A stretch of 61,991 nucleotides of DNA, the filler included, from Nitrospinota bacterium (lineage in GTDB: Bacteria; JAUXIQ01): the NCBI GenBank assembly GCA_030620925.1. It is 15 parts of 15 records of this genome, joined end to end, with 100 filler letters (N's around TTAATTAATTAA, not from the genome) between each part and the next. Parts side by side here need not be neighbours in the genome. Positions count along the whole stretch, not along the records: positions 32,686 to 37,055 come from JAUXIQ010000225.1; 14 more parts are not named here. The stretch is one strand, 5' to 3'. The notes under the pieces are model-generated. The model saw nothing but the letters and a program-made list of their open reading frames with translations, was not told the origin of the DNA and did no database searches. Shown here in pieces: positions 1-61,991 of the stretch. Positions within the stretch are counted from its first letter, which is position 1, and each line of letters opens with the position of its first letter. A program made the translations under genes and the position numbers.

Positions 1-534
1 ATGCCCTGCCAGGGTATCCTCCACTGAGCCGTCGATGAGGATGTAGACCCTCTTTACGCCGTCGATGTTTACCGCTACAGTGTTGACGATTGAGTAGACT
101 GTGAGTGCTTCCGCCCAGGTGCTGTGCACGTGATTTTGCTTCAGCTCGGGGCTGAAGTCGAGGTATGCCCCTCCCCGGCCGTCCAGATAGGCGTTCAACA
201 GTCTGGTGCCTTCCGGGATGGTGCTGGCACCACCGTCCTCGGGTCCTTTGAGAATCTCCTCCATGAGGAAAGAGAGAAGTTCGTGAGGGTCAAGGCCAGG
301 GGGTATTAACCGATTATCTGCATAAAGGAATCTACTCTCGGCTGAGGGTAAGAAGATGGTTGCCTCGAGGAAATTTTCTTCATCAATTTTTTCCTTTTGT
401 CTCAGGCTGGGGAGGGGTAACTCGGTGATTACGCGCTTAACCGTCTCTCGGCCCCAATCACTCCAGCTGAACAGAGTATATACCGTGCCCGTGGTCACAA
501 TAAGAACCACTACGAAGACCACTAATTTCTTCAA
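1..534 (-). CDS. GerMN domain protein with N-terminal membrane anchor (3' end runs off the window)
   Basis: Not in the ORF track. Manual translation from TTG 534: LKKLVVFVVVLIV...EEILKGPE...IPEGTRLL...AYLDFS...VYSIVNTV...VKRVYILIDG...TLAGH. Start overlaps the amidase stop. Confidence 0.85.
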   Translation of the reverse strand, partial: MKKLVVFVVVLIVTTGTVYTLFSWSDWGRETVKRVITELPLPSLRQKEKIDEENFLEATIFLPSAESRFLYADNRLIPPGLDPHELLSFLMEEILKGPEDGGASTIPEGTRLLNAYLDGRGGAYLDFSPELKQNHVHSTWAEALTVYSIVNTVAVNIDGVKRVYILIDGSVEDTLAGH

Positions 535-1427
535 GGTTGCTTTCTTGTTAATAAAAGTATCTCCTTGTACTGTTTGATGCCTTTGTATATGGCTACCGCC
601 AACCGGTTAATCTGCTCCTGGTTTTGCAGCTCCATTTCGGTGGACAGGTTTGTTATGTACCCCACTTCAATTTCCAGCGAAGGCATGTTCACGCCGCTGA
701 GGGTCAGCATCGGCAGTTCTCTTGCAACAACCTCGCCGTCCATTTCCCGGGTTAAATTGAGCTGGATGAGTCTCCCCAGTAGCCTGCTCATGGGGAGGTA
801 GTCCAACTGCACCGTATCCCATTCGATAATATCCTCCCTTTTCCGGCGTGGAGACTTCCTGGAGCCCGACCGGGCAGATGTAAGGGAGGTATCCCCGGAG
901 TCGGTGGGTAAGAAAATTTCTATACCTTTTACTTTTCTATCTGCTGCCGCCGATGTATGTATGCTTATAAACAGGTCGGCCCTGAAGCCGTTGGCGATGC
1001 CTGCTCTCTGTTGGGGGTTCAGGGTCGAATCGTCGTTTCTGGTCAAAAAGACACGGCTGCCGAGACCGGTCTGCAACAGTTTTTTTAGTGTTATGGCTAT
1101 CCTCAGGGTAACTTCTTTCTCCTGCATACCCGATGGACCCAGGGCTCCGGCGTCTATACCGCCATGCCCGGGGTCTATTACTATGGTGTTGAGCGATGCA
1201 AGGCGATCGGGAATTTTGAGTGAAGCGGCCTTAGACGTTTTTCCTGTGTCGTAAGGCCTGCCAAAGTGTATTACGCCGGAGAAGGGTTTATAATCAGTTG
1301 CGGTTCCCCCCTTCGCCTGTGGATAAATGGCGAGCGTTAATAGCAAAACCGACACACTGATGACCCCTTTTAGGTTAAAATGCCTTTCCTTTTGGGCGCC
1401 GGCTTCTTTCCTGGATATCCTGGACAT
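531..1427 (-). CDS. N-acetylmuramoyl-L-alanine amidase (Amidase_3, AmiC-like)
   Basis: Motifs IVIDPGHGG, EKEVTL, LFISIH, EIEVGYITN. Hydrophobic N-terminal segment. AGGAG precedes ATG 1427; alternative start 1445. Confidence 0.9.
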   Translation of the reverse strand: MSRISRKEAGAQKERHFNLKGVISVSVLLLTLAIYPQAKGGTATDYKPFSGVIHFGRPYDTGKTSKAASLKIPDRLASLNTIVIDPGHGGIDAGALGPSGMQEKEVTLRIAITLKKLLQTGLGSRVFLTRNDDSTLNPQQRAGIANGFRADLFISIHTSAAADRKVKGIEIFLPTDSGDTSLTSARSGSRKSPRRKREDIIEWDTVQLDYLPMSRLLGRLIQLNLTREMDGEVVARELPMLTLSGVNMPSLEIEVGYITNLSTEMELQNQEQINRLAVAIYKGIKQYKEILLLTRKQP

Positions 1428-1550
1428 TATTCTCCTGATCGACATTCTGTTGAACTGGATTTGTCTGTGTTGTTGGCTACTAAATTAGGGTATGCGGGCC
1501 AAAAAATCAAGGAAAACAGGAAGCGGAGTCGCAGCCGTTTCCGTGCGGGG

Positions 1551-2456
1551 TCAAAAAAGACTGCGCTGAGGGTCGGGCTCCTCACCCTTACTTTCCTCTT
1601 CTTCCGCCATTTTTTTGAGCTCCGGGAACGCCTTAAGCAGGCTCGCCGGTGCTTTGACCCTCTCGCCGATGAGCATGCTCTTGAGCTGCAGCGCGTTGCA
1701 GGCGGCCTGGCCACTGAAATGGTTGTTGGTTATTACGAAGGTATCCTTGGCTTTGAGAGATATATTGACGATCTTCTCGGCCCAGGGGGCCAGCTCTTCT
1801 TTGGAGTAGAGGTAGTTGTAGCGCTCATCCCTTCCGGCTTCTTCCCTGAACCAGTCCTTGTAGTTCTGGCCGTGGAGCCGCACGTAGCCTATCATTGCGG
1901 CGTGCCGCTGGGCCGGTTTAAGAGAGCTGTGGAAAAGAGGCTGGTCTATGTTGCAGAAACTCACGCCCTCCTGTTTGAGAAACTGATAGACGTCTGCTCT
2001 GTCCCAGGAGGCATGCCGGACTTCGAGCGCCCTGGGATAATCATTAAAAGTTTTGAGCAGTTCTTCAAGGTAGCGCCTGTTTTCAGGCACGTTCTTGAAG
2101 GACCAGGGGAACTGAAGCAAAAGACAGCCCAGGAGCTCCCTTTCAGCAAGAGGGTCTATACCCGATTTGAATGTCAGCACGTCCTTATCGCTGATACCTT
2201 CTCGCTGGTGAGTGAACTTCTGCCACAGCTTGAGTGTGAACCTGAAATTCGGGTTGAAGAGCACCCTTGGCGCCCAGCCAGCGCTCACCCCGGGTGTCAG
2301 CGGCCGGTAGAAGGTAACGTTTATTTCGATCACATCGAAATACCGCGCCAGGTAAGCCAGGCGGTCGAATTTTCTGCCCGCGGACGCCGGATAGACCGTG
2401 CCCTCCCAGTCCTCATAGGACCATCCTGCCGTGCCGACCCTGATAGAGTGTTCCAT
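1551..2456 (-). CDS. DUF72 (YecE-like) protein
   Basis: Motifs IRVGTAGWSYEDW, IEINVTFYR, LLLQFPWSF, LEVRHASW, YVRLHG, RYNYLYS, TNNH. Confidence 0.92.
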   Translation of the reverse strand: MEHSIRVGTAGWSYEDWEGTVYPASAGRKFDRLAYLARYFDVIEINVTFYRPLTPGVSAGWAPRVLFNPNFRFTLKLWQKFTHQREGISDKDVLTFKSGIDPLAERELLGCLLLQFPWSFKNVPENRRYLEELLKTFNDYPRALEVRHASWDRADVYQFLKQEGVSFCNIDQPLFHSSLKPAQRHAAMIGYVRLHGQNYKDWFREEAGRDERYNYLYSKEELAPWAEKIVNISLKAKDTFVITNNHFSGQAACNALQLKSMLIGERVKAPASLLKAFPELKKMAEEEESKGEEPDPQRSLF

Positions 2457-2498
2457 AACAATTATAAATATAGGTTCCTGAGCCCATTTAATTCAGAC

Positions 2499-3329
2499 TT
2501 ATTCGGCGAGTTTTTCCACTAATGCACCCAGGTCGAGCTCTGCCTCACGAGTCTGGCCGCCAATCTCCATGAATCTGACCATCCTCCGCTCTGTCTCCGG
2601 TGCCGCCAGCGTCTGATTGAAGTAGTGGGCTTCTTCGATGAGACCTTCCACTATGGGCAGCTCCGTTGCGTTTACCGAGGCTTTGGCCAGGGCGATGGCC
2701 TCGGCCGGAAATGAGGCGATCCGATAAGCGAGACGTTCCACGAAGGGCGTTAGCTCATCGGGAGGCAATGCGCGGTTGATGTAGCCGTAGCGTTCGGCGA
2801 GATCGGCGGGGAAATCCTCGCAGCCCATCACGATTTCCATCGCCCGGCCCCGCCCCGTCAGGCGGGGGAGCCGCTGGGTGCCTGAGCCTCCGGGGAGTAT
2901 TCCCAGAGCCACCTCCGGCTGGCTCAATACCGCCCGGCCCAGGGCCCCGAAGCGCATGTCCAGCGAGAGGGCGAACTCGCTGCCACCTCCTCGGGCGCGG
3001 CCTTCCAGCTTGGCTATGCTCACCTTGGGCATGGTTCGGTATCGCTCGAAAATTTTATGGACGGCCCCCAGGGTGTCGGCTTTGGGGGGAACTTCTGTGG
3101 GCATTTGCTGTATCAATGCGATGTCCGCGTGGGCGATGAAGAACTCCGGGTTGGCGCTGTCGAACACTACCACCCGCACTTCGTCGTCGGCCTCGATCTC
3201 TTTCCCTACACGGTTGATCTCACGGAAAAGTTCGCGATCGAACAGGTTAATGGGCGGGTTGTCGATGGTAACGAAGGCAACGCCGCGGTCTATTCGTATC
3301 TTGAGGCACTGGTAATTTTCGTAAGACAT
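2499..3329 (-). CDS. Enoyl-CoA hydratase/isomerase family protein
   Basis: Motifs VTIDNPPINL, FFIAHAD, ARGGGSEFAL, QPEVALGILPGGSGTQRL. Confidence 0.92.
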   Translation of the reverse strand: MSYENYQCLKIRIDRGVAFVTIDNPPINLFDRELFREINRVGKEIEADDEVRVVVFDSANPEFFIAHADIALIQQMPTEVPPKADTLGAVHKIFERYRTMPKVSIAKLEGRARGGGSEFALSLDMRFGALGRAVLSQPEVALGILPGGSGTQRLPRLTGRGRAMEIVMGCEDFPADLAERYGYINRALPPDELTPFVERLAYRIASFPAEAIALAKASVNATELPIVEGLIEEAHYFNQTLAAPETERRMVRFMEIGGQTREAELDLGALVEKLAE

Positions 3330-3574
3330 TTCTTCTCTCCCCGAGGTTGTTGTTCGATAATCCTATACTGGAGGTTCACACACCCTGTTAAAGAAGCTTC
3401 TCTTTATCCTGTAGGAAAAAAAATTTTGTTTTTCCCTCTGAATTTGCTATAATCCCGTCCACCGTTTTTCCTTGTATACACAACAACAACGGGTATGATA
3501 GCTAAAATTTCATATTCCATAAAGCATATATTTGCGGGGAGAGCGAAGAGATTCATTTTAAGGGGGGGGTAACC

Positions 3575-4645
3575 ATGTATGCCTCTATACCAATAACCCG
3601 GGCTGAAACGCTTAAGGAACACCCTCGAGACGATGAGCTCAGTTTCGGGGAAATCTTTACCGACCACATGCTGCTCATGGATTACAACCTCGCAGACGGA
3701 TGGAATAACCCGCGCATAGAACCCTACCAGGCAATAGCATTAGAACCTGCGGCCACAATTTTGCACTATGCCCAGGCGGTCTTCGAGGGGTTGAAGGCAT
3801 TCCGGACGACAGACGGCCGCATTACCCTTTTCCGTCCCCGGGAATATATGCAGCGTTTAACCAGATCTTGCGAAAGGCTCTGCATACCCCTCCTTGAGCC
3901 AGACCTGGCTCTCCACTGCATCATGGAACTGGTGAAGCTGGAAAGCTCCTGGGTTCCCTCAAGCTTCGGCACATCTCTTTACGTGAGGCCCTTCATTATC
4001 GCCACCGACAACCATCTGGGTGTCCGGCCTTCTGAGACCTATCGTTTCATGATTATCCTTTCCCCAGTGGGGGCATACTACGCCGAGGGTTTCAATCCGG
4101 TATCCATAACGGTTTCAGACGAGTTCGTCCGCGCCGTGAAGGGGGGCACTGGAGACGCCAAGACGCCGGGCAACTACGCCGCCAGTCTGCTGGCCTCGGC
4201 GCAGGCCAAGAAGGAGGGATACGCTCAGGTGCTCTGGCTCGACGGCAGGGAAAGAAAATATGTCGATGAAGTGGGGACCATGAACATCTTCTTCGTTATA
4301 GACAGCGCACTGATCACACCTCCGCTGGGCGGAGCGATCCTGGACGGGGTAACGCGCAAATCGGTTATCCAGCTTGCCCAAGAATGGGGTATGCCTGTCA
4401 AGGAGCGCATGGTCTCCATAGATGAAGTCATGGAGGCCGGACAGAGCGGAGCCCTCACCGAGGTTTTCGGCAGCGGGACGGCGGCGGTTGTCTCGCCGGT
4501 GGGTAAACTTCATTATAAAGGTACGGTGTTGGCCATCAACGATGGAAAGGTGGGCGAGTTCTCACAGCGCCTCTTTGAAGAGATAACCAGCATCCAATAC
4601 GGGAAAATACCCGACCGACTGGGCTGGAACCTGGAAGTCTGCTGA
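3575..4645 (+). CDS. ilvE: Branched-chain amino acid aminotransferase
   Basis: Motifs LHYAQAVFEGLKA, LYVRP, AKTPGNY, EVGTMNIF, ILDGVTRKS, EVFGSGTAA. Extended -10 TGCTATAAT upstream at about 3445-3453. Confidence 0.95.
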   Translation: MYASIPITRAETLKEHPRDDELSFGEIFTDHMLLMDYNLADGWNNPRIEPYQAIALEPAATILHYAQAVFEGLKAFRTTDGRITLFRPREYMQRLTRSCERLCIPLLEPDLALHCIMELVKLESSWVPSSFGTSLYVRPFIIATDNHLGVRPSETYRFMIILSPVGAYYAEGFNPVSITVSDEFVRAVKGGTGDAKTPGNYAASLLASAQAKKEGYAQVLWLDGRERKYVDEVGTMNIFFVIDSALITPPLGGAILDGVTRKSVIQLAQEWGMPVKERMVSIDEVMEAGQSGALTEVFGSGTAAVVSPVGKLHYKGTVLAINDGKVGEFSQRLFEEITSIQYGKIPDRLGWNLEVC

Positions 4646-4747
4646 GCTGACACTGGCGCTTTCCGGTTGAATATTACAGCTATTCTTAAACAGGAGCGTT
4701 CAGCGAGGTTATCCTGCTAAATCCTAGAAAGAATTTGAGGACTGACG

Positions 4748-5521
4748 ATGAACCGTATGTATGATCATTTTTCTAATCTTTCCACATCTTACAATGATTT
4801 GCGTACCACAGATCATGAGCCTATCCTGTTCATACGAGAAAAACTGGCCGGGAATGACAAAATTCTGGGCGTCGATATCGGCTGTGGCGGCGGACGATAC
4901 GATCTGCTCCTTCTTCAAAACCTGCCCGGACTCCACCTGATCTGCGGTGATATTAATGATGCCATGCTAGAAGAAACCTCCAGATATCTTAAAAGTCATA
5001 ACCAGGAAAATTTTTCGGTCCATCGAGGCGATGCGTCAGATTTGCGATTACCCGACAATGAGTTGGACTTCATCATCACGTTCAACGCCATACATCATTT
5101 CGATCCTGTTTTGTTCCTCGATAAGGCCGAAAAAGCATTGAAAAAAGGGGGTTGCCTGTTTGTCTATACACGTCTTAAAAATCAGAACGCACGAAATATA
5201 TGGGGTAGATTTTTCTTGAATTTCAAAGAAAAGGAGAATCGCCTTCATGATTTTTCCCGGATAGAAGAATGGCCGGAGCAGGTTGAATCCTTATCACTAG
5301 AAGAAATCCGATTCTTCAGGTTTAAGCGCGCCGCTTCGTTAACATACCTTCTTCAACAAGCTGAAAATAAGCATTATTCCACTTTCTCTCTTTACACCGA
5401 TGACGAATTCAAAGAAGCATTAAATGTCTTCAAGCAGCAGATCGAGAGCCATTTTTCAGAGGTTGAGCGAGTAGAGTGGATTGATGAAAATATAATGATC
5501 GTTTTTCGTAAAGACACATAA
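4748..5521 (+). CDS. Class I SAM-dependent methyltransferase
   Basis: Motif I VDIGCGGGR, GDASDL, FNAIHHF. Visibly AT-richer than its neighbours. Confidence 0.88.
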   Translation: MNRMYDHFSNLSTSYNDLRTTDHEPILFIREKLAGNDKILGVDIGCGGGRYDLLLLQNLPGLHLICGDINDAMLEETSRYLKSHNQENFSVHRGDASDLRLPDNELDFIITFNAIHHFDPVLFLDKAEKALKKGGCLFVYTRLKNQNARNIWGRFFLNFKEKENRLHDFSRIEEWPEQVESLSLEEIRFFRFKRAASLTYLLQQAENKHYSTFSLYTDDEFKEALNVFKQQIESHFSEVERVEWIDENIMIVFRKDT

Positions 5522-5721
5522 ATACGGATTTAACTTACGAAAAAAGTAGACCTAAAGTGATTTTGTATAACGGCTCAAAGGTTTTTCCAGTTTTTTTGAT
5601 ATGAGGCCTGGATCATCTCTAAAATTGTAAGAATTACTGTCAAAATGGACTTAGCCTTCCTGTAATAATTTTCTATTATATTTGGGATATCGTCCTCATC
5701 TAAAAAGACTCTCTCAGAAAT

Positions 5722-6495
5722 TTAGCTTTCCAGGATGGCCACGGCCCGGACCCAGCCGCCACTGGCCTGATGCACCTTAATGGGGAAGAGGGCCACTTTG
5801 AAGCCGAAGGGCACCGGTATCTGATCCAGGTTGGCCATATTTTCTACGTGCATGTACTCCCTCTCCCGGCCCACAAAGTGGGCCTCCCAGAGCTGGTCTT
5901 TATCGCCCTTCTTGAAGTCTTCCACCATGAGGTCGAAGGGGCGGTCCCACCCCCAGGCGTCGATGCCGGTTATCTTGATCCCCTGGTCGATGAGCCAGTG
6001 CGTGGCTTCTGCGGTGACGCCGCAGTGCATCAGGTCGTATCCCTGCTCTTCGTAATGTTTGGTGGTGTCCGTGCGGATGAGGACGATGTCGTAAGGTTTC
6101 AGGGTGTAGTCGATTTTTTTCAGGGCCTCTTTGAGGTCTCCGCTGGTCAATGCTTCCCCTTTGCCCTTGTGGGTGAAATCCAGGAGCACGCCGTCGGCGT
6201 AGCACCATTCCAGCGGTATCTGGTCTATCCTCTTTGCGGGTTTGCCTTCGCTGGTGTCCCAGAAATGGTAGGTGGCATCCAGATGGGTTCCGCAGTGGGT
6301 GATGGCTGTAACCCGCTCAAAGGAAGCGAACTTCCCTTCGTTCAGCTCGGAGGGTTCTATGCCGAACATCTCCTTTGAGGCCTGTGCACCTGCCCGGTGA
6401 TCGACGTATTCTATCTGCACGGCCATGGGTTGGTTGGGGAGCTCTTTGAACGGCACGCTGAGGTCTATTATCCTGAGGTTATCCCTGTTTATCAT
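5722..6495 (-). CDS. Cyclase family metal hydrolase (kynurenine formamidase-like)
   Basis: Motifs IIDLS, THCGTHLDA, DIVLIRT, GIDAWGWD, ENMANL. Confidence 0.9.
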   Translation of the reverse strand: MINRDNLRIIDLSVPFKELPNQPMAVQIEYVDHRAGAQASKEMFGIEPSELNEGKFASFERVTAITHCGTHLDATYHFWDTSEGKPAKRIDQIPLEWCYADGVLLDFTHKGKGEALTSGDLKEALKKIDYTLKPYDIVLIRTDTTKHYEEQGYDLMHCGVTAEATHWLIDQGIKITGIDAWGWDRPFDLMVEDFKKGDKDQLWEAHFVGREREYMHVENMANLDQIPVPFGFKVALFPIKVHQASGGWVRAVAILES

Positions 6496-6701
6496 GTTTC
6501 AACCCTCCTCGTCTAACGGCTCTGGATGAACGCGGGAAAAAATGGTATCGGACGGATACGATATTATATTTATTGGTCTGCGACTTTTCAACACAAAATG
6601 GGCTTCCTTTCGGTTCTTATCTATGTATAATAGTAGACAAATATTTCCTTTATTTAATAGGGTTGGGGGGGATACGGGTGACATTGCAAGATTATGGATA
6701 A

Positions 6702-8255
6702 ATGGATAAAGAGTTCGTACCATATCATTTAAGACCCAACTATAAGTGGGTGGTGAGCGGGTTCATGGTGCTTGGGGGCTTCATATATGCCATGGATCAG
6801 ACCATCGTGAGCATTGCCATCCCCCAGCTCATGGCCTCCTTCAGCACCAACCTGGAAAAAATCCAGTGGGTCACCACCGCCTATATGCTGGGCATGGCCG
6901 TGCTCATGCCCTCCACGGGCTGGCTGGGCGAGCGCCTGGGCCACCGCACCCTGTTTGTGGGCTCCACCCTGCTGTTCACTTTCGCCTCCGCCCTCTGCGG
7001 CATGGCCTGGAGTGTCAACTCCCTGATAGTCTTTCGCGCCCTCCAGGGTGCCGGCGGCGGTGCCTTGATGCCCATAGCCATGGTCGTTTTCTTCGAGATT
7101 TTCCCCGAGGAGCAGCGGGGAGTGGCAATGGGTATTTTCGCTTTCACTTCTGTGATGGGCCCGGCCTTCGGCCCGGTTATCGGGGGCTATTTCATCGAGG
7201 AGCTGACCTGGCGGCTCATCTTCTACATAAACATCCCCCTGGGCCTGATCAGCGCCATAGGCATCTGGGTGGTGCTGAAAGAGACGCCGCGCAAGAAGGG
7301 GGGGAAATTCGATGCGCTTGGCCTGGTCACCATGACCATTTTCCTCACTTCGCTTCTCATTATTCTCGTCAAGGGGCAGCAGAAGGGCTGGCATTCCGAT
7401 TACATCATAACCATGATGGCCATATTCGCAATATCCATCACTCTCTTCTTCTTCGTGGAGCTGAGGAACAAGACCCCCTTCGTGGACATAAAGGTTTTTA
7501 AAAATTCGCTTTTCACCATGGCCGCGGCCCTTTCCTTCGTCGTGGGGGTGGGCTACTACGGGACATACTTCATAGTGCCCGTCTTCCTGCAGAGCATCCT
7601 GGGCTACACGGCGATACAGGCGGGGTTTATTCAGCTTCCGGGGGTGCTGATATTCGGCGCCGCTCTCTTCTTATCCGGGGCGGTGAGCAATAAGACCAGC
7701 CCCCGGTTATTAGTACTCATGGGCCTGACGGTAATGGCCGCCGGGCTTTACTGGCTCTCCTACATCAACCTGCAGACCAGTACGGGCATGATTAACGTCA
7801 TGCTCATCGTTCGCGGTGCGGGGATCGGGCTGTTGATGACTCCGCTGCTCATGTCGGCCCTGGGCACGCTCCCACCGGAGCAGATGTCCATGGGCTCGGG
7901 GGTATTCAACATCATCCGCTACCTGGGGGGAGCCATCGGCATCGCCAGCATGGACACCATAATCGAGCGGAGTGAGCTCACATACCTCGCCCGCTATTCA
8001 GAGCATCAACTGTACGACTCATACGCCACCAGCACGTTTATGTCTTCGATCAAAGGGCTCTTCGTGCAACTGGGTGACCCGGCGATTCTGGCCCAGCAGA
8101 AATCACTGGAGCTGCTCAGAATGATGATGAGTCGTGAGGCGCTCTTATCCGCCTTCAGCGACGTTTACCTTATGGTGGGCCTGCTCATCATGGCCACCAT
8201 TATACCCGCGGTTTTCCTGCGCTTCAGTCCGCCGAAGTCATCGGCGGCGGATTGA
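6702..8255 (+). CDS. DHA2 family MFS efflux permease (EmrB/QacA-like)
   Basis: Motifs DQTIVSIAIP, WVTTAYML, RALQGAGGG, GPAFGPVIGG, WRLIFYINIP; many TM helices. Confidence 0.93.
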   Translation: MDKEFVPYHLRPNYKWVVSGFMVLGGFIYAMDQTIVSIAIPQLMASFSTNLEKIQWVTTAYMLGMAVLMPSTGWLGERLGHRTLFVGSTLLFTFASALCGMAWSVNSLIVFRALQGAGGGALMPIAMVVFFEIFPEEQRGVAMGIFAFTSVMGPAFGPVIGGYFIEELTWRLIFYINIPLGLISAIGIWVVLKETPRKKGGKFDALGLVTMTIFLTSLLIILVKGQQKGWHSDYIITMMAIFAISITLFFFVELRNKTPFVDIKVFKNSLFTMAAALSFVVGVGYYGTYFIVPVFLQSILGYTAIQAGFIQLPGVLIFGAALFLSGAVSNKTSPRLLVLMGLTVMAAGLYWLSYINLQTSTGMINVMLIVRGAGIGLLMTPLLMSALGTLPPEQMSMGSGVFNIIRYLGGAIGIASMDTIIERSELTYLARYSEHQLYDSYATSTFMSSIKGLFVQLGDPAILAQQKSLELLRMMMSREALLSAFSDVYLMVGLLIMATIIPAVFLRFSPPKSSAAD

Positions 8256-8345
8256 TGCTCTTAAGAGATGGAAATTCTTATGGGATATGTTATAAACCGA
8301 TTTTTTTGAGGAGGTTTTCTGCGGCTGTTACGCTCGGTGAGGAGG

Positions 8346-8445
8346 NNNNNNNNNNNNNNNNNNNNNNNNNNNNNNNNNNNNNNNNNNNNTTAATTAATTA
8401 ANNNNNNNNNNNNNNNNNNNNNNNNNNNNNNNNNNNNNNNNNNNN
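8346..8445. other. Artificial contig spacer (N44-TTAATTAATTAA-N44), first of 14
   Basis: Identical 100-nt spacers at 8346-8445, 11485-11584, 14319-14418, 17221-17320, 21677-21776, 25008-25107, 28448-28547, 32586-32685, 37056-37155, 40872-40971, 44463-44562, 47284-47383, 54231-54330 and 57846-57945. The core gives stops in all six frames and genes are cut at the spacers. Confidence 0.98.
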
Positions 8446-8978
8446 TCCGCGATCCATTTGTACGTCCTCACCTCGCCGAAAGGGATGCCTGCGGCGGCTT
8501 CGAGCACTTCCTGTTGAAGCGCGTTGCGTTCCCCCAGGTCCACAGGAAGCTGGAAGACAGACCGCTCACCCCGGAAGTATTCAGACAGTTGATCGTGTGC
8601 TCTCGCCGCCAGTTCAGACGATGCGCCGATTTGAAGGGTATGGAACGTAACCCCCTGCGCTTCAGTCCGGCCCCTAAAAGACAGACGCTTTATGCCTCTG
8701 GGAGAAATCTCGAGGTAGACATCGAGTCCGGCGGTCTCACCTGCATCCAGTGTTTCGGCGGCTTTCAGATGAGCCATCACATTTTCTTTCAAGCCGGCTG
8801 GGGCTTTCTCCGGGGACATGAGAGAAGCGAGGTCTTCTTCAAATCGCTGCCACTTTTCCCGGTATTTCCGGCACCGACCACAGCTTTGGAGGTGCTTGTT
8901 TAGAGCGGTATACTTTCTCTCCCTGAAGCTATGCAGGGTGAGGTTTTCGAGTGTCGTCTGAAACTGTTTGCAGTCCAT
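8446..8978 (-). CDS. Zinc-finger (zf-HC2/ZAS) anti-sigma domain fused to methylated-DNA-protein-cysteine methyltransferase (Ogt/ATL-like); 3' truncated by contig end
   Basis: N-terminus MDC...HLQSCGRC (C...HxxxCxxC). C-terminal part DQLSEYFRGERSVFQLPVDL...QQEVLEA...IPFGEVRTYKWIA is typical of Ogt. Confidence 0.85.
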
Positions 8979-8982
8979 GGCG

Positions 8983-9531
8983 CTACCTCATTAACCCTTG
9001 AAGGTGTTCGCGCAAGAGTGTTTTTGCGCGGCGCAACCTACCCTTTACGGTGTGCACCGATATGCCCCGAGCCTTTGCGACCTCTACGTAAGACAGCCCT
9101 TCCATGTAGCAGAGGACAAGCGCTATTCGTTCTTCCAGCGGCACCCTGGCCAGTGCGGAGTGCAGGGTCCGACGGCGCTCGGTTTGTTCTAAATCTTTAA
9201 CGGGTGAACCGGGTGCGATTAAATTTTCCAGGGCCGTCTCAGATGCGGGCTTTCGCCGCTGCCGGCGTCTGTACTCATCGATGCATATGTTGGTTAAGAC
9301 CCTATAAAGCCAGTAGCTTAAGCGCCGTTTCGGGTTGAAGGTCTTTCGCTTCTGCCATATCTGTAAGAACGCCTGCTGGACGGCGTCCTGTGCATCGTGA
9401 GGTTGCTGCAAGATTTTCAGTGCGATTGTATACAGGCGATCCTGATAGCGCTGCATCAGGGCCTCGAAAGCATCCTGGTCTCCCTGCTGAATACGGGCGA
9501 ATATGGTCTCGTCGCTGCAGTCCACCGGCAC
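8983..9531 (-). CDS. ECF RNA polymerase sigma factor
   Basis: Region 2 (GDQDAFEALMQRY, DAQDAVQQAFL, WLYRVLTNICID) and region 4 (EGLSYVEVA...TVKGRLRRAK). Confidence 0.93.
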   Translation of the reverse strand: MPVDCSDETIFARIQQGDQDAFEALMQRYQDRLYTIALKILQQPHDAQDAVQQAFLQIWQKRKTFNPKRRLSYWLYRVLTNICIDEYRRRQRRKPASETALENLIAPGSPVKDLEQTERRRTLHSALARVPLEERIALVLCYMEGLSYVEVAKARGISVHTVKGRLRRAKTLLREHLQGLMR

Positions 9532-9543
9532 TATTCCATTACT

Positions 9544-9571
9544 TTAACGCTGACGCTCAGTCCAAAGTCTC
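9544..9571 (-). promoter_or_regulatory. Candidate autoregulatory ECF promoter (GAGACT-16nt-CGTTAA)
   Basis: Minus strand gagact-ttggactgagcgtcag-cgttaa just upstream of the sigma start; resembles the generic ECF -35/-10 layout. Confidence 0.3.
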
Positions 9572-9787
9572 TCATCTTTTTATACGATACAGCGAGGGAA
9601 AAGGGTAAGTCTATTTTTTTCTTAATAAGTTCTGCTCGCCCATTTATAATTCACAGGATACCCCTGAAAGTGTCCGGCATTTAAGACAGGATAAAGAAAC
9701 AGGGGGGAGTCGCTGACAAGTAGGGCGAGGGATATGTCGCCTCGCTCGGTTTTTCTGGTGATCGAAAACTGTTCAGGAGGTAAGAGA

Positions 9788-10585
9788 ATGGGAGATAATG
9801 TACTTTACGAAAAGCGGGATAAAATAGGATACGTTACGCTTAACCGACCTAAGGTGCATAATTGTATCGACGTGGAGACTTCCGAAGAAGTTATAGCCAT
9901 CTGGGAGGAGATTAAGCGAGACCCGGATGTCCAGGTGGTGATCTTAACGGGAGCGGGAGACGAGGCTTTCTGCTCCGGTGCGGATTTGAAAAAACTTATT
10001 CCTTATATCAGAGAGCAGTCGGAAGAGGATAACAGGAGAAGGGCGTTCCAAGGGCCGGGGTGGTGCGGCATATCCGGAGGTTATAAGATATATACTCCCA
10101 TCATTGCCGCCATCAATGGATACTGTATCGCCGGCGGGCATGAACTGGCGGAATTCTGCGATATCAGGGTCGCCGCTGACCACTCCGTTTTCGGCCACCA
10201 GGAAATCAAATGGGGCCTTATGCCTGGAGACGGGGGATGCTCAAGACTCTGGAGGATAGTCGGTCTGGGAAGAGCCCTGGAGATCATCCTGACCGGAAGA
10301 CTTTATGATGCGCAGGAAGCGTACAGGATAGGTTTCGTCAACCATCTTGTTCCCCTGAAAGACCTCATGGGAAAAGCGGAAGAGATAGCAGGGGCCATTG
10401 CCGATAACGGTCCTCTGGCTGTCAGAGCCGCCAAGGAGGCTGTTTTGAACAGCGTAGGGAAACCGCTGGATGAAGGGATCAAGTTTGAGACCGACGCCTT
10501 CAGCTATCTTTGCCGTTCAGAGGACTGGATGACAGGCCAGCAGGCGTTTCTCACAAAAACCAAAGCCGAGTTTAAGGGAAGGTAA
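9788..10585 (+). CDS. Enoyl-CoA hydratase/isomerase family protein
   Basis: Motifs VTLNRP, AFCSGADL, IAAINGYCIAGGHELA, EIKWGLMPG. AGGAGG precedes ATG 9788. Confidence 0.92.
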   Translation: MGDNVLYEKRDKIGYVTLNRPKVHNCIDVETSEEVIAIWEEIKRDPDVQVVILTGAGDEAFCSGADLKKLIPYIREQSEEDNRRRAFQGPGWCGISGGYKIYTPIIAAINGYCIAGGHELAEFCDIRVAADHSVFGHQEIKWGLMPGDGGCSRLWRIVGLGRALEIILTGRLYDAQEAYRIGFVNHLVPLKDLMGKAEEIAGAIADNGPLAVRAAKEAVLNSVGKPLDEGIKFETDAFSYLCRSEDWMTGQQAFLTKTKAEFKGR

Positions 10586-10856
10586 GTTAATCATTGTAGT
10601 AGCAGAGGTTCTACTTTAAAATTTATCCGCCATCAGTTACAGACTCGAGTTTCGTGATATCTTGTGGGTGTAGAGGGGAGGTGTTATAATCAAAACGATA
10701 ATCCTCTCATCTGTTTTGCATCAAACCATAAGACCAAAATCTAATCCACTGCGGGATTTGCCTTCATGGTTTAGTTCCAAGATAATAAGGATTCCCATTC
10801 AAGAGTTCGGAGAATTCACCCTTCTCCTCTAATAAAATTTTCAAGCAGGAGGCGAA

Positions 10857-11484
10857 ATGGCGACGCGAATTATCATGCCCAAACTGGGCATGACTATGAC
10901 TGAAGGAACGGTGGTGCGATGGCGGAAGAAAGAGGGGGAGCGGGTTGAGAAGGGGGAAGTTATCCTGGAGATAATGTCGGAGAAAATCGAATACGAGGTG
11001 GATGCTCCCGAATCAGGGGTTCTGGGCAAGGTAATCGGAGTGGAAGAGGAGGTCTATCCCATCGGAGCTATACTGGCAGTGATAGTCGATGAGGGGGAGG
11101 AAGTCCCTGAGGAGCTCGTAAAGGCTGCTGCTGCACTCCCGGCGACACCTGCGGAGAGCCAGGTCAAAGCGGCTCCTCCTCCGACCAGGGCGGCGGCCGG
11201 CGCCCCTGGTGAGCGGATGAAGATATCCCCCGCCGCGAGGAAGATGGCGCAGGAGATGGGGGTGGATATAACGACCCTTGCGGGGAGCGGACCGGATGGG
11301 CGAATCATCAAGGAAGACATATTAAGAGCCGCCGGGCAGGGGGCCCCAGCCGTTGGAGAAGCCGCTCCGAGACCGGTCAGCGGAGTCGAGGTGCTGGACG
11401 TCATCCCTATCAAAGGAGTGCGCAAGGTCATCGCCGATAGAATGCAGCAGAGCTGGAACAACACCCCCCGGGTTACGGAAGTCA
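10857..11484 (+). CDS. 2-oxoacid dehydrogenase E2 (dihydrolipoamide acyltransferase), partial
   Basis: Lipoyl domain MPKLGMTMTEG...EIMSEKIEYEV; E3-binding domain ISPAARKMA...GSGPDGRIIKEDI. Confidence 0.92.
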
Positions 11485-11760
11485 NNNNNNNNNNNNNNNN
11501 NNNNNNNNNNNNNNNNNNNNNNNNNNNNTTAATTAATTAANNNNNNNNNNNNNNNNNNNNNNNNNNNNNNNNNNNNNNNNNNNNCGTTTTTATTATAAGG
11601 GAAATTTTTGGTCGATGCACGGACATCCGCACTATATTATCACTGAAGAAATATCGCGCGAAAGTGATCGAGAATACCAGGCGGCGAAAACCCCTAAATG
11701 AAGGTTAAAAAAGCGTTTCTATCCTGCCTCTTGCACCGATTCTTAATTTAACAGCTCTGT

Positions 11761-11790
11761 TTGACCCTGGCAACCGGACTCTGATATAAT
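11761..11790 (+). promoter_or_regulatory. Sigma70-type promoter for the DUF169-MtaA pair
   Basis: TTGACC-18nt-TATAAT with extended -10 TG. Confidence 0.55.
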
Positions 11791-11863
11791 TCAGTCCCTT
11801 GCAGCCCCGAAAGAAGGCGTTAAACATAGAAAGCCCTTAAATAACCGAGAGGATGTGAAAAAA

Positions 11864-12661
11864 ATGGTGGATGTGAAAAAAGTAAGTGAGGCCATTGATA
11901 ATCATATCAAACCGGCCACTTTCCCCATAGCGATCAAGATGCTGGAAAACCTCGATGACGTCCCGGAAAAAGCCCGATTCCCCTTGAAGGATTTCGGCAA
12001 GCGCTTCAGCCTGTGCCAGGCCTGGAACATGAGCAGACGGTTCGGCTGGACAATCTGCTGCACATCCCGGGATATGCAGTGCTCCCTGGGCAGCGTGGCC
12101 ATGGGCTTCGAGGAACCCATAGATTTCTATGCCCGGGGGCATCTCTGTGAGGGGATGTATACCGGGGACACCGAGGCGGGGGAAAAAACCGAAGCGGAAA
12201 CTGATAAGTTCGCCGTGGGGAAATACGAGGCGATCGTTTTCGCCCCCGTGGCCCGGGCCGGTTTTGAGCCCGACGTACTGGTTATCTACGGGAACTCGGC
12301 CCAGGTAATGCGGCTGGTACACGGCGCCCTCTTCAAAAGAGGAGGCCGGATTACCTCCTCCTTCTCAGGAAGGATGGACTGCGCCGACCTGATAGTCACC
12401 CCCTTGATCACGGGCGAGCCGCAGGTCATCCTGCCCTGCTACGGAGATCGAATATTCGGCCAGACCCAGGACCACGAGATGGCCTTCTCCGTCCCCTGGA
12501 GCTGGATGGAAGAAATATTAGAGGGTCTGGAGGGAACCCACAAAGGCGGGGTGCGCTATCCTATTCCCAATTTCATGAACTACGAAGGAATATTCCCCCC
12601 CAAATACCAGGAACTTGCCGAGATGTGGGAGGAGCAGAAGACAGAAGGAGAGAAGAAATGA
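11864..12661 (+). CDS. DUF169 domain protein
   Basis: Motifs PIAIKM, SLCQAW, CSLG..AMGF, EPDVLVIYGNSAQVMRL, CAD, PCYGDR, HEMAF. Alternative start GTG 11855. Confidence 0.85.
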   Translation: MVDVKKVSEAIDNHIKPATFPIAIKMLENLDDVPEKARFPLKDFGKRFSLCQAWNMSRRFGWTICCTSRDMQCSLGSVAMGFEEPIDFYARGHLCEGMYTGDTEAGEKTEAETDKFAVGKYEAIVFAPVARAGFEPDVLVIYGNSAQVMRLVHGALFKRGGRITSSFSGRMDCADLIVTPLITGEPQVILPCYGDRIFGQTQDHEMAFSVPWSWMEEILEGLEGTHKGGVRYPIPNFMNYEGIFPPKYQELAEMWEEQKTEGEKK

Positions 12662-13689
12662 GTTCTTATATAGGCAGAGACCACGTGAGGGCGGCTTACA
12701 AAAGGGAGTTTACCGACCGGGTGCCCAGTTATCCCATTCTGGGGGCTTACAACGCTCGGGAACTGGGTTACAGCTTCAAGGAGTTCCTGACCGATCCCCG
12801 GAAGCTGGCGGAATGCCAGATAAAATCTTACGAAATCTATGAACCCGACGTGGTGGTGGTCATGGCCGACCTCAACATGGAAGCCGAGGCGGCCGGGAAC
12901 GAGCTGATCTTCCCCGACAACACTATCTGCCAGATAAAAAAATACGTTCTGGAGGATAAAGGCAACCTGGCAAAGCTCAATATGCCCGACCCCGAAAAGG
13001 ACGGCAGGCTCCCATACTACCTGGCTGCCTGCGAGGAGGTGAGTGCGGCCATCAAGGAATCACCCGTGGGAGGCGTAATCGTCGGCCCCTGGGCAATCGC
13101 CATTACCATGAGGGGCGCCGAGCGGCTGCTGATGGATACCGCGGACGACCCGGCTTTCGTTCACGACCTGATGCGTTTCGCCACGGAGCTGGCCAACAAA
13201 TTCGGGGAGAAAGTTGCGGCGGCCGGAGTGGGGCTGAGCTATTCCGAGGCGCCGGCCTCCTGCAGCCTCATCTCACCCCCGATATACAAGGAGTTCATTA
13301 AACCCTACCACACGGAGATGGTGAACCACTTCAAAGAGCGGAAGACGGGCATAACCATGCACGTCTGCGGGTATATCGATCCCATAATTGACGACCTGGT
13401 GGAGACCGGCTGCTCGGGGATCAGCATAGACTCGCCCACTTCGCTGGAAAAGACGGTGCAGGCCGCCGAAGGCAAGTCGGTGGTCATAGGCAACGTGCCC
13501 ACGGACCTGTTCGTCATGGGAACCAGCGAACAGATGGAAGCCGACATCAGGCGCTGCCTGGATATCGCCGCCGACAAGAGCGGCTTCATCCTCGCCTCAG
13601 GGTGTGAGGTGCCTCCAAACGCCGAAAAAGAGCTGGTCCAGCGTTTCTGCGACTACGCCCGTACTTACGGCAGCTACGAAAGAGATTGA
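12658..13689 (+). CDS. MtaA/CmuA-like methylcobamide methyltransferase (uroporphyrinogen decarboxylase family)
   Basis: Motifs DRVPSYP, EAEAAG, GPWAIA, zinc-type HVCG and ASGCEVP. ATGA overlap with DUF169. Confidence 0.85.
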   Translation: MSSYIGRDHVRAAYKREFTDRVPSYPILGAYNARELGYSFKEFLTDPRKLAECQIKSYEIYEPDVVVVMADLNMEAEAAGNELIFPDNTICQIKKYVLEDKGNLAKLNMPDPEKDGRLPYYLAACEEVSAAIKESPVGGVIVGPWAIAITMRGAERLLMDTADDPAFVHDLMRFATELANKFGEKVAAAGVGLSYSEAPASCSLISPPIYKEFIKPYHTEMVNHFKERKTGITMHVCGYIDPIIDDLVETGCSGISIDSPTSLEKTVQAAEGKSVVIGNVPTDLFVMGTSEQMEADIRRCLDIAADKSGFILASGCEVPPNAEKELVQRFCDYARTYGSYERD

Positions 13690-13714
13690 AACCCGATATA
13701 ATTTCTTTCATTTA

Positions 13715-14135
13715 AGTAGTAGGGACGGGTTTGATCCCGCCGCACGCGGGATTACGTTCAGAATGACATGATGCGGAGTCGCCCTTGATCACCCTCCCTC
13801 TTTCCCTCCCCTCAAGGAGGGAGACTCTAGTAATTCTGAGTCGTACATAGGGCGGCATCTTGCCGCCCAAAACAACTACTGTAAGAGCGCCTTCCAGGCA
13901 CTATATTGCAGGAATCCAGCACAGCACCATCGTCATTCTCAAAAGTTTTGGGAGGGTGCACGAGGGAACCATTTTACAAAAGGGTTCCCTCGTGTGGCTC
14001 AAAGTTAACCCTTCGTAAGAAGGGTTAACTTAAAAAGTGGAGACAATTCATGAATTGTCTCCGCGTGAAAAAGAGGTTTTCATATATATTGGTTCTCTTC
14101 ATATCAGGGGCACGGCAAGCCGTGCCTCTATGAAA
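13715..14135. repeat. Mosaic cluster of REP-like and palindromic repeats
   Basis: Hairpins gggcggcatcttgccgccc, ggcacggcaagccgtgcc, cacgagggaacc...ggttccctcgtg and aagttaacccttcgtaagaagggttaactt. 13778-13833 is a near copy of the reverse complement of 51192-51248. Confidence 0.8.
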
Positions 14136-14195
14136 AACTTCCATTTTCCATTGCCTTCTATCTCCCCCTTGACCCCACGTGCAGCATTGGTAGGA

Positions 14196-14318
14196 TTACG
14201 GCAAAAGCTTGCGCCCTTTGATCACATAGAGGCTGCCGAGGTCTTCATCGCCGCTGTCGAAAACCTTATCCTCTCTTATTCCCAGGAAATATTCGGTCTC
14301 TATCCGAAAAAATTTCGA
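14196..14318 (-). CDS. C-terminal fragment of a hypothetical protein (5' part lost at contig end)
   Basis: Open frame SKFFRIETEYFLGIREDKVFDSGDEDLGSLYVIKGRKLLP*, converging on the repeat cluster. Confidence 0.45.
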   Translation of the reverse strand, partial: SKFFRIETEYFLGIREDKVFDSGDEDLGSLYVIKGRKLLP

Positions 14319-14418
14319 NNNNNNNNNNNNNNNNNNNNNNNNNNNNNNNNNNNNNNNNNNNNTTAATTAATTAANNNNNNNNNNNNNNNNNNNNNNNNNN
14401 NNNNNNNNNNNNNNNNNN

Positions 14419-14549
14419 GGCTGGTGGCCGAGAATGAGGAGGCGGAGGAGAGGCTGGCGGGGGCCGGCACAAGACATGAGGTGGAGCTCATCGCCGGTGA
14501 AGAAATCTTCGATATCATTAACCAGAGTAAAACCGTTATCAGATATTAG
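14419..14549 (+). CDS. DsrF/TusC-like protein, C-terminal fragment
   Basis: LVAENEEAEERL...VELIAGEEIFDIINQSKTVIRY* resembles the DsrE/F-family C-terminus; sulfur-relay context. Confidence 0.55.
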
Positions 14550-14574
14550 ACGAAAACAGATCGTGGGGTAGACC

Positions 14575-15507
14575 ATGAGCGAGAGCAACGTAGTTGCCAA
14601 CAGAAACACCAAAGGTCATACCCGATCCATAATAGATTTAATAGGGAACACCCCTTTGGTGAAGATCAACAACATAACTCCCGACAAGCCGGGGGTGGAA
14701 ATCTACGCCAAGCTGGAATGGTTTAATCCGGGGGGCTCGGTCAAGGACAGGGCGGCCCTGCGCATGATAGAGGACTCTGAAAATTCGGGCCTGCTTAACC
14801 CGGATAAGATCATCGTGGACTCTACTTCGGGAAACACCGGCGTGGCCTACGCCTTGGTGGGCGCGGTGAAAGGCTACAACGTGGAGTTGGTGATGCCCTC
14901 CAACGTGACCATGGAGCGCAAGCGGATCATCGCCGCCTACAAGGCCAAGATAGTCTATTCAGACCCCCTCGAGGGTTCCGACGGGGCACGTCTCCAGGCC
15001 CTACAGATGCTTAAAGACAATCCGGAGAAATATTACCTGCCCTGCCAGTACGACAACGTCTCCAACTGGAAAGCCCACTACGACACGACCGGCGTGGAAA
15101 TATATCACCAGATAGAGGGGCGCGTAACCCATTTCGTGGCGGGCATCGGCACCGGCGGCACGCTCATGGGTGTGGGGAAAAGGCTCAAGGACTACGACCC
15201 CTCCGTACAGGTGTTCGCCGTTGAGCCGGACAACCCCATGCACGGCATCGAGGGCCTCAAACACATGGCCAGCTCCATCATGCCCGGCATCTACGATGAA
15301 AGTTTTCCCGACGGCAAAATCGGCGTCCAGACAGAAGAATCCTACGCCATGGCCCACAGATTGGCCAGCATCGAAGGGCTCTTCGCCGGTCATTCCTCCG
15401 GAGCGGTCATGGTGGGGGCACTGGAGATTGCTAAAAGAATAGACCGCGGAGTCATCGTCACCCTGTTCCCCGACGGCGGAGACCGCTACCTGAGCACGGG
15501 TCTTTAA
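14575..15507 (+). CDS. cysM: PLP-dependent cysteine synthase (CysM-type)
   Basis: Motifs IGNTPLV, KLEWFNPGGSVKDR, STSGNTG, GIGTGGT, PDGGDRYLS. Confidence 0.9.
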   Translation: MSESNVVANRNTKGHTRSIIDLIGNTPLVKINNITPDKPGVEIYAKLEWFNPGGSVKDRAALRMIEDSENSGLLNPDKIIVDSTSGNTGVAYALVGAVKGYNVELVMPSNVTMERKRIIAAYKAKIVYSDPLEGSDGARLQALQMLKDNPEKYYLPCQYDNVSNWKAHYDTTGVEIYHQIEGRVTHFVAGIGTGGTLMGVGKRLKDYDPSVQVFAVEPDNPMHGIEGLKHMASSIMPGIYDESFPDGKIGVQTEESYAMAHRLASIEGLFAGHSSGAVMVGALEIAKRIDRGVIVTLFPDGGDRYLSTGL

Positions 15508-15509
15508 CC

Positions 15510-15977
15510 ATGTTCAAAGTGAGCAAGACAAACATGGAGATTCTGTATCAACACGCAGCCCGGGAGTACCCGCATGAATGCTGCGGGGTGATAATCGGCG
15601 GCAAGGGCGGAGGACCGGCGGAGTACCAGGTGCGCGAACTCACCAATATTCAGAACCGGCTCCACCGCGAAGACCCCCAGGCGCACCCCAGAGACGCCCG
15701 CACCGCCTATCAGATTGACCCCGAGGAATTTTACAAAATCATCAAGGAAACCGAAGCTGACCAACTGGAAATCAAAGCCGTATATCATTCGCATCCTGAG
15801 AACCCCGTATATTTTTCACAGGAAGACGAAGAGAAAGCACTCATCTGGGGTGATCCCCCCTGCAACTATTATCTGATAATGTCCATATACGACGGCGTAG
15901 TAAAAGAAGAAGGGGTGTTCCGCTGGGAACCCTCCTCCAGGACTTTCCTGAGAGAAGAAGTAGAGCAGGAGCAATGA
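15510..15977 (+). CDS. JAMM/M67 metallopeptidase (Mec/CysO-cysteine peptidase-like)
   Basis: YPHECCG and JAMM motif YHSHP...FSQED. Confidence 0.9.
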   Translation: MFKVSKTNMEILYQHAAREYPHECCGVIIGGKGGGPAEYQVRELTNIQNRLHREDPQAHPRDARTAYQIDPEEFYKIIKETEADQLEIKAVYHSHPENPVYFSQEDEEKALIWGDPPCNYYLIMSIYDGVVKEEGVFRWEPSSRTFLREEVEQEQ

Positions 15978-16234
15978 AGACGCTGCACATAGTGCGAGAA
16001 CGTAACGACTCGCTGGCCCTCAGGGCCATTGAGGAAAACAGACGCCAGGGAAGTGGAGAAGTGGGGGTGCTGCTGCTGCACGACTCCGTCCTCTCCGCGC
16101 TGCCGGAAGGAGTGCTCGCTTTCGCCTGCAAGGACGACGTGGAAGCCAGGGGGATCGACGTCCCCTACCCCGCCGTAGACTACAGGGAAATAGTGAAGCT
16201 CCTATTCAAATACGATTCGGTGATCACCTGGTAA
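15974..16234 (+). CDS. DsrH/TusB family sulfur-relay protein
   Basis: Motifs MKTLHIV, VLLLHDSV, DDVEARGI, VDYREIVKL...VITW. Confidence 0.82.
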   Translation: MKTLHIVRERNDSLALRAIEENRRQGSGEVGVLLLHDSVLSALPEGVLAFACKDDVEARGIDVPYPAVDYREIVKLLFKYDSVITW

Positions 16235-16266
16235 TAACACAATTCCCCTCGAAAGGAGGTGAGAAC

Positions 16267-16620
16267 ATGGCCACAATAGGATTTCTTCTAACCACTGGAC
16301 CCTACCAAGTACAGAACTATGAAACACTTGCCAACACGGCGGAAGCGGCCCTGGACAAGGGGCACCAGGTCAAGATTTTCCTGTACCTGGACGGCGTTTA
16401 CAACCCCATCAAGTACCAGAAATTCCCCGACATGGAGATTCTGCCCATGCACAAGTTCGAAAAACTGTTGTCCAAGGGTGCGGAGATCACCGCCTGCGGC
16501 ATCTGCGTTAACGCCCGCGGCCTGGAAGGCGGGAAAGATTTCATGGAAGGGGTAAAAGTGGGTGGTCTGCCCGATTTCGCCGAAATAGTCGGCGAAGTGG
16601 ACCGCCTGGTAACCCTGTAA
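16267..16620 (+). CDS. DsrE/TusD family sulfurtransferase
   Basis: Motifs TGPY, IFLYLDGVY, ACGICVNARG (active-site Cys region), GGL; strong AGGAGG. Confidence 0.88.
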   Translation: MATIGFLLTTGPYQVQNYETLANTAEAALDKGHQVKIFLYLDGVYNPIKYQKFPDMEILPMHKFEKLLSKGAEITACGICVNARGLEGGKDFMEGVKVGGLPDFAEIVGEVDRLVTL

Positions 16621-16670
16621 GCAAGGGGGAATTCCCCCTATGAAAACAGTCAACAGGGAGGTATGAACCG

Positions 16671-17021
16671 TTGGCAGAGAAAAAAGTGGTAGTGAGCATT
16701 AACCATGCGCCCTACGGGACCATCTTTTATACAGAGGGTCTCAGGGCGGCGGTGGGTATTACCGCTGGAATTGATGAACACTCGGTTAACACTCTATTCC
16801 TGGGGGATGGAGTCTATTACACCCTGAAGGACGTCAACCGAGATGATGCAGCCGGGTATCTCAACACTCTCAACGACCTGGGCGCAAGGCTTTACGCCGA
16901 GGAAGAATCTCTGGGAGAGCGAAACATCTCTCCCCAGCAGTTGGCCGATGACGTGGAAGTAATTCCCCGGAGCAAGGTTCTGGAATTCTTCCAGGAAGCG
17001 GACTGCAACGTAGATTTTTAA
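16671..17021 (+). CDS. DsrF/TusC family protein
   Basis: Motifs HAPYGT..TEGLRAA, LFLGDGVY, ESLGERNI. Confidence 0.85.
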   Translation: MAEKKVVVSINHAPYGTIFYTEGLRAAVGITAGIDEHSVNTLFLGDGVYYTLKDVNRDDAAGYLNTLNDLGARLYAEEESLGERNISPQQLADDVEVIPRSKVLEFFQEADCNVDF

Positions 17022-17035
17022 GGAGGCACACTGTA

Positions 17036-17220
17036 ATGGGACTCTATTTAGTGGATAAGTTTTACGGCCAGACCGGCCTCACCCTGGCCTCGGCGGACAA
17101 GGAGGCCAAGGTAGTGCTCCTCCAGGACGGCGTTTACCTCGATACCACCCAGCTATCGGGAGCAGAGGTCTACGCCATATCAGAGGACATCGAAAAGAGG
17201 GGTCTTCAGGAGATTGTCCC
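17036..17220 (+). CDS. Second DsrH/TusB family protein, partial
   Basis: VVLLQDGVY...VYAISEDIEKRGL; truncated at contig end. Confidence 0.8.
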
Positions 17221-17320
17221 NNNNNNNNNNNNNNNNNNNNNNNNNNNNNNNNNNNNNNNNNNNNTTAATTAATTAANNNNNNNNNNNNNNNNNNNNNNNN
17301 NNNNNNNNNNNNNNNNNNNN

Positions 17321-17758
17321 AACGACAAACATATCGAAACGGTGGTTCGGCAGATGATGCGCAGGGTCAGCGTGGATGACCCCGGAGATACCGACTTCAT
17401 GGTTCATGAGCATGTGGCCAAGCAGGAGTTCCAGGCCAGGAACGAGGAAGTGATAGCCCAGGGCGGCGCGCCCGCTAAAGGGCGGCCCATGCTGCTGGGC
17501 ATAACCGCAGCGTCTCTGGGCACCGACAGCTTCATCTCCGCCGCTTCCTTCCAGGAGACCACCAAGGTGCTCACCCAGGCCAGTGTGTCGGGAAGTGTGG
17601 ACTACTTGAAGGGTCTCAAAGAGAACGTGATAATGGGGCGGCTCATACCCGCCGGTACTGGCGTGAGAACCTATTACAACCCTGAAGTTGAAGAGACGGA
17701 ACAAGAGGAAGAGGAAGAAGAAAGCGGCCTGCAAGAGATAGCCGCAACAGGTTCTTAG
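17321..17758 (+). CDS. rpoC: RNA polymerase beta' subunit, 3' fragment
   Basis: Motifs [44 protein letters not shown]. Confidence 0.97.
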
Positions 17759-17795
17759 ACGACGTGATTGGACATTCAAAGAGGGGAGGTGTTGC

Positions 17796-18167
17796 TTGCC
17801 GACCATCAATCAACTGGTCAGGAAGGGGCGACGGACCAAGAAGAATACCAGTAACAGCCCGGCGTTGATGAGATGTCCCCAAAAACGGGGTGTATGTGTA
17901 CGGGTTTATACCTCAACTCCCAAAAAGCCTAACTCGGCTTTAAGGAAAGTGGCCAGGGTGAGGCTGACTAACGGAATAGAGGTTACCACCTACATACCGG
18001 GTATCGGCCACAACCTGCAAGAGCACGCCGTGGTGCTCATACGCGGGGGAAGAGTCAAGGACCTTCCAGGTGTCAGGTATCACATTGTCAGAGGCACGCA
18101 GGACGCCATGGGCGTTCAGGACAGGAAGCAGGGTAGATCCAAGTACGGGGCGAAAAAGCCCAAATAG
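17796..18167 (+). CDS. rpsL: 30S ribosomal protein S12
   Basis: Motifs [31 protein letters not shown]. Confidence 0.99.
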
Positions 18168-18230
18168 TTGAGCATTTAAACCTTCACCCGGTTCATTAAT
18201 GAATGGGCTTGCCCATTTGGAGTAGCGAAA

Positions 18231-18701
18231 ATGCCCAGAAGGAAAGTGGTTACAAAAAGGCCAATTATACCGGATCCCGTTTACGGGGATGAACTGGTGA
18301 CCAAGTTTATCAACAACTTGATGTGGGGCGGAGAGAAGAGCGTCGCCGAGAGGGTCTTTTATGGCGCCATGGACATAATAAAGTCCAAGTCCAATGATGA
18401 CCCCGTGAAGGTGTTCAAGCGCGCCGTGGACAACACCAAGCCCCAGCTGGAAGTGAAATCGAGGAGGGTTGGGGGAGCGACTTATCAGGTCCCGATCGAG
18501 GTGAGAATGGCGAGGGGGCTTTCCCTGAGCATCCGCTGGCTCATTCAGAGCTCTAGAGCCCGCAAAGAGTACACCATGAAAGAGAGACTGGCCGCCGAGC
18601 TGATGGATGCCGCCAACAACACCGGAACGACCATAAAGAAGAGAGAAGACACGCACAGGATGGCTGAAGCCAATAAAGCGTTCTCCCATTACAGGTGGTA
18701 G
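18231..18701 (+). CDS. rpsG: 30S ribosomal protein S7
   Basis: Motifs [31 protein letters not shown]. Confidence 0.99.
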
Positions 18702-18759
18702 GGAGTCGCGGGTGTGAGTGAGAGTATAACTATAAGCTTGGGATATTAAACTTAGATCA

Positions 18760-20832
18760 ATGAGTCGACAGGTACCACTACAAAAAATTAGAAATATCGG
18801 GATCATAGCCCATATAGACGCCGGTAAAACCACTACCACCGAGCGCGTTCTTTATTACACCGGCAGGTCGCACAGGCTGGGCGAGGTCCATGAAGGTTCC
18901 GCCACCATGGACTGGATGGAACAGGAACAGGAGCGGGGCATAACCATTACCTCGGCTGCTACCACCTGTTTTTGGGATGATCATCGTATAAACGTCATCG
19001 ATACTCCGGGTCATGTCGATTTCACGGTGGAGGTAGAGCGTTCTCTTCGAGTGTTGGACGGAGCAGTGGGAGTTTTTTGCGCGGTGGGAGGTGTAGAGCC
19101 GCAGTCGGAGACGGTATGGCGCCAAGCGGAGAAATACCGCATACCCCGTATCGCCTTCGTAAACAAAATGGACCGTCTGGGAGCTGATTTCTTTAACTGC
19201 GTGTCCATGATACGGGATCGTTTAGCGGCCAACGTCCTTCCCATACAGATACCTCTGGGGAAAGAGAGCGATTTTCGAGGAGTCATAGATATCATAAAGA
19301 TGAAGGCGATTATTTATCACGAAGATTCTCTGGGGGCCACCTATGATGAGGAGGATATTCCCCAGAGCCACCGGGAGCTGGCCGAAGAATACAGGGAGAA
19401 GCTTCTGGAAAGCCTTTCCGACCTCGACGAGAGGGTGATGGAGAGCTACCTGGCCGAAGAAGAGATAAGCCTCCAGCTTATTGAAGAAGTCATACGCAAG
19501 GCCACCCTGGAGAACAGAGGAGTGCCTGTGCTTTGCGGGGCGGCATTTAAAAATAAAGGGGTTCAGCCCCTTCTGGACAGCATTGTGAAATATCTTCCTT
19601 CACCGCAGGATGTTCCGCCGGTCAAAGGGAGAAACCCACAGACCGGAGAAGAGGAAACCAGAGAGGCCGATGATGATGAGCCCTTCTCAGCCCTGGCGTT
19701 CAAAGTGTGGACAGATCCTTACGTGGGTCATCTCTGTTTCTTCCGCGTATACTCCGGCTCTATTAAGACCGGGGACATGGTGTTGAATTCCACCAGCGGG
19801 TATATGGAGAAGGTGGGACGATTGCTCAAGATGCATGCTGATAAACGCGAGGAAATAAATGCAGTTTACGCCGGGGACATAGCGGCGGGAATAGGCCTCA
19901 AGAACTCAACTACGGGGGATACCCTCTGCCATCAGCAGCATCCGGTGGTGCTTGAATCCATCGAGTGTCCGGAACCGGTCATCTCCGTGGCCATTGAACC
20001 CAAGACCAAAGCGGATCAGGTGAAGCTGGGGGTATCCCTCAGCAAGCTCACCAACGAGGACCCCACTTTTCGGGTGGCCACTGATAACGAGACGGGCCAG
20101 ACCATAATATCGGGCATGGGTGAGCTCCATCTGGAGATTCTGACGGATCGACTGATAAGGGAATTCAATGTAGGCGCCAGCGTATCCCGGCCCCAGGTGG
20201 CCTACAAGGAGAGCATAAAAAAAGCGGTCAAAGCCGAGGGCAGGTTTATCAAACAGACCGGTGGGCGGGGGCAGTACGGCCACGTATGGCTGTCCATAGA
20301 ACCCCTCCAACGCGGCGACGGGTTTAAATTCGAAGACAAAGTGGTGGGCGGCGTAATACCCAGGGAGTTTATCTCCGCCGTCAGACTGGGGATCAAGGAG
20401 GCCATGAGCGACGGTGTATTGGCCGGCTTCAGCGTCACTGACGTCGTGGTCTCCGTATACGACGGATCGTTCCACCAGGTGGATTCCTCTGAGCTGGCCT
20501 TTAAGATAGCCGCCTCAATGGCTTTCAGGGAAGGCATCCGAAAGGCGGAACCATATCTCCTTGAACCCGTAATGGATGTTGAGGTAGTGGTGCCCGAGGA
20601 GTTTCTCGGTGATGTTCTCAAGGATTTAACGACCAGAAGGGGGAGAATCAAAGGAATGAGTGAGCGCGCAGGAGCCAAGGTGGTGAGAGCCTCAGCGCCG
20701 CTGGCGGAGATGTTCGGTTATGCCACCGCCTTGCGGTCCAGCTCTCAAGGACGCGCTACTTATAGCATGCAGTTCTCCCGTTACGATGAAGTTCCCTCTA
20801 CAATCGCCCAGGACATAGTATCCAAATTTTAA
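18760..20832 (+). CDS. fusA: Elongation factor G
   Basis: Motifs [37 protein letters not shown]. Confidence 0.99.
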
Positions 20833-20969
20833 CTTCGGCGTTGAGAATCGGAGTTTGCATGGGGTTGAGAGGATGGCGATTGTGGGTTTGCAGTTGAGGG
20901 ACGTTTGAGTTAAGAGTATCCGGAGAAGGGATGAGCTTCATTCTTAATTATCCAAGGAGGGCAGGTTAG

Positions 20970-21676
20970 ATGGCCAGGGCGAAGTTTGAGCGGACCAAGC
21001 CACACATCAACATAGGGACCATAGGTCACGTGGATCACGGCAAGACGACGTTGACTGCGGCCATAACTTTGGTCTTGAGCAAGAAGGGCATGGCGGATTA
21101 CGTAAGTTTCGATGAGATAGACAAGGCTCCCGAGGAGCGGGAGCGGGGGATAACCATAGCCACCGCCCACGTGGAGTATGAGACGGATAACCGCCATTAC
21201 GCACACGTGGACTGTCCCGGCCACGCCGATTACATAAAGAACATGATAACCGGAGCGGCGCAGATGGACGGTGCGATACTGGTGGTGAGTGCGGCGGACG
21301 GACCCATGCCCCAGACGCGGGAGCACATACTGCTTGCCCGTCAGGTGGGTGTTCCCTACATCGTGGTTCTTATGAACAAGACGGACATGGTAGACGATCC
21401 CGAGTTACTGGAGCTGGTGGAGCTGGAGGTACGGGAGTTATTGAGTCTTTACGATTTTCCCGGCGATGATATACCCGTAGTAAAGGGTAGCGCATTAGAG
21501 GCGTTGAACTGCGGTTGCTCCAAGGAAGACTGCGATAAGTGCAATCTGGTGTATGAATTGATGGCGGCGGTGGATGAGTATATACCTTTGCCAGAGCGTG
21601 ATATAGACAAGCCTTTTCTGATGCCTGTGGAGGATGTGTTCAGCATATCCGGCCGTGGCACGGTGGCCACGGGCCG
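20970..21676 (+). CDS. tuf: Elongation factor Tu, partial
   Basis: Motifs [23 protein letters not shown]. Confidence 0.99.
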
Positions 21677-21776
21677 NNNNNNNNNNNNNNNNNNNNNNNN
21701 NNNNNNNNNNNNNNNNNNNNTTAATTAATTAANNNNNNNNNNNNNNNNNNNNNNNNNNNNNNNNNNNNNNNNNNNN

Positions 21777-22015
21777 AAGGCACTAAGCCTCTTGTCGACC
21801 TCCAGCGCCGTGAGGTGCTTTACTCTGGGCGCTGCGGCGGTGGTGAGGACGCCTGTGCCCGCGCCTATTTCCACCGTGTAGTCTTCTGTTCTTAAATCCG
21901 CAACACTGAGGATGGCTTTCAGGATAGAGCCATCCTTCAAAATATGCTGACCCAGGCGCGGTTTGTGTGGTTTTCTTGTGCGGGGCCGCCGGGGGGAGGC
22001 CCTTCTTTTACTCAA
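21777..22015 (-). CDS. rsmA: 16S rRNA dimethyltransferase, 5' fragment
   Basis: Motifs LGQHIL.D, VEIGAGTGVLT, LEVD. Follows pdxA; TTG start 22015. Confidence 0.88.
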
Positions 22016-23018
22016 CGTCTTTGCCTCTCGCACCGACCAGTTTGGCGGCCAGCTTAACTGCATTCAAAAGGCTTGAAGGGTTTGCTTCGCCTTTGCCCGC
22101 GATGTCGTACGCGGTCCCGTGGTCCACGGAAGTGCGGATGATGGGAAGCCCCAGGGTAACGTTCACCGCGTTAAGAAAGGATTGAGATTTAAGCGGTATT
22201 AAACCCTGGTCATGATACATCGCCAGAAAAACATCGTAGTGTTCCCTGCTGGAGGGCGTGAACAGGGTGTCCGCCGGGTAAGGGCCGTAAACATCGATTT
22301 CCTCAGAGACGGCCTTCTCTATGGCGGGGATTATCTCCCGTTCCTCTTCTTCTCCCATCGCCCCGTCGTCGCTTGCGTGCGGATTGAGGGCCGCCACACC
22401 TATGCGGGGACGGTCTATGTCGAACAGAGGCATGGATCGATTTATCAGCCTGAGCAGGGATAGTATCCTGTCTTTATTTATAAAAGGGGCGACTTCAGCC
22501 AGGGGAATGTGAGTGGTAGCCAGGACCACTCTGAAGTCTTCGCTTGCCAGCATCATGGCATATTCTTGAGCGGCCGTTCGCTGTGCGAGAAGTTCCGTAT
22601 GTCCGGTGAACATGAAGCCGGCCTTAACAAGCTCCCCTTTGTTTACAGGGGCGGTGGTCATACCGTCCACCGCTCCCGCCAGACAGAGGTCGATGGCCGC
22701 TTCCACGTATTCGATAGCCGCTTTGCAGTACGCCGGGCCGGGCCGCCCCCACGGAATCTCGGAATGGGGAAGGTTCCCCAGGTGGAGGAACTCCGGTGAG
22801 TCTTCTTCGAAGAGGCAGTCCTTCGGCTCGTTCACTGTGCGTATGCGAACCTCAGAATCCAGATATGCGGAGACCTGCTCAATGGCGAGGGCGTCGCCTA
22901 TGACCAGAGGAGAGCAGACCCGATGAATCTCCAGGTCAGAGATGGCTTTGGAGACTATCTCAGGGCCTATGCCCACGGGGTCGCCCATGGTTATGGCTAT
23001 TACCGGTTTTCTGCTCAT
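22008..23018 (-). CDS. pdxA: 4-hydroxythreonine-4-phosphate dehydrogenase
   Basis: Motifs ITMGDPVGIGPE, GHTE, LNPHA, MYHDQGLIP, RTSVDHGTAYDIAG. Confidence 0.96.
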   Translation of the reverse strand: MSRKPVIAITMGDPVGIGPEIVSKAISDLEIHRVCSPLVIGDALAIEQVSAYLDSEVRIRTVNEPKDCLFEEDSPEFLHLGNLPHSEIPWGRPGPAYCKAAIEYVEAAIDLCLAGAVDGMTTAPVNKGELVKAGFMFTGHTELLAQRTAAQEYAMMLASEDFRVVLATTHIPLAEVAPFINKDRILSLLRLINRSMPLFDIDRPRIGVAALNPHASDDGAMGEEEEREIIPAIEKAVSEEIDVYGPYPADTLFTPSSREHYDVFLAMYHDQGLIPLKSQSFLNAVNVTLGLPIIRTSVDHGTAYDIAGKGEANPSSLLNAVKLAAKLVGARGKDVE

Positions 23019-23639
23019 GTTTCCTTTTCTTGGCACGGTCTGTATCGACGCTATTAACAAGGAGTCACACGATCAGTCCCCCCGCCTGACCCGACAAAAG
23101 AGTATATACCCACGGCATGCAGGAGATGCAAGGTATTTTATCTCCGCTGCAGCCGTTCGATCATCTAGCTAAAAAATGAGTGCGAAAGCCCTCCCATTTC
23201 CCCATAAATATTAAAAAATTAATCTCTTGACAACTATTTGTATTCTGTTTAGGGTATAGAGGCGTCGCCTCCTGAAGGATTAAAAAAAACCCTTCATAAT
23301 ATTATACCCTGTTCGCGACCCGTAGGTTAAACAACCTGCCTTAAATCTGGTATAGGGTAGCCCCGCGATGGAGGACAGTGTATAGAAAAAACTTCTCGGA
23401 TAGACCTTTTGCCCTGCCTGGTTTTTAAAAAAACTCAATCGCTCCGCCAATAAGAATCTTTTTGCGACCCCTGTGTAGGGAACGTTAATAAGTTGAGCGC
23501 TAGGTCGTATCGATACTTTGAGGTTGTACAGGTTTAGTGTTAAAGCCCCGCTGGAGAGCGGAGGCTGATTCTGACGGCAGCAGTAAGATAGAGTCCGCGG
23601 CATATTGGAAAAATTATAAGCATCGAGCGAGGTTGAAAT

Positions 23640-24884
23640 ATGGTAGAGTTCCGCAATTTAACACCACCCGAAGATGGACAAGAGATCAAGGAAGAAGGAG
23701 GCAAGCTTAAGATCCCCGATAACCCTATTATCCCTTTCATCGAAGGGGATGGTACAGGGCCGGATATATGGCGCGCCTCTCAGCGAGTTCTCGACGCCGG
23801 TATCGATAAGGCATACGGAGGCAAGAAAGCCATAGCCTGGTTCCAGGTAATGGCCGGGGAAACGAGCTTTAACGAGACGGGGGAATGGCTTCCTGAGGAC
23901 ACTCTTAAGGCCATAGAACATTACAAGGTGGCCATCAAGGGACCGCTGACCACCCCCGTGGGGGGCGGCATAAGGAGCCTGAACGTTACCCTCAGGCAGA
24001 AGCTTGACCTTTACGCCTGCGTTCGGCCGGTGAGGTATTTCCAGGGCGTCCCTTCTCCTGTCCGGAGTCCTGAGCAGATGGATATGATCATCTTCAGGGA
24101 GAACACGGAAGATGTTTACGCCGGTATAGAATGGAGTGAGGGGAGCAATGAAGTTAAAAAAGTCATTAAATTTCTGAACAAAAAGATGGGCACAAACATC
24201 AGGGAAGATTCCGGCGTGGGGGTGAAACCCATCAGCATAACCGGCACAAAGCGGCTGGTCAGAAAAGCCATACAGTATGCCCTGGACAAAAACAGGCGCT
24301 CAGTGACACTGGTGCATAAGGGTAACATCATGAAGTTCACCGAGGGTGCCTTCAGGGACTGGGGTTACGAGCTGGCCCGGGAAGAGTTCGCTGACGTAAC
24401 GGTTCTTGAAAATGATCTCTGGGATAAGTATGACGGCAAGATGCCGGCGGGTAAGGTTCTGATCAACGACCGCATAGCCGACAGCATGTTCCAGCAGGTA
24501 CTCACCCGCACAAATGAGTATGATATCCTGGCTACGCCCAATCTCAACGGAGACTATCTCTCCGACGCCTGCGCTGCGCAGGTGGGGGGGCTGGGGATGG
24601 CTCCGGGGGCGAACATCGGGGATGTGGTGGGGCTCTTCGAAGCCACTCACGGCACGGCCCCCAAGTATGCAGGCCAGGATAAGGTTAACCCGGGCTCGCT
24701 GCTTCTGTCCGGCGTGATGATGCTCGAGTATATGGGCTGGAAGGAGGCGGCTGATAAAGTGGTTAATGCTTTTGGGGTGACCATTAAGTCCAAAGTCGTT
24801 ACTTACGATTTGGCCAGACTTATGAGCGGAGCCAGAGAAGTCAAGGCTTCTGAGTTTGCCTCCGCCATTATCGAAAACCTGTAG
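23640..24884 (+). CDS. icd: Isocitrate dehydrogenase (E. coli-type dimeric family)
   Basis: Motifs [48 protein letters not shown]. Confidence 0.97.
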
Positions 24885-24939
24885 GGAATACTGCCCGTTC
24901 CTGTTTTTTTCAAACCGTAGAGCATTGAAAGGAGCGATC

Positions 24940-25007
24940 ATGAGACCCAGGATTACCATTGTAGGAGCAGGAAATGTGGGAGCCACCACCGCGCATTGGG
25001 CGGCATC
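24940..25007 (+). CDS. mdh: Malate dehydrogenase, 5' fragment
   Basis: MRPRITIVGAGNVGATTAHWAA directly after icd, with GGAG RBS. Confidence 0.85.
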
Positions 25008-25107
25008 NNNNNNNNNNNNNNNNNNNNNNNNNNNNNNNNNNNNNNNNNNNNTTAATTAATTAANNNNNNNNNNNNNNNNNNNNNNNNNNNNNNNNNNNNN
25101 NNNNNNN

Positions 25108-26542
<1,435 letters not shown>

Positions 26543-26546
<4 letters not shown>

Positions 26547-27199
26547 AAGGAAAGACCGGCGAAGGTTTGGGGTTCCACATCGTGCAAGACGAGCTGGACA
26601 GCGTGTCCGGAATGCGGCGTACACTGGAATCGAGAGTGCAGGTGGAGCTGGACCTTAAAGAACGCGACCTCGAGCTGAAAGAGAAGATACGCACGCCGTT
26701 TAACTTTTTCAACCACATGCTGGAGACCATAAGCTGGCGTGCGTGCATGAACATCCGCGTGCAGATAGAAATAGACGGCTACCACCTGGCGCACGTAATT
26801 TGTGAGGACGTGGGAATAACCCTGGGTCAGGCGATGCAGCGCCTCTGGGAGAACAGGAAAACGGAGGGGATCAGCGGCTCCGGCTGCGCCTACTCCCTCA
26901 TCGATGAGGCGCTGTCCAGATGCGCCCTCAGCTTTGAAGACAGGAGCAGCATCCACGTCGAGAGGAGCGGCGTCGCCATTCCCGAACACGCGGAAGACCT
27001 GCTTTCAGCCGATCTCATGGCCTTTTTTGAAGGATTCGTGCAGGGGAACCGGAGCACGCTCCATCTCGATTTCATCAAAGGGGTCGATCCCCATCACATC
27101 TGGGAGAGCGCTTTTCGCGCCTTCGGCGAAACCCTCTACCTGGCTTTCCAATCCAGGCCCTGGCGCAGAGGCACGACACCGGGCGTAAAGGGAATTTGA
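26543..27199 (+). CDS. Divergent imidazoleglycerol-phosphate dehydratase-like protein (HisB-like)
   Basis: Motifs FFNHML, EDVGITLG, DEAL, HHIWE, KG. The first HHxxE motif is degenerate. Confidence 0.75.
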
Positions 27200-27231
27200 G
27201 TAGCGGTGCCAACTGAAAATACCGGGCGGAA

Positions 27232-28437
27232 ATGAAAATAGACGGTCTCATATTTGATCTGGATGGAGTCATCACCAGCGAGGAAAACTACTGGGACGCC
27301 GACAGGCTCTCCCTCTGGGAGTTGTTGACTTCAGACCAATACCTGGGCATAAAAGGCTTTTTCGACCCCCCTGTTTCCATCCCTGTGGGAAAGATAGAGG
27401 ATAAGTTCAGGGTGTTGTCCCCCGCTTCCATAGTGAGGCTTAAAAACCGGGCGCTGAACTCCAACTGGGACATCACCTTCGCAATCTTCTCCATCTGCCT
27501 CGCTTACGTTCTTCGCTGGCTTGAGAAGACTCGACCGGATACAGCCAAACGGCTGGAAGGCAGGGAGCTGGACGTAAACTTTATCTCCGACCTGGGAAAA
27601 GAGCTCGCTGGCGCAGGCCCGACCGTGCACTCCACTCAGGAACTGGTGGACGAATTTATGCACGGTTCCAGGGGAATAATGGGCCCCCAATTGATGGCCC
27701 ATCTGGGGACCCTCTTCGAGCAGACCACCTTCGTGGGCAGACAGGTCTTTCAGCGCGATACCCCGATTTGGGAGCTGTGCAGGGACATATTCCAGGGATG
27801 GACTACCGGCGAGACCTTCAAAAAAAATAGCTCCATAGCAAGCGGAATCCCCCTGATAAAGCAAACGCTTACGGAGCTGCGCGCCCTGGACCCGCAGGAC
27901 AGCAGCAGCTTCAGGATGGATTTACCGGTCCTCCCCTCGGACAGGATAGTTAAGGTTTTCAGAACTCTCCAGCTTACGGGGTTGAATCTGGCGGTGGCCA
28001 CCGGACGCCCCAGGAAGGAAGCGGTGACCGCGCTGAAAAGCATCGGCATACTGGACTATTTCGAGGACAGGCGGATAATCACCCAGGATGAAGCGGACAA
28101 CGCAGAAGCGATTCTGAAACAACAGGGCCGGCGCATGAAACTATCCAAGCCGCACCCTTATATAATACTGAAGGCAATTTATCCGGATAAGACCCCCGAA
28201 GAGCTGCTCGGCTTGACCGTCCCCGACTACAAACACGACATATACGCTATGGTCGGGGACGCCATGAGCGACATACTCGGAGCAAAACAGGCGGGATGCA
28301 CGGCCGTCGGAGTCCTCTCTGGTGCGGGCAAGGACACCGACCTGGAGAATGAACAGCGGGAATTCTTCACCGAAATGGGGGCGGATATTGTGATCTCCGA
28401 CATAGAGGAGCTGCCTCCCCTGGTGAAACTGGATTAG
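27232..28437 (+). CDS. HAD-superfamily hydrolase with large cap insertion
   Basis: Motifs IFDLDGVIT, ATGRP, KPHPY, VGDAMSD. Confidence 0.88.
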   Translation: MKIDGLIFDLDGVITSEENYWDADRLSLWELLTSDQYLGIKGFFDPPVSIPVGKIEDKFRVLSPASIVRLKNRALNSNWDITFAIFSICLAYVLRWLEKTRPDTAKRLEGRELDVNFISDLGKELAGAGPTVHSTQELVDEFMHGSRGIMGPQLMAHLGTLFEQTTFVGRQVFQRDTPIWELCRDIFQGWTTGETFKKNSSIASGIPLIKQTLTELRALDPQDSSSFRMDLPVLPSDRIVKVFRTLQLTGLNLAVATGRPRKEAVTALKSIGILDYFEDRRIITQDEADNAEAILKQQGRRMKLSKPHPYIILKAIYPDKTPEELLGLTVPDYKHDIYAMVGDAMSDILGAKQAGCTAVGVLSGAGKDTDLENEQREFFTEMGADIVISDIEELPPLVKLD

Positions 28438-28547
28438 ATAAAAAAGGNNNNNNNNNNNNNNNNNNNNNNNNNNNNNNNNNNNNNNNNNNNNTTAATTAAT
28501 TAANNNNNNNNNNNNNNNNNNNNNNNNNNNNNNNNNNNNNNNNNNNN

Positions 28548-29233
28548 AGTCTGTCCCCCTGTACCATGAGGTTCCTGCTGTGATAGTCCCGGTGGGTGAA
28601 GTAGAGTTTCTGGTCGAGCATAGTGCGGGCGATGATGTGGAAGATGTCCTGGAGAGCACGCTGGTCTTCAGGGCTGACCTCTTGATTCAGGAGGCCGCGC
28701 ACCCAGTGCTCCACGGCGAAGTCAAGCTCCCAGACGAACCTCTCTTCATCGAAGGCGTAAGTGTATGCGTGGCAGGCGGCGCGCTGTTCCTCTGTGCCGT
28801 GCAACTGCATGACCACCAGGTCGTCCAGGGCTCTGAAATAGTACTCTTCCAATCTGGCTGAAGGCTCCGCCCTGAAGGCTTCCTGGAGGGTGGTATCCCC
28901 GCAGTCCTCGATGGCCAGCATACCCCAATCCCGGCGGTAACTGTAAATCTCGGGGGCGGCCAGCCCCAGAGACCCGAGGTAGCGACCTATATTGATGAAA
29001 GGCAGCTCGCCCTCCGCCCAAGGTTCGGAGAGGCGCATGACGACCAGGGTATCCGGCACTTCCTTCGCCGGAGGGTTCAGCCGCACCCTGAAGTAGCTTC
29101 GGTCGGAGGCGTCCCCCGCCAGGCTTGTCACCTCCTCCGTTATCGCCTGTGGCCCGAAACAGTGTAAAACGAAATCCTCAATCGCAGGCTCGACTTTTCC
29201 CTCCTCCTTCCCCTGAGCGCGGCGCACCATCAC
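28548..29233 (-). CDS. AmgK-like aminoglycoside phosphotransferase family kinase, partial
   Basis: Motifs LAGDASDRSYFR, EDCGD, HRDYHSRNLM. Confidence 0.88.
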
Positions 29234-30079
29234 CTAAACTTTTCTCCCTTTATCCGGGTCCTTGAAAAAACCAAGCTTCTCAGCGGAACGGACACTTTCC
29301 CGGAGGGACGTATCCGGGTCTTCGCCCCCCCTGGTCTCCAACATGATGGAGCCGTCGTATCCCGTCTCTTTGAGGGCGGCCATGAATTCTTCCCAGGGTA
29401 TGTTCCCGCCGAAGGGGGGCCGGTGCTGGTCTTTGGCGCCGTCGTTGTCGTGCACGTGTATATCAAGGAGCCTGGGAGCGCAGAGCGATATATCGTCACA
29501 CGGTGAGCCGGTTATATTGCTGTGGCCCGTATCCAGGCATATGCCGACATCGGCGCTGCCGGTGCGTTCTGCCAGCTCCATTATTTTTCCGCAGCTCGAA
29601 TGGTGGCTGGGGCCGTTCTCCAGAGCGACCAGCAATCCCGCCCGGCGGAAAACCGGAAGGAGTTTTTCCAGACCCTCAAGGAAATCTTCCTCCCGTCGGG
29701 GGTCGTTATCGGATACGGTAAGCCCCGTGTGCAGGACCATGGGGAGGGGGCCTTCAACCGGAAGGTTCTCTATGAGCATCTCGATCTCGCTGCGGGCGGT
29801 CTCCCTGACCGAGGGCTCCGGAGAAGAGAGGGTCATGAAACGGCCCGCTCTGATCTCAGCTATCGAAAGGTAGAAGGGGGCGTGCAGGGCGACAAGCTCC
29901 AGGCCGTTATCGGAGAGGTTTCGGAATATTTCTTTCACGCGGTCCGGCTTATGATAGCCCAGATGCTCACGCGAGCACCAGAGCTCCATGAACCGGAAAC
30001 CACTGGCGGCGATATCTTCCAACATCGCTCCATGGAGCTGGTGCAGGGCGAATATATGTGTGGAAATCCCGGCTTTCAT
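29234..30079 (-). CDS. Sugar phosphate isomerase/epimerase family (AP_endonuc_2 TIM barrel)
   Basis: Motifs LHAPF, ALEN, CLDTGH, IHVHDNDG.KDQH, IMLE. Confidence 0.85.
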   Translation of the reverse strand: MKAGISTHIFALHQLHGAMLEDIAASGFRFMELWCSREHLGYHKPDRVKEIFRNLSDNGLELVALHAPFYLSIAEIRAGRFMTLSSPEPSVRETARSEIEMLIENLPVEGPLPMVLHTGLTVSDNDPRREEDFLEGLEKLLPVFRRAGLLVALENGPSHHSSCGKIMELAERTGSADVGICLDTGHSNITGSPCDDISLCAPRLLDIHVHDNDGAKDQHRPPFGGNIPWEEFMAALKETGYDGSIMLETRGGEDPDTSLRESVRSAEKLGFFKDPDKGRKV

Positions 30080-30113
30080 CCTCGCATCCTGTTGATCTAT
30101 TTCTTGGTTCTAC

Positions 30114-31187
30114 CTAGACGATGGAACGGACGTTGAGCGAACCGTCCTCGTTCCTCACCACCATTTTACCCTCAATGACGCCGGATGGGGGAACGATAAC
30201 GTCGCCGCATACGATGGAATCCACGATGATGGAGTCTCCGCCGATTTCCACCCCGTCCCAGATTACCGAATTGCTTATTCTGCTTTCAGGGCCCACGCTG
30301 CAGCGGCTGCCCATGACCACCCCGGGGCCCGCCACGCTGCCCTTCTCCAGCATGCAGCCTTCGCCCAGGTGGACCGGCGGCCTCAGCCCAACCCCCTCAT
30401 CCAGCTTCAACCCACCCTGATCTGTAATCCCTTCTCCCGTCTCCCCCGTTACCTCCGTTTCCAACAGAGAGGGGTTTTCCAGGGCCATGAAGTTGGCTTC
30501 CAGATAACACCTGGGCGTTCCAATATCCACCCAGGCTCCTTTCATTACGTAACCGTAGACCGGCTCCCCCTCCTCGAGAAGCTGAGGATACAAGTTCTCG
30601 GAGGTGCCCCAGGGCACACCGGGAGGAATCAGCTCCAGCAGGGAAGGCTCCAGTATCTGCACGCCGGTAAACATGGCCTGAACGGCGGCGTGTCTTTCAT
30701 CGCCGGAAGCGGTACGCAGGAACTGCACTACCCTGTTATCGTCGTCTATTTTAATTACGCCGTAAGCAGAGGCTTCCTCCTCTCGCAGGACCAGCGTAAC
30801 TGCCGCACCTTTCTCTTTATGGAAGCGACTAACCTCTTCCAGGTCCAAATCGATGAGTATATCTCCGTTGATCACCAGGAAGGGGCCGTCGCCCAGAAAC
30901 CTTTCGGCGGCCTTGATTCCCCCCGCCGTCCCTAAAATCGTTTCCTCCGGGGAATAGTTGATTTCCAGGCCCAACCGGCCTCCATCCCCCAGCCGCTCTT
31001 TAATGGCCTGGCCCCTGTGATGCAGGTTTATCACCACCTGGCGGACGCCGTGCCTGCGGAGAAGCCTCAGCGGGCCTTCAATGACCGGACGGTTGCAGAC
31101 GGGCATCAGCGGCTTGGGGGTGAGGTCGGTCAGCGGTCTTAACCTCTCCCCGTAACCGGCGGCCAGTACCATGGCCCTCTTCACCAT
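30114..31187 (-). CDS. NDP-sugar pyrophosphorylase (MurU / mannose-1-phosphate guanylyltransferase-like) with C-terminal hexapeptide repeats
   Basis: Motifs AMVLAAGYGERLRPLT..PKPL, LGTAGG, NGD, WVDIGT; left-handed beta-helix tail. Confidence 0.88.
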   Translation of the reverse strand: MVKRAMVLAAGYGERLRPLTDLTPKPLMPVCNRPVIEGPLRLLRRHGVRQVVINLHHRGQAIKERLGDGGRLGLEINYSPEETILGTAGGIKAAERFLGDGPFLVINGDILIDLDLEEVSRFHKEKGAAVTLVLREEEASAYGVIKIDDDNRVVQFLRTASGDERHAAVQAMFTGVQILEPSLLELIPPGVPWGTSENLYPQLLEEGEPVYGYVMKGAWVDIGTPRCYLEANFMALENPSLLETEVTGETGEGITDQGGLKLDEGVGLRPPVHLGEGCMLEKGSVAGPGVVMGSRCSVGPESRISNSVIWDGVEIGGDSIIVDSIVCGDVIVPPSGVIEGKMVVRNEDGSLNVRSIV

Positions 31188-31472
31188 ATTACTTCTGCCT
31201 TTCGCCCCTTGCGATTGCGGGACCCATTAACCGTCTCTCAACGATTTTCACATATCATATGGCGGAAATAAAATATCTCACCTTTCAGAAACTCATATCG
31301 GCACGATCCGATAATATAAAACCGAAGTTTCAGGAATTCCCTCCAACCATTCCCACTGATATATTAGCAAAAAACGGATGGGCTGCCCATGCCTTTGAAG
31401 ACAATGAACATTTTGTCAAGTATTCAGTTGTGTTATAATTAAGTGAGAAATACCCATAAACTTGATAATTAG

Positions 31473-32261
31473 ATGAAAATATCGGTAATCATAACCACCT
31501 ACAATAGGCCCCATTACCTGAAAAGGGTATTGGAGGGTTACCTTAATCAGAGCCTGTCGCCGGATGAGCTTGTGATAGCCGATGACGGCTCGTCGCAAGA
31601 AACGGCATCCATGGTGGAAGAGGTTTCCGCTGATACCCGGATAAATATCAAACACTTATGGCAGGAAGACAGAGGGTTCAGGGCGGCGGCCATCAGGAAC
31701 AGGGCCATCGCTGAAAGTTACGGAGAATATCTTGTCATTTGCGATGATGATTCCATCCCATGCCGCGACCTGTTGAGGGACCATTTAAAATACGCTGAGG
31801 AGAACTGCTTCATCCAGGGGCACAGGGTCCTTCTGAAACCCGCAATATCTGAAAATTTTACCTACCGGGATATTTCTCGGTTAAGCGTAATCAAACTATC
31901 CATGAAAGGGCAGGCCAGTAACATTATAAACGCCTTCCGTTTTCCTCTGCCATTGATAAAAGTTTCGCAAAATTTAGGAGGTATAAGAAGCTGTAACATG
32001 AGCTTCTTCAAGAAAGATATTATAGCCGTTAACGGGTTCAACGAAGACTTCGTGGGATGGGGTAAAGAAGATTCGGAAATGGTAGTCAGATTGTTCAACT
32101 ATGGCGTGAAGCGGAAAGATTTAAAGTTTCGCGCTTGCTGTTATCATCTACACCACGAGCACTACGAAACGGACAACCTCCAGAAAAATATCGCCCTCTT
32201 AAACAGGGCGCAAAAAGAGAAAAACTACTACTGCCGCAGCGGTATCGACAAACACCTGTAA
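31473..32261 (+). CDS. Glycosyltransferase family 2
   Basis: Motifs ISVIITTYN, IADDGS, DDD, NGFNEDFVGWGKED. Confidence 0.92.
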   Translation: MKISVIITTYNRPHYLKRVLEGYLNQSLSPDELVIADDGSSQETASMVEEVSADTRINIKHLWQEDRGFRAAAIRNRAIAESYGEYLVICDDDSIPCRDLLRDHLKYAEENCFIQGHRVLLKPAISENFTYRDISRLSVIKLSMKGQASNIINAFRFPLPLIKVSQNLGGIRSCNMSFFKKDIIAVNGFNEDFVGWGKEDSEMVVRLFNYGVKRKDLKFRACCYHLHHEHYETDNLQKNIALLNRAQKEKNYYCRSGIDKHL

Positions 32262-32273
32262 AGGAAGCGACTC

Positions 32274-32585
32274 ATGGTTTTACCGTTTGAAGAATTCACC
32301 AATTTGACCACAGAACTCTATGGAATACTAAAAGACGTAGAAGGCTACCTCACCAGGAGAGAGATGGAGTTTCTCGCCCTGCTCGCGGCATTCCCGACAA
32401 CTAAAGGAGAAATACTTGAGATAGGGAGCTTCAAGGGAAAATCAACCATAAGCCTGGCCAAAGGCGCTGCGTTAACGGAAAAACCCGATGTTACGGCTGT
32501 TGATCCTCTAAACTCACCGTCCAGCACGGACCCGGATTTAGAAGGTAAAGAATCCTGTCTGGATGACTTTCAAAACAACCTGAAG
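32274..32585 (+). CDS. Class I SAM methyltransferase (Methyltransf_24-like), partial
   Basis: Motifs VEGYL, ILEIGSFKGKSTI, AVDP. Confidence 0.8.
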
Positions 32586-32685
32586 NNNNNNNNNNNNNNN
32601 NNNNNNNNNNNNNNNNNNNNNNNNNNNNNTTAATTAATTAANNNNNNNNNNNNNNNNNNNNNNNNNNNNNNNNNNNNNNNNNNNN

Positions 32686-32867
32686 AAAACGCCATAGAGC
32701 GGCTTCGCGAGATCATGGGGAACACCGACCCTTCTAAAGCAGATGAAGGGACTATCCGCAAGATGTTCGCCTTGGACATAGAGAAAAATTCAATCCACGG
32801 TTCCGACGCCCCTGAGACTGTAGCCACAGAAATACCTTTCTATTTCAATCATTTAGAACTAATATAA
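32686..32867 (+). CDS. ndk: Nucleoside diphosphate kinase, 3' fragment
   Basis: Not in the ORF track. [21 protein letters not shown]...NSIHGSDA...EI.FYF. Confidence 0.92.
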
Positions 32868-32915
32868 TAGAATACAGTTTAAATATTAAATTGTTCCACC
32901 TGCCGCCCTTCACTG

Positions 32916-33227
32916 CTGTCATTCTGAGTCCCGCCACACACGGGAGGAGTATTCTACCCCCGGACTTGTCCGGGGGTTCGTTTAGAGCATGACCCTCCCG
33001 CCCACAAGTGAGCGGGTATCCAGTTATCGGAAATTTATAAGCAGAATTATACATGCCCACCCTTTTAAGGGTGGGTATATGATGAACCCCGCCGTGGCGG
33101 GGCCCCGAACCCCGTAACTTGTTGCGGGGCGATGCACCCCCGGACAGTCCCGCGGTACGCGGGACGAAGAATCTCGCCTGCCCTGCAACAACGTCAAGAT
33201 GAACTCTTCAACTGCGCTCAGAATTGC
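32916..33227. repeat. REP-like element split by a 236-nt palindrome-rich insert
   Basis: Halves ctgtcattctgag (32916-32928) and cgaagaatctcgcctgc (33165-33181) match the reverse complement of the intact copy at 51117-51151. The insert holds several hairpins. Confidence 0.8.
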
Positions 33228-33407
33228 GACCCATAGGATAACGATGAATCAGGATTTGTAGTTCGCCTTGGAATAGAATAGAATATCTCGCACGTAAATG
33301 CGGTGCGGGGAAAAAAAGATGGACAAACAACGCTGCTGAAAAGATAATATTAAAGTATTCAACGGGCTTACCTTATTACCATCTGTATTTTAGTCGAAAG
33401 TTTAGGT

Positions 33408-34661
33408 ATGACGACAAACGATAATGAAAAAATCAGCTATGCGGAAATAGCCAACGCTTTTTTCGATAAAGCGGCCGAGAAGCTGGGCCTTGAGGAAGAA
33501 TGGCGCGTATCCCTCAAGGTACCATTCAGGGAATTAAGCGTGGAAGTGCCAGTACGCATGGATGACGGGAAACTACGCGTATATCAGGGCTACAGGGTTC
33601 AGCATAACGGTGTGCGCGGCCCGAAGAAAGGCGGCATACGCTACCATCCCCATGTGGACCTGGACGATACAAGGGGCATGGCGGCCATCATGACCTGGAA
33701 GACGGCGGTCATGAACATCCCCTTCGGAGGGGCTAAAGGGGGCGTGAACTGCGACCCGGGAAAAATGTCCAAAAGGGAGCTGGAGCGCCTCACCAGGAAG
33801 TTCGTCTCCCGGATAGGCTTGTTACTCGGCCCCTACCGGGATATACCCGCCCCGGACATGAACACCAACCCCCAGGTGATGGCCTGGATAATGGATGAAT
33901 ACAGCTCTAAACATGGTTACACCCCCAGCGTGGTAACCGGTAAACCGCTGGACCTGGGAGGTTGTCCGGGAAGGGTGGAAGCCACGGGGAGGGGCGTAGT
34001 ATTCATTATGGAAGAGATCGCCAAAGAGTTCAATACCCCTCTGGAAGGAGCGAAGGTGGCCATCCAGGGTTTCGGCAACGTAGGGTCACACTGCGCCGCT
34101 TACCTCGAGAAAGCGGGCAGCAAGGTCGTGGCGGTGGGTGATGTTATGGGGGCTGTCTATAATTCCAGGGGGCTCAGCATGAGTAAATTGCTGACCCACT
34201 CCCGTAAAACGGGTTCAGTGGTGGGTTTCCCGCAGGCTGAGAGTATCGCTAACCATGAGCTGCTGGAGCTTAAGTGCGACTACCTGATACCTGCCGCCCT
34301 GGGGGGTGTCATACACGAAAAAAACGCGAAAAAAATAGCGGCCAAGATAGTGGTTGAGGCGGCCAATTGTCCCGTAACGCATCATGCTGATGAGATACTC
34401 GAGGATAGGGGGGTGTCCGTTGTACCGGATATAGTGGTGAACGCGGGTGGTGTCATCGTCTCTTACTTCGAGTGGGTGCAAAACCTTCAGCAGTTCGCCT
34501 GGAGTCTGAGGAAAGTCAACGCAGAGCTTTCCCGACATATCAAGAGGGGTTATAATGAGATATACAAACTTTCCAAGCAGAAGAAGACCACGCTGCGTAT
34601 GGCCGCATACATGGTAGGGATAGACAGGGTAGCCGCCGCGGAGAAGATGCGCGGCGGTTGA
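33408..34661 (+). CDS. gdhA: Glu/Leu/Phe/Val dehydrogenase (glutamate dehydrogenase)
   Basis: Motifs GYRVQH, KGGIRY, GGAKGG, DIPAPD, ATGRGV, IQGFGNVG, NAGGVIVSYFEW. Confidence 0.93.
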   Translation: MTTNDNEKISYAEIANAFFDKAAEKLGLEEEWRVSLKVPFRELSVEVPVRMDDGKLRVYQGYRVQHNGVRGPKKGGIRYHPHVDLDDTRGMAAIMTWKTAVMNIPFGGAKGGVNCDPGKMSKRELERLTRKFVSRIGLLLGPYRDIPAPDMNTNPQVMAWIMDEYSSKHGYTPSVVTGKPLDLGGCPGRVEATGRGVVFIMEEIAKEFNTPLEGAKVAIQGFGNVGSHCAAYLEKAGSKVVAVGDVMGAVYNSRGLSMSKLLTHSRKTGSVVGFPQAESIANHELLELKCDYLIPAALGGVIHEKNAKKIAAKIVVEAANCPVTHHADEILEDRGVSVVPDIVVNAGGVIVSYFEWVQNLQQFAWSLRKVNAELSRHIKRGYNEIYKLSKQKKTTLRMAAYMVGIDRVAAAEKMRGG

Positions 34662-34685
34662 GATGAAATATCGTGCATACAGGGG

Positions 34686-35465
34686 ATGTTAATGGGCAAC
34701 TACAGAGATATCGAGGCCGTCCTTTTCGATTTTTTGGGTACGCTGGTCTATTTCGAGCGGCTGACGATGGAGGAAAGCATAGCTTCCGTCCTGGAGAGCC
34801 TGAAAGCGGATGGGTGCGAGCTGGACTATGATATGTTTCACCCCGCCTACAGGGAATCCACCCAGAAGCATTGGGGCTCCCGGCGCGGCGACGAGGAGAC
34901 TTACAATAAGTACTGGCTGGCCGACGCACTCGAAGCGCTGGGCATAGAGGCGGACCCCGAAGGGGCCATGATAACCCGTGCCGTGGAAGCCTACTTCGAG
35001 CCGTTTCACGAAGTGATGAAACCCATGCCGGGAGCGTTGGAGACGCTGGAAGCGCTGAAAGGCCGTTATCGCCTGGGCCTGGTTTCCAATTTCACATACA
35101 GCCCCACCGTTACCCGGGCCCTGGACGAGCTGGAGATGAGCTCCTATTTTGAGACCGTAGTCATTTCGGCCGACCTGGGGCTGCGCAAGCCGAGTCCGGT
35201 GATTTTCGAGAAAGCCATGGCCGACATCGGTTTGAATGAACCCGGGAAGGCACTTTTCGTGGGCGACGACGTGGACGCGGATATAATGGGGGCGCTTAAG
35301 TCCGGCATGGTGCCCATACTCATCTCTTTTACGCTGAAGGATAATTACCGCGAGCGTCTTTCCAGCGCACTCGACGGTCTGGGAGACGGTTTCGCAAAGA
35401 ACGTTGAGGAGATAAGACTGCCCCTGGAGCTTCTGGAGCTTTTGGACGAAAAGAATAGTAGCTGA
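34686..35465 (+). CDS. HAD family hydrolase (subfamily IA)
   Basis: Motifs LFDFLGTL, LGLVSN, RKPSP.IF, FVGDD.DADI.GA. Confidence 0.9.
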   Translation: MLMGNYRDIEAVLFDFLGTLVYFERLTMEESIASVLESLKADGCELDYDMFHPAYRESTQKHWGSRRGDEETYNKYWLADALEALGIEADPEGAMITRAVEAYFEPFHEVMKPMPGALETLEALKGRYRLGLVSNFTYSPTVTRALDELEMSSYFETVVISADLGLRKPSPVIFEKAMADIGLNEPGKALFVGDDVDADIMGALKSGMVPILISFTLKDNYRERLSSALDGLGDGFAKNVEEIRLPLELLELLDEKNSS

Positions 35466-35490
35466 AATTGTTCATACAGGAGGATTACCT

Positions 35491-35700
35491 TTGAGCGAGA
35501 GCCATAAGGGGAAAGGGAAGACCGGCAATCAAGGTGGCCGCCATAAATCCAGCGAAAAACCTGAGGACGCCGGTGAGAGCAATAACAGTCTGGATAATAT
35601 CGAATACGTCATCGACGAATACTGGGACGACAAGTTCGGGTTCCAATTCGGAGTCCTGGATTGGCGCTCCCTGGGTTTAGGGTGTTGAGGCGGAGGATGA
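35491..35700 (+). CDS. Small protein, candidate selenopeptide ending ...LGLG-C-U-GGG (69 aa if UGA 35686-35688 is Sec; 65 aa otherwise)
   Basis: AGGAGG RBS before the TTG start. End reads TGT-TGA-GGC-GGA-GGA-TGA, followed by a perfect 8-bp hairpin with a GUUC loop. Confidence 0.6.
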
Positions 35701-35720
35701 GGTCGGCGGTTCCGCCGACC
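35701..35720 (+). promoter_or_regulatory. Candidate bacterial SECIS element
   Basis: GGTCGGCG-GTTC-CGCCGACC. The loop begins with GU, 20 nt after the UGA. Possible lower stem AGGCGG (35688-35693) with CCGCCT (35742-35747). Confidence 0.55.
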
Positions 35721-35832
35721 AGGCACCTTTTCAAAAACGCCCCGCCTTTCTCTCGCTGCTTGCGAGGCTGAACTCCTTCCGCAAACTCAGTATCATGAAA
35801 TATAGTGTCATACTCTGTCATAAGGTCGAGGA

Positions 35833-37055
35833 ATGAGCGGGAAGACGAAGACGCTGCTTTTTGTATCTCTGGCCGGGCTGCTCTCCATGGCGGTCTCTTT
35901 CAATTACTCATCGGTTATGTCCATCCTGATCAAGGAATGGGGTTTTACCAACCGGATGAGCGGCAGCGTCAACGGCGTTTTCCTTGCCGGCTACATTATT
36001 TCCGTGCTCATCACCGGCTGGCTGGCGGACCGCTTCGGCGGCCGCCGCGTCTTTATATGGAGCGCGGTTGAGACCGGCATATTCGGGATGGCCTTCATCT
36101 TCTTCGCTGAAGGCTACCGTTCGGCCCTGTTCCTGCGTTTCATGATGGGCTTGGGGCAAGGGGGGCTCTACGTGCCGGCCATGCGTCTCCTCTCCGATTG
36201 GTATGCACCCGAAGAAAGGGGGAAGGCGCTGGGCACGCTTACCGGCGTTCTCATCTTTACCTACGCTATTCCCTACCTGATGGCCCCGCTGGCTGTGGCG
36301 ACCACCTGGCGCTGGGCTATGTCCGCCACCACGCTGCCCGCTTTCGGAGGGGCGGCGGTTATGTATTTCATGGTGAAAGAAAAACCGGAAACACCGCCTC
36401 CATCTTCCATCTCCGGCCAGCTTGTTGCCGGAGGTGAGGAGGGACCCGGCTTCGTGCGGGGTGTGCTCCTCAATAGAAAGTGGTGGCTGGTGAACGGCGG
36501 ATATATGGGCCACTCGTGGGAACTGTTCGCCATGTATGGTTGGATAGGTTATTTTCTCACTTCCAGCGGGGAAGCCGCGGGAAAAAGCTCCGCCGAGGCT
36601 CTTTCCTGGGGAGGTGTGGTGGGCGGGCTCAGTATTCTGGTGGGCACCGTTTCCTGCGCAATGGCCGGGACGCTTTCCGATAAATACGATCGCTTCAAAA
36701 TTATTCCCATTTTCCTCACCATGAGTATGGTCTGCTCGTTCATTTACGGGCGGTTGTTGGGAGGTACGTCTTCCCTGCTTATCCTGGTGGGACTGATATA
36801 TGGGTTTACCGTAGTGGCCGATTCCGCCATCTATAAAGCCGCCACGACGGAGATCGTACCCGAAAGATGCATGGGCGCTGCGCTCGGTCTCCAGTCCTTC
36901 CTCGGCTTCGGTGCGGGTGCCCTGAGCCAGCCCGTATTCGGAGCGGTACTGGACGGGGCGGGATGGGGAACGGCCTGGGTCTCTTCTGGATTGGCCGCCC
37001 TGGCCGGTCTGATTTGCATAATGGTCTTGCGCCCGCCGAACAGATCATTCTTTTC
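35833..37055 (+). CDS. MFS transporter (3' end at contig edge)
   Basis: Motif A GWLADRFGGRR, ERGKALG, about 12 TM helices. Confidence 0.9.
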
Positions 37056-37217
37056 NNNNNNNNNNNNNNNNNNNNNNNNNNNNNNNNNNNNNNNNNNNNT
37101 TAATTAATTAANNNNNNNNNNNNNNNNNNNNNNNNNNNNNNNNNNNNNNNNNNNNAGAAGTTTACCGTTTCAAGCGGCAGGCATATAGCTTTGCTATAGA
37201 ATGGGGAGTATCGCTCG

Positions 37218-38183
37218 ATGGTGCTGGACGATATAAAAGAATTTCTTACCGGGAGGGACAACTTTCTGGTTTCCACCCACGTAAATCCTGACGGGGATGC
37301 GATAGGCTCGGTACTGGTGTTCAGCCAGATACTGGACGAATTTGAAAAAAATTACCGGATAGTCATTCATGACGCCCCCCAGGAGAAGTTCTCCTTCCTC
37401 TCCAATTTCACTAAGATTCAGGTCTACTCGCCGGAAGTGCTGGGCGACTTCGAGGTAGAGAACCTGATCGCGCTTGACTGCGCGAGCATGGAACGGCTGG
37501 GGGAAGTGCAGAAGCTGATACCCTCCTCCGCGCCCACCCTCAACATCGACCACCATCCGGATAACGACCTGTTCGGGACCATTAACCTCGTGGATAAAAA
37601 CGCCAGCAGCAACTGCGAGTTGATATACGACGTGATTAAAAATCTGGGCATCGCCATCGATTCAAAGATCGCCTCCCAGATATATACCTCTATAATGTTC
37701 GATACCGGGAGGTTCCTCTTCTCCAATACCACCGGTCAGGCCATGAGGGTATGCGCGGAGATGCTGGAAAACGGCGCAGACCCCTATTTCATTGCCAACA
37801 TCGTCTACAATGAAAAACCGAGGGCTTCCATCGTCGCCCTGGGCAAAATGCTGAACACTCTCGAGCTGCACCTGGAGGACAGAGTGGGGTTCATGCACCT
37901 GAAGCATGAGGATTTAGTCGATGAGGGTGAGGACATCACGGACTTGGACGGTTTCGTGGACTACCCCCTCATCATCCGGGGTGTAGAAGTGTCCATCTTC
38001 GCCCGTGAACAGGAGCCGGGCAAATTTAAAGTAAGCCTGAGGGCCAAAAACAGGGTGAAGGTCAACGAAATCGCTCACGTATTCAACGGCGGCGGCCACG
38101 CAAAGGCGGCGGGCCTGAGAATGGAGGGCGATCTGAAAGAATTGAAGGAAAAGCTGCTCGAGGAGATAGGCAAGCATCTCTGA
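37218..38183 (+). CDS. nrnA: Bifunctional oligoribonuclease/PAP phosphatase (DHH family)
   Basis: Motifs HVNPDGDAIGS, NIDHH, DTGRF, VSLRA, GGGHAKAAG. Confidence 0.93.
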   Translation: MVLDDIKEFLTGRDNFLVSTHVNPDGDAIGSVLVFSQILDEFEKNYRIVIHDAPQEKFSFLSNFTKIQVYSPEVLGDFEVENLIALDCASMERLGEVQKLIPSSAPTLNIDHHPDNDLFGTINLVDKNASSNCELIYDVIKNLGIAIDSKIASQIYTSIMFDTGRFLFSNTTGQAMRVCAEMLENGADPYFIANIVYNEKPRASIVALGKMLNTLELHLEDRVGFMHLKHEDLVDEGEDITDLDGFVDYPLIIRGVEVSIFAREQEPGKFKVSLRAKNRVKVNEIAHVFNGGGHAKAAGLRMEGDLKELKEKLLEEIGKHL

Positions 38184-38385
38184 ATAACCCCCCGGTTTCA
38201 ATAAAATTTAAGGGTAGAAACAGAGAAACATACCTGCTATTATTCGTTATCTTTTTTAAAATTAGCGGCAGAACACTCTGGAACAACAAACTGAAGCCCC
38301 CTACACCGGGGCTTTCCGGAAAGAGAGTTCAGCCCCCCTAAGCGGAAAAATGGAAGGGTTGACATTCTATCGATGAGGAGAAGGT

Positions 38386-39516
38386 ATGACAGCCGAATCT
38401 GTACTGTCCAGATTTAACGAAGCCACAACGGACCCCCTCTCAAAATTGAGCGAGATGGAGAAAGCCACCGGTAAAAAAGTGGTGGGCGGGTTCCTCTACG
38501 ACCTGCCTGAAGAGATGCTGCACGCGGCCGGCCTCCAGCCATTGATCTTCTGGGGCACCAATAAGCCCCTCTCCAGAGCCGACACCCTGATCCAATCCTT
38601 CTGCTGTTCCCTGGTGCGCAGCACCCTGGAATTGCTTGCCGACGGGACGCTGGATGGGCTGCAGGGCATGCTCATTCCTCACGTGTGCGACTCGGCCCAG
38701 CAGATGTCCTCCATCTGGAAGTACAATTTCCAGGATAAATATACTGACGACTACTACCTCCCCAAGAAGCTGCGGAGTCAGTCGTCCAGGGACTATCTTT
38801 TGGCCGAGCTGAACAGGTTCAAGGGAAGCGTCGAAGGTTTCTGCGGCGGTAAAATCACCGAAAGCTCCATGGAAGAGAGTATTAAGCTCTACAACGAAAA
38901 CCGCGCACTGATGAGAGAGCTGAACGACCTGCGGCTGAACAAACCCGGCGTAATCTCGGATAAAGATTTCTACACCTCGGTAAAGGCTTCCATGATGATG
39001 CCCAAGGAGGAACACAGCGCGCTGATGAAGGAGCTGCTGGGCTCTCTCAAAGACGCCCCCGCCGGCGAAGAGCCGGAGGTGAAGTTAGTGGTCAGCGGCT
39101 TGGTTTGGGAGCCCCCCGAGTTGCTCGACCTCTTCGCCGAGGTGGGAATCAGCATCGTGGGCGATGATCTCTATAACGGCTCTCGCTACTTCCTGAAAGA
39201 CGTGGCGGAAGACGGCGACCCCCTGGAGGCCATGGCCGACAGGCACATCAACAATTTGCCCTGTTGCTGCTACCACTACCCCCAGCAGGAGACAGCCCAG
39301 CATCTCATAAAACTCGTCAAAGACACCGGCGCACATGGCATCGTGATACTGGAGCTGATGTTCTGCGAGCCGCAGGATTTCGAGCTTCCCGACCTGCTGA
39401 AAGCGTTTGAAGAAGCCGACATACCCGAGCTTTCACTGGAAACAGAACAACAGACAACCGCCCTGGGCCAGATGAAAACCAGGCTCGAGGCTTTCGTGGA
39501 AATGATAGGAGATTAA
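38386..39516 (+). CDS. 2-hydroxyacyl-CoA dehydratase / benzoyl-CoA reductase family subunit (HgdB/BcrC-like)
   Basis: Motifs PEEMLHAAG, SFCCSLVRS, HVCDS, VGDD, FCEP, TRLEAFVEMI. Confidence 0.85.
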   Translation: MTAESVLSRFNEATTDPLSKLSEMEKATGKKVVGGFLYDLPEEMLHAAGLQPLIFWGTNKPLSRADTLIQSFCCSLVRSTLELLADGTLDGLQGMLIPHVCDSAQQMSSIWKYNFQDKYTDDYYLPKKLRSQSSRDYLLAELNRFKGSVEGFCGGKITESSMEESIKLYNENRALMRELNDLRLNKPGVISDKDFYTSVKASMMMPKEEHSALMKELLGSLKDAPAGEEPEVKLVVSGLVWEPPELLDLFAEVGISIVGDDLYNGSRYFLKDVAEDGDPLEAMADRHINNLPCCCYHYPQQETAQHLIKLVKDTGAHGIVILELMFCEPQDFELPDLLKAFEEADIPELSLETEQQTTALGQMKTRLEAFVEMIGD

Positions 39517-39519
39517 CCC

Positions 39520-40743
39520 ATGAGCGAGAAGCAGATAGGTTTTAAGACCACCGCATTAATGAGAGAACTCCTGGGCAAATACTATCAGGATATCCAGAAC
39601 TGCGAGAAGGAAGGGCGGCCCATGGCCTACGTCACCGCGGGGTTCCCCGTGGAAATACTCTACGCAATGGACATCCTCCCCTTCTACCCCGAGAACCACG
39701 CCGCCATGCTCGGTGCCCGCCGCATAGCAGTCGAGCTTTCCCAGGTGGCTGAAGCAGAAGGCTATTCGCAGGACGTCTGCTCCTACGCCCGCTCCGACCT
39801 GGGCTTCAACTTCAGCGGCCAGAGCCCCGTGGGCCCGGTTCCCAAGCCGAACTTCGTGCTTTGCTGCAACCAGCAGTGCGACACGGTGACCAAATGGTAC
39901 GAAGTCCTGGCCCGCTACTTCGACGTCCCCATGTTCCTCATAGACACCCCCAACGTACAGGGTCTCGAACCGCTGGATACCGCCCTGGACTATTTCAAAG
40001 TGCAGCTTAAAGAACTGGTGACCTTCCTGGAGGACAAAACGGACAGGAAACTCACCGACGACAAACTTCAGGAAGCCGTCACTTACTCCTCCGATGCCAC
40101 CCAACTCTGGAAAGAGATTCTCTGGCTGGGCAAGAACGTCCCCGCCCCGCTTACCTGTTTCGACGCCTTCATCAACATGGGGCCCATAGTAACCATCCGC
40201 GGCCTCGAGGAATGCGTGGATTACTACCAGAAGCTCAAGGAAGAGGTCGAGGGCCGCGTGGCCGAGGGTATAGGAGCCGTGCCCCATGAAAAGTTCCGCC
40301 TCTACTGGGACAACATAGCCATATGGTTCCGCCTCAAGGCCCTTTCCGAAAAGTTTTATGAAGCGGGCGCAGCCCCTGTGGTGGCCACCTACACCAACGG
40401 CTGGGCATACGACTTCGACCCCGGAAACCCCTGGGACAGCATGGCTACAGCCTACAGCAAGAGCTTCATAAACTGCGGCATGACGTGGAGACTCCAGAAC
40501 CTCACCCAGCTCATAGAAGAGTTCAACATCGACGGGTTAATCATGCACTCCAATAGGAGCTGTAAACCATACTCCTTCGGCCAGTACACCCTGAAAAACA
40601 TCATCATGGATAAGATAAAGCTGCCCAGCCTGCTCATCGAGGGAGACATGACAGACCCCCGCCTCTTCTCCCCCGAACAGGTGGAGGAAAGCATAGACGC
40701 CTTCCTGGAGAACCTGGAAAAGACCGCCACCAGGAACCAATAA
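39520..40743 (+). CDS. 2-hydroxyacyl-CoA dehydratase / benzoyl-CoA reductase family subunit (HgdA/BcrB-like)
   Basis: Motifs PENHAA, DVCSYAR, CDTVTKWYE, HSNRSCK, EGDMTDPR. Confidence 0.87.
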   Translation: MSEKQIGFKTTALMRELLGKYYQDIQNCEKEGRPMAYVTAGFPVEILYAMDILPFYPENHAAMLGARRIAVELSQVAEAEGYSQDVCSYARSDLGFNFSGQSPVGPVPKPNFVLCCNQQCDTVTKWYEVLARYFDVPMFLIDTPNVQGLEPLDTALDYFKVQLKELVTFLEDKTDRKLTDDKLQEAVTYSSDATQLWKEILWLGKNVPAPLTCFDAFINMGPIVTIRGLEECVDYYQKLKEEVEGRVAEGIGAVPHEKFRLYWDNIAIWFRLKALSEKFYEAGAAPVVATYTNGWAYDFDPGNPWDSMATAYSKSFINCGMTWRLQNLTQLIEEFNIDGLIMHSNRSCKPYSFGQYTLKNIIMDKIKLPSLLIEGDMTDPRLFSPEQVEESIDAFLENLEKTATRNQ

Positions 40744-40765
40744 GGCCGCATTCACCACGGAGCTG

Positions 40766-40804
40766 AAACCGCCCGGGGCCGCCGAAAGGTCCCGGGCGGT
40801 TTTT
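40766..40804 (+). terminator. Intrinsic terminator
   Basis: aaaccgcccgggg...cccgggcggttttt directly after the dehydratase pair. Confidence 0.8.
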
Positions 40805-40840
40805 CGAACAAACCTGCCCTTCGCAAATTCCCATCATCCT

Positions 40841-40868
40841 GGGGGGCGGGTTTGAAACCCGCCCCTAC
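40841..40868. repeat. GTAG-type REP-like palindrome
   Basis: ggggcgggtttgaaacccgcccctac. Relatives at about 13718, 43128, 43977, 51042, 51241 and 51307. Confidence 0.7.
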
Positions 40869-40971
40869 GACNNNNNNNNNNNNNNNNNNNNNNNNNNNNN
40901 NNNNNNNNNNNNNNNTTAATTAATTAANNNNNNNNNNNNNNNNNNNNNNNNNNNNNNNNNNNNNNNNNNNN

Positions 40972-41095
40972 CTTCCCTGAAGCCCGTATCCTCGATAATC
41001 TCCTCACAGCAATCGCAGAACATATCCACCATCAGCTTCCTCTTATCATCATTAGGAAGCCTGCTTATTTCATTTTCCAATTCTTGGACAGACAT
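40972..41095 (-). CDS. Hypothetical protein, 5' fragment with CDCC motif
   Basis: GGAGGAG RBS, then MSVQELENEISRLPNDDKRKLMVDMFCDCCEEIIEDTGFRE. Confidence 0.55.
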
Positions 41096-41428
41096 TTTCC
41101 GCTCCTCCCTTCAAGGCCCGGCAAAGGACCTCATTCGGGTAAAAGCCGACTTACCCCCTACGCTTGGGTAGAGGGTCTCTTTCGGTTAAAAGTATATATC
41201 GCAAGTGCTTAAAAAAAAGGCGGGGGGTAAAAGCGGGTTCATAGCCCTTACCGCTCTCCACTCTTATTTTCTTGATTCGTCTCCTCGCATCAGATATCAT
41301 CAAAAGATAACAGTATTAGGCAGGAGAAGGGCCTGGCGGAGGTCTTTCATCGACCCTGATAGGGCTCCAAGGTTAATGGAGTAATACAAATAATTAAGAA
41401 ATAATCACAACTATTTAGGGGAATCAAA

Positions 41429-43099
41429 ATGGCAGATAAAGCTGACAAGATGCAAGAGGCATATTTCGAGAAGGCGGACACGCTGGAGACATGGTCGGGC
41501 CTGCCCGTCAAGGATGTCTATACCCCTGAGGACATGAAGGAAATAGATTACGAGAACCGGATAGCCGATCCCGGCCAATTTCCTTTCACCAGGGGCATCC
41601 ATGCCAACATGTATCGGGGAAAATACTGGACCCGCCGCGAGGTGAGCGGTTTCGGCGCACCGGAGGATACCAACGCCCGCCTCAAATACCAGATGGAACA
41701 GGGGGTGAGCGGCCTGAGCTTCATTCTGGATCTGCCCGGCCAGAACGGTCTGGACGCCGACCATCCTCGCTCCCGCAACGAGGTGGGCGTCCAGGGGGTG
41801 AGCATAAGCTCACTGGACGACATGCGGGCCCTGCTCAAGGGCATCCCGCAGGACAAGGTCTCCATGTCCTTCAATATCTCCACCCCCACCGTGGCGGTGG
41901 CCATGGCCCAGTACCTGACGGTGGCGGAGGAGAACGGCCTCAATTTCGAGGAGCTGCGGGGCACCATACAGAACGACCCCCTGCACATCCGGTTCTGCGG
42001 CTTCCAGGATGCGGCCCCCGTAGACATGAGCGTCAAGCTGGCCGTGGACTGCATAGAGTATTGCACGCGCCACGTGCCCAAGTTTTACACCGGCAACGTC
42101 AACATGTACGACCTGAGGGAGCTTGGCATTAACGCCCCCCAGGAGCTGGCCTTCGGATTCGGCATCGCCATGGAATTCATAAGAAAGACAGTGGAGCGGG
42201 GGCTGGATGTGGATGAGTTCTCGCCCCGCCGCGGTTTCTACTGCTCATCGCATATAGACTTCTTCGAAGAAATCGCCAAGCTGCGCGCCGCACGCCGCAT
42301 GTGGGCCAGGATAATGACCGAGCGATTCGGGGCCAAGGACCCCCGGTCCATCACCTTCAAATTCGGCGTTCATACCGCAGGCTGTTCCCTGGTCCCGCAG
42401 CAGCCGCTGAACAACGCCATACGAATCGCCTACCAGGCGATGGCCGCCGTGCTGGCGGGGGTGCAGTCACTGCACTGCTGCTCCTACGACGAGCCCATCT
42501 GCCTCCCCACCGAGGAGTCTCAAAGTCTGGCGATCCGTACTCAGCAGATACTGGCCTTTGAAACGGGTGTTGCCAAGGTGAGCGATCCCATGGGCGGTTC
42601 CTATTATATGGAAAATCTCACCGGACAGATAGAAGCCGAGGCCTGGAAGATACTGGAGCAGATAGAGTCCATGGGCGGCATGATCGAGGCCATTCGCAAG
42701 GGCTGGGTGGACAACGAGGTCGAAAAAGCTCAGATAGAGAACCAGAAAGAGATCGACGAGGGGAAAAAGATAATCGTGGGGGTTAACGCCTTCACATCTG
42801 AACCGGAGAAAACCACGCCCGGCGGCGTTCACATCGCTGACCACGTCGTGGGCAGACAGCAGACGGAGCAAGTGCAAAAACTGAAAGAGAGCCGGGATCA
42901 GGAAGCTGTAGCCAAGGCCATCCGCTCACTGCGTGAGCAGGCGGTGGAGGGAAAGGTCAACCTGATGCCCGCCATTATCGAAGCCACCAAAGCCAAAGCG
43001 ACTTTCGGCGAAATCCTGGGCACCATCCGCGAGGTCTACGACAACCACTACGACCCGCTGGGAATCGTAGAATCACCCTTCATGGCGACGAGCACATAG
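41429..43099 (+). CDS. B12-dependent acyl-CoA mutase, large (substrate-binding) subunit, methylmalonyl-CoA mutase family
   Basis: Motifs PGQFPFTRGIH, GTIQND, FFEEIAKLRAARRMW, QSLH..SYDE, DPMGGSYY. No C-terminal B12-binding domain. Confidence 0.92.
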   Translation: MADKADKMQEAYFEKADTLETWSGLPVKDVYTPEDMKEIDYENRIADPGQFPFTRGIHANMYRGKYWTRREVSGFGAPEDTNARLKYQMEQGVSGLSFILDLPGQNGLDADHPRSRNEVGVQGVSISSLDDMRALLKGIPQDKVSMSFNISTPTVAVAMAQYLTVAEENGLNFEELRGTIQNDPLHIRFCGFQDAAPVDMSVKLAVDCIEYCTRHVPKFYTGNVNMYDLRELGINAPQELAFGFGIAMEFIRKTVERGLDVDEFSPRRGFYCSSHIDFFEEIAKLRAARRMWARIMTERFGAKDPRSITFKFGVHTAGCSLVPQQPLNNAIRIAYQAMAAVLAGVQSLHCCSYDEPICLPTEESQSLAIRTQQILAFETGVAKVSDPMGGSYYMENLTGQIEAEAWKILEQIESMGGMIEAIRKGWVDNEVEKAQIENQKEIDEGKKIIVGVNAFTSEPEKTTPGGVHIADHVVGRQQTEQVQKLKESRDQEAVAKAIRSLREQAVEGKVNLMPAIIEATKAKATFGEILGTIREVYDNHYDPLGIVESPFMATST

Positions 43100-43228
43100 A
43101 GCACCACACAGGATACAGGATGAATGAATAGGGGCGGCTTCCAGCCGCCCCTATCTACGTTCGGGAGAAACTTTTCTGTAATCCCGGCTGGAGCGAAGTT
43201 TCTTGTATCATTTATTAGGTCGATCGAA

Positions 43229-43257
43229 TTGACAAAGTAAGTTGTTAAAAATATAAT
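43229..43257 (+). promoter_or_regulatory. Consensus sigma70 promoter for hicB-hicA
   Basis: TTGACA (43229-43234), 17-nt spacer, TATAAT (43252-43257). Confidence 0.8.
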
Positions 43258-43313
43258 GAAATTAAGCCCAATAAATTACAATTACCTCTAAAAATTAGAC
43301 CGAGGAAAGTTAA

Positions 43314-43574
43314 GTGAAGTCTTACAACTTCAGGGTTGTTATTGAAGAGGACAATTTCGAGGATGGCAGGGAAGCTTACCACGCCCACTGTCCCGCCTTG
43401 AAGAAACAGGGTGCATCTACCTGGGGTAATACAATAGAAGAAGCTCTCAAAAATATCCAGGAAGTCGTTCAACTCATAATAGCAGAACTTATCGAAGACG
43501 GAGAACCGATACCGGAAGGACCGGAAAGCGAAGTCAAAATACTATCCGAACCGCATGTCGTTGTGAATTTATGA
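43314..43574 (+). CDS. hicB: HicB family antitoxin (short form, no DNA-binding domain)
   Basis: YHAHCPAL..GASTWGNTIEEALKNIQE...GEPIP. Confidence 0.88.
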   Translation: MKSYNFRVVIEEDNFEDGREAYHAHCPALKKQGASTWGNTIEEALKNIQEVVQLIIAELIEDGEPIPEGPESEVKILSEPHVVVNL

Positions 43575-43682
43575 TTTCGGTATAATAAGAAGTTCACTCC
43601 TTCAACTTAGTTCACATCTCTATAATATTTCTATACATAAACAAATCCTCTAATCCGACCGACGCTCAATGCAGTTAATATT

Positions 43683-43931
43683 ATGACCATCGATTACAGC
43701 AGGCTTCGCAGTTTAACTGCCCGAGAATTGATCAGCGGCTTAATAAGGGATGGCTTTTTTCTTCACAAACAGAGCGGAAGTCATCAACGTTATCGGCACC
43801 CGGATGGAAGAAGGGTGACGGTCTCTTTTCACTCCCCATCTGATACCTTCCCGCCTAAAACGCTTAAGAGCATGATCGAAACCGCTGGTTGGATAGAAGA
43901 CGACCTCGATCGACTGAAGCTTATCAAGTAA
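43683..43931 (+). CDS. hicA: HicA family mRNA interferase toxin
   Basis: ELI..L..DGF...QSGSHQRYRHPDGRRVTV..H...TLKSM. Confidence 0.9.
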   Translation: MTIDYSRLRSLTARELISGLIRDGFFLHKQSGSHQRYRHPDGRRVTVSFHSPSDTFPPKTLKSMIETAGWIEDDLDRLKLIK

Positions 43932-44090
43932 TTCCCCGCTGTCGGGTTTCAGATCATCTCCAGGTAGTCTAGTTAAAAGGGGCGGCAGGATGCCGCCTTT
44001 ATTCTTATTGTAAAGCTCAGCGTTAAGAATCCTAGTAGATAGGGAATGCTTTCAGCCGCCCAAAAAGTAGGATAACCGGCCCCTGAAAAG

Positions 44091-44113
44091 AAACCCCGCT
44101 CCAGGCGGGGTTT
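44091..44113. terminator. Probable bidirectional terminator
   Basis: aaaccccgc-tccag-gcggggttt between converging genes. Confidence 0.55.
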
Positions 44114-44134
44114 ACAGAAAGGTTCTCTCAAATT

Positions 44135-44462
44135 CTAGCCGATGAAATGGCGAACGCCGTCGGATTCCAGGTAGTACTCATCCTTCGATTCATCATACTC
44201 GAGGTGTTTCAGCAGTTGGTGGACGCTGTTGCGGTTAAAGCGGGCGCGGTGCTCGCCCCCCCTTACCTTGCAGTAGAGGACGTTCTCCTCTCCCATCTGA
44301 AGGGAGCCCGGGTCCAGCTTCTCGCAGGAGCCGTCGTTTAAATAAACGTCGAAATAGGAGGGGGCCTCGCTGTCATCCCTCTTGTAGACGCGGAACACGA
44401 CGTATGGAGTGTCTTCAAGCTCCACGTAGGCCCTGTCCCCCCAGAGACTTATAACGTAGCGC
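44135..44462 (-). CDS. DUF1285-like protein, 3' fragment
   Basis: AYVELEDTPYVV...LNDGS.E.LDP..L...NVLYCKVRGG...ARFNR. Confidence 0.7.
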
Positions 44463-44809
44463 NNNNNNNNNNNNNNNNNNNNNNNNNNNNNNNNNNNNNN
44501 NNNNNNTTAATTAATTAANNNNNNNNNNNNNNNNNNNNNNNNNNNNNNNNNNNNNNNNNNNNCAGAAAAAGGAGGCGCAGCAGAAGAAGACATCGTGAAA
44601 GCGCCTCCGCCGCAAGAGGTATAAATGCACCGCCTTCAGCGCAGCCCCTGCCGTCCGGTGGGTCGTTGCATCCCGCGTAACGCGGGATCGGGGTGCCGTT
44701 TATATTCAACCGGTTTTCCCGCCCAACCCTGCTCTACAGACAATTCATGTCCCGCGGCGCGGGATGTCTCCATGGATAAGTCCCCCAACCAACCGATTCT
44801 CCTTAAAAA

Positions 44810-45403
44810 CTACTCGCCGGAAGTCATGTCCCTGATCCGCCGCCATAGCACTTCCCGGCCTTCCCCGGTGGCAGCCGAGAAGAGGACGATGCCCTCGCTC
44901 TCAACCCCCAGGGCCGTTGAATATTCCTTTAGCATCGCCCCCCTGCGACCCCGGGTGACCTTGTCCACCTTGGTTGCGGCCGATATGAACGGCACTGAGC
45001 CATGTTCCAGCCAGTCGACCATCTGCAGATCGTAATCGGTGGGAGGCCGACGGAAATCCATTATCAATACCACGGCGGCCAGGTTGTCCCTCCCTTCCAG
45101 GTACGTCTCCACCATGGGACGCCAGCTTTCGCGGACGGCCGCCGGAACTTTTGCGTATCCATAGCCGGGTAAGTCCACGAACATCCACCGCTCGTTTACC
45201 AGGAAGAAGTTTATGGTGCGGGTCTTGCCGGGAGTGGAACTCGTTTTGACCAGTCTCTTCCGGTTAACAAGCTTGTTGATGAGGGAAGACTTGCCCACGT
45301 TCGATCGCCCCGCAAAGGCGATCTCCGGATATGCGGGCGCCGGATACTGCTTCCGGGCCACGGCGGTGGCTATGTATGTGGCGGAGGTAATCTTCATGGA
45401 CAT
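44810..45403 (-). CDS. engB: Ribosome biogenesis GTPase YihA/YsxC
   Basis: Motifs EIAFAGRSNVGKSSLIN, TSSTPGKT, DLPGYGYAK, TKVDK. Confidence 0.96.
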   Translation of the reverse strand: MSMKITSATYIATAVARKQYPAPAYPEIAFAGRSNVGKSSLINKLVNRKRLVKTSSTPGKTRTINFFLVNERWMFVDLPGYGYAKVPAAVRESWRPMVETYLEGRDNLAAVVLIMDFRRPPTDYDLQMVDWLEHGSVPFISAATKVDKVTRGRRGAMLKEYSTALGVESEGIVLFSAATGEGREVLWRRIRDMTSGE

Positions 45404-45446
45404 TACGCTGTCAGAGACGGTTCAGCGGAAAGGAAACCACTCACAA

Positions 45447-46778
45447 CTAAGCATCCAGCTTGTTTATGACCATGCCCGTGATTGGTTTGGGGTAAAAGTA
45501 GGTTGACTTCTGCGGCATTCTGCCCCCGGCGCCGGCTATGGCCATTATCTCGTCTATGTCAGCGGGGTTCAGGAAGAAAGCCGCATCGCTTTCGCTTCTT
45601 TCTACCGCCGCCAACGCCTCGTAGGGGTCGGAGGTATATCTGATGCCACCCGCTTCACCTGTTTTTCGGGAATCGGTGCCCAGGAGAGGGATTATGACCT
45701 GCTGGTGCAGGATGCTGACGTCGAGCTCTCCCAGAATGTGATCGGCGATAGGCAAATCCTCCTGGTCGCGCTCATCTCTCATGCTTCTGAGAATCCAGAA
45801 GCCGCACTCCCTCCCGTACATGCCGAATGCCTTGCCTTCCCTGCATTCACTCTCAAGCTCCCGCTCCAGGAGCCGCTTTAAGGTCTGGCTGGAGGGCTCT
45901 CCGGGGAGCGATTTCACTTCTTTCAGGAGGAACCTGTCTGAGAGGGTCTGGAGCAGCTTGAGTACGTTTAACTCCTTCAGCCCCTCCACGATCCTGTGAT
46001 AGGGGAGTATGGAAAGCCCCGGAGCATACATGTTGACCATGTAGGCCATCATATACTCGGCTGCTTTTCCTCCCTCTCCGGCCCGGCGCATCTCATCTCT
46101 GTAAGCCAAAGCGGCTTCATAACGATGATGCCCGTCGGCCAGCAAGACCTTCTTATCGGCCATCTGCTCCAGGATGAACGCTATGGCATCCTGATCGACG
46201 ACCGTCCACAACCGGTTGACGATACCCTCCTCGTCCACCAGGCAAAAGGTCTCTTCTTCTGTATCAGCCACCTCCTCCAGCGCGCCGTCCACCTTCTTCT
46301 GCGGATCGGGATAGACACAAAAAATCTGATCGAAGTTCGACCGGCAGGCCCGGAGAAGGTTCAACCTGTCCTCACGGGGCCGGTTGAAGGTAAACTCGTG
46401 GGGCATGACCACTCCCTTGTCGAAATCCTCCAGCTTAAGACGGGTGATGAAGCCGAAGCGTTCCCTGCTGGAGCCGTCCGACAGCGAATAACGCTGGCTG
46501 TAGACGTATATGGCGGGATGTATGTCTTGCCGCAGGATGCCCTCATCGAGCCAGCTATCGAAGACCTGGGCCGCCTGCTGATACAGGCTCATACGCTCTC
46601 CGGAATCCTGAGAACCCTTTCCCAGTATGAGGCGGATGATGTTCCTTTCGTGCCGGGCGAAGTATTTTTCCGCACTCCCGGCGGAGATGACATCATAGGG
46701 CGGCGCTACCACTTCCGCCAATTCACCGACGGCTTCCCGATTATAGAAGATGCCTCGAAACGGCCTTATCTCCGCCAT
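45447..46778 (-). CDS. DUF1015 family protein
   Basis: Motifs IRPFRG, PPYDVI, PHE.T, ADGHHRYE, MPQKSTYFYPK. Confidence 0.92.
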   Translation of the reverse strand: MAEIRPFRGIFYNREAVGELAEVVAPPYDVISAGSAEKYFARHERNIIRLILGKGSQDSGERMSLYQQAAQVFDSWLDEGILRQDIHPAIYVYSQRYSLSDGSSRERFGFITRLKLEDFDKGVVMPHEFTFNRPREDRLNLLRACRSNFDQIFCVYPDPQKKVDGALEEVADTEEETFCLVDEEGIVNRLWTVVDQDAIAFILEQMADKKVLLADGHHRYEAALAYRDEMRRAGEGGKAAEYMMAYMVNMYAPGLSILPYHRIVEGLKELNVLKLLQTLSDRFLLKEVKSLPGEPSSQTLKRLLERELESECREGKAFGMYGRECGFWILRSMRDERDQEDLPIADHILGELDVSILHQQVIIPLLGTDSRKTGEAGGIRYTSDPYEALAAVERSESDAAFFLNPADIDEIMAIAGAGGRMPQKSTYFYPKPITGMVINKLDA

Positions 46779-46826
46779 CTTACGATGTCTCCCACAGGCG
46801 ATGTTGCAGGTCCCCTGCTATGAATC

Positions 46827-47283
46827 TCACTGCCGGTGGTCCCCCACCTTCAGGTTGGCCACCGCATCCAGCTCCATGAAATCGTCGAAGCGCGACCGGT
46901 CATCGCCTTGCCCGATATAATTAAAGTAAGCCGCGCAGCCGACCATGGCCGCGTTATCCGTGCAGAGAGCCGGAGAAGGGTGATAGACCTGAAGCCCCGC
47001 CGCCTCTCCTGCATCCGACAATTCTTTTCGCAGAGCGCTGTTGGCGGCCACTCCTCCCGCGGTCACCACCGTGCTCACCCCTCTGCTCTCAGCGGCCTGA
47101 ACGGTTTTGGCCACCAGAACCTCCACCGCCGATTTCTGAAATGCGGCCGCCACGTCCTCTGCTTTGACGGCTGCGCCGGTCCCCTTCCCCACCTGATGGC
47201 TCTGTTTGTCGGTAAGACCGTCTGAGGCCAGCAGCGCGGGCGCCTTATCGCGAAGGAAATAGAAGACCGCCGTCTTGAGGCCG
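46827..47283 (-). CDS. tsaD: tRNA threonylcarbamoyltransferase, 3' fragment
   Basis: GLKTAV...DVAAAFQ...AGGVAANSALR...LCTDNAAMVG; the frame stays open to the contig edge. Confidence 0.93.
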
Positions 47284-47384
47284 NNNNNNNNNNNNNNNNN
47301 NNNNNNNNNNNNNNNNNNNNNNNNNNNTTAATTAATTAANNNNNNNNNNNNNNNNNNNNNNNNNNNNNNNNNNNNNNNNNNNNA

Positions 47385-47618
47385 ACAGGAACAGAGCGGG
47401 GGAACAATAATTTCGTGCAGTGTGATTTGATCAAGCTCCCGTTTAAAGGTAAGACTTTCCGGGCGGCGTTTAATTAGAGGTTCATGCAGCACCTGGAACC
47501 GGTGGAAAGGGTAGCTACGTTGAGGGACCTGTAGGGGGTTTCCGAGAAACTAGTGGTCTGCTACTATCACGAGTATACGTTTAAAACCATGAGCGGGCTT
47601 CTGCGATGGAGAGGGTAA
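47385..47618 (+). pseudogene. SAM-methyltransferase-like 3' fragment with two in-frame TAG codons
   Basis: FVQCDLIKLPFKGKTFRAAFN*RFMQHLEPVERVATLRDL*GVSEKLVVCYYH; TAG at 47475 and 47532. Confidence 0.55.
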
Positions 47619-47627
47619 AGTCCATAT

Positions 47628-48704
47628 ATGAAACCGGACCTGCTGGACGATATACAAAGAATATTGGTGGTCAAAATGAGCTCCATCGGGGACGTAGTGC
47701 ACAGCCTTCCCCTGCTGGACGCTCTTAAACAGCGCTTCCCCTCTTCCTTCATAGGCTGGGTGGTGGACAGGCGCTGCAAGGATATTTTAGAAAATAACCC
47801 GCTCATTGACCGGTTGTTTATTTTTGAGCGCGAGAGATGGGGAGGCCGTAAAAAGGCCGTCACCACTCCCTTTGAGATGGCCGGGTTGATGGGCTCTATA
47901 AGAAAACACAAGTTTCAACTCGCTCTGGACCCGCAGGGGCTGTTCCGGAGCGGGTTCATAACATACTTTTCCGGCGCTCGCATCCGTATGGGCTTCTCCA
48001 ACGCCCGGGAGATGAGTACGCTCTTTTACAATGTAAAGGTGGATGTGCCCGAAGAGATTAAGCTCCACGCCGTGGACAGGTATATGCTCATGGGAAGGAA
48101 GCTGGGCATCGAGACTTCCCGCAGAGTATTCACCATCGAGACCCCTCAACACAGTATGGAAAGGGTGGATTCGCTGCTGGCCGCCAACGGCATTCGGCCT
48201 TACCACAGGCTGGTCCTGGTGAACCCCTGGGCGAGGTGGGAGTCCAAGCGATGGCCGGTGGAGAAATTCGCCCTGCTTGCCGATATGCTGAATTGTGAGG
48301 CGGATACCAGGATGATAGTCGTCGGGGGCAGGTCGGACCTGGAGGGATTTATAACCATAGCCTCGTTGATGAAGACCAAAGCTGTCTCTCTGGTGGGCAT
48401 GACTTCCCTCACAGAACTTGCTTATCTTATGAAGCGAGCCGAAATATTGGTAACCAACGACTCAGGGCCGATGCATATTGCCGCTGCGATGGGTACGCCG
48501 GTGGTAGCCGTTTTCGGCCCTACCGACCCTTCCCTCTGTGGGCCCTACGGAGAGGTCCACGAGGTGGTAAAAAAAGAGCTGCCCTGTTCTTGCTGTTACC
48601 AGGTCGTCTGCCCCATCGAGCACAGGTGCATGGAGACCATCAGCGTTGATGAGGTGATGGGGCGGGTTAAGAGTAAGCTCGATGCCAGGGATAGGAGTTC
48701 CTGA
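47628..48704 (+). CDS. LPS heptosyltransferase (GT9, WaaF/WaaC-like)
   Basis: Motifs [40 protein letters not shown]. Confidence 0.92.
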
Positions 48705-48753
48705 CAGATTTGATGGTAAACGCGTTTCGGCAAACAGGGAGGTTTTGAGAAAC

Positions 48754-48945
48754 ATGCCAATTTCCAAAGAGTTGCTTGAGATACTGGCCTGCCCCAAGTG
48801 CAAGGGAGACCTGGTCTACGACGAAAAAAAGGATACTTTGACCTGTCACGCCTGCAAGCTGGTATACCTTATCAAGGACGACATTCCAGTGATGCTCATA
48901 GATGAGGCAATACCCCTGGAACGGTATGAGAAGGGTGATGCGTAA
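48754..48945 (+). CDS. Trm112/YcaR family protein
   Basis: [13 protein letters not shown]...C..C...[23 protein letters not shown]. Confidence 0.92.
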
Positions 48946-49041
48946 TCCCCTCTATGACGGCCTTCAATGCGGAATAAAGATTCCCCAGCCTACTCTTTTT
49001 CCGGGTAGAACATACTCTGGCCTGCCATTCTCGGCCGAAAT

Positions 49042-50826
49042 TTGTTTGGAGATGTAAAAAAATTGCACTTATATCTTAAAATACTTCAGCATGTAAAACC
49101 CTACTGGAAATACATGACCATAGCGATGGTGTGCATGGCCGTGATATCGGCTATGGAAGGCGGCAAGGCGCTCGTTGTCAAGCCTGTCCTGGATGAGATT
49201 TTCATAAACAAAAACAATACCTGGTGGGGGGTTAACCCCCTCTATATCCTCCCCATCCTGGTAGTCGGTATCTTTATAGTTCAGGGGGCGTTCCGCTACG
49301 CATCCGGCTACCTGATGAGCTATATCGGCCATAAGGTTGTGATGGATATTCGCAACCTGCTCTATAAACATCTGCAATCACTCTCCCTGAAATTTTACAA
49401 AAGTAACCCTACGGGCACGCTCATGTCTCGCATGACCAACGACGTGTTCCTCGTGCAGTACTCCGTTTCCAACCTCCTGGGTGAGATTATAAAAGAGGCC
49501 CTGGTTATAGTCGTCCTGCTGGGGGTGCTTTTTTATCGGGATTGGAAAATGGCCCTCATCTCCATATTGATTCTGCCCGCCGCTATAGTTTTCCTGGCCA
49601 AGCTGGGGGGAAAGCTGAGAACGCTCAGCAAGCGGGGCCAGGAGAGAATGGCGGATATGAACGATATCCTCCAGGAAACCATCACCGGCGTGAGGATAGT
49701 CAAAGCCTTCAACATGGAAGACCGGGAGACGGAACGCTTTGCGGGGCGCAACACCAACTATTTCAAGGTGATGATGCGAGGTGTCAAATATGATCTGATG
49801 GCGTCTCCTCTCATGGAAGTCGTGGGTTCCATAGGTGTGGCCATAATAATTTTCTTCGGTGGAATGAAGGTCTACAACGGAGTCATGACCACCGGCGATT
49901 TCTTTTCCTTTCTCACCGCGCTGCTGCTGCTCTACTCTCCGGTGAGGCGCCTGAGCAGCATCAACAATCGCGTTCAGCAGGCCATGGGGGCTGGGGAGCG
50001 CGTCTATGAATTGCTTGAAGAGGAGCCGGATATCACCGACGCGCCGGATGCGGTGTCCACCAAGCCCTTTAACAGTGAGATAAGATTCAGAAACGTCTGC
50101 TTTCAATACGATTCGGAGCCTGTTCTTGAGGACATCGATCTAGAGGTTCCCAGGGGCAGGATGGTGGCCATCGTGGGTCTCAGCGGGGCCGGAAAATCCA
50201 CACTCGTCGATCTCATTCCCCGTTTCTATGACGTGGACCAAGGAGCTATAGAATTCGACGGGGTGGATATTCGCCGGCTCACCATGAGCAGCCTCAGGGC
50301 GCAGATAGGCATCGTCTCCCAGGACATTTTTCTTTTCAACGACACCGTCGCTAATAACATCGCCTACGGCAAACCCCGCGCTTCGGAGGATGAAATCATC
50401 TCTGCGGCCAATGCGGCTTACGCACACCAGTTCATCATGGAGATGCCGGAGAACTATAGTACCGTAATCCAGGAACGAGGCACCAGGCTCTCCGTCGGAC
50501 AGCGGCAGCGCATAGCCATAGCCCGGGCCCTCCTTAAAGACCCCCCCATACTGATACTCGATGAGGCCACCTCATCACTGGACTCCGAATCGGAGATGAT
50601 GGTGCAGCAGGCGCTGCAAAACCTGATGCGCGACCGCACTACTTTCGTCATCGCCCACCGCTTATCCACCATTCTTAACGCCCACCAGATAATAGTCCTG
50701 GATAACGGTAGGATTACGGAGTCGGGGACTCATCAGGAACTGCTGGCAAAAGGCGGCATCTACAGCAGACTGTACAAAACACAGTTCTTCCAGGGCAACG
50801 AAGAAACCACCCCGATACGAAATTAG
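49042..50826 (+). CDS. msbA: Lipid A export ABC transporter (MsbA-like)
   Basis: TMD plus NBD with GLSGAGKST, LSVGQRQR, LILDEATS, IAHRLST; LPS gene context. Confidence 0.88.
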   Translation: MFGDVKKLHLYLKILQHVKPYWKYMTIAMVCMAVISAMEGGKALVVKPVLDEIFINKNNTWWGVNPLYILPILVVGIFIVQGAFRYASGYLMSYIGHKVVMDIRNLLYKHLQSLSLKFYKSNPTGTLMSRMTNDVFLVQYSVSNLLGEIIKEALVIVVLLGVLFYRDWKMALISILILPAAIVFLAKLGGKLRTLSKRGQERMADMNDILQETITGVRIVKAFNMEDRETERFAGRNTNYFKVMMRGVKYDLMASPLMEVVGSIGVAIIIFFGGMKVYNGVMTTGDFFSFLTALLLLYSPVRRLSSINNRVQQAMGAGERVYELLEEEPDITDAPDAVSTKPFNSEIRFRNVCFQYDSEPVLEDIDLEVPRGRMVAIVGLSGAGKSTLVDLIPRFYDVDQGAIEFDGVDIRRLTMSSLRAQIGIVSQDIFLFNDTVANNIAYGKPRASEDEIISAANAAYAHQFIMEMPENYSTVIQERGTRLSVGQRQRIAIARALLKDPPILILDEATSSLDSESEMMVQQALQNLMRDRTTFVIAHRLSTILNAHQIIVLDNGRITESGTHQELLAKGGIYSRLYKTQFFQGNEETTPIRN

Positions 50827-50859
50827 CGGCTTGTAAGCTTGAGGGGCTCTGTTCGTCAA

Positions 50860-51335
50860 AATCTCGCCACGTGTGGGTTAAACTCCCACGAAAATCTCCC
50901 TGCTATTTGTCGCGCCTGGAAGGCGCTCCTGCAAAAAGACGGAAACGCCGCCCACAGGGTAGGAGCGGCATCTTGCCGCGGTTAATTCTTTATGTTTATC
51001 CACGCTGAATCTCTCGCCCAATAATAAAGATCAGGTGTTGATGGGCAACCACAGAGGGTTGCCCCTACATGGTCTGCGGAGGCGCTCCTGCACTTTGGAA
51101 CGAGGGGTTTGCAAGTGCAGGCGAGATTCTTCGCTTCGCTCAGAATGACAGGGTGCGGGGTGCCTCCATTGACGATTCAGGGTTTCACAGGTTACTAGAG
51201 TCTCCCTCCCTTAAAGGGAGGGAATAAGGGAGGGTGATTAAGGGCGACCGACCGGTCGCCCTTACATATCTCACGGAAATCAGGATTCAGAATGACACGA
51301 TGGTGCGTAGGGGCGGGTCCCTGTGCCTGCCCAAA
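50860..51335. repeat. Mosaic cluster of REP-like palindromes
   Basis: gtaggagcggcatcttgccgc, gggcaaccacagagggttgcccctac, gagattcttcgcttcgctcagaatgac, ccctcccttaaagggaggg, agggcgaccgaccggtcgccct and gtaggggcgggtccctgtgcctgccc, between converging genes. Confidence 0.85.
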
Positions 51336-51460
51336 TAATATAAATACCGTTGAGAAGAGAACATTTCAGGAAAGCGGTTTTATGGTCATTGCGGGTCCGG
51401 CGTTCCACCGGGTGCTCCTATTAACTCAGCAGGGTATAGGGCTTACCAGTTTGATAGGGG

Positions 51461-52402
51461 TCAGAGCCGGGAAGTGAGCAGGTGGTAGAAAAGGGGGAGC
51501 ATGATTTCGTGGTGTCCGATGAAGCTGTACCCCCTGCCGCTGTCGGCCGTGGGCCTCTGCACCACGTTCCGCTGCGGGCGATAGTGCTGGACCATGTCCA
51601 TGTTAACGGTGACGAAATCCTCTACGCTGTGCCCCAGGTTTCTGGCCAGGGTGAGCGCTTTGAGGAAAATCTCCGGCAGAACCACGGCGGAGCCTATGTT
51701 GAAATAGCATCCTCCGTCGCCCAGTTCTGTGAGCAGCGAGGCCAGCAGCCTGAAATCCCAATGGGTGGCGCTTCCCAGCAGAGCGGGGTCTGTGGAAGGG
51801 TGCATGTGAGTGGTGTCCGTGCCCAGGGCCACGTGGACGGTTACGGGGACTCCCGTGCGATGGCCGCAGGCCATGATGCTCTGTTTTTCGTGGGGCAGAC
51901 TCCGCAGGTGGATATCCTGTCCCAGGGCGGCGCCCATGCCCGTTTCGTCAGACAAATAGGTGGAGAGGGCTTCGTTCATCATGGAGGCCGTCTCCTCCAC
52001 CATGCCGAATGTCCCCCTTCCCAGGCCCTCCTCAACTATCTCCGAGGTCTCCCCTGCCAGTGCTATCTCGTAGTCGTGTATGGCTCCTGAGCCGTTGAGG
52101 GCCACCGCCGTAACTGTCCCTTTCTCCATGAGGTCTATGATCAGGGGGCTGAGGCCGCATTTAATGACGTGCGCTCCGAAAGCGAAGACCACGGGCTTGC
52201 CCCTTCTTTTCGCCTCCAGCACGTGATTGACCACATCCAGCAGCTCGCCGCCTTTGAGCAGGCGGGGGATGAGCGTTTCCAGGCGACCTCCGCTCAGGTA
52301 TTCTTCGGGCCTGACGAAATCATCCACGCTCACCTTGTGTTTCGTGTCTTTGATGGAATAGGTCTTTACTCCGGACAAATCTATGGGCTTTTTTTTATCC
52401 AT
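51461..52402 (-). CDS. Conserved hypothetical protein, deoxyhypusine-synthase-like fold
   Basis: Motifs FGAHVIKCGL, NGSGAIHDYE, VHVALGTD..HMHP, NIGSAVVLPEIFLKA, GHHEIMLP. Confidence 0.7.
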   Translation of the reverse strand: MDKKKPIDLSGVKTYSIKDTKHKVSVDDFVRPEEYLSGGRLETLIPRLLKGGELLDVVNHVLEAKRRGKPVVFAFGAHVIKCGLSPLIIDLMEKGTVTAVALNGSGAIHDYEIALAGETSEIVEEGLGRGTFGMVEETASMMNEALSTYLSDETGMGAALGQDIHLRSLPHEKQSIMACGHRTGVPVTVHVALGTDTTHMHPSTDPALLGSATHWDFRLLASLLTELGDGGCYFNIGSAVVLPEIFLKALTLARNLGHSVEDFVTVNMDMVQHYRPQRNVVQRPTADSGRGYSFIGHHEIMLPLFYHLLTSRL

Positions 52403-52418
52403 TATCCTTTCAAATTTT

Positions 52419-53903
52419 TCATCTGTTTTTTTCGACCACGCTTTTGAGATACCTGGTGGAGGATTTATCCTTGACCAGGGGGATCAATTTAACTTCCCCT
52501 CCGTAACTTTCCACGAGCTCCTTGCCCACCACTTCCTCCGGCTTGTAATCGCCGCCTTTAACCAGGTAATCGGGTCTTATTTCGCTGATCAGATTTTCAG
52601 GGGTGTCTTCCTGGAAGATTATCACGTAATCGACGGCTTCAAGCGCCCCCAGGATATATGCTCTATCCTCCTGGGTAACCGATGGTCTGTTTTCGCCTTT
52701 GAGCTTTCTCACCGAGGAGTCCGAATTGAGCGCCACTATCAGGACGTCCCCCAGGCCGGCTGCGTTCTCCAGCAGTCTGATATGCCCCTTATGGATGGGA
52801 TCGAAACAGCCGTTGGTGAACACGATTTTTCTTTCCGGGCGGCGCACTCTTTTCAGCTCCTCTTGAAGATGCCCCAGCTCGACTACCTTGCTGCCCGCAG
52901 TCCTTTCCCTGTTTTGAAAATAGTGCAATATTTCTTCCCTGGCGACCACCGAGGTCCCCAGTTTGCCCACCACGATGCCACCGGCGGCGTTCGCCGCGGC
53001 GGCGGCATCGCCAATAGCCAGCCCCCCGAAGAGGGCCATGCCGAAGACGCTGACCACGGTGTCTCCCGCACCGGTGACGTCGTAAACTTCTCTGGCCTCG
53101 GCGCCTATCCGCTCCGCTCCGCCGTCATCCGTTACCAGGGTAATGCCACGTTCTCCTCTGGTCACCATTACCGACTGGCTATTCAATCTGGCCATCAGAT
53201 CACGCGCCGCGGTTTCCAATTCTTCATCGCTGTTTATGCTCCGCTCCGTGGCCTGGGAAAGTTCTTTTTCGTTGGGGGTTATGGAGTAGCAGCCGGAGTA
53301 TTTGGCGTAGTCGTCGCTTTTGTCGCCTTTGGGGTCCACCACCACCGGCACTTTATGAAGTTTGGCCTGAAGCATGAGCTCCTTCATAAGCGAAAAGCTA
53401 AGTACCCCCTTGGTGTAGTCGGCGCAGATGATCCCGTCCACCACGGACACTGCTTCTCCCAGATGGCGGGAGAGCTTCCCGAAGGTATCATCAGGCAGCG
53501 TGTTTTTTTTCTCCCGGTCGATGCGGATGACCTGCTGACTACTGGCGATTATCCTGGTCTTGTGGGTTGTGGGTCTTTCCTGGCAAGTAACCAGCGCATC
53601 TGTATTCACCTTTTCTTCATCTAAGAGTTCTCTCAGTTTGTCCCCTTCGGAGTCATTACCCGCTGTCCCCATGAGGTGGACTTCGCAGCCCAGGGCGGTC
53701 AGGTTGCAGGCCACGTTTGCTGCGCCGCCAAGGGCGTATTCCGGTTCGCCGTTCCAGTTAAGCACCTGGACGGGCGCTTCCGGGGAAATCCTGTCCACCG
53801 TTCCCCGGACGTAGGTATCCAGCATGACGTCCCCGACGACCAGGACTCTTACCGGCTGTTCGGCGGGATTACTAGAAAAGAAGTCCTTGATGCGTTCCCA
53901 CAA
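52419..53903 (-). CDS. hldE: Bifunctional heptose-7-phosphate kinase / heptose-1-phosphate adenylyltransferase
   Basis: Motifs GDVMLD, RISPEAPV, DVTGAGDTV, TNGCFD..H.GH, LNSDSSV..LKG, VKGGDY. Confidence 0.95.
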   Translation of the reverse strand: MWERIKDFFSSNPAEQPVRVLVVGDVMLDTYVRGTVDRISPEAPVQVLNWNGEPEYALGGAANVACNLTALGCEVHLMGTAGNDSEGDKLRELLDEEKVNTDALVTCQERPTTHKTRIIASSQQVIRIDREKKNTLPDDTFGKLSRHLGEAVSVVDGIICADYTKGVLSFSLMKELMLQAKLHKVPVVVDPKGDKSDDYAKYSGCYSITPNEKELSQATERSINSDEELETAARDLMARLNSQSVMVTRGERGITLVTDDGGAERIGAEAREVYDVTGAGDTVVSVFGMALFGGLAIGDAAAAANAAGGIVVGKLGTSVVAREEILHYFQNRERTAGSKVVELGHLQEELKRVRRPERKIVFTNGCFDPIHKGHIRLLENAAGLGDVLIVALNSDSSVRKLKGENRPSVTQEDRAYILGALEAVDYVIIFQEDTPENLISEIRPDYLVKGGDYKPEEVVGKELVESYGGEVKLIPLVKDKSSTRYLKSVVEKNR

Positions 53904-53930
53904 TTTCCGATTCTCCCGATTAATTTGAGG

Positions 53931-54038
53931 CAGCCTTTACCGCGTACATGGCGCACCGCAGTGCAATACCTCGGTTTTTCCGGCGTACTCAGCGTGCCAT
54001 ACCCCAAATCCGTATGCACGGAGGTATTAGAAGGGCTG
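53931..54038 (-). ncRNA. Candidate multi-branched structured RNA leader upstream of hldE (family not recognised)
   Basis: Nested helices CAGCC/GGCTG, AATACCTC/GAGGTATT and CGTGC-ATAC/GTAT-GCACG, plus a G-U-rich hairpin at 53939-53962. Confidence 0.35.
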
Positions 54039-54052
54039 GGGGAAACCTCTAT

Positions 54053-54081
54053 ATAATAAGGTTCCCCCGGGAACTGTGCAA
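54053..54081 (-). promoter_or_regulatory. Sigma70-type promoter overlapped by an inverted repeat
   Basis: Minus strand TTGCAC-17nt-TATTAT. Inverted repeat gggggaaacct...aggttccccc spans the -10. Confidence 0.5.
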
Positions 54082-54093
54082 AACTCATTCAGA

Positions 54094-54230
54094 TTATTCT
54101 AAGTCGGAGCGTTGTTCGATGCAGTTGAGCATCTGTTCCAGCTTGTCGGGATCGAACCCGACCATGAATTCGTTGCAGGCGGTGATAACTGGAACACTTC
54201 TGGCCCCGGATACCTCTACCATCTTTTTTA
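54094..54230 (-). CDS. Glutaredoxin/NrdH-like protein, 3' fragment
   Basis: Not in the ORF track. KKMVEVSGARSVPVITACNEFMVGFDPDKLEQML (cis-Pro VP motif, then GFD). Confidence 0.8.
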
Positions 54231-54330
54231 NNNNNNNNNNNNNNNNNNNNNNNNNNNNNNNNNNNNNNNNNNNNTTAATTAATTAANNNNNNNNNNNNNN
54301 NNNNNNNNNNNNNNNNNNNNNNNNNNNNNN

Positions 54331-55765
54331 AGGGGCTGCTTGTCTCATGTTTTCGGTTTCGGATACCGGTTTAGGCATACCTGCTGATAAATTAGATTTT
54401 ATTTTTAAAAGCTTTACACAGACCGACTCTTCAACCACTCGCGAATATGGAGGAACCGGCCTCGGGCTGGCCATCAGCAAAAAGCTGGTTGAAATGATGG
54501 GAGGGCGCATCTGGGCGGAAAGCGAGGTGGGCCTTGGTAGCACCTTCCATTTCACCTCACAATTTGAGATTCAAACCGTGCCAAGACCTCAAACTTCACC
54601 GCTTCCTGTACCCCTTAAGGGGCTGAGAACTCTGATAATAGATGATACCCCTATAAACCGCTTAATTTTAAGCGAAATGCTCACTGCCCGAGGTTTGGAG
54701 GTACAAACAGCCGAGAACGGAGAACAGGGAATCGAAATGGTTAAACGAGCCGAAGAAGCGGGAAAACCCTACCAATTGTTGTTAGTAGACTCAAGAATGC
54801 CCCGAATGGACGGGTTTATGTTTTCGGAAAAACTCATCAAAGAACTGGGCACGGTAAATAAGATCATCATGATGATTACCTCTGATAACCGCCGTGGTGA
54901 TATAGCACGCGCCAAACAACTCGGGCTAGCAAACTATTTGGTCAAACCGGTTAGGTCATCCAAACTTTTAGCTGAAATAACCGAAGCTTTTGGCCGCGCT
55001 AGAGCTGTTACTGAGGAAGAGGAACAAGTGCAGAAATCCTCCGATATGGAAAAGAAGCACATGCACATCCTATTGGCAGAAGACTCGGAGGATAATCGAT
55101 TGCTCATCCAAGCCTATATTAAGCATACGGGCCATCAGATTGATATCGCAGTAAACGGCCAGGAGGCTTTAGAAAAGTTCAAATCCAAGGACTACGACCT
55201 TGTACTTATGGATATCCAGATGCCAGTGATGGACGGATATACAGCCACCAGTGAAATCAGGAAATGGGAGAGCGAAAGGGATCTGAAAACGACCCCCATT
55301 ATTGCTTTGACTGCTCATGCTATTAGAGAGGATGCTCAAAAGAGCCTCAACGCAGGGTGCACCTTCCATATCACCAAGCCCGTCAAAAAAAAGACGCTCA
55401 TGGATGTTATAAATGAGCATACTGAAAATGTGGGGACTTCGGCTTCAGAAAGCTGCTCGACGCAAGAAGGAAAAATTATAGTAAAGGCGGACGCAGAGCT
55501 CAAGGATTTTATTCCGGGATTCCTTGAGAACAGGCGCAAAGATATCGAGTCCATAAGCGCGGCCCTGAACAAAGGTGACAATGAAACAATACGTGTTTTG
55601 GGTCATCGCATGAAGGGAGCAGGCGGCGGCTACGGTTTCGACTATATCACCGATATAGGGAGGTCGCTAGAGCAGGCCTCCAAAGACGGCGAGGCAGAAA
55701 AAATTAAAGAGCTACTGGATGAGTTTTCAGCTTACCTACAGCGTGTAGAGGTAGTTTATGAATAG
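54331..55765 (+). CDS. Hybrid sensor histidine kinase, partial (HATPase-REC-REC-Hpt)
   Basis: DTGLGI and GGTGLGLAIS; two receiver domains; Hpt motif HRMKGAGGGYG. Confidence 0.93.
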
Positions 55766-55856
55766 TTCATTGAGTCCGGTGATTTTAGGTATTGATGATG
55801 ATCACGATGTATATCGTCAGCTAAAATGGTACTTTTCGGCTCTTGAAATTAAGTAA
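55758..55856 (+). pseudogene. Truncated response-regulator N-terminus
   Basis: MNSSLSPVILGIDDDHDVYRQLKWYFSALEIK*, overlapping the kinase stop. Confidence 0.45.
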
Positions 55857-55861
55857 AATAT

Positions 55862-56035
55862 TTGGCACTGGTTTGTTTAAGATCAGCAAAATTATTAAGC
55901 CTTCTTTTAGTAATGGTTGTTTTCTTCAATTCCTCCCTTGCAGTCAATATCGAATCTCTTCTCCAAAGTAAACATCATCAGGTGTCATATTTCGCATGGC
56001 TCCATGATAGCGCCTGAAATTGTAATATGCAAATA
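55862..56035 (-). mobile_element. Frameshifted C-terminal remnant of an IS3/IS481-type integrase-core transposase
   Basis: AYYNFRRYHGAMRNMTPDDVYFG, then after a 1-nt shift RRDSILTAREELKKTTITKRR. Confidence 0.6.
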
Positions 56036-56048
56036 CGCCACCGATCAT

Positions 56049-56135
56049 CTTGCCCTCGTCTACAACTGGTTCACCGAAGGGTTCGACACCGGCGACCTCA
56101 AAATAGCCGAAGCGCTCCTCAAAGATTTATCGTAA
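56049..56135 (+). pseudogene. Orphan C-terminal stub of an AAA-ATPase/adenylate cyclase-TPR type protein
   Basis: LALVYNWFTEGFDTGDLKIAEALLKDLS matches the conserved Y.WFTEGFDT.DL tail of that family. Confidence 0.6.
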
Positions 56136-56215
56136 AAAAACGCGTTTATTAATCTCCTCATTTTTTCCAAAATATCTAGATGTTGTGGTCTCAGGTTACC
56201 GCCTCATAATTTCAC

Positions 56216-56597
56216 GTCGAGTCGATGGGGGGAATTTCACCCCCCGCCGATCACAGATCCAGACGTGAACGTCTCCGCTCATCCGGCTCCTATTGTCCAG
56301 CCATACCAATGGCTTTGCTTTACTCATCGGCTCCTCCCATCACTGGTTGACCAATTCATAAAGCCGGACAATTTGGCCTCTTCGCTCCATCCCCATTACA
56401 AGAACTTCATCACTACTACGAGCTACTCCGCCCCCGTGCCTCGCATCGGTACTCTCACTCTTGTGGGGCCTCCACTTGAGTGTTTCCCTTAACATCGAGA
56501 CGACAGGTTCACAAGTTCTACACAGGAGCCTAAGCCAGAGTCACGCCACCTTTATGCCGGACGCCGCCCAGGCAGTAAGCAGGTTCCCCCTGGAGGA
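56216..56597 (-). mobile_element. Group II intron remnant (class D / RmInt1-like layout), 5'-truncated, RT ORF deleted
   Basis: Domain V GAGCCGGATGAGCGGAGACGTTCACGTCTGGATC (56289-56256). Domain VI ends GTGAAATTCCCCCC...ACTCGAC. Upstream domain motifs GATGTTAAGGGAAA and GAGAGTACCGATGC. IEP start MSKAKP lies almost directly against domain V. Confidence 0.85.
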
Positions 56598-57845
56598 TTA
56601 TTTTACCACATCCCGATTATGGAGCGGCGGTTTCAGCAGTTCTTTTAAGAACATGGATCTGCCCACCACCACCGAATCGAAACCGTATCGCAGGCGTATA
56701 TCGTCCACCACCTCGCACAGAACCTTGAGGCGTTCATGCGCGGCGATGGTGTCGGCGTTCCCTTGATCGTTGAAGAGAGACAACTGGAAGGGTGAACGAG
56801 AAAGCGGGTCCGCCGCCTGGAGGGCCACTCCGATGAGGCGCACCCTCACCCTTCGGATGAAGGCCCGCTCCAACAGCTTCCTCGCGGCCAGGAACAGGGA
56901 TTGGCCCAGGTCGGTAAGCCGGGGCAGGGTGAGGGAACGGGAGACGGTGACGAAATCCGAGTAGCGTAGCTTCAGGGTTACTCCCCGTGCAAGCAACCCC
57001 TCCTCCCGCAGGCCGCCGGCGGCGCGCTCGGTCAGGTAGTGGAGATGTGCTTCCAGGAGAGTAAGGTCCGCCGTGTCTTCCTCGAAGGTGGTCTCGCGGC
57101 TGATGGATCTGGGTGGGGTCCGTCGCCGTCGTGAAGAGCCTTCGTTGGGCGAATCAGAAGGCTCGTCGATACCTCTTGCCCGCAGGTGCAGCGAGAGACC
57201 GGTGTTCCCGAAGGCGGCCTCGAGGAGCCGCACGTCCATCCCCGCCAGGTCGCCGATGGTGTTCAGACCCAGTGTCTCAAAGCGAGGCCGGCTCTTCTCC
57301 CCCACGCCGGGCAGTTTCCTTATGGGTAGAGGGGCCAGGAAACGGGCCTCACAGCCGGGCAACACGCGTATCATGCCCTCCGGTTTGGCGCAGCCGGAGG
57401 CTATTTTAGAGACCAGCCGGCCGGTGGAGAGGCCGATGGAGGCGCTTAAACCCAACTCCTGACGCACTTCATGGTGGATGCGGTGGCAGATATCAACCGT
57501 CGGCCCCGAGAGGCGCCGCAATCCCGTGAGGTCCAGGTATGCCTCGTCGATGGAGACCGGCTCCACGACCGGCGTGTGGCGGGCCAGTATCTGATGGAAG
57601 CGCCTGGAGTAGTGGTTGTAGCTTTCCCAGTTCCCTCGCAGGAAGACCGCTTCCGGGCAGAGCCGTTTAGCAGCGGCCAGAGGCATCGCCGAATGGACGC
57701 CGAATGCTCTCGCCTCGTAGGATGCGGCGGCCACCACGCCCCGTCCCTCGGGATCACCCCCCACTATGACCGGCTTCCCGTTTAAAGAAGGGTCCAGCAC
57801 CTGTTCCACGGCCACGAAGAAGGCGTCCAGGTCTATGTGTGCAAT
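56598..57845 (-). CDS. dinB: DNA polymerase IV (Y family); first codons lost at contig end
   Basis: Motifs IAHIDLDAFFVAVE, VVAAASYEAR.FGV.SAM, SIDEAYLD, AKPEG, LPGVG. Confidence 0.95.
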   Translation of the reverse strand: MAHIDLDAFFVAVEQVLDPSLNGKPVIVGGDPEGRGVVAAASYEARAFGVHSAMPLAAAKRLCPEAVFLRGNWESYNHYSRRFHQILARHTPVVEPVSIDEAYLDLTGLRRLSGPTVDICHRIHHEVRQELGLSASIGLSTGRLVSKIASGCAKPEGMIRVLPGCEARFLAPLPIRKLPGVGEKSRPRFETLGLNTIGDLAGMDVRLLEAAFGNTGLSLHLRARGIDEPSDSPNEGSSRRRRTPPRSISRETTFEEDTADLTLLEAHLHYLTERAAGGLREEGLLARGVTLKLRYSDFVTVSRSLTLPRLTDLGQSLFLAARKLLERAFIRRVRVRLIGVALQAADPLSRSPFQLSLFNDQGNADTIAAHERLKVLCEVVDDIRLRYGFDSVVVGRSMFLKELLKPPLHNRDVVK

Positions 57846-57945
57846 NNNNNNNNNNNNNNNNNNNNNNNNNNNNNNNNNNNNNNNNNNNNTTAATTAATTA
57901 ANNNNNNNNNNNNNNNNNNNNNNNNNNNNNNNNNNNNNNNNNNNN

Positions 57946-58153
57946 CAACCATGGCCTTAAATTCTTGTCCGCTGATGAAATGATAATCCTCACCGTCCGC
58001 TTCATCCTTTCGCGGGGGTCTGGTGGTGCAGGATACGGAGCGTTCAAGGTTCGGGCACAGTTTCACCGCCTGGTTAAGGATGGTGGTCTTACCGCCGCCT
58101 GAGGGGGCGGAAACCACGAAGAGGATACCCTTTTTTTCCTTTTCGAGCAGCAT
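57946..58153 (-). CDS. gmk: Guanylate kinase, 5' fragment
   Basis: Motifs VVSAPSGGGKTT and SVSCTTRPPR..E.DG.DYHF. Confidence 0.95.
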
Positions 58154-58247
58154 AATTATCTTACCGGGCTAGACGTTTCCTGGCGGAGCATCGGTTTCCT
58201 CCTTTTCCAGGAAACCGGTTAAGATTATTTTTAGGTGCTCCAGGTGT

Positions 58248-58526
58248 CTACCCTGGAGAACCCTGACGCTTCAGTTTATCATCGTTTTCGGATGTGAACC
58301 TTTGAGCGACTGTTTCGGGTTGAATGGCGGAGAGCACTATGTGGTCGCTGTCCGTTATTATTATGGCCCTGGTCCTTCGTCCGTGCGTGGCATCCAGGAG
58401 CTTGCCGTGGTTTCTGGCCTCTTCTTTGAGCCTCTTCATGGGTGCCGAATCGGGGGCCAGGATGGCTATAACCCGCGATGCCAGTATGACGTTGCCGAAT
58501 CCTATGTTAATGAGCTCGTTTTCCAT
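58248..58526 (-). CDS. remA: RemA/DUF370 family protein
   Basis: LINIGFGN...DSAPMKRL...[23 protein letters not shown]; yicC-remA-gmk synteny. Confidence 0.92.
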
Positions 58527-58570
58527 CGTTACCCTTTGGTTTGCAGTTTTTGCCGACGTGCTCCGCGGGC

Positions 58571-59452
58571 CTATTCGGCGTTCTGGATCTGTTGTTTCAT
58601 CTTCTCCAGCTCGCTTTTTATGTTCACTGCGGCATGCGAGGCGGCTACGTCCATCGCTTTCGACGCGGCTGTGTTAACCTCTCTGTTCATTTCTTGAAGC
58701 AGAAAATCAAGTTTTCTCCCCACGGCTTCTCCGCTGTGCATGAGTTTTTTGAACTCGGTCATGTGGCTGTCCAACCGGGCTACCTCTTCGCTGATGTCAC
58801 TCTTTTCGGCATAGATAACCACCTCCTGCTCGAGCCTCTGTGCGTCTACGTTTCCCTCATCGATAAGCTGGGTGACTCTTTCGTGAAGGCGCTGTCGATA
58901 TTCTTTTTGTATGTCCTCCTGGCGCCCTTTAATTTCCTCCGCCAGAGCCTCTATCGAGTGGAGACGAGCGGATATGTCTTCTTGAAGGGCTCTGCCTTCA
59001 TTTTCCCGCATTGCCTGGAGGGATTCTATCGCTGATTCCAGGGCGTCTGAGACGCCCGACCAGACGTCGTCCGGCTCTTCATCTTTCTCTTCCAGCTTGA
59101 GCACGTCGCGCAATTGAAGGAGCAAATTCAAGTCGACTTTACCCGAAAGCCCCAATTCTTTTTTCAGTGATTTGAGCAGATTAATGTAGGTATTGGCAAG
59201 ATCATGGTCGACTTTGAGATTTTTTTCAGAGGCGTCATTCCCGTAAGCTATCGAAACCGTAACTTCAAAACGGCCGCGCTCAAACTTCTCCTGCACCCTC
59301 CGGCGGATCAAGAGCTCGAGTGGTTTGAGTTTTCTCGGCAGTTGCACCGACACATCGCAGAACCTGTGATTAACAGACCGGACTTCCACCGCGTAGCTCG
59401 CGCCCTGATGCAGGGCTTCGCCCCTGCCGTAACCCGTCATGCTCCTGATCAT
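58571..59452 (-). CDS. yicC: YicC/YloC family endoribonuclease
   Basis: Motifs [44 protein letters not shown]. Confidence 0.95.
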
Positions 59453-59759
59453 GTTCCCCCTACGGTTCGAAAAGACCCCTTTTGTTTTCGTTAAAAAATA
59501 AGAGTAAATCAAAGAAAAAAACAGAAAACTCGGTTTTTTTAAATTTAATCTATCTCATGCCCATATGTCAATGGTGAATAAGACTTGAATATTTGTAAGC
59601 AAGGATACTTAATTACCGGGGGGAAGGGAATAAGGTTGAGTTATGAGCAACTTTTTGAATGCCGCCCGTGCTCGTGGTGCACGTGAAAAAGGCGTATTCA
59701 GTTTGATAGCTGGAAGATAAATCGATGGAGACCGACTCTATCCATGCGGAGAAAAGATA

Positions 59760-60890
59760 ATGATCAATAGATCGAAGGGGATAAAGTTTTTCCTGACGGC
59801 TGCGATTCTGGCAGCGGTGTCCGCTATATATATTTTCGGCGGATTACGCCTTGTCTATAGCGATCAGTGGAAGACTGATTGGAGCAAATATTCCATAGAC
59901 CGGAATGAGTTCATGCGGGGCGGCCCCCCCAAGGACGGTATACCCTCCATCGACCGCCCCCAGTTTATAAAGCCGGACGAAGCCGGATCGTGGTTGGCGG
60001 ACCGGGAACCGGTAATCAGCCTCACCATTAACGGGGATGCCAGGGCCTACCCGCTGCAGATACTCATCTGGCACGAGCTGGTTAACGATGAGGTAGGCGG
60101 TTCGCCGGTCCTGGTGAGTTTCTGACCGCTGTGCAATACCGCCGTAGTTTATAAACGGCGGCTGGAAGGCAAGACGTATGAGTTCGGCGTATCAGGCATG
60201 CTCTACAAGAGCAACCTGGTGTTGTATGACCGCCAGACCGAATCTCTCTGGATGCAGATAACCGGGGAGGCGGTAGCCGGCGGTCTGACCGGAGCCAAGC
60301 TTTCGTTGGTTCCCGCGGCCATAGTCTCGTTTAAGGAATGGCGCGACGCGTTTCCGGAGGGCAAGGTGCTTTCGAGGAAAACCGGCCACCAGCGATCCTA
60401 CGGCCGCAACCCTTACGTTGGTTATGACGAGGTGGGGCAGGCGCCTTTCCTCTATAGCGACCCGCTTGATTCCCGGCTTCGCCCCATGGAGCGAGTAGTG
60501 GCCGTGGAACAGGGTGGTATGAGCAAGGCTTATCCCCTGCCGCTGCTGAGGAAAGAGCGAGTAATTGAAGACACTGTAGGCGGCAGGCGGCTGGTTATTT
60601 TTTACTCAGCGGGAACCACTTCGGCCCTGGACGCCGATCAGATACGGGATTCCAGAGATGTGGGGGCTACGGGCGTCTACACACCCGCAGTCGATGGCCG
60701 GAAGCTGACCTTCGAAGCAGATGCCAGGGGTTTTAAAGACCTCGAGACCGGCAGTATCTGGAACATCCTGGGGCAAGCCGTTTCCGGCCCCCTGGCCGGA
60801 AAGCGCCTGACGCCGGTCGTTCACAGCAACCTTTTCTGGTTCGCTCAAGCGGCGTTCAGCCCTGAGACCGTGGTATACGGAAACCAGTGA
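59760..60890 (+). CDS. DUF3179 family selenoprotein (376 aa, Sec at TGA 60123-60125, U-P-L-C)
   Basis: ORFs 59760-60125 and 60198-60890 share a frame. Read-through gives GGPPKDGIPSID...HELVND...VSF-U-PLCNTA...FGVSGMLYKSNLVLYDRQTESLW. N-terminal signal/anchor. Confidence 0.88.
60139..60161 (+). promoter_or_regulatory. Bacterial SECIS-like hairpin
   Basis: CCGCCGT-AGTTTATAA-ACGGCGG. The loop starts 20 nt after the UGA and has GU at loop positions 2-3. Confidence 0.7.
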
Positions 60891-60908
60891 GAAGTATTCG
60901 GCTGCGGC

Positions 60909-61322
60909 TTACTTTGTATCGTAATAGCTGATGCTATTCGCTAAGTCTCGATAAAGAAAATTCGTATTTTCGCTGCCGGCAAAGATATTCGGGTGCATAT
61001 ACTTATCTCTATTCTGCTGGCGAGCTTTATCCAATAAGGGCTGATTTACGCCCTCTTCCAACTTTTGGCCGCCGATGGCAAACGGGTTGTAGACCCCGTA
61101 GGAAATGAACATGGTCCGTAAGGCGCCGTTTAGCCCTATCCCTATAGGATACAGTATCATGGCCGTCCATCCCATCGGGGAGATCATCAAACTGTCCTGC
61201 CTGTCGTTGGATAAAGATTGCGCACCTGAAGGTGATGCAGAGAGTGCTATCAATGTAATCGCTATTGTAATAATGACGGGTATCAGCCGCCCCTTTTTTC
61301 TATTACCGTTAACTCCGGGCAT
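60909..61322 (-). CDS. Hypothetical secreted or membrane protein
   Basis: Signal-peptide-like RKKGRLIPVIITIAITLIALSASPSGA. Purine-rich RBS before ATG 61322; alternative start 61337. Confidence 0.55.
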   Translation of the reverse strand: MPGVNGNRKKGRLIPVIITIAITLIALSASPSGAQSLSNDRQDSLMISPMGWTAMILYPIGIGLNGALRTMFISYGVYNPFAIGGQKLEEGVNQPLLDKARQQNRDKYMHPNIFAGSENTNFLYRDLANSISYYDTK

Positions 61323-61665
61323 ATTTTCCCCTTTCATGAGAGACGTGATAGACGGATTGGGCTTCTTTCACCTGGTTCGTTTTTCCGGGCAAGTGTCCAG
61401 GCGAGCCGGTCCTGGAGGTATTTATTTTCCTGGCCTGTCTGTGAGCGTGCAGAGATGCCAGGATATATATAGAGATGAGTACCGAGACGAAAACCCCCAA
61501 CTGCACGACGTACAACATCCATCCTGCGGTAGCAGTGGATATCCAGATAAATCCGTGGCGGAATTTTCCATTATAGATATTCCCCGAACCCGGCCATACC
61601 AGTATGCTGAGAAAAGCGGCAACTCCGGGGTTTTTGATTCTCACTATCTCGCCGGTTTCCATCAT
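61309..61665 (-). CDS. Small membrane protein (TM2-like hairpin)
   Basis: KNPGVAAFLSILVWPGSGNIYNGKF plus further TM segments; AGGAGG RBS. Confidence 0.65.
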   Translation of the reverse strand: MMETGEIVRIKNPGVAAFLSILVWPGSGNIYNGKFRHGFIWISTATAGWMLYVVQLGVFVSVLISIYILASLHAHRQARKINTSRTGSPGHLPGKTNQVKEAQSVYHVSHERGKYARS

Positions 61666-61991
61666 GCTGAAGTGTTTCCTCCTTCCGGTTATGGTCTCTA
61701 TTTATGTCCTCAAACGGCCTCTACTGGATTTCCGTCGGCGCGTTTCTTTCCTTGTGGAATGAGCAACATTCTTTGAATATCTTTAAATATATTACACGAT
61801 AATGAAAAAAAAGAGAAGGATATTTCCGGAAAATCCATACTCAGGTATCGTTAGAGATATTTCAGCCCTTCGGTTATATTCTAAAATAAGGCTCAGCAAC
61901 GGTTTCAACACCCGGGAAAAACGTTCAAGCTATTATGCCCCCCCTTAAAGGATGAAAATTAGCCTCAATTTCACACCTACTTAATAATCGG

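What the first reader, a model, noticed from the sequence alone, without database searches (positions are those of the whole stretch)
35491..35747. Candidate new small selenoprotein ending Gly-Cys-Sec-Gly-Gly-Gly, in a HAD hydrolase / MFS transporter gene run
Seen: a strong AGGAGG RBS, then a 65-codon ORF with a polar, disordered N-terminus and an aromatic/acidic core (YVIDEYWDDKFGFQFGVLDWRSLGLGC). It continues TGA-GGC-GGA-GGA-TGA and then a perfect 8-bp hairpin with a GUUC loop. That loop starts 20 nt after the first UGA, the same spacing as the hairpin of the DUF3179 Sec codon in this window. The hairpin lacks an immediate U-tract, so it is a poor terminator. Established: bacterial SECIS elements lie just 3' of the UGA with a G early in the apical loop, and G-C-U-G is the C-terminal redox centre of animal thioredoxin reductases. 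Inference: a 69-aa peptide with a vicinal Cys-Sec pair and a Gly-rich tail, acting as a redox or metal(loid) carrier, a Se/S carrier or a RiPP-like precursor. It is co-oriented with a HAD hydrolase 25 nt upstream and an MFS transporter downstream. I do not recognise the family, and gene callers would stop it at Cys.
Basis: partly seen in the sequence, partly recalled or inferred. Interest (0 to 1): 0.85.

Follow-up and report, generated by a model that had tools for sequence, protein, structure and literature searches.

The report
Possible new small selenoprotein, unproven
A real, conserved 65-codon gene of no known family ends in Cys-UGA followed by a hairpin that fits the bacterial selenocysteine-insertion signal, so it may encode a tiny selenoprotein that gene callers cut short, but the deciding comparison with relatives' DNA could not be made.

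Summary
AGGAGG lies at 35478-83 and the TTG start at 35491. After 65 codons ending GLGC come TGA (35686-88), GGC GGA GGA, TGA (35698-700) and a perfect 8-bp hairpin with a GUUC loop (35701-20).

The gene is real. Nine relatives, all from metagenomes, share an almost invariant 28-residue C-terminal core, and every one stops at the same position. Eight end in Cys and one in Gly.

The hairpin meets all four published bacterial SECIS constraints. Its UGA-to-loop spacing is 20 nt, the same as at the DUF3179 Sec codon in this window. None of the 15 other TGA-ended genes has such a hairpin.

The standard proofs are missing. No Cys-for-Sec relative (…GCCGGG) exists in 1.84 or 5.8 billion proteins. No DNA of any relative could be reached, so TGA conservation, tail conservation and hairpin covariation are untested. 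The second TGA is unremarkable: 11 of 37 genes have one.

The window is a chain of short contigs, so the secure context is only GDH-HAD-peptide-MFS.

Odds: selenoprotein about 0.42. Ends at Cys, with the hairpin as a transcript-end element or the peptide as a leader peptide, about 0.5.

The parts
35478..35483 (+). Shine-Dalgarno AGGAGG, 7 nt before the TTG start
   Evidence: read from the sequence
35491..35685 (+). 65-codon coding region. It has a variable polar N-terminal half and a near-invariant 28-residue C-terminal core ending GLGC.
   Evidence: ORF list. Nine relatives were found and aligned in A2 with 16 invariant columns. No Pfam or NCBIfam family matches.
35686..35688 (+). TGA1: either the stop codon or the candidate selenocysteine codon
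   Evidence: All 9 relatives end at the aligned position.
35689..35697 (+). GGC GGA GGA: a Gly-Gly-Gly tail if TGA1 is decoded, otherwise a 12-nt spacer together with TGA2
35698..35700 (+). TGA2, in frame. It lies 8 nt before the loop, too close for the SECIS consensus spacing of 16-37 nt, so it would act as the true stop.
   Evidence: consensus spacing from the PMC13188914 passage. Tandem stops are common: 11 of 37 genes.
35701..35720 (+). Perfect 8-bp hairpin, loop GUUC at 35709-35712, -15.3 kcal/mol. Candidate SECIS, or a transcript-end or attenuator hairpin.
   Evidence: It is unique in the window, is not called terminator-like and has no Rfam match. The Rfam positive control also has no match.
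35721..35832 (+). 112-nt spacer to the MFS gene, mildly C-rich (C 32, G 22; GC skew about -0.3), with no significant overall fold
   Evidence: No + strand promoter-like site is called here.
34686..35465 (+). HAD-IA family hydrolase, 25 nt upstream, same strand
   Evidence: Pfam PF00702 and PF13419. The NCBIfam HAD-IA subfamily cut-offs are reached; no equivalog cut-off is reached.
35833..37055 (+). MFS transporter (MFS_1). The gene runs into the contig end. Its best partial matches are to organic-anion-type MFS subfamilies, all below cut-off.
33408..34661 (+). Glutamate dehydrogenase, the first complete gene of the contig, same strand
60123..60161 (+). Comparison site on another contig: the in-frame TGA of the DUF3179 gene (F-U-P-L-C) and its hairpin. 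The stem is 60139-45 / 60155-61, the loop is AGUUUAUAA, the spacing is 20 nt and the energy -11.1 kcal/mol.
   Evidence: The Pfam DUF3179 match runs 58-370 across the TGA with E 2.5e-106. Sequence, geometry. The family is listed as a UxxC/T selenoprotein in Table 1 of PMC13188914.

Best explanation
The single most likely mechanism, though not above even odds, is that TGA1 (35686-88) is decoded as selenocysteine.

Proposed mechanism: SelB carrying Sec-tRNA binds the 8-bp GUUC hairpin. The hairpin starts 12 nt after the codon and presents its loop 20 nt downstream. The ribosome inserts Sec, adds three glycines and stops at TGA2, which lies too close to the loop to be recoded. The product would be a 69-residue, largely unstructured peptide ending G-C-U-G-G-G, with a vicinal Cys-Sec pair on a flexible Gly-rich arm. 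Such an arm could cycle between selenenylsulfide and selenolate/thiolate, or bind a soft metal or metalloid. It might work with the MFS transporter encoded downstream.

Shown:
- the gene is real and conserved;
- all relatives are called to end at this position;
- the hairpin meets the SECIS consensus and matches the geometry of a known Sec site in the same window.

Inferred:
- decoding of TGA1;
- every statement about chemistry and function.
For: 1. Real gene. There are 9 relatives: 5 and 4 more among the 6 hits; the other 2 are repeat proteins judged spurious. They have 16 invariant columns in the last 28 residues, a conserved start (MS, or LS in one; the outlier P0009 starts MG and P0010 and P0011 are 5'-incomplete) and variable N-terminal halves.

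2. All 9 stop at the aligned position, so conservation runs up to the last called residue. One member (P0009) has Gly instead of the terminal Cys and a new Cys 14 residues upstream (FGF to FGC). It still stops at the same place. This is easier to explain if the essential residue lies beyond the called end.

3. The hairpin meets all four constraints quoted in PMC13188914, Fig. 2 legend (passage seen): loop 3-9 nt (here 4), stem 4-16 bp (8), G in the first two loop positions followed by G or U (GU), spacing 16-37 nt (20), and MFE of -7.5 kcal/mol or lower (-15.3).

4. Controls. 86 of 1893 TGA triplets pass the consensus and 7 of 1893 do so at -15 or better. 3 of 37 gene ends pass; the other two follow TAA and TAG at the extreme spacing of 37. 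0 of the 15 other TGA-ended genes pass.

5. The DUF3179 gene, on another contig of the window, has an in-frame TGA with the Pfam match running across it. DUF3179 is a published selenoprotein family (Table 1). Its hairpin has the same 20-nt spacing and also has GUU in the loop. The source therefore probably decodes Sec.

6. Precedents, from passages of preprint 10.1101/2022.07.06.499078: small proteins ending Cys-Sec (SaoC; DUF466 Lys-Cys-Sec), with the SECIS lying after the stop and a transporter gene adjacent. By my count from the quoted SaoC sequence, that UGA-to-loop spacing is 17 nt. The same passage says PGAP cannot predict C-terminal Sec.
Against: 1. No relative carries Cys in place of the putative Sec. 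None extends as ...GCCGGG among the 9 relatives, in the 5.8-billion-protein search, in the full HMM scan of 1.84 billion representatives or among longer proteins. [quoted passage not shown]

2. Only three residues would follow the Sec, so similarity past the UGA cannot be shown from this sequence.

3. The stop codon, tail and hairpin of the relatives are unknown, because no DNA was reachable.

4. Strong hairpins follow other genes here too, one of them without a U-tract (43128-43154 after a TAG). TGA is an ordinary stop here (16 of 43 stops). A second in-frame stop within 4 codons is common (11 of 37).

5. No selA, selB or selD, and no tRNA-Sec, lie in the window. The DUF3179 gene lies on another contig of what is evidently a binned assembly.

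6. AlphaFold2 gives no confident fold (mean pLDDT 52), unlike most selenoproteins.
Confidence: 0.42

Rival explanations
1. The protein really ends at Cys65. TGA1 is the stop and TGA2 a chance or back-up stop. The hairpin is a transcript 3'-end, stabilising or leaky-attenuator element. It would let the small gene be expressed more highly than the MFS gene downstream, as is usual after small peptide genes. The conserved C-terminal core with its terminal thiol would then be the working part of a small protein or exported or modified peptide.
For: - No Cys-for-Sec relative exists.
- All relatives end at the same place, as a true conserved C-terminus would.
- TGA is a common stop: 16 of 43. Tandem in-frame stops occur in 11 of 37 genes.
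- Strong post-stop hairpins occur elsewhere: -30.9 and -23.3 kcal/mol after TAA and TAG genes. One of them lacks a U-tract.
- A 132-nt gap lies before the MFS gene.
Against: - The site is not terminator-like by the scan: there is no U-tract within 7 nt.
- The exact SECIS geometry would be a coincidence. About 2 of 36 other gene ends pass the consensus, and 0 of 15 TGA-ended ones.
- One relative lacks the terminal Cys yet ends at the same position.
- No modifying enzyme or dedicated exporter other than the MFS lies on the contig.
- No + strand promoter-like site for the MFS gene is called in the spacer.
Confidence: 0.38
2. The ORF is a regulatory leader (ribosome-arrest) peptide. The conserved last 28 residues would lie in the exit tunnel when the ribosome reaches TGA1. 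Stalling at the stop codon, perhaps dependent on a metabolite, would control transcription or translation of the MFS transporter downstream through the hairpin and the C-rich spacer. This would work as TnaC and SpeFL do in enterobacteria (recalled, no call).
For: - Conservation is confined to the roughly 28 residues before the stop and runs to the last residue, while the N-terminal half varies in sequence and length.
- The next gene is a transporter, after a 132-144-nt spacer.
- The hairpin begins 12 nt after TGA1, at about the leading edge of a ribosome holding TGA1 in its A site (inference).
- The spacer has C above G: skew about -0.3, C 32 against G 22.
Against: - The ORF is not at the head of a transcription unit. 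It sits 25 nt behind the HAD gene with no promoter-like site.
- The spacer shows no significant fold and no clear sequestering of the MFS ribosome-binding site (z -0.58).
- 65 codons with a strong AGGAGG site is long for a metabolite-sensing leader.
- The last residue is Cys or Gly, not the Pro typical of termination stalls (recalled).
Confidence: 0.12
3. Not a functional gene: a chance ORF or an assembly artefact.
For: - The window's own peptide is not in the protein collection.
- The family is absent from 185,579 species-representative genomes.
- There is no predicted fold.
Against: - Nine independent relatives come from four sources, with conservative substitutions, conserved start and end, and E-values down to 7.7e-33.
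- There is a strong ribosome-binding site at the right distance.
Confidence: 0.02

Closest known systems
KCU-star / DUF466 small proteins (E. coli YbdD and YjiX end Arg-Cys-Cys; Campylobacter forms end Lys-Cys-Sec). Taken from passages of 10.1101/2022.07.06.499078 and Table 1 of PMC13188914.
   Same: Small proteins with a vicinal Cys-Cys or Cys-Sec at the extreme C-terminus, so the SECIS necessarily lies after the coding region. The gene lies next to a transporter gene.
   Different: There is no sequence relationship: no Pfam or NCBIfam hit, even at E up to 10. Here three Gly would follow the Sec. No Cys-Cys forms are known. The transporter is an MFS, not CstA-like.
SaoC, the Cys-Cys-COOH (seleno)protein of the SAO system (NF040734)
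   Same: A protein of no wider family ending CC or CU. The Sec call there rests on TGA aligned to Cys plus a perfect 7-bp hairpin with a G-containing loop after a double stop (passage).
   Different: SaoC proteins are about 158 residues long, with signal or lipoprotein peptides, and lie in a nine-gene locus. 49 of 52 end in Cys-Cys, which gave the Cys/Sec alignment that is missing here. There is no NCBIfam match.
C-terminal Gly-Cys-Sec-Gly redox centre of animal thioredoxin reductase
   Same: The same tetrapeptide, G-C-U-G, on a flexible C-terminal tail.
   Different: In thioredoxin reductase the tail belongs to a roughly 55-kDa flavoenzyme that reduces it. Here it would sit on a 69-residue peptide with no redox domain, and no reductase gene lies on the contig.
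UXX-star, GUXX-star and UXPK-star selenoprotein families, and selenobacteriocin (TIGR04081, SGUG). Names and motifs from Table 1 of PMC13188914.
   Same: Sec lies within a few residues of the true stop, with Gly flanking it. Gene callers truncate these proteins.
   Different: No HMM of these families matches. Their domain contexts differ.
Small-gene 3' hairpins (leaky terminators or stabilisers) and stop-codon arrest peptides such as TnaC and SpeFL (recalled)
   Same: A small ORF is followed closely by a hairpin and then by a transporter or downstream operon gene. Conservation is concentrated in the residues just before the stop.
   Different: There is no U-tract, no demonstrated alternative structures, and the ORF is internal to a gene run.

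Membership tests
Bacterial selenoprotein gene (Sec-decoded UGA) | A stem-loop after the UGA that fits the bSECIS consensus: loop 3-9 nt, stem 4-16 bp, G in the first two loop positions, spacing 16-37 nt, MFE of -7.5 kcal/mol or lower | tested here: met
   Loop GUUC, 8 bp, spacing 20 nt, -15.3 kcal/mol. Constraints taken from the Fig. 2 legend passage of PMC13188914. The background pass rate is 86 of 1893 TGA triplets and 3 of 37 gene ends.
Bacterial selenoprotein gene (Sec-decoded UGA) | Homologues with Cys aligned to the UGA | tested here: not met
   None of the 9 relatives extends past the position. No ...GCCGGG form appears.
Bacterial selenoprotein gene (Sec-decoded UGA) | TGA at the site in 100% of members, and at least 10 examples (criteria of Haft and Gwadz, passage) | not testable with these tools
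   There are 10 members counting the window, but only protein sequences of the relatives.
Bacterial selenoprotein gene (Sec-decoded UGA) | Protein similarity continuing past the UGA | not testable with these tools
   Only Gly-Gly-Gly follows in the window, and no DNA of relatives is available.
Bacterial selenoprotein gene (Sec-decoded UGA) | The organism carries selA, selB, selC and selD | tested here: inconclusive
   None lies in the window (no tRNA; Pfam). A DUF3179 gene with an in-frame TGA, homology across it and a consensus hairpin lies on another contig.
KCU-star / DUF466, SaoC, UXX-star, selenobacteriocin | Match to the family HMM (PF04328/NF033934, NF040734, NF041114/NF041211, TIGR04081; accessions partly from Table 1, PF04328 recalled) | tested here: not met
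   0 families for the 65- and 71-residue forms in NCBIfam at E up to 0.1. 0 in Pfam at 0.001. 0 of 6 members match at E up to 10.
Intrinsic (Rho-independent) terminator | A G+C-rich hairpin directly followed by a U-tract | tested here: not met
   The site is not among the 7 terminator-like sites. TTTT starts 7 nt after the stem.
Stop-codon ribosome-arrest leader peptide | Conservation limited to the tunnel-length segment before the stall codon, and a downstream structure that couples stalling to expression of the next gene | tested here: inconclusive
   The first part is met. The second is not shown: the spacer fold has z -0.58, with only a modest excess of C over G.

The most novel reading that the evidence does not exclude
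This would be a Sec-only family of tiny bacterial selenopeptides with no Cys-containing relatives at all. A thioredoxin-reductase-like G-C-U-G arm would sit on an otherwise disordered 69-residue peptide, with the SECIS placed entirely beyond the true stop codon. The peptide would act as a mobile selenenylsulfide or metal(loid)-binding partner of the adjacent MFS transporter. This parallels the unexplained pairing of DUF466 CC/CU-COOH proteins with pyruvate transporters.
Probability: 0.15. Interest if true: 0.7.

Novelty: new member of a known kind. Interest (0 to 1): 0.45.

Why it matters
C-terminal selenocysteines are a blind spot. Gene callers stop at the UGA. The truncated product looks complete, and no homology past the site can flag the error. 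A passage of the Haft and Gwadz preprint states that NCBI's pipeline cannot predict them.

If this family is confirmed, three things follow:
- It would add a family to the 119 listed in Table 1 of PMC13188914. None of those families' models held in NCBIfam or Pfam matched it.
- It would be an unusual case with no Cys-containing counterpart.
- It would be another small Cys-Sec-ended protein beside a transporter, which might help explain what such proteins do.

If refuted, it remains a rare, conserved orphan small protein. It also becomes a useful example of how well a plain post-stop hairpin can imitate a SECIS.

Tried and rejected
- **Genome scan**: 144 pattern matches and 3 loci. All three are short word matches (DEYWDEK or DEYWDDK) inside longer unrelated reading frames. 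No true relative was found in 185,579 species-representative genomes.
- **tblastn against plasmids and phages:** no match.
- **Longer proteins:** none among 2318 candidates.
- **Antisense-frame search**. I searched with the antisense ORF 35612-35821. A called antisense ORF from a related locus would have revealed the DNA after the stop. There was 1 candidate and none scored.
- **Rfam:** no match at E up to 10 around the hairpin. The DUF3179 Sec site also gives none, so this is uninformative.
- **ESM Atlas:** no usable hit for the whole peptide or for residues 36-65.
- **AlphaFold2** on the 10-row alignment: mean pLDDT 51.9, pTM 0.17, only a 6-residue helix. No fold search was made on it, because a low-confidence model gives meaningless matches.
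- **Complex prediction** of the MFS protein with residues 34-65 of the peptide: no verdict, score 0.00. This is not evidence either way.
- **Paralogues in the window:** none.
- **Literature search** for three motifs of the peptide: 0 papers.
- **PDB search** for the DUF3179 protein: 0 hits.
- **Read-through of both TGAs**, giving 34 further codons to a TAG: considered and dropped. TGA2 lies 8 nt from the loop and nothing supports the extension.
- **Downstream ATG at 35698**, a 24-codon ORF: rejected, because GGAGG abuts the ATG with no spacer.
- **Supplements of the papers** were not opened. A candidate list there, for example from deep-Sep or BSepDB, might include this family.

Full report
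**What is there.** On the + strand an AGGAGG (35478-83) lies 7 nt before a TTG at 35491. The TTG opens a 65-codon frame. The frame ends ...SLGLGC (Cys codon 35683-85) and continues TGA (35686-88), GGC GGA GGA, TGA (35698-700). Directly after comes a perfect 8-bp G+C-rich hairpin at 35701-35720 with loop GUUC. Its implied coordinates are about 3 nt high. The hairpin alone is worth -15.3 kcal/mol and survives in both the MFE and the centroid folds. The wider 81-nt and 186-nt regions fold no better than shuffles (z -1.23 and -0.58). TTTT begins 7 nt after the stem, and the terminator scan does not list the site.

**Context.** The window is not one piece of genome. It holds 14 spacers of the form N44-TTAATTAATTAA-N44, so it is a chain of short contigs, evidently a binned assembly. 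The finding's contig is 32686-37055. It carries the 3' end of another gene (by eye a nucleoside-diphosphate kinase tail, not scanned), then glutamate dehydrogenase (33408-34661) and a HAD-IA hydrolase (34686-35465). The small ORF follows, and then an MFS transporter that runs into the contig end (35833-37055). All are on the + strand. The DHH, 2-hydroxyacyl-CoA-dehydratase-like and other genes further on belong to other contigs and say nothing about this gene.

**The gene is real.** The 5.8-billion-protein search gave 5 relatives, with E from 7.7e-33 to 3.1e-12. The exhaustive HMM scan of 1.84 billion representatives gave 6 hits. Four are true relatives and two are repeat proteins that share only a short word, which I dropped. 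In the 10-row alignment the N-terminal halves vary in sequence and length. The last 28 residues hold 16 invariant and 5 nearly invariant columns with conservative changes. The peptide matches no Pfam or NCBIfam family, and 0 of 6 members match at E up to 10. It has no longer or fused form and no copy in plasmids or phages. It has no true copy in 185,579 species-representative genomes and no paralogue in the window. AlphaFold2 gives no confident fold (pLDDT 52).

**Evidence for selenocysteine.**
- Every one of the 9 relatives is called to end at exactly the aligned position, so conservation runs to the last called residue.
- One divergent member (P0009) has Gly in place of the terminal Cys and a new Cys 14 residues upstream. 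It still stops at the same place.
- The hairpin meets all four constraints of the bacterial SECIS consensus quoted in the Fig. 2 legend of PMC13188914 (passage seen). These are loop 3-9 nt, stem 4-16 bp, G (then G or U) at the start of the loop, spacing 16-37 nt and MFE of -7.5 kcal/mol or lower. Here the values are 4 nt, 8 bp, GU, 20 nt and -15.3.
- TGA2 lies 8 nt from the loop, outside the spacing range, so it would serve as the real stop.
- The DUF3179 gene on the last contig has an in-frame TGA (60123-25, reading F-U-P-L-C), and the Pfam match runs across it (residues 58-370, E 2.5e-106). DUF3179 UxxC/T is a listed selenoprotein family (Table 1). Its hairpin has a 7-bp stem, loop AGUUUAUAA and -11.1 kcal/mol, with the same 20-nt spacing. 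The source therefore probably decodes Sec, and the candidate copies the geometry of a credible Sec site.
- There are precedents for small proteins ending Cys-Sec, with the SECIS after the stop and a transporter next door (SaoC; DUF466 Lys-Cys-Sec). They are described in passages of the preprint 10.1101/2022.07.06.499078.

**Controls.**
- Of 1893 TGA triplets on both strands, 86 pass the consensus, 15 at -12 kcal/mol or better and 7 at -15 or better.
- Of 37 gene ends that could be scored, 3 pass. They are the candidate and two strong hairpins after TAA- and TAG-ended genes, both at the extreme spacing of 37 (7 of 44 genes were dropped for N or short flanks).
- None of the 15 other TGA-ended genes passes.
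- TGA is an ordinary stop here (16 TGA, 16 TAA, 11 TAG).
- 11 of 37 genes have a second in-frame stop within four codons, so TGA2 carries no weight.
- 2 of 37 genes end in Cys. The other is the class IV aminotransferase, which has no hairpin.

**Evidence against, and what could not be tested.**
- The field's main criterion is a Cys residue aligned to the UGA in homologues, and nearly all selenoproteins are said to have such homologues (passages). Here there is none. No relative reads on as ...GCCGGG.
- With only three residues after the site, similarity past the UGA cannot be shown.
- The tests that would settle the matter all need the relatives' DNA: 100% TGA, conserved Gly codons plus stop, and hairpin covariation (the criteria).
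- Rfam gives no match, but it gives none for the DUF3179 control either.
- No sel gene or tRNA-Sec is in the window.
- A strong hairpin without a U-tract also follows a TAG-ended gene (43128-54). 'Poor terminator' therefore does not imply SECIS.

**Rival readings.**
- (a) The protein ends at Cys and the hairpin is a transcript-end, stabilising or leaky-attenuator element between a small gene and the MFS gene.
- (b) The ORF is a stop-codon arrest leader peptide. Conservation is confined to the roughly 28 residues that would fill the exit tunnel. The hairpin starts at about the leading edge of a ribosome holding TGA1 (inference). A mildly C-rich 112-nt spacer precedes a transporter gene. Against this, the ORF sits 25 nt behind the HAD gene with no promoter-like site, and no regulatory fold stands out.
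- (c) Artefact. This is excluded in practice by nine conserved relatives.

**Weighing.**
- For Sec: the chance that an ordinary gene combines a TGA stop, a consensus hairpin and a conserved terminal Cys is low. Rough rates from this window are 0.37, about 0.05 and about 0.05 or less.
- For Sec: Gly next to Sec and tails of 0-3 residues after it are well precedented.
- Against Sec: C-terminal Cys-Sec proteins are themselves rare, and the missing Cys homologue counts against.
- My odds are 0.42 for Sec, 0.38 for a plain Cys end, 0.12 for the leader-peptide form of the Cys end, 0.02 for an artefact and 0.06 unassigned. Sec is the single most likely mechanism, but the non-Sec readings together are slightly more likely.

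**Comparison and novelty.** If real, this works like the known C-terminal Cys-Sec proteins (KCU-star/DUF466, SaoC) and carries the G-C-U-G tetrapeptide of animal thioredoxin reductase (recalled). It is a member of none of them, because every HMM test failed. It would be a new family of a known kind. It would be unusual in having no Cys-containing form and in being largely unstructured. I did not open the papers' supplements. Lists there, for example from deep-Sep or BSepDB, might include the family. A full-text search for three of its motifs found no paper.

Noticed in passing
window 8346-8445, 11485-11584, 14319-14418, 17221-17320, 21677-21776, 25008-25107, 28448-28547, 32586-32685, 37056-37155, 40872-40971, 44463-44562, 47284-47383, 54231-54330, 57846-57945: There are fourteen spacers of the form N44-TTAATTAATTAA-N44 (a six-frame stop word). 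The window is therefore a chain of 15 short contigs, and gene order across a spacer means nothing.
   Followed up: yes
window 59760-60890 (+), TGA at 60123-60125: A DUF3179 gene has an in-frame TGA reading F-U-P-L-C. The Pfam match runs across the TGA, and a consensus SECIS-like hairpin lies at 60139-60161. This is a member of a published selenoprotein family that gene callers would split in two.
   Followed up: partly
window 3575-4645 (+): The class IV aminotransferase gene also ends Cys-TGA, and the frame stays open for 25 more codons (3575-4720 with TGA read through). No SECIS-like hairpin follows (best +1.4 kcal/mol), so it is probably an ordinary stop.
   Followed up: partly
window 56216-56291 (-): The only Rfam gathering-score match in the window is a group II intron (44.2 bits, gathering score 40, model positions 1-77 of 77). 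It lies just downstream of a Y-family DNA polymerase gene at 56598-57815 (-).
   Followed up: no
window 14575-15977 (+): A PLP-dependent (PALP, cysteine-synthase-like) gene is followed 2 nt later by a prokaryotic JAB/JAMM gene. This pairing is known from sulfur-carrier-protein-dependent cysteine synthesis (recalled). No carrier gene was looked for.
   Followed up: no
window 32956-33165 and 34633-34657: The finding's contig is rich in perfect hairpins. Three (8-9 bp) lie within 210 nt of the 540-nt gap upstream of the glutamate dehydrogenase gene. One 8-bp hairpin lies inside the last codons of that gene, ending 1 nt before its TGA. That makes 5 of the window's 22 in 4.4 kb.
   Followed up: no
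window 51043-51264: Three perfect hairpins (8, 9 and 11 bp; the last has loop GACC on the + strand and GGUC on the - strand, -20 kcal/mol) lie in the gap after the ABC transporter gene. Three - strand TGA triplets upstream of the last one pass the SECIS consensus by position alone. This shows how such hairpins create false positives.
   Followed up: no
window 38386-40743 (+): Two adjacent HGD-D family genes resemble the two subunits of (R)-2-hydroxyisocaproyl-CoA dehydratase and benzoyl-CoA reductase, though below the equivalog cut-offs. Together with the methylmalonyl-CoA mutase and the LPS-heptose genes elsewhere in the window, this suggests a Gram-negative anaerobe.
   Followed up: no
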